Part shown: positions 1 through 32,000 of the stretch, in pieces
How positions within the stretch are numbered: position 1 is the stretch's first letter
Layout of the letters: every line of letters starts with the position of its first letter
NCBI GenBank assembly: GCA_038889235.1
Contig: JAWAHN010000003.1
Span: 173,703 to 205,702, forward strand
DNA from: Candidatus Jordarchaeales archaeon
GTDB lineage: Archaea; Asgardarchaeota; Jordiarchaeia; Jordiarchaeales; Freyrarchaeaceae
Direction of reading: 5' to 3'
DNA: 32,000 nucleotides
Made by a program: the position numbers and the translations under genes
The notes under the pieces: model-generated
Databases searched by the model: none
Told to the model about the DNA's origin: nothing
What the model saw: only the letters and a program-made list of their open reading frames with translations

Positions 1-1233
1 ATATCAGTGTAGAAGTAGGAGTCTCACTTATCCTGAACTCACCATAAGCATTGGTTGTTACTTTAATGGGGAGCACCGGATAGATGGTTTATGGCGCGTT
101 TAACGCTATTAATGGTTCAAGCATTCTCCTCTTTCAACAAAGCTTTCCTCCTCACTATTCATGAGGAGGCCAGCGTCTACATTGCCAACACAAGCATAAG
201 TAAATGCGGCTACTATTTACAGGCATTGGGGGAAACCGTGTTTCAAACGTTTCTGAGGGCGGGCTGCTTGTTAAATCAAGCAATACTGACATAATTGCTT
301 GCACCTTTACATACTGCTATGCCGGGGGTTATAGTTACCGCGAGCGGAGTCCTCATTGATGGCGTCCTCTTTAAAGACTGTGTGTATGGGGTAGTGACGA
401 AGGAGGGATGGTTAACCTGAAGGGTTGCAGTGTTGTGAACTGCAGCTATAGCTTTCATCTGTTTTCCTCCCAGAATACTGTTAAGGGGTGTGTCGTTGAG
501 GCGGCAAACGAAGGCATTGCACTGTACGAATCAGGTAACAGGATTTCCAGGTGCAACTTTTCACGCTGCAACCGCGCTGTGACCGCGTGTATGGCAGCGA
601 AAACCGCGTGGAGGGCAACAAAGTCTCGGAGGCAGACGTAGGATTCACGACTGTTGGAAAGAAGAGTGAGGTTACCGGTAACTTTGCAGAGAAGTGTAAC
701 CATTCTTCCTATGTAGTAAAATCAACAGACGGATTTTTGCGAGTAACAGTGTTGAGGGAGGAACGCATGGATTCTTGGTTGTGTTCTTCAGCCGGGAACT
801 CCAGCAACGTTGTTAGGGTGCATGCTACGGTTTCTTTTTTGTCGAGTCCTAAGGGGCGACTGTTGTTGGCAACGAAATCTCCGACTGCGAGTACGCGGTA
901 TTCTCATGGTTTTCGGAAGCTGAAACAAGCAACAACGCGTTCACATACAATATCTAAACATTTCTAATTTCACTCCTTACTTTAACCAGCTGGTCCAATC
1001 AGGCAATGTTCAACCAGACAGCCATCATGGCGCCTATCTTCTTCGCGGCTTTCATAGTCTACATGAGAGTGAAAGAGCACGTTGAGAGACGATGCAGAAC
1101 GCTCGGCACTACGGGAGCACTATTCTTTGCAGTAGCTGTAATCTCCTTCAACTCTGCATTATGGAGAGCGCGCGCCGGATTTAATTTGTCATTATTTTTC
1201 ATGTTCTACTTTGCTCAGTCAGCGCCTCCCTAA
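1..1233 (+). pseudogene. Decayed parallel beta-helix (NosD/CASH-like) surface protein with C-terminal membrane segments; 5' end outside the window, may extend to ~1500
   Basis: Repeat-like peptides lie in alternating frames: ISVEVGVSLILNS, GEHRID/VYGAFNAING, VYIANTSISKCGY, NTDIIACTFTYCYAG, VLIDGVLFKDCVYGV, NLKGCSVVNCSYSFHLFSSQNTVKG, SENRVEGNKVSEADVGF, NEISDCEYAVF. They are joined by at least 5 frameshifts and followed by hydrophobic stretches (1006-1233). Confidence 0.62.
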
Positions 1234-1627
1234 CATCCAACCTTTATCCGACACCAGCAACGTACTTCGCTTACTACTATTATTGTTACATGTTCATATA
1301 CATGCCTTCCTTGTTTTACTACGTGAGAGTTGAGGCTTACTTTAAGTACGCCTTACTGACCGCGGCTTTCCTTTCAGCAAGATAAGCTTTCTCGGCACGA
1401 GCTGGATGAACTTCTTACACCCGGAAAGAGACATGCCAGGTACGGCAGAATTAACAACGCCCTTTATTTTGGTGATAAAGTACACTTTATTGACAACAGG
1501 ATTTATAAAGTTTGAAGGAGGCGGAGGGGGCTGTTGAGCGTAAGGAGACCGAGCTCGCCACTAAACCCAAAAAAATGGAAAGGAGACCATGTTTACGGTA
1601 ATGCGAAAACACTTAACAACAAAAAAT

Positions 1628-1672
1628 TTATATCAATTATATCAATTTATTTTAGTCAAAAAGTTTTAAATA
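1628..1672 (+). promoter_or_regulatory. Putative promoter of the DUF998-like gene with an upstream tandem 9-bp repeat
   Basis: TTATATCAA twice (1628-1645), A-rich BRE-like CAAAAAG, TATA-like TTTTAAATA (1664-1672), SD GGAGGGGG (1701-1708) before GTG 1714. Confidence 0.4.
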
Positions 1673-1713
1673 TGAATGGAGGGTGAAGTAGGGCTTGTCT
1701 GGAGGGGGAAACA

Positions 1714-2607
1714 GTGGAGGTTGAAGTCACTAGGAGAGTTGCCGTGGATGCGGACTGGCTTTTGCTGGGTGGCCTAGGGGTGCTGGGGATAGCTGCCGTG
1801 AGCACTTTAACCCTCGCGTTATCCGTGCTACTCTACTCTTCTTCGCCCTTCACGATGGTCTACCCTAAGTTTCCATGGTACCTATACGTGGTTTTCCCAG
1901 TAATGCAGGACTACCTTAACATGTTGTGGCTTCTCTACGCGTCGTCGCCGCTCGCACCACTCTACGTTAGAGTGATGCAGGACTACCTTAACCTGGCGTG
2001 GTTTTTCTATTCGTCTTCGCCGCTCGCCCTAATTTATGCTAGGATCCCGTTCCTTGCCCCGAGAGTATCTTTCCCGTTCATCAACGTCGGCTACAGCCCC
2101 TTCTGGCAGTATATAAGCGAGCTCGGCATGGGGCCAACAGCGCACATATTCAACACTGGAATGATCATCACAGGAATTATAGCGGTTCCAGTCTTCGCCT
2201 TAGCCCATACGGTTCTCGGCCACTCACGCACGGTGAGAATAGGTAGAGTCATCGGAGTCTTCGGCTCCCTTTGCCTCATAGGAGTTGGAGTGTTTCCTAT
2301 GAGCCCGACGACTTTCTCGCTCATAAACTACCATGAGGCGTTTGCAGCTGGATTCTTCCTAGGAGTGGCGACGGCCGCAGCGCTCTTGGGATACGGGATG
2401 GCCAAGAACCCAGTCCTCTCAAGGTTCCACGCTGTCCTAGGAGCAGCAGTCTTCATGTCAGCAGTAATATTCCTGGCACTAGGATTCTACATCGGAGACA
2501 TTATCGCCCCAGTGCTAGAGTGGCTTACGGTAGCCTTGCTAATCTCATGGTTGTTCATAGCGGGAGGACAACTCCTCATCAAAGGAATAACACTCCCTTT
2601 AGCATAA
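1714..2607 (+). CDS. DUF998-like multi-pass membrane protein with a repeated N-terminal extension
   Basis: 297-aa ORF with strong SD and many TM segments. Y-ISELG..G..AHIFN.GMII.G is typical of DUF998. Confidence 0.7.
   Translation: MEVEVTRRVAVDADWLLLGGLGVLGIAAVSTLTLALSVLLYSSSPFTMVYPKFPWYLYVVFPVMQDYLNMLWLLYASSPLAPLYVRVMQDYLNLAWFFYSSSPLALIYARIPFLAPRVSFPFINVGYSPFWQYISELGMGPTAHIFNTGMIITGIIAVPVFALAHTVLGHSRTVRIGRVIGVFGSLCLIGVGVFPMSPTTFSLINYHEAFAAGFFLGVATAAALLGYGMAKNPVLSRFHAVLGAAVFMSAVIFLALGFYIGDIIAPVLEWLTVALLISWLFIAGGQLLIKGITLPLA
1900..2040 (+). repeat. In-frame 72-nt (24-aa) tandem duplication
   Basis: gtaatgcaggactaccttaac (1900-1920) vs gtgatgcaggactaccttaac (1972-1992), giving VMQDYLNMLWLLYASSPLAPLY / VMQDYLNLAWFFYSSSPLALIY. 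Confidence 0.9.
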
Positions 2608-2906
2608 AGTAACCCACCAACCCACTTTTTATTAGCGGATGAAAGGCGCGAAAAGCTCGTCAAAGAATGGTGCGAACACTTTTCCGCGTTCCCCGTAACT
2701 AAAAAGAACACTTACCCTCCGAGGACGCCGAGCTCCCTCCGCTGAACACGTAACCCACAATCTCCCACACATTTTTAAAATTATTGCGAATTACTTAACA
2801 AATTTAATAAAAATATCTGAATTGAAGGATGAAAAATTGAAAAATAATAATACTTAAAAGTTGTGGTGTACGTATTTTATTCGGTACGATGCGGTGGGTG
2901 ATCTAG

Positions 2907-3365
2907 TTGGTGAATATAAACCCGTTGTATAACGCGATATGTTTCGGAACTTTGCTGAGCGCCCTAGATAAGATAGGGGTCTCCCTGCCTATAGTGGCGA
3001 GGCAGACGTCGCAGCTGCTGGAGCCCCTCATGAGGGACTTTCTTAAGGGACTCATAGGAGCTAACGATCTGCCGAAAAACCTTTGCGAGGTTAAGGAAGT
3101 TATAGAAAAGCTTGTGGACGTCGGCGGGATAGGGGAGACGAAAGTGGAAGTCTCGGGTAACACGCTTACCGTTAGCGGCAAAGACTGCATGTACATCGAC
3201 ATGTCGCGCTTCGGCAGAACCCTGGGATACCCAACTTGCCCCATGTGCGTTATCTCACTGATGCTCATAGCGTTAATAAACGTCCCCAAGATAGGCGTAG
3301 TCACCGATACAGTAGTAGAGACAAACGACAACGAGTGCAAAATCAAAATAACGGTAGAAGAGTAA
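2907..3365 (+). CDS. Small Cys-containing V4R/hydrocarbon-binding-like protein
   Basis: 152-aa ORF after an AT-rich promoter region. Helical N-terminus, then ..LTVSGKDCMY..PTCPMC..NECKIKI, a layout resembling V4R/HNOB-type domains. Confidence 0.55.
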   Translation: MVNINPLYNAICFGTLLSALDKIGVSLPIVARQTSQLLEPLMRDFLKGLIGANDLPKNLCEVKEVIEKLVDVGGIGETKVEVSGNTLTVSGKDCMYIDMSRFGRTLGYPTCPMCVISLMLIALINVPKIGVVTDTVVETNDNECKIKITVEE

Positions 3366-3908
3366 CAACACAACACCCCCAAGAGTGACGTAAGAAATGA
3401 CAGCGCTATTAAAACGCTAAACAAGCTCTCAAAAGCAAAGCTGGAAGGTAACAGTTGACATAACGAGCAACCTGCTGCTTAAACTTTTCAAACTCTTATT
3501 CTTTCTTGTCCTGGTTCATTTGTCACCCCTCCTGTCTGGGCCCCGCCCGGATTTGGTATCCAAGCTGCACGTGAACATTACCTCAGATTTCTCTGAAAGC
3601 TTATTCTTAGGGGAAACACTAGTTAGAAAGGCAGGCGCCCCGTCAGTCTTCACAAGAGAAGTTGCAGCAGGTTTTTCCAAGGAAGGGGGGCCTAAAGCCG
3701 GCAGTGCTAAAAAACATTTACATGGACGTTCAAATGAATCAGCATTATAAAAGCTGATTAGCAACTAAGACTGAAGTTAACGAGAGCCACGTCAACACCT
3801 TCAAAGTTCCGGCCGGGAACAAGGCAGTGACGCAACCACCAGTCTAGTTGAGCCCAGACAAACACCAACACGCACATGCTTCACCTTAAACATAATAAAA
3901 TAAAGCTC

Positions 3909-3992
3909 ATAGAGCACGTAACGGTAACCGGGAGGCTTAAACCACTCACCGAAGAAGATTACATGAAGCTGGCAAGACTGTGTCTTCTGTAA
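3909..3992 (+). pseudogene. Possible N-terminal remnant of an IS200/IS605 TnpB-related protein
   Basis: (ATA)EHVTVTGRLKPLTEEDYMKLARLCLL* resembles the N-termini of crenarchaeal TnpB-related proteins as I recall them. No canonical start; ends in a stop. Confidence 0.3.
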
Positions 3993-4483
3993 AAGTTTTT
4001 AAGTTGTTTTAGTTACTATAAGTATCCTGTTTCGATGACGGCGAGATAGCCATCAGGAGCGGGAGGAGAAGTCTATCCCTCGAGGCGTCCCTGTGGTGCC
4101 CGTCGATGTAGCCCCAAATGACCCTGCAACAAGTGAGCAGGAGATAAGGGAGAAGCCCGTGGCGACAATACCCATGGTATTCAAAAATACCTAAACAAAC
4201 CCAAATAAACAACACGAGCAACCACACACAGCATCAGCATACCTCACAACACTCAAGTACATTCAAAACAGAAAAAAAAACATGTACAACTCCAGAGCAT
4301 ACAAACAGCCTAAATGAATAAAAAAGAAAACAGCCCAACTCCCACGGAAGCCCAACTCCCAACTCCAAACACCCGGAAACCTCCAACCCACCTCACGCCA
4401 ACAAACCCCCAACAATACACCCAACTAACTCGCGAAGAAAACAAAAAGCCAGCAGACCCCACCTGTCACTCCTAACTAAACAA

Positions 4484-4499
4484 TAGGCTGTCGAAAATT
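4484..4499 (+). repeat. Left terminal inverted repeat
   Basis: TAGGCTGTCGAAAATT, pairs with 5587-5603. Confidence 0.75.
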
Positions 4500-4528
4500 A
4501 ATATTTATTTTCTAAACTAGTTTAATTT

Positions 4529-5574
4529 GTGGAAGTCGTTCAATCTGTGAAGTTCAAATATGAATCCAATGATGTTGTAAAGAAGCTTCTTGAGGACTTT
4601 AGAGGAATGGTGAACTTATGCTCAGATATAGCTATCAAGAACAAAGCTACTTCTCTGGCGAAAATTCACAGTCTAGCCTATCAGGAGCTTAAGAAAAGGT
4701 TCGATTACCATTCTCAATACTATATCTCTGCTATAAGAGTAGCTCAATCAATACTGAAGTCGTGGAAAAAGAGGGGAAAAGAGCCAACTTTAAGGAAGCC
4801 AGTAATAAGGTTTAGCCCATTACTGACAAAACTTGAGGGTGAGAGACTTAGGATAGCTTTGAGGCCGAGAGAGTTCATCTATATAAACCTTGTTGTTGGA
4901 GATTACCAACGCAAGTTTCTAGGCAAACCTCATGGAATGATAACTATGACTGAAGACTACATCATAATTCCCTTTAAGACTGAGGTTGAAGAACTGGATT
5001 GTGATAAAGCAGTAGCCCTCGACATCAATGAGACAAATATCACAGCCGTCACCTCCGATGGAAAGATTCATGTTTTTGATACAAAAGAAGTGAAAAGGCT
5101 GCATGATTGCTACTTTGAGATAAGGAGGGAAATCCAAAGCAAGTATAAGGGAAACGCTAAGAAAAGAGCCTTAATAAAGTATCGTGGAAGGGAGAAGAGG
5201 CGGTCAGGGATTTCCTACATAAGCTGACAAGAAAAATCGTTGATATTTTCAAGGGGTACACCATCATAATGGAGGACTTGAGGAACCTGAGGGGATCCAT
5301 TGATTATGAAAGAAAGCTCAACAGAAGACTGCATTCATGGAACTTCAGGCAAACTCAATTCTTCATAGACTACAAGGCTAAGCTCAATTGATCCAAGGTC
5401 ATCTACATGAACCCAAGAGGGACAAGCAAGAATTGTTCAGTATATGGGGGAACAATATCCCCGAAAGACAGGACTTGCCCCAAATGCGGAATAAATAGGC
5501 ATGTAAACGCCTGTTTAAACATGCTCAAGATGTGGGGAGCGCAGGGTCCCCCGACACGCCTCTCGATGACATGA
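4529..5574 (+). pseudogene. tnpB: TnpB (IS200/IS605 OrfB) RNA-guided nuclease, inactivated
   Basis: RuvC-I ALDINE. A 1-nt loss at ~5203 shifts the frame, which continues VRDFLHKLTRKIV..IIMEDL (RuvC-II)..RRLHSWNF..YKAKLN* (TGA 5389-5391)..NPRGTSKNCSVY..CPKC..NRHVNACLN. Zn-finger Cys->Tyr and RuvC-III Asp->His. Right-end-like GAGGAAGTCA at 5577-5586. Confidence 0.92.
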
Positions 5575-5586
5575 GAGAGGAAGTCA

Positions 5587-5603
5587 AATTTTTCGACACC
5601 CTG
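5587..5603 (-). repeat. Right terminal inverted repeat
   Basis: AATTTTTCGACACCCTG, directly after the tnpB right-end motif and before the TAAACAA duplication. Confidence 0.75.
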
Positions 5604-5749
5604 TAAACAACAAAAACACACAGGAAACGCAAAAGCCCAACGAAGAACGCACCCGCAACAACAAACAATGAACACTTTTACTATAAAAAATAAAAGGAGG
5701 AACACAAAAAACAACAGAACTAAGAAGCCTTAAAAAGGAGGGGGAACCA

Positions 5750-7205
5750 ACGAGAAAAACAGTAACACTACTACTCTCACTCCTACTGCTCCTAGCACCA
5801 CTCACAGCAACACTCACCCCAACACCAACAACACCAATAATACCAACACAATCACAACAAGCACCCAAACAATTTGCACCGCTCGAAGGTGTCACCTTCT
5901 ATCTTCACCCATCCTACAACGAAACAGGCATCCACGCATATACAACACAGAATGCTACATCATACCTCGGCATCAACTGTACCGGCATCCAAAACCTTAC
6001 GCAAGCCGTAGTCAGAGTAGAAACAAGACCGTTCGAAGCAAATATCGAGGTACAGCTTAATGTCGCAAATGAAACATACTGCAATGATACTATTAATACG
6101 ATCATCAGCCAGCTAAACGTGACTCTCCAGAGAATCGGGATAACCATAAAGGAAGAAACTTCTCGTAATATAAGCCCTACGGGCACCTTTGGAATCTGCA
6201 CCCTTAAACTAGATGGAAATCCACACAGTCTAAGTCAACTGGTTCCTGAAAATACGTTTGCACGCAAAATAGTAGAGACGAAAATAGTAGAGACGTACGA
6301 TGACGCTGAAATTGAGATAACAGACACGCATAAACCGGGTCAGGTACCGGGTGTATTCGGTCTCTGTGATGTTCTTGTTGACGTAAGTGGGGTCATCATG
6401 AGGACGGACACGTACAACTACAACTTCTCGGTGAGAAAAGCTCTAGGCATCACTGAACAGCAAATCGTTGTGAACGTAACACCAACAATAATCACCATAT
6501 GCTATCCCGGAAACTTAACTGATTGTTATCCTGGAACCAATACCACCTCAGTTGAGGTGATAATAGAAAATTCTAGCGTCTCATGGAGGATAAATGCGAG
6601 TGTTACGTTTGATGACATTTTTGTTGCTTTCACTTATGTGCCGAGTTACATGGAGGGGTATATGGAGTGGAACTTGACTGCTGGGGAACACCGCCTGCGT
6701 TTCGATACCGGCTTGATGAATATTACTGTCTGTTAATGTGAGTGGTCGGGTGAGGCTTAGTGTTTGTTCTATGCTTGAGAATCCTGGTGGTGGGTTGCCT
6801 TCTGGCTTGGGCTTCTTGGGGAGGTTCATCGAAATCACGCTTGATGATGAAAGTGCTCTGGTTAGCTTGACGCTTGTCTTTAGTTACAGTGATGATGAGG
6901 TTGCGAGGGCTGGGCTGGATGAGTCCACTTTGGCTGTCTACTACTGGGATGAGTCGAGTGGGAGTTGGGTTAGGATTGAGGGTAGTGTGGTTGACACTGT
7001 GGCTAACACGGTTACTGTCACTGTTGACCATATTACTTACTTTGCGATAGTAGGGAGCACGGGGAGAGAAGAGGCTTCATGGTTGCCGTTTGTAGTGTTT
7101 TTGGCTCGTCCGGCGAGTACCGCTTTAGTCGTAGCTGGTGTTGGGGTTGTAGTCCTGCTAGTGTCTATGGTTGCCGCTTTGATCCTTCGGAGAAGGAGAA
7201 CGTAA
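5750..7205 (+). pseudogene. Secreted, membrane-anchored surface glycoprotein (~485 aa), split by one frameshift at ~6731; start codon ACG
   Basis: Frame open from 5687. SD AAGGAGGGGG (5735-5744), then ACG AGA AAA = (M)RKTVTLLLSLLLLLAPLTA signal peptide, a Pro/Thr linker and at least 15 N-x-S/T sequons. ORF 6738-7205 continues it (NITV|VNVSGRVRL) with YYWDE..G.W....VD...NTVTV.VDH..YFAI, a TM helix and RRRRT. Confidence 0.78.
6266..6295 (+). repeat. Perfect 15-nt in-frame tandem duplication (KIVET KIVET)
   Basis: aaaatagtagagacg twice. Confidence 0.95.
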
Positions 7206-7206
7206 A

Positions 7207-7262
7207 CTCCTCTTTTTCTTTTTCATTGCTTGTTCTTCCGTTTCTTTTCTGTAATTTTTTCA
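7207..7262 (+). terminator. Oligo-T archaeal terminator of the glycoprotein gene
   Basis: Several T-tracts (ctctttttctttttc..tttcttttc..ttttttc) immediately after the TAA stop. Confidence 0.55.
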
Positions 7263-7679
7263 ATTTAGAGGGGGTTTCCGTAGGTTAAATTGTGTTGTTC
7301 GTTGGTGTGTGAGGGTGTTGGATGGGTGGGGATGGCTGAGAGGTTGTTGAGGGAGGTTGAAGAAGCGCTTGGTTAAAGGGGCTGTGAGCTTTATCGCTTA
7401 GCGAGTTTGTTGGTGATTTGTGATAATTGGTTTTGCCCTGGTCGAAAACGTTGAGGTAGAGTGCAGCGTGGGGTTACACTTTGTGATGGAGTGTGGAGGG
7501 GTGCTTTCCTTTGACCGGTTTTCTCGTCGAAAAGTTGTGTTCTTCGAAAGGTTATACTTGAAGGCGCTCGACGGAAAGGAAGCCCCGGGAGAAGGGTGCT
7601 ATGTTGCTAAGCACGCTGTAAGGTGACCGGCGTAGGGTCGTCTTGGTATGCGGAGTTTACGTTTTGATTTTCTGCGTGG

Positions 7680-8270
7680 TTAGCTTAGGTCGATGACGAG
7701 GCAGGGGACTAGGCTTTTCTGTGCGGGGCTTTGTATGTCCACTTTGAGTAGGAGGGGGTCTACGTATGCGACGAGCACTCTTCCCTCCGAGTCCGGCTTG
7801 ACTCGCCAGAACCTCTTTAAATCGTTCTCAGCCAGCGCCCTCCTCCCATCGATGTCGCCTCTTTCGGCGAGCTCTATGGATTTCAAGTAGAAGTCGGTTA
7901 TCGCGTAGTTTACAAGCCTCAAGTTGAACTTCAACTCTTTGTCCCCAAGCTTCTCCCTTGTTTTGAGACTGGCGACCACCGCTCCGCCGTAGTCTCTGAG
8001 GCTTTCCTCTTTCAAGACTATTAGGGGGCAGACAAACCTCGAAGCCTGTAGGAGCGAGTCTAGGGGAGGGTCGTCGACCACCCTCGGTAGGGTTAGAAGC
8101 CTACCCCACTTCACGTCAACTTTCAACGTGTCGGATACCCCGAGCTCCCTGTACTTGAACTTTCTCTTAAGCCACTTAAGCTCGGTGTCGACAGACACCT
8201 CTCTCGAAAAGTAGAGGATGCCCCTAAGGTTCTTAACCAGGTAGAGGTGTAGGGGGTCAGGGTCGCTCAT
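7680..8270 (-). CDS. Hypothetical soluble protein
   Basis: 196-aa ATG ORF with natural composition and host-like codon usage; no recognised motif. Confidence 0.75.
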   Translation of the reverse strand: MSDPDPLHLYLVKNLRGILYFSREVSVDTELKWLKRKFKYRELGVSDTLKVDVKWGRLLTLPRVVDDPPLDSLLQASRFVCPLIVLKEESLRDYGGAVVASLKTREKLGDKELKFNLRLVNYAITDFYLKSIELAERGDIDGRRALAENDLKRFWRVKPDSEGRVLVAYVDPLLLKVDIQSPAQKSLVPCLVIDLS

Positions 8271-8809
8271 TAGAATGCACCAAGAGCCTTCCTACACTCA
8301 TATTTTAAGGACTGCGGAGGGGTTATGAAAATTATTTTGGCTGTAGGCCGAGCTACCAGCCACGCGACACCTGCACGTAAGGTGGCCGGGAGCCCGAAAA
8401 GGGGAACGCTAGAGACGATAGGTCGTGTAATGAGTGCCGTACTATTTCTAGCGGAAACCTAATTTTCCTCGTTCACAACGCTCTTAAGCACGAGCAAAAA
8501 GGCCTTCTTCAAAGAACATGGTTCCGAGTTTAAAAGTGCAGGGGGTAGCGGGGTTGTTGGAGGAGGTATGAGACCGGGGGAAAGCTGGCGGCCTCGGCGG
8601 GCTTAAAGTATGGTGGCTGTGGGGAAACCGATATATGCCTGGAAATGAGGGCTCTGCATGCGGCGAAGGTAATTAGGAGGCCCGCGGAATAAAGGGATGC
8701 TCAGATGAGGGCAGCTCGTAGCGTGTGTCCGGAGTCGTTCCTGGAGTGCCTCTGCAGAAAACGTTTAAATTTTCGCAGAGTCAAATTTCCCTTTGGGGGG
8801 ATAAAGGTT

Positions 8810-9178
8810 ATGGGAATAGCAATTATGGATGAGAACGATGAGGAGAGAATTCTTCAGACTATAAGCGAAGCCCTCTTGAAGTTCGACAAAGTAGACCTAG
8901 GCTACATTTTCGGATCCCTGCTCGAAGAGCTCAACATCGCCGTTGTAACCTCGGAAAAACTCCAACCATTTGAAGCTAGGAAGTTCATTAACAAGCTTGC
9001 AAGATTTATAAGAAAGGTTTTGGGGTACGACTGCAAGATTAACGTTAAAATCCTCCAGCTGTCACCGGTAAGCGTCCAGTACGAGATAATCAGGAGGGGG
9101 AGACTGATCTTCTGCCGAAACCACATTAGACGAGTGATGTATGAAGCTGAAGTAATATCGAAGTGCACCAACTTTTGA
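8810..9178 (+). pseudogene. Degenerate minimal nucleotidyltransferase (MNT/MntA-type antitoxin)
   Basis: ..KVDLGYIFGS..NIAVV..INVKILQLSPVSVQYEIIRRGRLIF..RVMYEAEV follows the MntA layout, but GS-x10-DxD is collapsed to GSLLEELNIA. Likely start ATG 8810 or 8825, not 8705. Confidence 0.65.
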
Positions 9179-9517
9179 TTCAAGAAGGCAACGCACGGCA
9201 CACCTTAACTTTTAAGGCTAGTTAAGCCGGGACCACCGGCGGAGAAGTCTGAAAACACGCTGCCCCCAGACGCACTCTACTTCTCTTAAGCCCCCGAGAA
9301 GAGTGGCTGAAACTGCTTCTCACAACCAACTCATCAAGCTTAATCCATCCTCCAACTCTCAGCTCTTAGCTACTCTTCCCCCGTTCAACCGTGAAAATAC
9401 CAAAGCCTTTGAAGCCTGCTAGCTCTCCGACTGGTGGTTTCGGCGCGCGGCTCTTCTTTCAAAAGGCTTTTAAGCCTTTTCTTAGCCTTTTATGCGTGCT
9501 ACTGGAGGGGGAGTTGG

Positions 9518-10585
9518 ATGCCTGTTCTAGACCGGTCGAAGATTAGGGCTGACGTGCTCAAGCTCGTAGACGACTACATGAAAGCACAGATGAACGCCAT
9601 AATGGAGTTTCTCGCAAAGGAGGGTAAAGGCGTAGACTTCCCAGCGCTCTGGGGCAAAGTGATGGCGGGCAACGAACGCTTCTTCAGAAGGGAGATGAGC
9701 GTCGAAGAGCTTTACAGCTGGCTGACCAAGGAGGAAATGCTCTTCCTCGCAAGAATGATGAGGTATGCACTCGAGCGCGTGGCGGCCTTAGAACAGCAAA
9801 AGAGACCCCTTCCAAGCGGCATCACCATAAGCCGTGTCGACGCCGGCGGAGTTCCGGCAGAGTGGCAGGTGCCCCCCGGAGCCTCAAAGGACAAAGTAAT
9901 CTTGTATTTCCACGGGGGAGGGATGGTCATAGGATCCCCTAGAACGCATAGACCGTTGACTGTTAGGCTTGGAGAAGAGGCGAAGGCGAGAGTGTTAAGC
10001 GTGGACTACAGGCTGGCACCAGAATACTCCTACCCCTCTCAGCTGGAGGACTGCGTCAAAGCGTACAAGTGGCTCCTCTCCACGGGTGTGAAGCCAAAGA
10101 ACATAATTGTTGCAGGTGACTCTGCCGGAGGAAACCTGGCACTAACAACACTATTGAAGGTCAGAGACGAAGGAGTGGAGCTGCCGGCTGGAGCAGTCTG
10201 CCTATCTCCGGTAACAGACTGGACGGCTACAGATGAAACATACTTCAAGAACGCGAAAACAGACCCAATCCTAGCAGACGTAGGTGTCTTCTGGTGGGGG
10301 GCGGCCTACCTCGCAGGGGCGAACCCAGCTGACCCACTAATCTCGCCGCTGTTCGCCGACCTAAGGGGACTACCACCGATACTTATCCAGGCGAGCACAA
10401 GCGAGATGCTCTTCGGCGGCTGCAAACGCTTCGTCGAAAAGGCCAGAGCTGCTGGGGTGGATGCAACTTTGCAAGCGTGGGACGATATGCCGCACGTGTG
10501 GCAACTATTCGGAATGTACATTCTCCCAGAAGCAGAGGAAGCAATAGCGAAAATAGGCGAGTTCACCCGGAAACTACTCTGGTAA
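9518..10585 (+). CDS. Alpha/beta hydrolase, hormone-sensitive-lipase family esterase/lactonase
   Basis: HGGG oxyanion motif, VDYRLAPE, GDSAGG nucleophile, QASTSEML (acid), DMPHVWQ (His). SD GGAGGGG precedes ATG 9518. Confidence 0.93.
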   Translation: MPVLDRSKIRADVLKLVDDYMKAQMNAIMEFLAKEGKGVDFPALWGKVMAGNERFFRREMSVEELYSWLTKEEMLFLARMMRYALERVAALEQQKRPLPSGITISRVDAGGVPAEWQVPPGASKDKVILYFHGGGMVIGSPRTHRPLTVRLGEEAKARVLSVDYRLAPEYSYPSQLEDCVKAYKWLLSTGVKPKNIIVAGDSAGGNLALTTLLKVRDEGVELPAGAVCLSPVTDWTATDETYFKNAKTDPILADVGVFWWGAAYLAGANPADPLISPLFADLRGLPPILIQASTSEMLFGGCKRFVEKARAAGVDATLQAWDDMPHVWQLFGMYILPEAEEAIAKIGEFTRKLLW

Positions 10586-11411
10586 CCTGAAAACTGGAGA
10601 AAGGCCTTCTGGCCGGAGAAGGTTAACAGCCCGCTTCGTCAGAGAAACAATGTCTCCAATGGCGGATTCGAGTTTCGTCCGAACAGTCTTCATGACGCCT
10701 TTTCTTTTTCGCTTCTTCCGCAACTTTCCCTCTTACACGACACCCCCTTCTTCCCTTAACATGCATCCGAGATAGAGTCGCCCTTACAGCCTAACTGTTG
10801 AGGTTGCTTGAGCCTTGTTACGACAAGGACCCTTCACCCCTAGTTTAAAGATTTTTTCTCCTCAGCGAACCCGAAGCTGAACGAACGTTTAGCTCAGCTC
10901 TTTAAGAGGAAAGCCGATCAGCTGAGTACGCCAACTGGAATCAGGGGAACGATTCACATGTTAATAGTCCTCCAAAGTCATCCCTATCAACAGCTTGCTT
11001 CAAGAAGCGACCACGACGACGACGCACGGGTTGAAGCCACTGCACGTCAAAGCCCTTTTCAACAATGTTAAAACGTCCTTGCGAATTCTTCATTTAAGCC
11101 TGATCCGCTCCAGCCAGCTAATTGAAAGCCTAGAAACTGGGCGCTTCAGCACCTCACTTCCGTTAAACAACACTGCGGAAACATGACTCTAGCCTCACAA
11201 GCCTGCACGTTGAACGGCATAATTCTGAAGGGGGCGTGGCAGCAAACTAAGAAAGACTTGTAAACAAGACAGGGTTTGTCTCAGTCCTAGCAGATAGCGC
11301 TGGGTCCTCTCTAAAAACTCGAAGTTAAAAGTCGATGTTAAAAGAAAGGCTTTTAAAGACGAAGAACCCCTTGTGGTCAGTTGCTTAACTTTTTAAGGGG
11401 GGTATGCGCGT

Positions 11412-13313
11412 TTGGAAAAGAGTAGAGTGTCGTACCATAGTTCTGTTGTCGAAATGTATGAGAAGCTGAAAAGTGACGGCGTGACGAACATCTGGGACCG
11501 CTACGTTGCCCAAGGTTTTGGCGGTGACCCCGACAGGAGGTGCCCGTTCTGCCAGGCGGGTGTAAGGTGTGACTTGTGTTCTAACGGCCCCTGCCGTGCT
11601 GACGCTGAGAAAGGTAAGCGCGGCGTCTGTGGGATAACCGCTGACGGTATGGCGATGAGGATGATGTTGCTGAGGAACATTATGGGGGCTTCAACGTACC
11701 AGTTCCATGCCAGCCAGACTATTAGGACACTGAGAGCTACCGCCGAGGGAAAGACACCCTTCACCATAAGGGAAGAGGGGAAGCTGAGGTGGTTCGCCAA
11801 CAGGCTTGGGTTAGAGTCCGACGGGGACCTCGTTGAGATTACTTTGAGCGTTTGCGATTTCATAGAGAAGGACTACGCGCGAAAGTTTTATGAACCAAGT
11901 AGGATAGTTGAGGCGCTAGCCCCGGAGGAGAGGAAGAAGGTTTGGCGTGAGCTTGGCATATTCCCCGGCGGCATATATGAAGAAATAGTATTGGCCGCTA
12001 GCTCCTGCCTGACGAACGTCGACGGCTACTACGTGAGCCTAGCCCTCAAGGCCATGCGTCTATCCATAGCCGTGGCTTACCAGAGCCAGCTTGTGCTTGA
12101 ATACTGCCAGGATATACTTTTCGGCGTCCCTAATCCTCACAAGGTGCGAGTGAACCTAGGCGTCCTAGACCCGGACTACGTCAACGTCTTAGTTAACGGC
12201 CACGAGCCTTTCCTAGGTTTCGCCTTAGTCCAACTCGCGAGAAGGGAAGAGTGGCAGAGGAAGGCTAGGGAGAGTGGGGCGAAGGGGCTTAGAGTGATAG
12301 CAAACATAGAGACGGGGCAGGAAATGATACAAAGATGGGAAGTGGACGACGTCTTCTATGGCTTCACAGGAAACTGGATAATGCAAGAGGCTGTACTGGC
12401 CAGCGGTTGCGTCGACCTCTTCGCCTGCGACATGAACTGCTCTATGCCCATAGATCCCATATACGCTGAAAGATACTCTTTCAGGCTCGTACCTGTAAGC
12501 GAGCTGGTCGCCTTCGAAAGTGTAAAAGACAGGGTGAACTATGAACCCGAGAAAATGGAGGAGCAAGCTGCGAAACTGCTACAATGGGCCATCGAGAACT
12601 TCAAAGAGAGGAGGATGAAGGTTAAACCAGTCACCGGGCTACCCGTCGGCGAAGCAATCACAGGCTTTTCCACTGAAAGCATACTCGACACACTCGGAGG
12701 AAGCCTGACACCACTAGTGGAAGCGATAAAGGCAGGCGACATAAGAGGGATTGCAGGGCTTGTCTCGTGCACAACACTCAGAGATCACGGCCAGGACGTG
12801 CACACCGTAGCCGTAGCAAGGGAGCTCATAAAAAGGGACGTTTTGATTCTAGCGATGGGATGCGGCAATGCAGCCCTCCAAGTTGCAGGTTTGTGCCGCC
12901 CCGAGGCAGTTGAGTACGCTGGCCTAGGGCTCAGGAAGGTGTGCAAGTCGCTCGGAGTACCGCCAGTACTAAGCTATGGAACCTGCACGGACACCGGGCG
13001 CCTAGCAGACCTACTGGCGTTCTTATCAGACGAGTTTGGAGTTCCAATACCTGACCTACCAGTCGCGGCGGTAGCTCCAGAGTACATGGAGCAAAAGGCA
13101 ACGATAGATGCTGTATTCGCGCTCGCCCTAGGACTTTACACGTACGTCAACCCTGTGCCGCCGATAACCGGCGCACCAAACCTAGTGAAGCTGCTGACGG
13201 AAGAGTGCAGAAAGATAACTGGGGGCGTGTTAAACCTTGAGAAGGACCCCGTGAAAGCCGCAGACGCCATCCTAGCGCACATAGAGGAGAAAAGGAGGAA
13301 GCTCGGAATATGA
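11412..13313 (+). CDS. cooS: CooS-family (anaerobic CO dehydrogenase fold) protein, atypical CooS-V/clade D-like active site
   Basis: CPFC (D-cluster), C53/C56/C61/C73 (B-cluster), NGH264, DMNC, VSCTT, GCG, GTCTD, EQKA. Tyr96 sits at the His93 position and IE300TG replaces CCTG. Confidence 0.92.
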   Translation: MEKSRVSYHSSVVEMYEKLKSDGVTNIWDRYVAQGFGGDPDRRCPFCQAGVRCDLCSNGPCRADAEKGKRGVCGITADGMAMRMMLLRNIMGASTYQFHASQTIRTLRATAEGKTPFTIREEGKLRWFANRLGLESDGDLVEITLSVCDFIEKDYARKFYEPSRIVEALAPEERKKVWRELGIFPGGIYEEIVLAASSCLTNVDGYYVSLALKAMRLSIAVAYQSQLVLEYCQDILFGVPNPHKVRVNLGVLDPDYVNVLVNGHEPFLGFALVQLARREEWQRKARESGAKGLRVIANIETGQEMIQRWEVDDVFYGFTGNWIMQEAVLASGCVDLFACDMNCSMPIDPIYAERYSFRLVPVSELVAFESVKDRVNYEPEKMEEQAAKLLQWAIENFKERRMKVKPVTGLPVGEAITGFSTESILDTLGGSLTPLVEAIKAGDIRGIAGLVSCTTLRDHGQDVHTVAVARELIKRDVLILAMGCGNAALQVAGLCRPEAVEYAGLGLRKVCKSLGVPPVLSYGTCTDTGRLADLLAFLSDEFGVPIPDLPVAAVAPEYMEQKATIDAVFALALGLYTYVNPVPPITGAPNLVKLLTEECRKITGGVLNLEKDPVKAADAILAHIEEKRRKLGI

Positions 13314-13347
13314 AGAGGGCTGCAGTGGACGGTGAACCCCAAGTATG

Positions 13348-14166
13348 CTACTTGCCCTTTCTGTGTGTCGCCTCTTTCAGTTGCCGGGTGTAGCTTCTAA
13401 GGGACTCGATCATTTTCTCCTCGTCGCCCACATTCTCCTCTATTATTCTCACCAGGCGGCTTCCAACTATGGCGGCGTCAGCTCCGAGCTCGAGGACGCG
13501 GCTCACATGTTCAGGCTTCGACACGCCGAAGCCCACCGCTAGGGGGATGCGGCCCCGCGTGAAGTGGAGCGCCCTCCTGATCGTTTCAACCGTTATTTCC
13601 TGGATTTTCTCCCTTGCCCCAGTGACCCCGAAAACGGATACGAGGTAAAGGAACCCGGATGTGTAATCTACGATCTTCTTCAGCCTCTCGGTTGAAGTTG
13701 AAGGGGCTGCGAGGAATATGGTGTCGACTTCGTATGCTTCAGCGTACTCCTTGTACTCGCCTGCCTCCTCGACGGGTAGGTCCGGCACGACCACCCCGTC
13801 TACCCCTCTAGCGCTCGCCTCCTCGAAGAAGCTCTTAAGACCCATCTTGAATATTGGGTTGTAGTAGCTCAGGATAACTATCGGGGTGCGCGTCTCCTGC
13901 TTTATTTTCTCAACCATTTCGAGAACCATCCTCGGCCTAGTTCCCGCTCTGAGCGCCCTAACAGTTGCCGCCTGTATCGTTGGCCCGTCAGCTATAGGGT
14001 CTGAGAAGGGGATGCCAAGCTCCACTATGTCAGCTCCGCCTTCAACCAGTGCTCTGACCACTTCGGGCGTTGCCTGTGGTGAGGGGTCTCCGGCGGTCAC
14101 GTAAGCTATGAGGGCCCCCTCCCCCCGCTTTTCGAGCTCGGAAAACTTCCTCGCTATCTCCCTCAT
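13348..14166 (-). CDS. trpA: Tryptophan synthase alpha chain
   Basis: [53 protein letters not shown]. Confidence 0.98.
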
Positions 14167-15359
14167 ACTTCCACCCCAAGGTACCTCGCAACTACTTCGA
14201 CGTCCTTGTCCCCCCTACCCGAGAGCGTGACGACCACTATTTCATCTTTGCTCATCTCGCTGGCAAGCCTCATGGCAAACGCTAGGGCATGCGCGGGCTC
14301 AAGCGCCGGCAGAATGCCTTCAGTCCTCGAAAGCTCAAGGAATGCCTTCACAGCCTCATCGTCTGTGACGGCGACGTACCGGGCTCTTCCAATTGACTTG
14401 AGGAAAGCGTGCTCCGGTCCGACTCCCGGGTAGTCGAGGCCCGCTGATATGCTGTGCGTGGTTTTTATCTGTCCGTCCTCGTCTTGCAACACGTAGGTGA
14501 GCATCCCGTGAAACACTCCTTCTTCGCCGCCGCACAGTGAGGCCGCATGCATTCCCGTCTCTAGGCCGCGCCCCGCCGCCTCAACACCGTAAAGCTCGAC
14601 TTCCTCGTCGTCCAGGAAGGGGTAGAAGGTTCCTATGGCGTTGCTCCCCCCTCCAACGCACGCAACAAGCGCGTCTGGAAGCCTGCCTTCCTTCCTGAGG
14701 ATTTGCTCCCTCAGTTCTCGCCCTATAACGCTCTGAAACTCCCTAACTATTAAGGGGTACGGGTGTGGGCCGACCACCGAGCCTATGAGGTAGTAAGTGT
14801 TTTCGAGGTTGGTCACCCAGTCCCTTAAGGCCTCGTTTATGGCGTCTTTCAGCGTCCTCGACCCCGACTCAACCCTGTGAACCTCGGCTCCGAGGAGGCG
14901 CATCCTGAAGACGTTAAGCCTCTGCCTCTCCATGTCCTCCGCTCCCATGTATATTTCGGCTTTCAACCCTAGGACCGCGCAAGCCATCGCAGTAGCCACA
15001 CCGTGCTGCCCCGCACCCGTTTCAGCGATCACTCTGCACTTCCCCATCCTCTTAGCTAGCAAGGCTTGACCCAGCGTGTTGTTTATCTTGTGTGCTCCGC
15101 CGTGAGCTAGGTCCTCCCTCTTCAAGTATATTTTCGCGCCCCCGACGGCCTTAGTGAGGTTCTCAGCGTAGTAGAGGGGGGTTGGGCGTCCAGCGTACTC
15201 GGACAAGTAGTAGTTTAGCTCCCTCTGGAAGGAGGGGTCCGCCCTGCACTCCATGAACGCTCTCTCAAGCTCCTCTAAGGCCGCCATGAGGGTCTCTGGT
15301 ACGAACTGCCCGCCATATTTTCCAAACTTTCCACGCACAGGGTACTCGCTCAGCTTCAT
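14163..15359 (-). CDS. trpB: Tryptophan synthase beta chain (TrpB1)
   Basis: [16 protein letters not shown] (PLP Lys), [32 protein letters not shown]; ATGA overlap with trpA. Confidence 0.98.
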
Positions 15360-15991
15360 ACTCCAGCCTCCATCACGCTTCTAACAAACTCGAAAACCTT
15401 CAACCTATCCTTCACGCCCGGCTTAGCTTCAACCCCACTCGATACGTCGACTGCGAAAGGCCTGACAACTCTTATCGCTTCTTTAACGTTTCCGGCATTG
15501 AGCCCGCCGGCGAGTATCAGCGGCTTAGGGTGGACTAGGTCCCTTATCTTTCTACTAATAGACCAGTCGTGTGTCCTCCCAGTCCCACCCATCTCCCCCG
15601 GTGTGTCCACCAGTATGGCGTCGCAGTAAGAGGCCACTTCCAAGGCTAGCTCCGGCGAGGACTGAGTTGCTTGGACTGCAGCTATGAGCTTCACGCCCGC
15701 GACGGCGTCCCTCAGCTCCCCGTTAACCCGCAGTCCGTGAACTTGCACAGCGTCCGGGTTAACCAAGTCGACTATCTTCTTCAAGTGGTCTACGCTTCTA
15801 GGCACTGTGACCGCAACTGTCTCGACGAAGACTGGCGTGGCCCTCACCAGACTCCTTGCCTCGCTCGGCGCCAGACTCCTAGGGGAGGAGGGGACATCGA
15901 CCACGAAGCCTACGGCGTCTACCCCTGCCTCTACAACCATGTGGAGGTCCTCGACGGATTTCACACCGCAGATCTTCACCCTAGTCCTCAT
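15356..15991 (-). CDS. trpF: Phosphoribosylanthranilate isomerase
   Basis: [37 protein letters not shown]. Confidence 0.97.
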
Positions 15992-16764
15992 AAGGCTTCC
16001 ACCAGCTCCCTAACCTTATCCCTAACACTTGCAGCGGTCATTATTGATGTTCCAACGAGGAACGCTCTAGCGCCGCACGAGTAGAGAAACCTCACGTCTT
16101 CCGGGCTGCGTATCCCGCTTTCGCTAACTATAATCCGGCTCCCCGTGTATCCCGACAACACCTTTCTGGTAACGTCCAAGTCCACTTTCAGCGTCCTCAA
16201 ATCCCTGTTGTTGACGCCAATCATGTCAGCATCATAGCCGAGCGCTGATATAAACTCGTTCTTAGAGTGGACTTCCAGTAGCACCTCCAGCCCCCTGCTG
16301 TGCGCGTACTCTATCATGTCCTCCAGCTTCTCATCACAATACCCTCTCTCGAAAACAGGGTATATCAGTAGCACAGTATTAGCTCCAGCCTTGAAAGCGG
16401 CGTCGATCTGAACGGGGCTCACAACAATGTCCTTCATTAATACAGGAACCTTAACAGCCCGCCTTACCTCCACCAACGCGCTCACTGAGCCGTGGAAGTG
16501 CTTTGGCTCCGTCAGCACGGATATCCCAACAGCGCCGCCTTCTTCCATCTCCCTTGCGAGCTCAGCTGGCCTTCGACCTTTGTCCAAGACCCCCTGGGAG
16601 GGGGAGGCTGGTTTCACCTCCGATATTATCGCTGCCTTAGTGCAGGAGAGTATTGCCTCCTCGAGGCTGAGCCTTTCAGCTGGGACGCACCTAACCTCGT
16701 CGTAGAACCCCTCTTCCACGGTTTTCCTGGCATCCCTTGCGAGTACGTCTAGGAAGTCACCCAT
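15988..16764 (-). CDS. trpC: Indole-3-glycerol phosphate synthase
   Basis: ISEVKPASPS, ISVLTEPKHF.GS, VLMKD, LLEVH, GVNNRDL, SESGI. True start is probably ATG 16764, overlapping the trpD stop, rather than 16815. Confidence 0.96.
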   Translation of the reverse strand: MGDFLDVLARDARKTVEEGFYDEVRCVPAERLSLEEAILSCTKAAIISEVKPASPSQGVLDKGRRPAELAREMEEGGAVGISVLTEPKHFHGSVSALVEVRRAVKVPVLMKDIVVSPVQIDAAFKAGANTVLLIYPVFERGYCDEKLEDMIEYAHSRGLEVLLEVHSKNEFISALGYDADMIGVNNRDLRTLKVDLDVTRKVLSGYTGSRIIVSESGIRSPEDVRFLYSCGARAFLVGTSIMTAASVRDKVRELVEAL

Positions 16765-17815
16765 GTCTCCGCTCCAGCTCCTCGAGTTTTGAAACGTCTC
16801 CACCGGAGAAGGCAACCATTTCTTTCAGCTTCTTGTAGGCTGCCCCGCTCCTAAGAGACTCCTCGGCGAGCTCGACTCCGTGAGATAGACTGTCAGCTTT
16901 TCCTCCCACTAGTATGCCTGCAGCGGCGTTCATGAGCACCATGTTCCTCCTGGGATCCCTCTTAGGCAGAAGGTCGTTGAGTATCTTGAAGGTTAGCTCG
17001 GCGCTCCCGTCCGGGTCGAGCCCGGCCACCTCTTCGGGTCTCGCTGCTTCGAAGCCGAAGTCTTTGGGGGTAACGTTGAAAGTCGAAATCTCTCCGTCCC
17101 TCAACCATGCTACCATCGTTTCTCCAGTCACTGATATCTCGTCGATTCCGTCCAGCCCGTGTACTACCATCGCTTCAACGCAGCCAAGCCCTTTTAGCAC
17201 CTCGGCCATGGGTAAAACCCACTCCCTGCCGAAGACCCCGAGGACCTGGGCGTTTGCCCCAGCAGGGTTAGTTAGAGGCCCTAGAATGTTGAACACTGTT
17301 CTTATTCCTATTTCCCTCCTTGGCCCTGCAACGTGTTTCATCGCTGGGTGGAAGTTCGGGGCGAACATGAAGCCTATCCCTACGTGCTCCACCATTCTCT
17401 CCACTTTCTCCGGCTCGACGTTGAGGTTAAATCCTAGCTTTTCAAGCACGTCAGCGCTCCCGCTCTTACCCGTGACCGACCGGTTCCCGTGCTTAGCGAC
17501 GGGAATACCGGCCCCAGCGACTATGAATGCTGACGCCGTGCTCACGTTGAATGTTTTAATGCGGTCTCCTCCTGTTCCACAAGTGTCGACGAGCCGGCCG
17601 CTCACCTTGGGATTTATCCTCCGGCAGAACTCACGCATGACCGAGGCGAACGCGGTGATCTCCTCAACAGTTTCCCTTTTCATCCTCAGCGCTGTTAGGA
17701 AGGCTCCTATCTGTGCTCCCGTCGCCTCGCCCGACATTATCTTCTTCATGGCGTCACGCGCTTCTTCGCGCGTTAGGCTTACGCCCTCAACAAGCTTCTG
17801 AATGTACTCCTTCAC
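16757..17815 (-). CDS. trpD: Anthranilate phosphoribosyltransferase
   Basis: DTCGTGGD, FNVST, KHGNRSVTGKSGSAD, FAPNFHPAM, GPLTNP, DEIS. Confidence 0.98.
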   Translation of the reverse strand: MKEYIQKLVEGVSLTREEARDAMKKIMSGEATGAQIGAFLTALRMKRETVEEITAFASVMREFCRRINPKVSGRLVDTCGTGGDRIKTFNVSTASAFIVAGAGIPVAKHGNRSVTGKSGSADVLEKLGFNLNVEPEKVERMVEHVGIGFMFAPNFHPAMKHVAGPRREIGIRTVFNILGPLTNPAGANAQVLGVFGREWVLPMAEVLKGLGCVEAMVVHGLDGIDEISVTGETMVAWLRDGEISTFNVTPKDFGFEAARPEEVAGLDPDGSAELTFKILNDLLPKRDPRRNMVLMNAAAGILVGGKADSLSHGVELAEESLRSGAAYKKLKEMVAFSGGDVSKLEELERRHG

Positions 17816-17818
17816 ATT

Positions 17819-18403
17819 CTAACCTCCTTCAAGGAAGTTCTTTATGATAAGCTTCCCGCAGGAAGTGAGTATGGACTCGGGGTGGAATTGGACCCCCTCA
17901 ATCGGGTACTCGACGTGCCTCACCCCCATAATCTCCCCGTCGTCAAGAGACTCCGCTGTGACCTTCAGGCAGCCCGGTATGCTCGACTTGTCTCCTACGA
18001 GCGAGTGGTACCTTGTAGCCTCAAAGGGGTTGTCGACCCCCCTGAAGACCCCTCTGCCGTCGTGTTTAACCATGCTAGTCTTACCGTGCATCAACCTCTT
18101 CGCCCGGACTATCCTCCCGCCGAAAACATGTATTATCCCCTGGTGTCCGAGACATACACCAAGTATGGGAGTATAGGGTCCAATGTGCCGTATTATCTCT
18201 GAGCAGACACCGAAGTACCTCGGGTTCTCAGGCGTCCCTGGCCCAGGCGAGAGAATCACCCTGTCTGGGCGGAGCTTGAGGACGCGCTTCAACGTCAACT
18301 GGTCATTTCTGAACACGAGCGGTTTTCCTCCAAGCTCGCCCACGTACTGAACGAGGTTGTAGACGAACGAGTCGTAGTTGTCGACAACCAAAACCTTCAG
18401 CAA
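17819..18403 (-). CDS. trpG: Anthranilate synthase component II (glutamine amidotransferase)
   Basis: DNYDSF, SPGPG, LGVCLGHQ, RYHSL, QFHPES. Confidence 0.98.
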   Translation of the reverse strand: MLKVLVVDNYDSFVYNLVQYVGELGGKPLVFRNDQLTLKRVLKLRPDRVILSPGPGTPENPRYFGVCSEIIRHIGPYTPILGVCLGHQGIIHVFGGRIVRAKRLMHGKTSMVKHDGRGVFRGVDNPFEATRYHSLVGDKSSIPGCLKVTAESLDDGEIMGVRHVEYPIEGVQFHPESILTSCGKLIIKNFLEGG

Positions 18404-18406
18404 TTT

Positions 18407-19723
18407 TCACGCCTCCGCGAGCTCCAGGGCTTTTAGCAGAGCCTTAGCCTTATGCTCGGTTTCAAGCCACTCCCTTTCGGGGATGGAGTCTGCAACTATT
18501 CCGGCTCCAGCCTGTATGAAGCAGCGCTCACCATCAGCTACAAGAGTCCTTATCGTTATCGCGAAGTCAGAGTTACCGTTAAACGAGAAGTACCCCACCC
18601 CCCCAGCGTAGGGCCCCCTCCTCGACGGCTCACACTCCTCTATTATCTCCATCGCCCTAACTTTTGGAGCCCCCGAGACGGTTCCAGCTGGGAAGACCGC
18701 CCTTAGAACATCGTAGCAGTCGCAGCCGTCCCTCAGCTCACCCACCACCCTTGAAACGATGTGCTGCACGTGGCTGTACTTGTGTATCACCATGAACTCG
18801 GGCACGTGTACGCTTCCAAACTTCGCAACACGGCCAACGTCGTTCCTCGCGAGGTCGACGAGCATAACGTGTTCAGCCCTCTCCTTGGGGTCAGCGAGAA
18901 GACCCCTCGCAAGCTCCTCGTCCTCAGCCTCGGTAGCCCCCCTAGGCCTGGTTCCGGCTATCGGGAATGTTTCGATAACCCCACCCTCAACCCTCACAAG
19001 CATCTCGGGGCTCGATCCTATTATCCTCCGGGAGCCCATCTTGAGGAAGTACATGTAAGGAGAGGGGTTTATCTTTCTAAGCTCCAGGTAGAAGCGGGCT
19101 AGGTCCCCTCTAACCTTGAAGTCGTACCTCCTGGAAAGAACTACCTGAAATATGTCGCCCGACGCTATGTACTCCTTCGCCCGCAAAACCCTCTCCTCAT
19201 ACTCCTCCTTGCTCAGGTTGGCCTTCGGAAAAGTGAATGACAGGTGCTCTCCCCCATCCCACTCATCGTCTGCAAGTTCAAGCAGTTCGTCAGACCTATC
19301 CTCGCCCCTATAAACGTAGATGGCCTCGTTTCTCTCATGGTCGAAAACCAGCACGTCGTCATATATGCCGAACTCTATGTCTGGGAACTTGGGCTCGTCC
19401 TCAGCTATGCGGGGCAGCTTCTCCCAGTATCTCACAGCGTCATAGGAAATGTATCCTACAGCTCCCCCGGAAAACCTGAGGTCTGAACAGCCTGGCTCTC
19501 TTCCAACAATCCTCCTCAGCGTTTCGAGAGGATCCTTAACCTTGAAACTGGCTTCCTCCCCGCAGCTTAAGTCTTGGAGGAGGGCTTCGCCGTCCTTCAC
19601 CGTGTAAAGCTGCCTAGGGTTGAAGCCTATGAAGGAGAAGCGTGCTATTCTTTTGGGGCCCTCAACGGACTCGAGCAGGTAAGCGTACTCGCATTTTTCT
19701 TGTAATGAAAGGAAAACTTGCAC
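18407..19723 (-). CDS. trpE: Anthranilate synthase component I; 5' end uncertain (frame open to 19822 but no canonical start above GTG 19723)
   Basis: [85 protein letters not shown]. Confidence 0.96.
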
Positions 19724-19766
19724 AGGGGGTTTTGATACTGGGAGACGTTTGCAGTGCAGCCTCCTC

Positions 19767-19826
19767 TTAACTAGAGGTGCTGCTAGGCGCGTGAAGCCTC
19801 TCTGTAAGCCAAACGCGACCCCTCAC
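19767..19826 (-). other. 19-codon Trp-containing leader ORF (MRGRVWLTERLHAPSSTSS*) overlapping the start-less 5' extension of trpE
   Basis: GGAGG (19838-19834) + 7 nt + GTG, the same architecture as the trpD start (GGAGGttagaatGTGA vs GGAGGctcgaatGTGA). Single TGG at codon 6 (19811-19809); TAA at 19769-19767. Confidence 0.5.
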
Positions 19827-19875
19827 ATTCGAGCCTCCGTTCAGGCGCAAGCTGAAAAACTAGTCATCAATGAAC

Positions 19876-19908
19876 TATTTAAATCTTTTTTGTACAAAAA
19901 TGTACATT
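19876..19908 (-). promoter_or_regulatory. trp operon promoter with tandem TGTACA (TRP-box-like) operator
   Basis: TATA TTTAAATA (19883-19876) with an A-rich BRE. Palindromes TTTTTGTACAAAAA (19887-19900) and AATGTACATT (19899-19908) give two TGTACA boxes 10 bp apart, abutting the BRE. Confidence 0.65.
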
Positions 19909-20058
19909 AAATCATTTTTCTAGACAGCAGGCAGCATGCGGAAGAAAGTAGATGCAACATGCAAAATTAGGGGGAAGCTTTGGCTGGGAAGGTTTGAGAG
20001 TGTTAAAAAGAAGGCGACGGGCGGTTAAAGTTAAAAATGGTTTCGATTAGTCAGCCGT

Positions 20059-20421
20059 CTACTTTAGTGCTGTTGCAACTATCTGTGCGAATGGGTCCAT
20101 TTCGTGTGCGTCTCCCATTATGATGAGCTTCCAGGTTTTCCTGACTTCTTTTTCGGGTATGGCTCCTGTGAGTATGCCTTTCAGCGTTTCTTCGTCCGAC
20201 CTGTATATGAGGTCTGGGCTCGGGTATTCGCCTTCCTTAAACCTTGCTCCCTTCTTCGTGAAGACTATGTGGTACGCTTTCTGCACTCCTTTAAGGTCGC
20301 CTACCTCGAACTCTATTATCTTCCCGTAGTACTTGTCACCTATCCACTCCCTCACAAGGTCTAGGGCTTTCTCGTTAATTTTACGGGTGAGCTCTTCAAG
20401 GAAGGCTTTGAGGTCGCTCAT
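20059..20421 (-). CDS. SCP2 (sterol carrier protein 2)-like lipid-binding domain protein
   Basis: ..YHIVFTKKGARFKEGEYPSPDLIYRSDEETLKGILTG..LIIMGD resembles the SCP2 pattern (G...PD..i..d.etl..i..G....l.i.Gd). Confidence 0.65.
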   Translation of the reverse strand: MSDLKAFLEELTRKINEKALDLVREWIGDKYYGKIIEFEVGDLKGVQKAYHIVFTKKGARFKEGEYPSPDLIYRSDEETLKGILTGAIPEKEVRKTWKLIIMGDAHEMDPFAQIVATALK

Positions 20422-20708
20422 CTTCCTTCCTCCACCTTTTTAACCCATTCTTCAGCGGCTTTCCTCACGGCGTCCTCAACGTGGCTGGCCGATATGTCCC
20501 CGTATACCTTCTCAACGGCGTCGAGGAACCTCTTGTAAAACGGGTACTCCCACCTGACAATGATCCTGCCCTTCTTGTTTTCCACAAGAGAGATGCCGAG
20601 GAACTTCGACTCCTCTCTGAAGTACTCGTACTCGACGTCTTCAAGCTCCAGGACGGGGTACCTTATGAACTCGGATCCCGGAGCATACCCCTTATACTTC
20701 TTCTCCAA
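20418..20708 (-). CDS. Small hypothetical protein, possibly ribbon-helix-helix-like
   Basis: 96 aa, TTG start, ATGA overlap with the SCP2 gene; C-terminal FYKRFLDAVEKVYG..VEDAVRKAAEEWV helix pair. Confidence 0.65.
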   Translation of the reverse strand: MEKKYKGYAPGSEFIRYPVLELEDVEYEYFREESKFLGISLVENKKGRIIVRWEYPFYKRFLDAVEKVYGDISASHVEDAVRKAAEEWVKKVEEGR

Positions 20709-20711
20709 AGA

Positions 20712-20966
20712 TTACACCCCCTGCTTTTTCAGAGCTTTCAATTCCTCCTGGGTTAGTATTACTTGCCCCGTTATATACGGCCACTGGATTAGTATTATCT
20801 TCCTGTTACCCGGGGCTGAGCCGTAGAAGAGGTATCCGCCTCTGTTCCTAGTGTACTCTGAGAGGATGAGCTTGCAGACTGCTTCCAGTGGTAAATCGCA
20901 CCACTCAGCCTGTTTCTTCAGCTTTTCCACGACGTCTTGATCTAAATCCACTTTGACCTCAACCAT
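20712..20966 (-). CDS. Small protein with N-terminal CopG/ribbon-helix-helix-like motif
   Basis: VKVDLDQDVVEKLKKQAEWCDLPLEAVCKLILSEY; starts 1 nt after the nitroreductase stop. Confidence 0.6.
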   Translation of the reverse strand: MVEVKVDLDQDVVEKLKKQAEWCDLPLEAVCKLILSEYTRNRGGYLFYGSAPGNRKIILIQWPYITGQVILTQEELKALKKQGV

Positions 20967-20967
20967 T

Positions 20968-21711
20968 TTACTCTTCCTCCCTGAAGGCTTTCCTTATGTA
21001 CGGGTTGCCCCATCTCTCCTTGTAGAAGAGCCCTTCAAGTGTTAGGCGTGACGGACCTATCATGCGCTCCTCTGCCCTCACTCCGATGCTGAGCGTTGCG
21101 ACGACCTCCCATGACCTCGGGATCCCGAGCCTGTCAGCTAGGAGCTCTCTTCTCCTCGGATCCATTATCGGGAAAGCCTGGTAGCCTGCACCGTACCCTA
21201 GGGCTGTCGCCATAAGCCACATTTTCATGAGGGCCATTCCGACGCATATCGAGCCGAAGAAGCTGAGAGGGTAGAGTACCGGTGAGTCGTGGAACGACTC
21301 AGAGGCGCAGGCGACGATTACCACGTCGGCGTACCTTGGGTACTCGAAGAGGCTACCATCCCTCATCTCGGTGAACGTCCAAGGCCTCCTGTCGGGAGGA
21401 ACGTACCATATTCTCCCCTGGGTGAGCTCGGCTGGAAACGTTCCGAAAGTTTCCTTTGCAGCTTCAACGGCTAGGTCGGCTATCAGGTCCTTTGTCTCCT
21501 GGTCGTCTCTCACTATGACGAAGCGGTACATTTGCATGTTCTCGGGTGAAGGCGTGTACCTTGCAGCGTCAAGGATTTTCTCCAAATCCTCGTCCGGTAT
21601 TCTCTCCCCGGTATACCTCCTAATCGAGCGCCTCAGCCTTATCGCGTCCTGCACGGTTACGGGGACGTTCTTGCTGGGCTTCCCGTACTTCCACTCCTTC
21701 TTCATAGGCAT
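20968..21711 (-). CDS. Nitroreductase-family flavoprotein
   Basis: AIRLRRSIRRY, ARYTPSPENMQMYRFVIV, MWLMATALGYG, LGIP..W..VATLSIG. Confidence 0.9.
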   Translation of the reverse strand: MPMKKEWKYGKPSKNVPVTVQDAIRLRRSIRRYTGERIPDEDLEKILDAARYTPSPENMQMYRFVIVRDDQETKDLIADLAVEAAKETFGTFPAELTQGRIWYVPPDRRPWTFTEMRDGSLFEYPRYADVVIVACASESFHDSPVLYPLSFFGSICVGMALMKMWLMATALGYGAGYQAFPIMDPRRRELLADRLGIPRSWEVVATLSIGVRAEERMIGPSRLTLEGLFYKERWGNPYIRKAFREEE

Positions 21712-21877
21712 TCCTCCCTAACACGGATGTCAAAACTTCATCAAGTAAATGAACTTAAAAACTTGACTGAAAAAGCCTCTTCAAAGCTGCAAGCAGAGAG
21801 ACCGTAGGCGCCGCCTCACGGCAACCTTAATGTAGCAGACTGACTTCTGTAATCGAGAGCCTTAGGAGGCGCTTGCT

Positions 21878-22078
21878 TTGAGTGGCAGAGTCAGAGTGGA
21901 TGCTGGGCGGTGTGCGGGCACTAGGAGGTGTGGTGTCTGCCTACTAGTTTGCCCCGCCGGGTGTTTCGCCGTCGACGAGAGAAGTAAGAAGGTCGTGGTT
22001 GTCAACGAAGACGCCTGCATGGAGTGCTACGCGTGCAAGGTGCAGTGTAGGCACAACGCGATCGAGCTGGGCTTCTAG
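21878..22078 (+). CDS. 2[4Fe-4S] ferredoxin
   Basis: C-x5-C-x2-C-x3-CP and C-x2-C-x2-C-x3-C in 66 aa; TTG start after SD GGAGG. Confidence 0.9.
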   Translation: MSGRVRVDAGRCAGTRRCGVCLLVCPAGCFAVDERSKKVVVVNEDACMECYACKVQCRHNAIELGF

Positions 22079-22977
22079 AGAAACTTCAATGCTTCTTCGA
22101 CATTGTTAACTAGGTTGCTTAGCTTTGAAGCTAGCTTGCCGCTGTCCGACACCTCCCTAGAAGTGAGAGCAGGGATCCTTACCACTCTTTCAGGCTTCAG
22201 GAGGTCAACGATGTTTCTAGCCTCGAGGTTCCTCGGATCCCTTGACGGTGCGGCGGCTGCTTCGACCGCTCTCTTGAAACGCTCACCGTCATATATGAAC
22301 ACTACTCCCGGAGCGACGCCAAGAGCCAGGTTGAAGCTCAGCTCCGGGTCTGGGCAGACCGCGTCGTTGAACCCCTCGACGACCACGACGTCACTCCTCC
22401 GGCACACAGCATTGTAGCAGCTTATTATCGCTGCGTGCGCATGCTGGACATAAACTCTATTCCACTCCTCAAGGCTTTCGACCACGACCACCCGGCTAGC
22501 TTTTCTTCTAAGCTCTTCGATGTAATCCCAGTCTTTGAAGATCAGGCAGTCCTTTCCAAGGTTTACCCCGTTCAGGCAAAGGGTAACCTTAAGCGAGCCG
22601 TCGAAAAACGTGTAGCGTTCAGCAACCAAGCTGAGAAAGGGGTCAGCGAAGTGGAGCTCGACAAGCCGCAAGTTGAGGGTTAGCCTATCAGGGGGGCTGA
22701 AAAGTGCGTCGACGGGATTGAGGACCTCGAGGGGGAGCATGTTGCACTCGCACGCTTCAGCGAGGCGGAGCACATCCCAAGAGTAGAGGCGTCCCTCCTC
22801 GCGGCACTTAGCGTAGACTTCGTGGTGGTACCAGTAGCTGTGCCCGGACCTAGGCTTGAAAACCCCAACCTTCCACCCTTTAAGATGCAGCCCCCTAGCT
22901 ATAGCCATGCACACAGTAGTCTTCCCGGAGGATTCAGGTAGAAGACCGAAAACGAAGACAGATAGCAACTCGCCCAC
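22075..22977 (-). CDS. Predicted P-loop ATPase/GTPase (COG4028-like, dethiobiotin-synthase-like N-terminus)
   Basis: VFGLLPESSGKTT, VGVFKP.SGH, LNPVDAL, VVVEGFND. Confidence 0.75.
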   Translation of the reverse strand: MGELLSVFVFGLLPESSGKTTVCMAIARGLHLKGWKVGVFKPRSGHSYWYHHEVYAKCREEGRLYSWDVLRLAEACECNMLPLEVLNPVDALFSPPDRLTLNLRLVELHFADPFLSLVAERYTFFDGSLKVTLCLNGVNLGKDCLIFKDWDYIEELRRKASRVVVVESLEEWNRVYVQHAHAAIISCYNAVCRRSDVVVVEGFNDAVCPDPELSFNLALGVAPGVVFIYDGERFKRAVEAAAAPSRDPRNLEARNIVDLLKPERVVRIPALTSREVSDSGKLASKLSNLVNNVEEALKFL

Positions 22978-23084
22978 CGCCCATCAACAAGAGAAAAATA
23001 AGAGGAAACTCTTTTCTTCCAGCAGCTTCCCCGGCTAGCAGACTGGCGCGACACGCCTCTCTACTAAAAAATTCTTCAGGACGC

Positions 23085-24260
23085 CTATATTGTTTTCCTG
23101 TTAAACAATTTTGCCGCAAGGTATAGCAAGGCGGCTGCTGGGCAGACTAGGTAGGCGAAAGAAAGCAGGGGGTTATAGGGGAGACCTTGTAAGAACTTGA
23201 GTAGCGTAAACACTATAAATGCTTGGGGTAGCAGTTCGCCTCCCTGGACGAGGAGACTAACCGGAAAACTTATGAAAGCTTCCATCAGGATCCGGCTGGG
23301 GTCAAACGACGTAATATTCCAGACCCCACTAGCCAAACCACTGAAAAAGTGGATCAGCGTTAGGAGATGGCCAAATGGAAGGAAGTAGATTGTTAACATT
23401 CCTCCTCTAATATGGAGGATGAAAATCAACTGGTTGAGAAGTATTTGTTGAATATAGGTCGTTGGCATACCCGGAGACCCAAGGAGAAGCGTGACCAAGG
23501 ATATTGCGCTTGCCCCTATACTTTCGAGCGGCGAGGGTCCTATAGTGTACTGAAGTATAAACGTGCAGCTGAAGAGTAAGAAGAAGGGTACAAAAAGCGT
23601 CATACGGGGAAAGTAAATGTTAATTAATGCTATTATTGCTTGAGCGAAAAGCAGGAAGAAAAAGAGGGGCAGTATTATAACGTGTAGGGGGGTTAACCAG
23701 TCAATTAACGAGCTAAAAGGGGTCAGTAAAGCCGAATTGTAAATATACAGTCTTAGGATGTATACTAGAAGGGTGGCTAGGAGCGAATATAGAAGTGCAC
23801 TTACTATACTTCTGAAGACGAGAAGCTTACCCCTATCAGCTCTCACAAACAGGTAAACCTCTTCGCTCTTTATTCTGCTAGTGCGCGTCAAAGCAAAGAT
23901 TACAACAACTGACATGAGCACGGTAAGTATAAACTGGAAGCTGAACGATATGCTTACAATGTCACCTTTAAGGAGGAGCAGAAATGCAACATACCCTCTT
24001 AGTGGGTCTGGAAAAGCCCCAAGCACTTTGTAAGCTAACTCCAACTGAGTTGAGTAGTACCTCACATGGAGGGGGAAATATTGCCCTGCGATGAGTTCTT
24101 GAAACAGTTGGCTGATTCTTTGAAGGAGCTGTGAGGTATTGGTCGCTATCATGAATAATGGAGTGAAAATTAATATGAGTATGATGTTTACTGGTAGGGC
24201 TTTAACGAATCTTTTTAGCTCGTATCTGGTCATTGCTTTGAGTCTTATTTGCCAGGTCAA
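23085..24260 (-). CDS. ABC-2-type exporter permease
   Basis: 391 aa, multiple TM helices, ATGA overlap with the upstream ABC ATPase; MTRYELKRF.. start and ..LFNRKTI end are typical of ABC-2 permeases. Confidence 0.8.
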   Translation of the reverse strand: MTWQIRLKAMTRYELKRFVKALPVNIILILIFTPLFMIATNTSQLLQRISQLFQELIAGQYFPLHVRYYSTQLELAYKVLGAFPDPLRGYVAFLLLLKGDIVSISFSFQFILTVLMSVVVIFALTRTSRIKSEEVYLFVRADRGKLLVFRSIVSALLYSLLATLLVYILRLYIYNSALLTPFSSLIDWLTPLHVIILPLFFFLLFAQAIIALINIYFPRMTLFVPFFLLFSCTFILQYTIGPSPLESIGASAISLVTLLLGSPGMPTTYIQQILLNQLIFILHIRGGMLTIYFLPFGHLLTLIHFFSGLASGVWNITSFDPSRILMEAFISFPVSLLVQGGELLPQAFIVFTLLKFLQGLPYNPLLSFAYLVCPAAALLYLAAKLFNRKTI

Positions 24261-25183
24261 GCTTGGTCGCCCTCGACTAGTTTTAGGAAGATGTCTTCGA
24301 GTTCTCTTCCAAGTTCCTTTAGCTCGTAGACGAATATGTTGGCCTCGTTGTAGGCTTCCACTAGGTTGGTCCAGAGTTTTTTCGGGTCCGTTGTTGATGC
24401 CTCCACTCCCAGCTCGGTGACTTTTGCATCTATGCCTGCCTCTTTGAGAAGGCTTGCAAGTTTTTCGTTGTTGTCGCTGCTGATGACGTATGAGTGTTTC
24501 TCCACTTTGACTATGTTCTTCAGCTCGGTGATCTTCGTCTGGACTATGAGGCGACCCTTGTTTATTATTGCGACGTGGTCTGCCACTTTTTCAACCTCGT
24601 GGAGAATGTGACTGTTGAGGAAAATAGTGCGTTCCTTGCTGAGGTTGCGGATGAGTTCAAGTATTTCTGCTCTGCCTATTGGGTCTAGGTTAGCGGTGGG
24701 CTCATCTAAGAAGACGACTTCGGGGTCGCCCATGAGAGCGTTCGCTAGAAGCCACCTTTTGAACATGCCCATGCTAAACTTGGAGACTTTCTTGTTCCTC
24801 ACATCCCAGAGGCCGACGAGCTCGAGCAACTCTTCAGCCTGCTTCTTCAGACTTCTCATGTCCCGCGCGCTGTTGAAGCTTGCTAGCGTGACAAGGTAGC
24901 TGAGCGCCTTCTCCTTCGGCTTAGGGAAGTACTCTGGCAGGAAGCCGACCACGTTCCTAACGTTCTCCATGTCGCGTTTGATGTCCCACCCCATAATCGT
25001 GGCGGTCCCCTCTGTTGGGGGAGTTAAGCCGACCAGCATCTTAACAGTAGTTGTTTTGCCAGCACCGTTCGGGCCCAAAAAGCCGAAAACACACTTCTCG
25101 GGAACTTTAATGTTGAGCCTATCAACAGCAACAAGCTTCGAGTAAACCTTCGTTAAATCGAAGGTTTCAACAGCAATTGACAA
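24257..25183 (-). CDS. ABC transporter ATP-binding protein (multidrug/ABC-2 type)
   Basis: GPNGAGKTT, FSMGM signature, FLDEP, NSHILHEVE. Likely start TTG 25183 after SD GGAGGGGG. Confidence 0.95.
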   Translation of the reverse strand: MSIAVETFDLTKVYSKLVAVDRLNIKVPEKCVFGFLGPNGAGKTTTVKMLVGLTPPTEGTATIMGWDIKRDMENVRNVVGFLPEYFPKPKEKALSYLVTLASFNSARDMRSLKKQAEELLELVGLWDVRNKKVSKFSMGMFKRWLLANALMGDPEVVFLDEPTANLDPIGRAEILELIRNLSKERTIFLNSHILHEVEKVADHVAIINKGRLIVQTKITELKNIVKVEKHSYVISSDNNEKLASLLKEAGIDAKVTELGVEASTTDPKKLWTNLVEAYNEANIFVYELKELGRELEDIFLKLVEGDQA

Positions 25184-25276
25184 TAAAACCCCCCTCCACC
25201 TAGGGGCTACATTGCCACCAAAATAACACAATTAGTCTAATAGGTTTTGACGGATTATTTATCTTTTTTGGTTTTG

Positions 25277-25984
25277 TCATATGTCGCGAAGGTTCTTTAT
25301 TTTTGGAAATTTTTTCACGGTAACTCCTGGCTCAACGAGGTATGGTGTGAATTCTCCGACGTCTGTGAATTTTAGCAGTGGGGACATGTAGTCCCGTTCT
25401 TTGTTCATGAGGGTTCCGGTGGCTAGGGGGTGCATTGATGGTAATACTACCAGCTCTTTTTCAGCGTAGTCCCCCATGAGGAAGGCTTTGTACCTGAACT
25501 TTGTCCCGAACTCGTCCCTTAATAGTACTGAGGGGTGCTCGTGCCCTATTACTATTCTCTCAGCGGTTTGTGATGGGAGGCGGTGGCCGTGAAGGAAAAG
25601 GTAATCGCCTATTTTGACTTCGAGCTCCAACGGCAGCTCGTACTTCTTCATTAGGGTTACTATGAAGTTGTCGTGGTTTCCTCGGACAAATGCCAGCTTC
25701 ACTTTCTCCTTTAGAAGGGTTTCTATGAGGTCTCTGACTTCAACCCACTCTTGCAGGCTTGCTTCTCCGAACTCGTGCTTAAAGTCCCCGTTGATAACCA
25801 GAATGTCAGGGGAGTGGACGTTTATCATTTCGAGGATCATTTCCTTTATTTTTGGGTACTGGCTGGCTATGAAGAGCCCCTCTTCCCTCAACACCTCCTC
25901 GTACCCTAGGTGTAGGTCAGCTACGACGAGCACGCCTACCTCTTCTATCAGGAGGCCCAAGTTTTCTAGGGGTTTTCCCCACAA
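25277..25984 (-). CDS. Calcineurin-like metallophosphoesterase (Lhr-associated MPE, COG1407-like)
   Basis: ADLHLG, NGDFKH, RGNHD, HGH, GHEHP; overlaps the lhr 3' end by 19 nt. Confidence 0.92.
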   Translation of the reverse strand: MWGKPLENLGLLIEEVGVLVVADLHLGYEEVLREEGLFIASQYPKIKEMILEMINVHSPDILVINGDFKHEFGEASLQEWVEVRDLIETLLKEKVKLAFVRGNHDNFIVTLMKKYELPLELEVKIGDYLFLHGHRLPSQTAERIVIGHEHPSVLLRDEFGTKFRYKAFLMGDYAEKELVVLPSMHPLATGTLMNKERDYMSPLLKFTDVGEFTPYLVEPGVTVKKFPKIKNLRDI

Positions 25985-28506
25985 GAGGATGCCTCCACTA
26001 CTTTCTGGTAGAGGTATTCCAGTAGCTTGAGCCTGTCCTCCATCAATATGACGTCTGACAACCCTGAGAGGTATACTCCGTGGGCTAGGGGGCTTGGGAC
26101 AGGGGTTTTCACGTGGACTATCTCCAGTTCTCCTCGCTCTATTGACTTTAACACCTCGATGGCGTTTTTGATGTCCATGACGTCTTCCATGATCTCCCTC
26201 TCGGTCTCTTTAAGTATGGGGAACCCGTCGATCTCGGATACCGCCCTCAGGAGGGCTTCCGCGTTCCTTATCTGTCTCTTCGCCCCTATTTCGTAACCCT
26301 TGTAGTTTCTGAGGACCATGAAGCTTCTCGTTGCGACGTGGCGGAACCTTCTCTTGAACATCTCGGTGTTTCTTATGGCCTTGGACAGTATCTCCCTTAG
26401 GTTGGATGAGGAAACCTTGCTCACGAGGAGGCGCGCGTCAACCCTTCTTCGCGGAATAGTGAGCATGAAGCCGTGGTCGGTGACTGAGACCCCGACGTTG
26501 ACCCCGAGCTCCTTGCTCACAACCCAGGCATATGCTCTTGACAGAGCGTCGTTGACCCTCCTGCCGAAGAGGAACAGGAAGAGGAGGTTTTGCCGCCCGT
26601 CTTCGTCCTCGAACTCCTCTACTAGCAGGCTTCTTCCGTTAACCTCCACCCCAAGTTTCCCGAGGAAATCCTTTTCAAGCTTCAAGATGTCTAGGATTGC
26701 GTCGGCCGCCCACCTACTAACTCTGTACTCCTTCTCCAGCGTCTCCCTGTCTATTTCTCCTTTGAAAACGCGCTCTATGAATCGCCTAATCTCGCATGCC
26801 AGGTCGAAGCTTAGTGGTAGCATTTCGCTGAACCATGAGGGTATTGTCGGCTTCTTCCCCTTGGCGTCCTTCACGTAAGCGTTGAGCCCGCTTGCCTTCA
26901 CAAACTCGTACACTCTTCCTCCTAGCACAAATATGTCCCCTGGTTCAAGCCTTTCAAGAAACTCTTCTTCGATGTTTCCAACGTACCTCTTCCCGGGGAG
27001 CGAGTAAACTTTTATTGCCACCTCGTCGGGTATCGTTCCGATGTTGAGCATGTAGATCACCTTCGCGTACTTCCCTCTTCTGCCGAAAACCCTGTCGTGC
27101 TCGTCGTACCAAATCTTACCGTAAACCTTGTACGGCTCGAGACCATATCCGCCTGACAGGTATCTGAGGACGCTCTCGAAGTCCTCCCACGAGAGACTCC
27201 TGAAACTATAGGATCTTCTCACAAGGTTGAAGGCCTCCTCAGCGCTCCACTTCTTTTCAAGGGCCATGCCAACAAGGTGCTGGGCGAGCACGTCGAGCGC
27301 GTTCTGTGGATGAGAAGTTCTGTCTAGGATGCCGTCGTAGGCGCACTTGACCATTACAGCGCACTCTAACAGGTCGTCGTGGCTCATGCAGAGAAGTATC
27401 CCCTTAGAGACATCTCTAATCCTGTGGCCCGCTCTCCCTATCCTTTGGAGACATCTCGTGATGCTTTTTGGAGATCCTATCTGGACAACGCAGTCAATGT
27501 AACCTATGTCTATCCCCAGCTCGAGGCTTGTCGAGCTGACTACGACCTTCAGCTCTCCATTTTTCAGCCTCTCCTCAACGCTCAGCCTGATGTCCCTTGA
27601 AAGACTGCCGTGATGCGTCCCGATTAAGTCAACGTCAACGCTGTCCTGAAGGTGGAAGGCGACCTTCTCTGCTCCGGAGCGAGTGTTCGTGAAAACCAGC
27701 GTCGTCCGGTGCTCGTCTATTATCTCGCTTAGCCTCCTATACATTTCCCTGTTAAGGCTTTCAGCGTCAATGTGTATGAGGTCTTGGGTGGGAACCTCAA
27801 CTCTGATGTCCTTCTCCTTGGCGTACGCCGCGTTAACGACGACGCAGCTCCTACCCTCCCCGACGAGGAAGCGCGCAACCTCATCCAGCGGCCATATTGT
27901 AGCTGAGAGGCCTATTCTTTGGAACGAGGTTTGGTAGTTCAGCCTCTCTAGGCTCAACGAGAGGTGGGCGCCTCTCTTGCTTTCGAAAAGAGCGTGAATT
28001 TCGTCGACTATAACCCAGCGCGGCTCCAGTTTGTTCCTGAACCTTGAGGCGTTCAGTATTATAGCCAGGGTTTCAGGGGTTGTTATCAGTATGTGTGGCG
28101 GCTTCTTGAGCATCTTTTGCCTTTCATTCGAGGATGTGTCTCCAGTTCTCACAGAAACTCTCACGAAGTCAAGACCCATCTCTTCGAGGGGGACGAGCAG
28201 GTTGCGCTTGATGTCGTTGTTAAGCGCCCTAAGCGGGCTAACATAGATGGCGTAGACCTTGTCTTCGAGTACTCCGTTCCACTCCATGAAGGCAAGCTCA
28301 CTTATTATGGTAAGGAAGGCTGCGAGAGTCTTGCCTGTCCCAGTTGGACTAGTGATGAGAACATTCTCACCCTTATGGATTAACGGGATTGCCATGGACT
28401 GTGGAGGGGTGGGTTCAAAGCGGGAGTACCACCTAGCAACCTTCGGGTGTAGGAGGGATAGAATCTCATCCTTGGAGTAAACTCGGTCAGCGTAACGCAC
28501 ACTCAT
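25966..28506 (-). CDS. lhr: Lhr-core superfamily 2 ATP-dependent helicase
   Basis: SPTGTGKT, VYVSPLRALNND, RTGDT, DEIH, GLSAT, HHGSL, SLELGID, QRIGRAGH, PSWFSE. Confidence 0.95.
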   Translation of the reverse strand: MSVRYADRVYSKDEILSLLHPKVARWYSRFEPTPPQSMAIPLIHKGENVLITSPTGTGKTLAAFLTIISELAFMEWNGVLEDKVYAIYVSPLRALNNDIKRNLLVPLEEMGLDFVRVSVRTGDTSSNERQKMLKKPPHILITTPETLAIILNASRFRNKLEPRWVIVDEIHALFESKRGAHLSLSLERLNYQTSFQRIGLSATIWPLDEVARFLVGEGRSCVVVNAAYAKEKDIRVEVPTQDLIHIDAESLNREMYRRLSEIIDEHRTTLVFTNTRSGAEKVAFHLQDSVDVDLIGTHHGSLSRDIRLSVEERLKNGELKVVVSSTSLELGIDIGYIDCVVQIGSPKSITRCLQRIGRAGHRIRDVSKGILLCMSHDDLLECAVMVKCAYDGILDRTSHPQNALDVLAQHLVGMALEKKWSAEEAFNLVRRSYSFRSLSWEDFESVLRYLSGGYGLEPYKVYGKIWYDEHDRVFGRRGKYAKVIYMLNIGTIPDEVAIKVYSLPGKRYVGNIEEEFLERLEPGDIFVLGGRVYEFVKASGLNAYVKDAKGKKPTIPSWFSEMLPLSFDLACEIRRFIERVFKGEIDRETLEKEYRVSRWAADAILDILKLEKDFLGKLGVEVNGRSLLVEEFEDEDGRQNLLFLFLFGRRVNDALSRAYAWVVSKELGVNVGVSVTDHGFMLTIPRRRVDARLLVSKVSSSNLREILSKAIRNTEMFKRRFRHVATRSFMVLRNYKGYEIGAKRQIRNAEALLRAVSEIDGFPILKETEREIMEDVMDIKNAIEVLKSIERGELEIVHVKTPVPSPLAHGVYLSGLSDVILMEDRLKLLEYLYQKVVEASSCGENP

Positions 28507-28615
28507 ATGGAACGGTTAAGTGGGAAGCCCTATAAGAGTTTCTAAGACGGCGGAGGTATTAAGTGGCCAATTTTTCGGCAAAATCCACGTTACCTTTCAA
28601 AATTATTGGTTACTG

Positions 28616-28719
28616 GTGTCCCTCCTGAGAACCAGAACATACTATAACGGTAAACTCTACGTTCCGACAAGGGTTAGGAGACGCTTGGGTTAGAGGATGG
28701 GGACAATTTTGAGATATAG
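28616..28719 (+). pseudogene. AbrB/MazE/SpoVT-family DNA-binding protein remnant
   Basis: (GTG)SLLRTRTYYNGKLYVPTRVRRRLG* then, after a 1-nt shift, LEDGDNFEI*; matches the G...IP..VR..LgL..GD motif. Confidence 0.55.
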
Positions 28720-29120
28720 CCCTTAAACCTAAACCCGTAATTCTCCCATACTCTTTCGTCGAGAAGCCGGCAGTATAAGTCTGAGATACAGGTGATGTGT
28801 TGGCTTAATCGGTATATGTGTTGACAGTACTGCAACACCATAGCATCCACGACACTCTAACTCGAGGAGAGCAGTATAGTTGCTGGGTTGAGTGGTGTGA
28901 ATGGAAGCACCCCCTCAGGGAGTAAAGACACCTACTAGGTGACCTAGGAGACCAAAAAGGGAACTTATAGTTAACTTTGCTAAAGCGGCACTATCTCTAT
29001 GGTGGACTCTAAGCTGCAGACGGGATCGGATGATACCCTTCTAGCTGTAGGCGTATGGAGCTCCCGTGCCGGCTGGGCGCTGTACCATGGAATAGTGGAA
29101 GCAGAGATGACTCATTAGGT

Positions 29121-29465
29121 CTAGAACTCCGGTTCTACGATGACCGCCGTACCGTAGGCCAATATCTCGGCGGCCCCGGCCATTACAGCTGACGTAGAAA
29201 ACCTCATAGCTATAATTGCATTGGCTCCCATGCTCTTGGCCTTCTCGATCATCCTCCTCAAAGCTTCATCCCTTGATCGAGCTAAGAGATCCGTGTACTC
29301 TTTAATCTCGCCGCCAACCAAGTTCCTTAATCCTGCCACTATATCGCGGCCCAAGTGCCTAGCCCTCACGGTACTTCCGCTTACAACTCCTAAAACCTTT
29401 CTTATTTTGTAGCCGGGCACGTACTCCGTCGTGGTAACTATGATGTCGCTGACCACTAACACCAC
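29121..29465 (-). CDS. ybjQ: YbjQ/UPF0145 family putative heavy-metal-binding protein
   Basis: IVTTTEYVPG..LGVVSG..RDIVAGLRNLVGGE..Y..L....R..A..RM...A...GANAIIAMRF..YGTAV. Confidence 0.95.
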   Translation of the reverse strand: MVLVVSDIIVTTTEYVPGYKIRKVLGVVSGSTVRARHLGRDIVAGLRNLVGGEIKEYTDLLARSRDEALRRMIEKAKSMGANAIIAMRFSTSAVMAGAAEILAYGTAVIVEPEF

Positions 29466-29586
29466 CGCGACTTATAGTGGCGAAATTAACATTTATAAAT
29501 TACTGGAGGAAGCAATGCTAAAGCTAATATCTGGAAGGTCTTCTGCGTGGGCGCGAAGCGCCTTTTAGTCTGCATTGTGCTGGAGG

Positions 29587-29990
29587 ATGCAAGTACTACT
29601 TGAAAAGATGACGCCTTGCTGTATGGGTGACGAGGCGACTCGAAGAACCTCGATGCCGTAACCGTAGTTAGGGCTTTAGTGGGTAGGGTTCATTGAGGCT
29701 TACGTAAGCCTCTAAAATGTGGCCAAGTTCTACTTCGCCGCCACCAGCAGGAGGATGTAAAAAACTCTCAAATCAAAACTTACGGCTGAAATCTGCACGC
29801 CTTCCTCAGGTCGGCTACAAAATGTAAGCTGCAACCAACAGTAGACGGCCATAAAGAGCGTTGTGCTCAGGTTGGGAAAACAGGCTTAGAGAGGGAAGTT
29901 CTTCGACGCGCTACTGGCGTGCACTGCAAGGGGGAGTGTACTGGGAACGTTGAGGACTTTAAGCTTTTTCATAAGAGCTGAGAACTCCCC
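29587..29990 (+). pseudogene. Decayed PIN-domain (VapC-like) toxin
   Basis: Fragments across frames: DDALLYG, AYVSL*NVAKFYFAATSRR (29698-), FFDALLA (29899-), TGNVEDFKLF, IRAEN. These track the PIN pattern S.QNLaEFY..vT..., FwDal.aat, teN.kDFk..ir.eNP. Confidence 0.5.
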
Positions 29991-30083
29991 CGGGTGTCAC
30001 TGGGAGATGGTTGGCAGTTGACCCAGCCACTCGCAGAAACCGAGACGTTAGGGTGGCTGTCGAAGCCTGGCTGTCGCCCTGTT

Positions 30084-31913
30084 TCACAGGGTGCTCATGA
30101 ACTTGTCAAGCTGCTGCTCTGTGTCCTCTGACTTTATGAATATTGGCACGTTGGTCATCCCGGTAGCTATGTAGCTTGACAGGAGCCATTCTCCAGGCCT
30201 AAACTCAAGCGTTCTTTCAAGGATTTCCCGGTCTATCATGAACGTGTTACTGATAAGCCCTCTATCGTAGGGTCTGGGAAGGGTTCCTATGAAGTACGTG
30301 TGGAGCTGTTGTAAAGCTGAAGTGTTGAGGTGGGCTATGCGCTGCGTTACAAGGCAGCCTCCGAGCCCGTACTTCCTCCCCTGCCTCAGGAGTCTTTCAA
30401 CCTCTTCCGAGCAGGCCTTCTCTATCCCTCTCGCCTTGTCAGGGGCTGGGGCGAATTCCTGCGCCTCATCCCAGACGAAGAGAATGTAAGGCTTAACGCT
30501 GAACTCTCTCTTCCTCCTGGATAAAGCATTCCTGATCGTGTTAATTGTCAGCTGCTTGATCGTCTCAGGGTCTCCTATTGAGAGGCATATGAGTCTGAGG
30601 TCACTGTCGAAGAGTTTCTCCACTATGGTTTTCGGGGCTATGCCTCCTGCAACTTCCTCCTCAACCTTCCTCTCCTTTATCTTTGAGTATATTGTTTTGA
30701 GCGAGGAGAGCCAGCCGTAAAGGTTGCTCCTCTCGTAGACCCCGTATGTAACCTTGAAGTATTCCACGTGTTCGTCTAAATGCCTCACGTACTCCTCGTC
30801 GACCTCGTCCTCCTCCACGAACCCCCTAGAAGTCATGTAGCTATCCGTGAACATCCTTATCTCAGCTATGGCATTCAAGTAGTTCGGCTTGTCGGCGTTT
30901 GAGCTCGCTAGGCTTTCCAGGGTTTGCAGGATATCTGCGAAGGTCGGTGTTTCCACGCTGCGCCTCACGAGGTGTGTGACCCGCCCCAACGAAAGTATTT
31001 TTCCAAGCCCCTTGAGGACGCGTGGGTCGTTTTCGTACTTTTTCGGCTTAACTATTGAGAGGTTGAACTCTTGGGGGGAGTCGACTTCACGCTCCAATAC
31101 CACGAGCGACGGGATTGAGGGGTCTGCCAGGAGGTCCATTAGGAGGAACGGGTACTCGCATGAAATGTCGAAGATCACTATCTTGGTGTCCCGCGTGTGT
31201 CGCAGTATCTTCCTTATTAGGGTTGCGAGGAGGTTGCTTTTTCCGCCGCCGGTGAAAGCGAATATCCCGAAGTGATACCTGACAAGCGACTCGAAGTCAA
31301 CATATATTGGAATCTCCTCGCCGGCGGACTCAAACATTTTCAGGCTGCCTATGTGCCCTCCCTCTCCTTGGATCTTGTCGATCACCCCTCGGTTGTACAT
31401 GTTCTTTATCATCTCCCTGTTGAGGATGTAAACCTGTTCGCCTACCACCGGGTATGAGAAACCTCTAACGTACTCCGCTGACTCCCCTGAAACGACTAGG
31501 TCATAGTTTACGGGTATTGCTGAAATGTGTATGGCCATGGTTGCCTTGTCCTTTGTCTCCCAGTCTTGAACCGTTTGCTCTATGACCTCGAACTGCATGG
31601 GGAAGTATTGGTGCTCCTTAACGCCTAGGAGGCCGAAGTGCTCCGGCCAGAAGCGGGAGAGCTCCATGAGCGTGTAGCGCTCCACTCCTCCCCCACTTTT
31701 AAAGTTCTTCACGGCGAGGAGCATTCCGACGTCTAGAAGCCTCAGCAGCTCCCTGTCGTACTCGACGAGCACGGTGCAAGTGTACGGGGCGGAGGTGCCA
31801 AGCCGCTCGTCTGATGCGGCTTTAGTAGGCTCAACCTTGCTTAACCTTGCCCTAAAACGCCCGTCGAAATCCGTGAAAAAGAGGCTTTTCCTGTCGTCCA
31901 GCCTATTCAACAC
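30084..31913 (-). CDS. HerA/FtsK-superfamily ATPase (HerA-like paralog, N-terminal HAS-barrel-like region)
   Basis: HFGIFAFTGGGKSN (Walker A), IVIFD, FVWDEAQEF (Walker B), LRQGRKYG, VTQR. Confidence 0.88.
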   Translation of the reverse strand: MLNRLDDRKSLFFTDFDGRFRARLSKVEPTKAASDERLGTSAPYTCTVLVEYDRELLRLLDVGMLLAVKNFKSGGGVERYTLMELSRFWPEHFGLLGVKEHQYFPMQFEVIEQTVQDWETKDKATMAIHISAIPVNYDLVVSGESAEYVRGFSYPVVGEQVYILNREMIKNMYNRGVIDKIQGEGGHIGSLKMFESAGEEIPIYVDFESLVRYHFGIFAFTGGGKSNLLATLIRKILRHTRDTKIVIFDISCEYPFLLMDLLADPSIPSLVVLEREVDSPQEFNLSIVKPKKYENDPRVLKGLGKILSLGRVTHLVRRSVETPTFADILQTLESLASSNADKPNYLNAIAEIRMFTDSYMTSRGFVEEDEVDEEYVRHLDEHVEYFKVTYGVYERSNLYGWLSSLKTIYSKIKERKVEEEVAGGIAPKTIVEKLFDSDLRLICLSIGDPETIKQLTINTIRNALSRRKREFSVKPYILFVWDEAQEFAPAPDKARGIEKACSEEVERLLRQGRKYGLGGCLVTQRIAHLNTSALQQLHTYFIGTLPRPYDRGLISNTFMIDREILERTLEFRPGEWLLSSYIATGMTNVPIFIKSEDTEQQLDKFMSTL

Positions 31914-32000
31914 TCACACCCAACTAGAACTTGAAAGGAGAGAGATAAAAACTTAAAGTAGATTCTCTTAGGAAACGTGAGCCCACCGCTCGTGTTATGC

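Follow-up and report, generated by a model that had tools for sequence, protein, structure and literature searches.

A solo tnpB pseudogene of an archaeon in a unit with terminal inverted repeats that was inserted with a 7-bp target duplication

Branches of TnpB associated with DDE transposases (DDE-1 to DDE-6) all possess inverted terminal repeats, and solo TnpBs that share the ends of these branches have been taken as moved in trans (Altae-Tran et al. 2023, PNAS, PMC10691335). The DDE-associated and the solo TnpBs are restated in a 2026 review, which names ISL2, IS630, and IS1031 as DDE partner families and describes that in Fanzor transposons the duplicated target adjoins the guide region (PMC13565253). 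Fanzors resemble the element described here as TnpB homologues inside transposons of other superfamilies with terminal inverted repeats (TIRs) and target site duplications (TSDs), but they occur in eukaryotes and eukaryotic viruses, the proteins are much larger, and their partner transposases have been identified. Another group for comparison is the IS1341-type elements of IS200/IS605, which share with the element described here a solo tnpB of the guided_TnpB family, a subterminal right-end hairpin followed by a short tail, a structured 3' RNA region, and a low copy number; unlike this element, they have neither TIRs nor a duplication. To our knowledge, neither the Y1 route of IS200/IS605 nor the serine recombinase route of IS607 leaves a duplication. 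Inverted ends may be present in the ISAMJ1 elements of M. jannaschii.

The element resides in the window, the whole stretch of 32,000 nucleotides analyzed from a Candidatus Jordarchaeales archaeon. It is a unit of 1,120 bp at positions 4484 to 5603 with imperfect TIRs of 16 and 17 bp and TAAACAA at either side. On the plus strand, the left TSD copy (4477 to 4483) is followed by the left TIR TAGGCTGTCGAAAATT (4484 to 4499), an end also present in the loci L001, L002, L170, L171, and G003:C24, by an A/T-rich leader (4500 to 4528), which is conserved in L001 and probably contains the promoter, and by the tnpB pseudogene (4529 to 5574), as revealed by comparison with the intact relative P0001 of L001. 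The right TIR AATTTTTCGACACCCTG (5587 to 5603), also on the plus strand, is composed of the 3' arm of a hairpin and the 6-nt tail ACCCTG and abuts the right TSD copy (5604 to 5610). The TIR consensus of the element is YAGGSTGTCGAAA, with YAGGSTGTCGAAA...TTTCGACASCCTR as the paired-end pattern. Its 9-mer core, TGTCGAAAA, occurs twice in the 32-kb window, inverted and both times at the ends of the element, compared to 0.28 expected occurrences. Evaluation of the duplication needs to consider that TAAACAA is locally frequent, with five occurrences between 3418 and 5610, because the flanks contain about 80% A+C; given this composition, the chance of a match of seven out of seven bases at fixed positions is about 5e-4. 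The 2.14-Mb genome is nearly repeat-free, and neither a second copy of the element nor further copies of its TIRs occur in it.

The corresponding empty site is present in the same genus. G003:C40 aligns with 88 to 89% identity to window positions 4383 to 4486 and 5604 to 6900, with an overlap of the two pieces by 10 nt, and its joined flanks read ...cccaacTAAACAAcagaaaca..., containing one TAAACAA, no TIRs, and no element. Therefore, positions 4484 to 5603 entered whole and duplicated 7 bp, which shows that the unit was inserted as a single piece into an A/C-rich intergenic tract. The TIRs and the 7-bp TSD around tnpB had been read in the earlier note; the letters are as claimed there, and the orthologous locus of the congener possesses a single TAAACAA and not two copies around a missing element. 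A second empty site, that of the G003:C24 element, was sought in the host genome, whose intergenic DNA proved too diverged for an alignment of this site.

The surroundings of the insertion have features of their own. Positions 4226 to 4483 plus 5604 to 5900, about 555 nt in total, form a tract that contains 76 to 80% A+C on the plus strand and no open frame and is 88 to 89% conserved in the congener G003, and the element sits in the middle of this tract. The gene downstream, at about 5750 to 6736, specifies a protein with a signal peptide and a Thr/Pro-rich linker, in which N-x-S/T sequons are numerous. The gene starts with ATG in G003 (MRKTVTLLL); the respective codon in the window, about 140 nt downstream from the insertion, is ACG, which leaves the gene there without a canonical start. 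Upstream of the tract, positions 3975 to 4225 are one of four copies of about 250 nt in the host genome with 71 to 77% identity, the others being located at C1:242278-242523 (minus strand), C1:487395-487631 (plus strand), and C1:152909-153143 (minus strand). A TATA-like box and several GATGA motifs are found in this repeat, its A/C-rich tail is conserved, and Rfam contained no match to it.

Independent copies share the boundaries of the unit. The metagenome contig L001 encodes P0001, an intact protein of 348 aa with 92% amino acid identity to the tnpB of the window. Its positions 2954 to 4079 are 88.6% identical to the window at the nucleotide level, with homology exactly from TIR to TIR and unrelated flanks, and its 7-bp TSD, CAATATT, differs from the TAAACAA of the window. 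Of two more distant relatives, L118 has the ends aAGGGTGTTGAA...TTCAACACCCTa and the TSD GTTTTAT, and G003:C24, a broken copy with about 45% amino acid identity, is flanked by GAACAA. Whether other copies share the TIRs, a question raised by the earlier note, is answered by these three, each of which has its own duplication. About half of the clade (L002, L170, L171, L116, and L176) possesses good TIRs, perfect over 16 nt in L002, and no duplication; the duplication status of L042 was ambiguous, and L003 has lost its left end. In both closest copies, the window and L001, TAAC is located directly 5' of the duplicated 7-mer, a weak hint (n = 2) at a TAM or a target preference.

With these ends, the element can be compared with the known groups. 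IS200/IS605 elements have no TIRs and no duplication, whereas the TIRs of the window measure 16/17 bp and those of L171 reach 29 bp, perfectly matched, and the 7-bp TSD is proven by the empty site and was also found in L001 and L118. Different from IS607, the unit contains no neighbor gene, and TIRs and duplication are both present. It shares TIRs and a duplication with MITEs but is 1.12 kb long, gene-bearing, and single-copy. The DDE-associated and solo TnpBs are similar: as in these, tnpB is located between TIRs at both ends of the unit, the 3' end of the gene is close to the transposon end (29 nt between the stop at 5574 and 5603, within the limit of 250 bp), and mobilization in trans is inferred (PMC10691335). 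Unlike the DDE-associated TnpBs, these TIRs come without a known DDE gene or autonomous element in the searched genomes, the ends look as if derived from an IS605-like right-end hairpin, and the hosts are thermophilic archaea. The DDE partner families ISL2, IS630, and IS1031 make duplications of 2 to 3 bp, not 7 bp.

Thermophilic archaea (Bathyarchaeia, Archaeoglobaceae, Methanodesulfokora, Terraquivivens, and Nezhaarchaeota) commonly carry relatives with 40 to 50% identity. The solo-tnpB clade of the window also belongs to thermophilic archaea, mostly Bathyarchaeia, and no close relatives were found in viral contigs. All TIR-bearing elements formed one clade in a maximum-likelihood tree (SH-aLRT 99). 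A recurring neighbor gene beside tnpB, including a tnpA of any kind, was not found in about 135 loci with flanks of 2 to 2.5 kb, which makes the whole lineage one of solo tnpBs. The large sister group, “group A,” has homologous ends, ..AGGGTTcGTCAG CAGTTTCTGAATAGTTAAC.. on the left and ..GTTAACTATCCGACAACGG on the right. In 32 independent loci of group A, which served as the internal control for the duplication calling, no duplication was found at any boundary offset, suggesting that the insertion mode changed within the lineage. Y1 genes were present in two of five group A host genomes but adjoined other, distant tnpBs.

Several other observations were made at these loci. L002 and L170, which come from one hydrocarbon metagenome, are distinct members of the clade without duplications and have similar right flanks directly outside the right TIR, AGATAGAC.. 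and AGATAAGT.., which may reflect a shared target preference or an element that extends farther. The outer 8 to 11 nt of the left end are missing in L064 (about 208 to 217 and 1410 to 1419) and L174 (about 418 to 427 and 1680 to 1689), which are bordered by the exact 10-bp direct repeats TTATTATCAG and CGCTCAACAC; such repeats were found at two of 40 independent right ends, and control 8-mers at three right-flank offsets matched in two of 120 cases. L022 (about 1500 to 1530; G003:C2, about position 5061) contains the solo left-end remnant aAGGCTGTCGAAAAATTA, followed by a GTGGAAG-like sequence, with neither tnpB nor a right TIR nearby. P0034, a distant variant with a RuvC-III His, is encoded at L177 (1537 to 2727) and also at L178 to L180, the same locus in four samples, and directly downstream is a phage-integrase-type tyrosine recombinase that has a zinc ribbon. 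Such an enzyme would leave the differing 7-mers of near-identical copies unexplained.

The tnpB of the window is broken. Its frame 1 is open until about position 5202, where a 1-nt deletion shifts the frame, an in-frame TGA follows at 5389 to 5391, and a zinc-finger Cys is replaced by Tyr at 5443 to 5445 (CxxY for CxxC). An intact open reading frame and a C4 zinc finger are thus missing in the window copy, and P0001 is intact. From its sequence, the window copy cannot make TnpB any more, and the element is dead. P0001 scored 132.8 bits with the NCBIfam model guided_TnpB (NF040570; cut-off, 100) and was also above the cut-off with PF07282 and PF01385 (OrfB_IS605 and Cas12f1-like_TNB), which by these profile scores makes it a bona fide TnpB; the N-terminal piece of the window copy alone scored under the cut-off. 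The catalytic residues on the plus strand are the RuvC-I Asp (ALDIN, 5021 to 5023), the RuvC-II Glu (MEDL, 5272 to 5274), and a RuvC-III His (CAT, 5500 to 5502) replacing the Asp. The third residue of the D-E-D triad is hence a His (NRHVNA) in the window, P0001, L002, L003, and P0004 to P0006, and this xRHVNAC variant was found in the subclade of the window plus many related cluster representatives. TnpB variants with a D-to-H exchange in RuvC-III have been described as possibly active (RIIIr-4 branch, Altae-Tran et al. 2023, PMC10691335); the His for Asp is shared with this branch, but the window clade retains the zinc finger. The canonical DRD is kept in L118 and G003:C24, which both have duplications, and the His variant and the duplication are therefore unlinked.

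The right end of the element is structured. The 3' region at 5520 to 5603 (plus strand) is a candidate omegaRNA scaffold with two covarying stems, both with compensatory pairs, followed by a terminal hairpin (GTCAAA-TT-TTTCGAC, 5583 to 5597, plus strand), and had no match in Rfam. One mismatch weakens the stem of this hairpin in the window and L001, and the stem is perfect or longer in the relatives: 6 bp in L002 (arms GUCGUA and UACGAC), 7 bp in L003 (arms GUCGAAA and UUUCGAC), 10 bp in L042, 11 bp including one G-U pair in L171, and 17 bp in L118. The layout of the right end, GGAAG, hairpin, and a tail of 6 to 9 nt ending with CCTR, was the same in 10 of 10 clade members; the sequences of the hairpin arms differ between these members, and the left TIR changes in step. 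Left-end hairpins were weak and not conserved in the copies compared, and the conservation between the window and L001 ends at the end of the TIR.

The earlier note had taken the right TIR as the guide. Since this TIR coincides with the 3' arm and the tail of a hairpin kept by compensatory changes in the relatives, it is more likely a part of the structure or the scaffold than a guide. A scaffold that ends where the element ends and is followed by a variable guide would fit the observed pattern, and a guide made of the TIR would not. As an alternative, the 5' arm of the hairpin may be merely a third copy of a transposase-binding site. An internal TTAAT, which the earlier note had assumed as TAM, is not conserved among the copies.

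To search for empty copies, the TIR pattern AGGSTGTCGWAAAA was scanned across 400 genomes of the phylum, with the reversed pattern as control. It yielded 23 matches. An inverted partner together with a tnpB was present only at the window element and G003:C24, one match was the solo left-end remnant in G003:C2, and the other 20 were unpaired singletons, no commoner than the reversed-pattern control matches listed; as paired ends, the TIR pattern thus occurred in the 400 genomes only with tnpB. Neither empty palindromic copies nor gene-less TIR pairs were found in the host genome or the 400 phylum genomes, so that a comparison of filled and empty copies, as suggested before, found no empty copy to be counted.

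A mobilizing partner was sought in the host genome, which is 95% complete, and beyond. IS1595, ISC1217 (PF04693), Y1 (PF01797), IS4/5, rve, and IS630-type domains were not found in the host genome. In the host genus, IS4/5 and IS630-type domains were absent, as was rve save one match in a sister genus (G004), and no partner with PF12762, PF04693, PF01609, PF00665, or PF13358 was found in the host genome or genus. None of the TIR-pattern matches in the 400 genomes came with a DDE transposase in cis or belonged to an autonomous element with these ends, and the neighbor genes of L001 contained no transposase domains. ISC1217-type elements have TAG ends and make duplications of 6 to 8 bp. A partner of this type was rejected, with PF04693 being absent from the host genome and 251 phylum genomes, a weak negative result because the named controls were undetected at this threshold.

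The unit is probably a non-autonomous TIR transposon that carries tnpB and is moved in trans by a staggered-cutting transposase. The target would be cut with a stagger of 7 nt and filled in afterwards, as in cut-and-paste transposition, by an enzyme provided in trans that binds the TIRs and would be most likely of the DDE type. The right TIR may at the same time form the final hairpin and the tail in the omegaRNA scaffold, and the guide would start past the element, being composed of the duplicated 7-mer and the right flank, as in other TnpB/Fanzor systems. Insertion by such a staggered cut would exclude the Y1 (IS200/IS605) and serine recombinase (IS607) routes, neither of which is known to make a duplication. 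Of the proposal in the earlier note that tnpB is cargo of a non-autonomous TIR/TSD element moved by a DDE enzyme, the element itself agrees with the empty site, the other 7-bp TSDs, and the homology stopping at the TIRs; the DDE partner was not found. Evidence against the TIR transposon includes, besides this missing partner, the rarity of the TIR pattern, the missing duplication in about half of the clade, and a right end with subterminal hairpin and short tail that looks like that of IS200/IS605. 

Two other explanations assume that tnpB arrived by an IS605-type route. An IS605-type tnpB element might have been nested in a palindromic MITE of about 35 bp, with the right TIR as a guide that allows homing into empty MITE copies, as the earlier note had proposed. 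The TIRs are indeed real, perfect over 16 nt in L002, and the TIR follows directly after GAAGTC. However, the empty site in G003:C40 is free of a palindrome, no empty palindrome or second TIR pair to home into was found in the host genome or the 400 phylum genomes, the right TIR pairs within a hairpin that has compensatory changes, and the proposed internal TAM is not conserved. The T-run also differs in length between the two TIRs of the window, so that such a guide would be shifted against the left end. Finally, a deep clade and the sister group have homologous TIR-like ends, which co-diverge with TnpB and are therefore ancestral to the element. This nesting is extremely unlikely. Alternatively, the unit could be an ordinary IS200/IS605 element of the IS1341 type, moved by a Y1 TnpA in trans, with the flanking repeats as effects of the target sequence or microhomology. 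The IS200/IS605-like hairpin and tail, the duplication-free sister group, and the TAAC 5' of the 7-mer in both closest copies, similar to a TnpA target or a TAM, agree with this explanation. It is nevertheless very improbable indeed: the empty site in G003:C40 shows a true duplication, the 7-mers differ between copies 88.6% identical and are therefore not part of the element, and the host genome is without a Y1 gene. Y1 transposition is, as far as we know, not known to duplicate target DNA.

The remaining explanations dispense with a classical partner. In a self-mobilization, no separate transposase would be needed, and TnpB or a host activity of a kind not known so far would cut the target in a staggered manner and join the element. 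No partner appeared in cis in the about 135 loci or in the genus, the lineage is all solo tnpB, and TnpB is an enzyme with an RNase H fold, here with a RuvC-III His; TnpB and Cas12 enzymes make staggered cuts. On the other hand, we know of no strand-transfer activity of TnpB, and MAG assemblies often lose multicopy insertion sequences. The elements with DRD, L118 and G003:C24, also duplicate their target, so that the His variant is not linked to this event, and solo TnpBs mobilized in trans with DDE-type ends are documented (PMC10691335); self-mobilization is decidedly unlikely. A related possibility, considered as very unlikely, is that the clade switched from a duplication-free, IS605-like mobility to one duplicating 7 bp, with TIRs that originated from the arm of the right-end hairpin, no transposase recognizable in the vicinity, and TnpB, often with a RuvC-III His, or a new class of enzymes making the staggered cut of the target and joining the element.

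As a tnpB inside a TIR transposon, the arrangement is of a known kind, already published (PMC10691335). Particular to this case are the proof by an empty site, the 7-bp duplication, TIRs derived from an IS605-like right-end hairpin, a duplication-free sister group, and the fact that no partner was found. For annotation, the lesson is not to mistake the TIR for a guide. As a case verified by an empty site, the element means that not every “solo” tnpB gene of archaea is a relic of IS200/IS605 and that some of these genes sit in units inserting like classical TIR transposons. Because no duplication is left by the sister elements, whose ends are homologous, this lineage could show a TnpB/omegaRNA module changing its means of transport, and how a guide that begins in the duplicated target still serves homing.

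Follow-up and report, generated by a model that had tools for sequence, protein, structure and literature searches.

The window, a 32,000-nucleotide (32-kb) stretch of DNA from Candidatus Jordarchaeales archaeon (GCA_038889235.1 JAWAHN010000003.1:173703-205702), carries a cooS-V-type gene behind an Abhydrolase_3 esterase gene and an ORF-poor spacer (Table 1). A complete trpA-to-trpE operon lies downstream, is convergent to the cooS-V-type gene and is unrelated to it; among the further ORFs of the window are those for a nucleotidyltransferase, a nitroreductase and an ABC ATPase. The 32-kb window contains neither cooC nor cooF, nor an acs or hydrogenase gene, in agreement with the first-pass annotation, which had described the gene as free of flanking cooC, cooF and acs, and the window holds no partner gene, regulator or stress gene that would back a reductase or stress role. 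The TATA-like element AAAGGCTTTTAAAG and the GGGGGGT run (11345..11403) are likely expression signals, and the TATA-like element may function as a promoter, as read from the sequence. The same TTG start and a similar G-rich run are found in all four same-genus orthologues.

Table 1. Positions of the cooS-V-type gene, its surroundings and the signature residues of its product in the window.
Feature	Position	Strand	Remark
Abhydrolase_3 esterase	9434-10585		upstream of the cooS-V-type gene
Spacer, 826 bp, ORF-poor	10586-11411		between Abhydrolase_3 and the cooS-V-type gene
TATA-like AAAGGCTTTTAAAG	11345-11358	+	candidate promoter element, read from the sequence
Shine-Dalgarno-like G-rich run GGGGGGT	11397-11403	+	read from the sequence; before the TTG start
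cooS-V-type gene	11412..13313	+	633 aa; TTG start, TGA stop; Pfam, TIGR01702 and PDB matches
Cys44-x2-Cys47	11541..11552	+	subunit-bridging D-cluster motif; Cys38/Cys41 of CooS-V
C53-x2-C56-x4-C61-x11-C73	11568..11630	+	B-cluster [4Fe-4S]; C47/C50/C55/C68 of CooS-V
Tyr96-Gln-Phe-His99	11697..11708	+	Tyr96 (TAC, 11697-11699) for acid-base His93 of CODH-II; second His retained
Asn262-Gly-His264	12195..12203	+	His264 = His259 of CooS-V, cluster ligand
Ile299-Glu300 (ATA GAG)	12306..12311	+	at the Cys294-Cys295 position; Glu300 GAG, 12309-12311
Asn342-Cys343	12435..12440	+	Asn337/Cys338 of CooS-V
Cys453	12768..12770	+	Cys449 of CooS-V
Cys484	12861..12863	+	Cys480 of CooS-V
Cys525	12984..12986	+	Cys521 of CooS-V, persulfide carrier when oxidised
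Glu560-Gln561-Lys562	13089..13097	+	Glu560 = Glu556 of CooS-V = Glu494 of HCP; with Ala563, 13089-13100

The spacer has no ORF longer than 63 aa and no Rfam family that reaches the gathering score, is unique in the genome, and has no blastn match in the regions upstream of the gene in three genomes of the same genus. Comparison of the spacer with the neighbour proteins of orthologous loci by tblastn gives noise-level matches only. These checks gave no sign of a hidden gene, RNA or repeat in the spacer. Synteny of the Abhydrolase_3 gene is confined to Jordarchaeia/Freyarchaeota-type genomes.

The 633-aa protein has a single Pfam match, to the Prismane/CODH family (residues 52-613, 481 bits), and matches the NCBIfam CooS equivalog TIGR01702 from end to end with 755 bits against a cut-off of 478. 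The CdhA model stays far under its cut-off. Membership in the hybrid cluster protein (HCP) family is rejected, since the protein scores 41.1 bits with the HCP model TIGR01703, whose cut-off is 360.8. In a search of all PDB sequences, 7b7q, CooS-V of C. hydrogenoformans, ranks first with 702 bits, followed by the CODHs of Thermococcus AM4 (413 bits) and D. vulgaris (365 bits) and by CODH-II (302 bits). Consistently, an AlphaFold model built from a 36-sequence alignment (mean pLDDT 94.1) superimposes on CooS-V (7b9a_B, 7b7q_A) with a TM score of 0.97 and an rmsd of 1.3 A at 51% identity; the corresponding values for D. vulgaris CODH are a TM score of 0.93 and 34-35% identity.

Residues and codons of the 633-aa protein were checked by script. 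Correspondences were read from alignments made by HMMER with solved CODHs, and a family alignment of 79 sequences agrees with them. The features singled out in the first-pass annotation, namely Tyr96, Ile299-Glu300, the CxxC motif and EQKA at the Lys563 site, are all borne out. Glu300 corresponds to Glu295 of 7b7q, the defining carboxylate ligand of CooS-V, and Ile299-Glu300 aligns with the Cys-Cys pair of the Thermococcus AM4 (6t7j) and D. vulgaris (6b6v) CODHs. Tyr96 aligns with the first His of the H-x-x-H relay. Lys562 corresponds to Lys563 of CODH-II, the conserved catalytic Lys, and is followed by Ala563. Thus, the complete C-cluster set of one His and five Cys is broken by Glu300 at the Cys295 position, and the acid-base pair of His93 and Lys563 is broken by Tyr96 in place of His93, Lys562 being retained. 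The C44-P-F-C47 sequence with Arg, not Cys, before C53 indicates a D-cluster of type III (Gly41 to Cys), and by analogy with CooS-V and D. vulgaris CODH this D-cluster is probably of the [2Fe-2S] type. Every residue named for CooS-V by Jeoung et al. 2022 (PMC9311411) maps onto the 633-aa protein, given three alignment indels. All 92 orthologues have identical residues at 20 checked positions, apart from a single Val for Ile299. Because they are kept in 92 orthologues, the signature residue changes are not due to chance.

For the phylogeny, 1.84 billion cluster representatives were searched exhaustively with HMMER and the full-length ones among the matches were used; a spread of orthologues was added together with the 801-aa CdhA of the same genome as outgroup. 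A quick tree of 79 rows and a careful maximum-likelihood tree of 46 rows (IQ-TREE; ultrafast bootstrap/SH-aLRT) agree on the placement of the 633-aa protein. Clades were anchored by PDB searches with representative proteins, the clade letters of the anchors following the cited papers, and CooS-V stands in the tree through a 7b7q-like representative, P0122, rather than through its own sequence. The 633-aa protein lies inside a 12-row subclade (100/100) in which all members have Glu at position 300. One of its rows is P0122, which among PDB entries matches only 7b7q strongly. This Glu subclade is part of a 17-row clade D (100/100). Its first sister is a group with CxxC, Asn96 and Leu-or-Met-Cys (P0124, P0125, P0127), and the next sister is a group with Cys...Gly, Tyr96 and Thr-Cys (P0129, P0130). 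The Glu subclade and its successive sisters reproduce the structural groups D-1, D-2 and D-3/D-4 of Inoue et al. 2019 (PMC6344411). Outside clade D are P0136, which represents the Thermococcus AM4, C. autoethanogenum and D. vulgaris CODHs (6t7j/6b6v), P0138, which represents CODH-IV (6elq), P0147, which represents CODH-II and the R. rubrum and Moorella enzymes (1su6), and the CdhA of the same genome. The first-pass annotation had proposed a CooS-V-type protein that would be contradicted by grouping with the active clades (A, E, F); since the protein stands outside the active anchors, no such grouping is seen, and the structural matches and the Glu subclade bear out the CooS-V type. The close orthologues form a 100/100 clade of their own with a star-like interior that mixes Bacteria and Archaea, consistent with the horizontal transfer known for CODHs.

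The CODH fold, the full set of CooS-V ligands and the place in the Glu-bearing subclade are thus established for the 633-aa protein. Group D-1 of Ni-CODH clade D was defined by the same four features that the first-pass annotation listed (PMC6344411), no differences from this group were found, and it is the class to which the protein belongs. Each signature feature has already been published for group D-1 or for CooS-V. CooS-V (CODH-V, CHY_RS00160; 7B7Q/7B7T/7B95/7B97/7B9A) shares with the protein its fold, the D- and B-cluster motifs, all hybrid-cluster ligands and second-sphere residues named in PMC9311411, the Glu-bearing subclade and a solitary genomic setting. However, the 633-aa protein is only 51% identical to CooS-V and falls in a separate, tightly conserved sub-group (100/100). 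It also has a 5-residue insertion before CxxC and a B-cluster loop that is one residue shorter, and its host is an archaeon that has acetyl-CoA decarbonylase/synthase (ACDS) and in whose genome HCP was not found. This tightly conserved sub-group, half identical to the sole characterised enzyme, may differ from CooS-V in its substrate.

CooS-V has been characterised by Jeoung et al. 2022 (PMC9311411). It contains no Ni, does not oxidise CO and does not reduce CO2, and it holds a redox-morphing cluster that alternates between a reduced [4Fe-3S] and an oxidised [4Fe-2S-S*-2O-2H2O] form, the latter with a persulfide on Cys521. It is a homodimer in which an all-Cys [2Fe-2S] cluster bridges the subunits and each subunit carries one [4Fe-4S] cluster. 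Two points of the first-pass annotation, the Cys-to-Glu change in clade D/CooS-V and the loss of CO oxidation together with a hybrid-cluster-like Fe/S/O centre, are confirmed by this paper, in which the change of Cys295 to Glu is termed a synapomorphy of the CooS-V subclade. The substrate channel opens in the reduced state only, pointing to a reductase, and its clusters have potentials about 300 mV below those of HCP (PMC9311411). Hydroxylamine reduction by CooS-V is slow, with a kcat of 0.13 per s, and NO reduction is not detectable (PMC9311411); these two observations count against the reading of the 633-aa protein as a reductase of such molecules.

Because all ligands and the named second-sphere residues are kept, the cluster chemistry of CooS-V is the best-supported mechanism for the 633-aa protein. 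The protein would be a homodimer whose subunits share a bridging [2Fe-2S] cluster on Cys44/Cys47 and each bind one [4Fe-4S] cluster, as in the C. hydrogenoformans enzyme. As in CooS-V, a nickel-free Fe/S/O hybrid cluster would switch form with its redox state, being [4Fe-3S] when reduced and oxo-bridged with a persulfide when oxidised, and CO and CO2 would not be interconverted. A ferredoxin-type donor may feed the low-potential reduction of a small oxidised molecule that is hydroxylamine-, NO- or peroxide-like. By analogy, the 633-aa protein is most likely a low-potential reductase of such a molecule, because the CooS-V channel opens only when reduced and because the cluster potentials of CooS-V are very low. 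Taken jointly, a CooS-V-type protein of clade D group D-1 with nickel-free hybrid-cluster chemistry, no CO/CO2 interconversion and a reductase function is a highly probable reading. The likeness to HCP (D. vulgaris 1W9M, E. coli Hcp) lies in the Fe/S/O hybrid cluster type and ligand chemistry, which are predicted for the 633-aa protein, and in a distantly shared fold, to which weak matches of residues 399-609 point. Unlike HCP, the 633-aa protein is predicted to be a dimer of CODH architecture, its subunits joined by a bridging cluster.

An eLife 2026 genomic-context study (PMC13056359) has suggested that clades C and D serve in redox sensing or regulation, and found regulators to be the only recurring neighbours, at about 10%. 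The 633-aa protein could accordingly be a redox or small-molecule sensor or regulator that works alongside a true CODH with cluster rearrangement as its signal. The very low activities of CooS-V, and the Rrf2 regulators or GAF histidine kinases that adjoin some orthologues, are in line with such a role. However, the protein lacks domains for DNA binding or signalling, Prismane being its sole Pfam match, no regulator is adjacent in the window, and a three-cluster electron-transfer chain with a gated substrate channel suits a reductase better. A sensory function is therefore unlikely.

The genome (2.14 Mb, 95% complete) has only two Prismane-family loci, the cooS-V-type gene and CdhA. CdhA reaches 1203 bits against a cut-off of 781 and lies with CdhC on contig C2, which is not the contig of the cooS-V-type gene, so the organism has a real CODH/ACS elsewhere. 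This separate CdhA/CdhC acetyl-CoA decarbonylase/synthase carries out the real CO/CO2 chemistry of the organism. The presence of CdhA and a clade D gene in one genome agrees with published data on clades D and A occurring together (PMC13056359). Since Ni-site maturation is needed for CdhA in the same genome anyway, a CooC that serves ACDS might also make the 633-aa protein a functional Ni,Fe-CODH despite its Glu ligand. Its score over the cut-off of the CooS equivalog, and the retention of five of six C-cluster ligands and of Lys562, would agree with this. The canonical Ni,Fe-CODHs (CODH-II 1SU8, D. vulgaris 6B6V, Thermococcus AM4 6T7J) are alike in overall fold and length and share the B-cluster, these five ligands and the Lys, and D. 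vulgaris CODH also shares the CxxC [2Fe-2S] D-cluster. However, the 633-aa protein differs from them in the changes of Cys295 to Glu, Cys294 to Ile and His93 to Tyr, is 31-36% identical to them, falls in another clade and lacks cooC and cooF as neighbours. The CODH-II variants C295A and C295E are Ni-deficient and do not oxidise CO (PMC9311411), and CooS-V itself lacks Ni and CO/CO2 activity. Together with Tyr at the acid-base His93 position, a tree position apart from all active clades and the want of an adjacent cooC, cooF or hydrogenase gene, this makes an active CODH very improbable. A functionless, decaying CODH relic, as a solitary gene behind an 826-bp spacer and the little phenotype of clade D knock-outs could suggest, is scarcely credible for an intact ORF that is present in every same-genus genome searched, with all ligands invariant and 284 of 633 columns at least 95% identical in 92 orthologues from two domains.

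Little phenotype is seen in the knock-out and transcript data on the clade D genes of C. autoethanogenum and A. fulgidus. Archaeal clade D has already been discussed, an example being the A. fulgidus cooS, which is unresponsive to CO. The little-phenotype data and the partnerless locus count against the CooS-V-type reductase as the best explanation. Among about 80 orthologous loci there is no universal partner, as in the eLife 2026 study. A protein of about 272 aa with an N-terminal 2x[4Fe-4S] domain adjoins the gene on the same strand in 16 of these loci, and a cupin of about 117 aa adjoins it in 12; these two are the recurrent neighbours most scattered across lineages, and a Freyarchaeota locus is one example with both. 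The adjacent 2x[4Fe-4S]-domain protein in 16 loci counts in favour of the CooS-V-type reading. Other neighbours are restricted to single lineages: a CopA-type ATPase in Methanosarcinaceae, an MFS transporter in Syntrophorhabdaceae and an Rrf2 regulator in WOR-3. None of the recurrent or lineage-restricted neighbours is within the 32-kb window, and searches of the same genome with the partner queries gave no cupin and, for the ferredoxin-domain protein, matches to the domain only and no full-length partner.

The nearest named relatives of the 633-aa protein are from Jordarchaeales (88% identity), which accords with the archaeal origin suggested earlier from the sequence. The other three genomes of the genus all carry the gene (84-89% identity), as do five of six genomes of a sister family (74-75%). 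Relatives are encoded in at least 588 species genomes of Archaea and Bacteria, the best 80 being 71-76% identical. They include Bathyarchaeia, Hadarchaeum, ANME-1, Methanosarcinaceae and Thermoplasmata on the archaeal side, and Dehalococcoidia, Syntrophorhabdaceae, WOR-3, Actinomycetota and Clostridia on the bacterial side. A Methanosarcina orthologue is about 73% identical. The sub-group spans over ten phyla of Bacteria and Archaea at 68-76% identity, which may point to a single function that is under strong selection and horizontally mobile, and that the slow activities of C. hydrogenoformans CooS-V do not yet reveal.

The main value of these results is a correction of annotation. The CooS equivalog and public records name the protein an anaerobic CO dehydrogenase, and its relatives carry the name 'anaerobic carbon-monoxide dehydrogenase catalytic subunit', so the mis-annotation foreseen by the first-pass annotation does occur. 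As a result of this naming, metabolic reconstructions could wrongly infer CO oxidation. The genomes at risk are those of Jordarchaeia, other Asgard archaea, Bathyarchaeia, Hadarchaeia and Dehalococcoidia. The high conservation, the wide distribution and the failure to find HCP in the searched Asgard genomes make the question of the CooS-V substrate slightly more pressing, and leave the class of the protein as it is.

HCP was not found in 41 Asgard genomes searched with these queries, which gave matches in control genomes. This contrasts with the high co-occurrence of clade D and HCP published for a mostly bacterial data set (PMC13056359). It is conceivable, though rather doubtful, that the D-1 CooS-V-like enzyme is the only hybrid-cluster enzyme of Asgard archaea and either does the job of HCP or reduces a specific low-potential substrate. 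Among the Asgard genomes that are at least 80% complete, 72 of 301 carry a D-1 gene, and these matches cluster in a few families: one family has 54 positive genomes out of 92, whereas a second family has 0 out of 71.

At 16 of the orthologous CooS-V-like loci compared in other genomes (L011, L044, L036 and 13 others), which belong to very different phyla, the CooS-V-like gene stands beside a gene for a protein of ~272 aa with a 2x[4Fe-4S] ferredoxin domain at its N-terminus. The two genes lie on the same strand and are separated by 8–380 bp. The C-terminal ~200 aa of this protein matched no Pfam or NCBIfam family. The ~272-aa protein is a candidate dedicated electron donor for the CooS-V-like protein.

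A gene for a Cupin_2 protein of ~117 aa directly adjoins the CooS-V-like gene at 12 loci (L022, L009, L095 and nine others). These 12 loci come from Jordarchaeia, Freyarchaeota, Promethearchaeota, Methanofastidiosum, Thermococci, Halobacteria-labelled and Dehalococcoidales genomes. The 32-kb window contains no such gene, nor was one found when the Jordarchaeales genome was searched with the Cupin_2 neighbour as query. In Methanolobus and other Methanosarcinaceae, the gene that comes 21–64 bp after the CooS-V-like gene encodes a CopA-type copper P-type ATPase, a hint that the setting in this lineage is one of metal or oxidant stress.

A search of 41 Asgard genomes (G000–G040) for hybrid cluster protein (HCP, TIGR01703) found none, and the control genomes gave matches. 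The CooS-V-like protein may be the only hybrid-cluster-type enzyme of these 41 genomes.

Features at and around CooS-V-like loci (L, loci in other genomes; G007:C68, contig of a sister-family genome)
Feature	Location	Strand
Abhydrolase_3 esterase (hormone-sensitive-lipase-type, GESAG-like)	window 9434-10585	+
Spacer, 826 bp, between esterase gene and cooS-V-like gene	window 10586-11411	
2x[4Fe-4S]-domain protein, ~272 aa	L011:3576-4421	-
2x[4Fe-4S]-domain protein, ~272 aa	L044:3419-4237	+
2x[4Fe-4S]-domain protein, ~272 aa	L036:7148-7948	+
Cupin_2 protein, ~117 aa	L022:10015-10368	+
Cupin_2 protein, ~117 aa	L009:1035-1388	-
Cupin_2 protein, ~117 aa	L095:6227-6544	+
CopA-type copper P-type ATPase	L059:3005-5083	+
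CopA-type copper P-type ATPase	L072:9969-12083	+
CopA-type copper P-type ATPase	L092:9926-12001	+
Fragmentary second CooS-V-like copy	G007:C68:4800-5638	-

The esterase encoded in the window has an N-terminal extension of ~120 extra aa. At nine loci, all in Jordarchaeia/Freyarchaeota-type genomes, an Abhydrolase_3 esterase gene immediately precedes the CooS-V-like gene and has the same orientation; this adjacency probably reflects lineage synteny and not a functional link. One Freyarchaeota genome carries the esterase in three tandem copies. The spacer downstream of the esterase gene occurs once in the genome, contains no ORF longer than 63 aa and has no Rfam match. Nucleotide comparison with the upstream regions from three genomes of the same genus found no similarity. 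The corresponding spacer is 188 bp long in one genus member and ~989 bp in another.

The fragmentary copy in the sister-family genome is interrupted by in-frame stops (one TAG and two TAA); it may be a pseudogene, or else an artefact of the assembly. The same genome has a further CooS-V-like copy at a contig end.

Follow-up and report, generated by a model that had tools for sequence, protein, structure and literature searches.

A candidate tryptophan-sensing programmed +1 frameshift at the start of archaeal trpE

The trp operon and the trpE leader

The window (the whole stretch of 32,000 nucleotides that was analysed, from Candidatus Jordarchaeales archaeon, contig JAWAHN010000003.1) carries trpE on its minus strand, followed by trpG, trpD, trpC, trpF, trpB and trpA (Table 1). 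The trpE product was identified as anthranilate synthase component I from the presence of both domains in Pfam searches (Anth_synt_I_N, E = 5.7e-36; Chorismate_bind, E = 4.3e-97) and of trpG and the rest of the operon downstream, and it matched PDB entry 1qdl (E = 4e-108). Junctions between the trp genes are 3-nt gaps or 4-nt overlaps, the exception being the trpC ORF (TTG 16815), which overlaps trpD by 59 nt; from this spacing, translation of trpGDCFBA is probably coupled to that of trpE.

Table 1. Features of the trp promoter, the trpE leader and the trp genes in the window.
Feature	Position	Strand	Remarks
Two TGTACA boxes	19906-19901 and 19896-19891	minus	4 nt apart, 10-nt period, immediately 5' of the TATA box
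TATA-like box TTTAAATA	19876..19883	minus	Position conserved in relatives
Shine-Dalgarno GGAGG	19834..19838	minus	7 nt 5' of GTG 19826
GTG, proposed true trpE initiation codon (zero frame)	19824..19826	minus	Sole SD-preceded start upstream of trpE
Zero-frame leader ORF	19767..19826	minus	19 codons and TAA 19769-19767; product expected without a shift
Internal SD-like GAGGGG	19819..19824	minus	Candidate stimulator of the shift, 4 nt before P-site GTT
Proposed shift site GUU_UGG_C	19808..19814	minus	P-site GUU 19814-19812; A-site UGG 19811-19809
+1 frame, TrpE body	18407..19810	minus	467 codons, GGC 19810 to stop 18409-18407
Beta strand 1 codons	19742..19759	minus	Residues 18-23, LHCKRL; AF2 strand E18-23
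GTG 19723	19721..19723	minus	Start that an ORF caller would choose
trpE ORF as an ORF caller would give it	18407-19723	minus	438 aa counted from GTG 19723
trpG, trpD, trpC, trpF, trpB, trpA	13348..18403	minus	ORF coordinates, Pfam assignments

The two TGTACA boxes of the promoter are presumably counterparts of the TRP box of the TrpY repressor, which they resemble. By this resemblance they would mark a layer of transcriptional control with a putative link to TrpY, and the arrangement of TGTACA-spacer-TGTACA followed by TTTAAATA recurs in many relatives. Usual archaeal promoter geometry predicts a transcript start about 25 nt downstream of the TATA-like box, which would therefore place the Shine-Dalgarno (SD) sequence and GTG 19826 in the mRNA leader.

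The trpE frame extends without a stop for 33 codons beyond GTG 19723 in the 5' direction, up to a TGA at 19825-19823, and none of these codons is an ATG, a GTG or a TTG. The GGAGG of the leader is complementary to the 3' end of the 16S rRNA of the same genome (..GGATCACCTCCT); it is found before GTG 19826, trpG, trpD and trpB, with an identical GGAGG-7 nt-GTG layout at trpD, and is absent before GTG 19723. The frame opened by GTG 19826 reads GTG AGG GGT CGC GTT TGG C and is translated as MRGRVWLTERLHAPSSTSS*. It contains one Trp codon only, the sixth, directly preceded by GTT. The trpE frame is +1 relative to this frame, and it is reached at GGC 19810 when one base is skipped at GTT_TGG; the predicted frameshift product is MRGRV followed by the 467-codon +1 frame (MRGRV-GLQR...), 472 aa in total. 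A first-pass annotation of this DNA had described the start-less extension of trpE, the GGAGG-GTG pair opening another frame in the manner of trpD, the +1 slip past the lone Trp codon into GGC and the GAGGGG lying 5' of the GTT, and all were found again in the sequence. An ORF in the third frame, starting at TTG 19812 (MAYREASRA*), is also present and has no role in the proposed reading.

The N-terminal extension, with its strand before helix 1, belongs to the TrpE fold, as indicated by PDB alignments, by the AlphaFold2 (AF2) model and by homologues devoid of the leader motif. The AF2 model of the 472-aa TrpE has a mean pLDDT of 89.4 (68 over residues 11-20 and 92 over residues 21-30). Beta strand 1 is encoded solely upstream of GTG 19723, and the GTG itself (Val30) falls within helix H29-39 of the model. 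Solved PDB homologues align from residue 10, the alignments of 7pi1 and 7qu9 beginning at residues 10-15, and strand 1 is matched in alignment by the N-terminal residues of chain 7pi1. Motif-less homologues start at canonical ATGs located upstream of strand 1. The codon equivalent to GTG 19723 is an ATG in one relative (L032) and is not a start in most. Initiation of TrpE at GTG 19723 is thus considered unlikely, because this codon has no SD, is a non-start codon in other relatives and would give a product lacking beta strand 1; it is probably just the internal codon of Val30.

Conservation of the two-frame layout in related trpE loci

The comparison covered 84 species-level trpE loci, consisting of the window, Asgard relatives and named MAGs. 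The layout start-4 codons-N-TT-TGG was found in 70 of the 84 loci, with start-RGG-NAT-NRY-NTT-TGG as consensus; these 70 loci are mutually related, and counts made on them overstate the number of independent observations. Their hosts are Jordarchaeia and Freyarchaeota (Asgard), many Bathyarchaeia and some Nitrososphaeria, and they include two closed chromosomes (CP147778.1 and CP070759.1). The Asgard part of the TrpE clade concerned is given as Jordarchaeia, Freyarchaeota and others.

The codon equivalent to GTG 19826 is ATG in 50 loci, GTG in 16 and TTG in 4. Conservation of the TGG in the trpE 5' regions of relatives, a point raised at first pass, is complete: it is always codon 6 and always preceded by NTT, so that T13, T14, T15, G16 and G17 (TTTGG) are invariant in 70/70 loci. 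The preceding position 12 is free (G in 37 loci, C in 22, T in 7, A in 4). Phe in the trpE frame is never encoded by TTC, and codon 5 invariably ends in T; therefore, coding in neither frame alone accounts for the site. An invariant TTTGG with a free preceding base fits the requirement that P-site re-pairing on UUU would impose.

A purine-rich SD is present at -13 to -9 across the 70 loci. Within the leader, G-R-G-G at positions 2-5 is nearly invariant, and this conserved GRGG core sits 6 nt before the P-site codon. In one sub-lineage this place is taken by GGTGAY, 3 nt ahead of the P-site codon, and in most members the SD preceding the start is itself of the GGTGAT type. The zero-frame leader ORF ranges from 7 to 32 codons in relatives, and neither its stop position nor its C-terminal sequence is conserved. 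Variation at the positions preceding the slip has a period of 3 that follows the trpE frame (GGN ATN ...), a pattern that is not explained by the frameshift model.

The pattern GGAGG-N5-10-RTGRGG-N6-STTTGG was searched in 400 Asgard genomes and gave 14 matches, 11 of them directly 5' of trpE; the reversed pattern, used as a control on the same genomes, gave 9 scattered matches. The association of the pattern with trpE is far above chance.

Reading frames were compared between the TGG and the LLES-like motif. In this interval the trpE frame is stop-free in 70/70 loci, the zero frame in 0/70 and the third frame in 0/70. An in-frame ATG, GTG or TTG before LLES is missing in 28/70 loci, and in a further 22/70 such a start occurs solely within or after strand 1. 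In the other 20/70, some possible start (TTG, GTG or ATG) does precede strand 1 in frame; these candidates are scattered and mostly TTG, and no GGAGG-type SD was found in the bases inspected before them. In the sub-lineage reading ATG GGT GAY YTA GTT TGG, a trpE-frame TAG stands immediately before TTT, and the trpE frame must therefore be entered at the shift site.

Two loci nested inside the motif-bearing clade read through from the start of the leader. L054 lacks exactly one G of the TGG relative to five sisters of the frameshift type and is in frame from the equivalent GTG, and L048 retains ATG AGG AAT AAC ATT TGG, in frame with trpE. Judged from sequence and from their place in the clade, both are natural in-frame derivatives of frameshift-type loci.

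Proposed frameshift and alternative explanations

The comparative evidence (the layout in 70/84 loci and the frame test) supports the +1 frameshift reading of the trpE start put forward in the first-pass annotation, and we consider it probable that expression of trpE goes through a programmed +1 ribosomal frameshift by which charged tRNA-Trp is sensed. Ribosomes would bind the GGAGG, initiate at GTG 19826 and make Met-Arg-Gly-Arg-Val, at which point GUU with its tRNA-Val would occupy the P site and the lone Trp codon UGG the A site. With plentiful Trp-tRNA, UGG would be decoded and translation would terminate at TAA 19769, giving a 19-residue peptide and no TrpE. With scarce Trp-tRNA, the A site would stay empty and the P-site tRNA would re-pair one base forward on UUU (19813-19811); GGC (19810-19808) would then be the next codon decoded, and the trpE frame would be continued to give the 472-aa TrpE. 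The slip is probably stimulated by the SD-like GAGGGG just 5' of its codon, and would probably also turn on the tightly spaced trpGDCFBA. We infer from the sequence comparisons that the slip happens on the ribosome and that its efficiency rises on tryptophan starvation.

Several counterpoints are to be weighed. Re-pairing of tRNA-Val(GAC) from GUU to UUU leaves a first-position mismatch, 2 of 3 positions being re-paired; CUU, as in prfB, re-pairs better on UUU than the GUU of this genome, and the caveat expressed to this effect at first pass still stands here. The leader also has just one Trp codon, its SD-like element stands 4 nt before the P-site codon (6 nt for the conserved GRGG core) against 3 nt in prfB, and 20/70 loci do offer an in-frame start codon ahead of strand 1.

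At the scale of the clade, and a little less firmly, we regard it as likely that, in a large clade of archaeal TrpE (Asgard, Bathyarchaeia, some Nitrososphaeria), tryptophan biosynthesis is switched on by an ancient and obligatory hungry-codon +1 frameshift at N_UUU_GG, acting in Asgard alongside a TrpY-like promoter operator.

The +1 shift might be real and required but constitutive, setting a fixed low output of TrpE or compensating an ancient indel independently of tryptophan, in which case the TGTACA boxes of the promoter could provide all the regulation. This is improbable in our view: any slow codon would do for such a shift, whereas the A site holds UGG in 70/70 loci of the gene for the first enzyme of the tryptophan pathway; and a compensated indel would not persist across such divergent lineages, since the shift was lost by simple indels in some of them.

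The leader might also encode an independent Trp-sensing peptide, TrpE then starting at GTG 19723 or at a non-canonical codon through occlusion or re-initiation, without any frameshift. Such a uORF had been listed at first pass; Trp-codon leader peptides are the textbook bacterial solution, and a GTG or an ATG occupies the same position in the window and in L032. The comparative data disfavour it, and we give it a lower probability than a constitutive shift. The 28 loci devoid of a canonical in-frame start before LLES offer no site for re-initiation, the zero-frame stops fall at variable positions (7-32 codons), and GTG 19723 lacks an SD and comes after strand 1. All 70 loci have an open trpE frame from the slip site onward and the in-frame derivatives use the start of the leader, while the invariant TT before TGG would be left unexplained.

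Correction at the RNA level, by RNA polymerase slippage on the T run or by transcript editing, appears very improbable: the T run at the site is short (TTT here, TTTT in a few loci), whereas known transcriptional slippage requires about 6-9 identical bases in a run, and the invariant GG of the Trp codon, the SD-like element and the free position 12 would have no explanation. The 1-nt indel suggested at first pass, or more broadly an indel from assembly or sequencing, or pseudogene decay, confined to this genome, is effectively refuted by the comparative data and keeps next to no weight, for although the genome is a MAG, its relatives have no continuous trpE ORF either, the same discontinuity recurs in 70 independently assembled species-level genomes (the closed chromosomes included), and the downstream ORF is intact and folds with a pLDDT of 89.

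Other routes were rejected. The trpE frame has a conserved ATN codon at which translation might begin, but in many loci a TGA or TAG precedes the site. Once UGG has been decoded, tRNA-Trp could not slip either, its CCA anticodon being unable to re-pair with GGN. An attenuator, riboswitch or T-box in the leader was dismissed on a fold z-score of -1.17 and on Rfam searches, which gave no match at E <= 1. With regard to a co-transcribed tRNA-Trp, ARAGORN found no tRNA in the window. Run with intron search on the whole genome, it returned only 14 tRNAs, including tRNA-Val(GAC); tRNA-Trp was not detected by ARAGORN in this genome, which reflects a limit of the tool and not absence of the gene.

Relation to known systems and implications

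In bacterial prfB, an autoregulatory +1 frameshift takes place at CUU_UGA_C, with an SD-like element 3 nt upstream. The trpE locus likewise has a short zero-frame ORF overlapping a long +1 ORF without an initiation signal of its own, a P-site codon of the NUU_U type that would re-pair on UUU (CUU in 22/70 trpE loci) and an SD-like purine tract a few nucleotides upstream of the slip. In both cases the rate of A-site decoding would report the level of the product of the pathway, as proposed here for trpE. The A-site codon differs: it is a sense codon read by Trp-tRNA (UGG) in all trpE loci and a stop codon read by release factor RF2 (UGA) in prfB. The trpE shift is also placed at codons 5/6, directly after initiation, and the SD-like element lies 4-6 nt from the P-site codon in most trpE lineages (4 here) instead of 3 nt. 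Lastly, the host is an archaeon, and the feedback loop would be closed by the end-product of the pathway and not by the protein itself. The site as proposed would work like prfB, yet is not a member of the prfB family (no A-site UGA).

Yeast Ty1 (CUU_AGG_C) and hungry-codon frameshifting (Gallant and Lindsley, cited in PMC8211752) offer a second parallel, in which a +1 slip of the P-site tRNA takes place on CUU-type codons when the A site awaits a scarce aminoacyl-tRNA; downstream RNA structure is dispensable there, and none is significant in the trpE leader. Ty1 depends on a constitutively rare tRNA-Arg, whereas the trpE shift would depend on conditional tryptophan starvation, with a biosynthetic operon under its control. 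In E. coli, hungry-codon shifting was demonstrated on artificial constructs and not as a conserved natural switch. As in trpL attenuation, a ribosome on the Trp codon of the leader would read tRNA-Trp charging and set the expression of trpE and of the genes downstream. The trpE leader differs from trpL by its single, non-tandem Trp codon and by the lack of alternative terminator/antiterminator hairpins (z = -1.2) and of any Rfam leader, and its proposed output is a change of reading frame instead of termination of transcription.

Repression through TrpY and the TRP box controls the trp operon of Methanothermobacter, and TGTACA boxes abut the TATA box of the present trp promoter and of the promoters of many relatives. 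TrpY control is protein-based and transcriptional, unlike the proposed frameshift, and would form a separate layer above it. To our knowledge, the TrpY repressor is the only known regulator of archaeal tryptophan biosynthesis, and little is understood of how amino acids control biosynthetic operons in archaea.

The -1 frameshift of Saccharolobus solfataricus fucA1 is the only programmed frameshift reported in Archaea in a 2021 review, which lists no +1 case (PMC8211752). Both fucA1 and trpE are archaeal genes split over two overlapping frames, with slippage needed (in trpE, as proposed) for the full-length enzyme. The fucA1 shift is a -1 shift on an A_AAA_AAT heptamer, with no known metabolic sensing and in a single species; the trpE shift would be +1, at a Trp codon and conserved across phyla.

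In the literature searched, we found no account of an archaeal frameshift in trpE or linked to tryptophan. If the proposed reading is true, Archaea would have their first known case of a programmed +1 frameshift, and this would be the first natural amino-acid biosynthetic operon controlled by frameshifting at the codon of its own amino acid. Hungry-codon frameshifting would then be used in nature as a conserved switch, beyond artificial constructs, and, if confirmed, the first codons of the first gene of the pathway would turn the charging of one tRNA directly into a choice of frame. Automated gene calling will also shorten TrpE or put its start in the wrong place in many genomes of archaea (here, a product of 438 aa without its first strand). 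The site is tiny (~30 nt) and portable, and might serve as a tryptophan-responsive translational switch.

A crude scan of this genome for the same arrangement (SD, start and short ORF, with a long start-less ORF in the +1 frame) yielded 40 raw candidates, among which trpE was recovered. The only other candidate with GTT_TGG (C3:461667) was rejected: it lacks the look of coding sequence and probably lies antisense to another gene.

Layout and conservation of the trpE leader

The genes of the trp operon are separated by 3-nt gaps or 4-nt overlaps in the window, with the exception of the listed trpC ORF. This ORF, opened by TTG 16815, shares 59 nt (16757-16815) with the end of trpD and lacks a Shine-Dalgarno sequence (SD); the true trpC start probably lies downstream. 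Ahead of trpE, a short leader ORF is opened by GTG 19826 in the zero frame, to which the trpE frame is +1. The trpE frame is closed upstream by TGA 19825-19823, which overlaps this GTG, and is open thereafter; between this TGA and GTG 19723, the window sequence has no ATG, GTG or TTG in the trpE frame. The first-pass annotation had proposed a +1 slip at GTT_TGG as tryptophan-sensing entry into trpE, and all its sequence details of the leader proved correct on re-reading of the window.

Features of the trp operon in the window, and leader positions counted from the start codon in motif-bearing loci
Feature	Position	Strand	Scope or remark
trpE-G-D-C-F-B-A, complete trp operon	trpE 18407-19723, operon down to 13348	minus	window
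Two TGTACA boxes	19906-19891	minus	upstream of trpE
TTTAAATA	19883-19876	minus	directly 3' of TGTACA boxes
GGAGG (SD)	19838-19834	minus	7 bases ahead of GTG 19826
Zero-frame leader ORF MRGRVWLTERLHAPSSTSS	GTG 19826, stop TAA 19769	minus	
SD, purine-rich	-13 to -9		70 loci
Start codon: ATG 50, GTG 16, TTG 4	0-2		70 loci
RGG	3-5		70 loci
AT (A 60/70, T 62/70)	7-8		70 loci
Free: G37, C22, T7, A4	12		70 loci
TTTGG	13-17		invariant, 70/70
Variable	18 onward		70 loci

The leader architecture is conserved, and colinear with trpE, in related genomes. In 10/10 of the closest trpE-bearing genomes (4 from the window's family, window included, and 6 from another family in the same order), an SD-start-4 codons-TGG leader precedes an open trpE frame of 470-474 codons; a single genome from a third Asgard family has this arrangement too. 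The pattern GGAGG-N5-10-RTGRGG-N6-STTTGG had 14 matches in 400 genomes of the phylum, 11 of them directly 5' of trpE (a fourth family being among these) and 3 in unrelated sequence not followed by trpE; with the pattern reversed as a control, 9 matches were obtained. Among 185,579 species genomes scanned, 80 close, named TrpE loci were found, from Jordarchaeales and Jordarchaeia, Freyarchaeota, many Bathyarchaeia, some Nitrososphaeria and other Thermoproteota. Conservation of the out-of-frame start-(4 codons)-TGG in the trpE 5' regions of relatives had been put forward as a check on the first reading, and the motif is present in 70 of the 84 scan and Asgard loci combined.

Two variant leaders were observed: locus L110 (~1190-1250) has the same motif with five codons, not four, between start and TGG, and in L107 (~1190-1240) trpE lies in the -1 instead of the +1 frame relative to the leader, with an in-frame TTG inside TTTTGG. 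In G004, a genome of the window's family and of a different genus (94% complete), TrpE was not found with a protein query, and the single pattern match (L022) is in unrelated sequence without a trpE behind it; this genome may lack the trp operon. The archaeal-type leader was also seen on contigs that carry bacterial MAG labels (Deferrimicrobium, Acidoferrum, Acidiferrales), namely L038 (DATKTP010000127.1), L094 (DASQZS010000203.1) and L111 (DATIYC010000167.1). L038 and L029 are apparently one locus, the genome of L029 (G141) being placed in the window's phylum, and mis-binning or mislabelling of the three is suggested.

In a TrpE tree (FastTree, rooted with three distant Asgard TrpEs; one 5'-truncated locus was uninformative), motif-bearing sequences all fall in one large clade and motif-less ones are scattered inside it, which suggests that the leader motif was lost secondarily and repeatedly. 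Locus L054 branches among five sisters of the frameshift type and has lost one G at the site (GTTT-GC vs GTTTGGC); its equivalent GTG reads directly into TrpE, and downstream its sequence can be aligned with theirs. Locus L048 has kept ATG AGG AAT AAC ATT TGG, yet is in frame with trpE. The other motif-less homologues have a canonical ATG, mostly 10-25 codons ahead of strand 1 (the first beta strand of the TrpE fold) and immediately ahead of it in L079; these ATGs sit broadly at the place of the leader's start.

Reading frame after the site and start of trpE

From the TGG to the LLES-like motif, a conserved TrpE stretch used as downstream end point, the trpE frame is stop-free in 70/70 motif-bearing loci, and every one of the 70 has a stop in both the zero and the third frame. 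The length of the zero-frame ORFs ranges from 7 to 32 codons, and their stop positions are not conserved. In the sub-lineage with ATG GGT GAY YTA GTT TGG, a TAG stands in the trpE frame immediately ahead of TTT, and the frame can therefore be entered only at or after TTT. No in-frame ATG, GTG or TTG exists anywhere ahead of LLES in 28 of the 70 loci, and in 22 (window included) any such codon lies in strand 1 or downstream of it; in the other 20, candidates (mostly TTG) are scattered, and the bases inspected just ahead of them show no SD of the GGAGG type.

GTG 19723 is a poor trpE start. It has no SD, in contrast to GTG 19826, trpG, trpD and trpB, which have GGAGG 7-8 nt upstream. It encodes residue 30 of the +1-frame product, and solved homologues align well upstream of this residue (from residue 10 for chain 7pi1 and residue 15 for 7qu9). 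In an AlphaFold2 model of +1-frame TrpE built with 62 relatives (mean pLDDT 89.4), a beta strand is formed by residues 18-23 and helix 1 by residues 29-39; because the strand precedes residue 30, TrpE begun at 19723 would lack strand 1.

Proposed slip site and mechanism

The codon ahead of TGG is always NTT (Val, Leu, Ile or Phe) and never NTC, NTA or NTG in the 70 loci, and the trpE-frame Phe codon is always TTT, never TTC. The coding needs of either frame alone would leave this constraint unexplained; jointly, both constraints match a rule in which, with UGG awaiting decoding in the A site, the P-site tRNA would shift from NUU onto UUU. The sequence evidence is best read as a programmed +1 frameshift that would sense Trp-tRNA. 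When Trp-tRNA is plentiful, the ribosome would complete the short leader peptide; if the A site stays empty, the tRNA in the P site would slip onto UUU, GGC would be read and TrpE made, and the tight gene junctions would pass the effect on to the whole operon.

GAGGGG, 5' of the slip site, is able to base-pair with the 16S tail of the window's genome (..GGATCACCTCCT) and may provide SD-like stimulation. This internal element tends to match the SD type of the lineage (GRGG with GGAGG-like SD, GGTGAY with GGTGAT-like SD), a match that is only suggestive of its following that type because the GGTGAY group is one clade. Fold and family searches of the leader found no RNA structure or known RNA family involved. 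The first-position mismatch expected of the window genome's tRNA-Val(GAC) on re-pairing from GUU to UUU counts against the model; CUU is better suited than GUU to re-pairing on UUU, a weak point for the window, and another is the SD-like spacing, longer than in prfB.

ARAGORN detected 7 tRNA genes in the window's genome (95% complete), or 14 with intron search, tRNA-Trp not being among them; many tRNAs with introns or unusual structures were probably missed. From position 4 to 12 of the leader (window 19822-19814), variation falls on every third position (6, 9 and 12), matching the phase of the trpE frame, and the pattern upstream of the slip site (GGN ATN) looks like trpE-frame Gly-Ile/Val-x, though TGA/TAG closes this frame in many loci. 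This periodicity across the 70 loci is not accounted for by the frameshift model and may come from anti-SD pairing (e.g. bulged) or codon/tRNA constraints (E-site, preceding codons).

In operation the leader would resemble prfB, as well as Ty1 or hungry-codon shifting, and its logic is common to trpL attenuation, but it has neither the stop codon sensed by RF2 that defines prfB nor the alternative hairpins that define an attenuator. A Trp-codon trpE frameshift is not mentioned in the recoding reviews PMC5009743 (2016) and PMC8211752 (2021), the latter giving a single -1 frameshift case in Archaea; the GeneTack survey (PMC3711429) makes no mention of a trpE frameshift, and full-text literature searches found no description of such a frameshift.

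Elements upstream of the leader

The TGTACA-spacer-TGTACA arrangement directly 5' of TTTAAATA (window 19876-19906, minus strand) is conserved ahead of trpE, which suggests a shared putative TrpY-like operator that would act in addition to the frameshift. Besides the window, the arrangement was found in L004-L008, L054, L056, L061, L068, L084, L092, L095 and L098, and it spans Asgard, Bathyarchaeia and Nitrososphaeria trpE loci.
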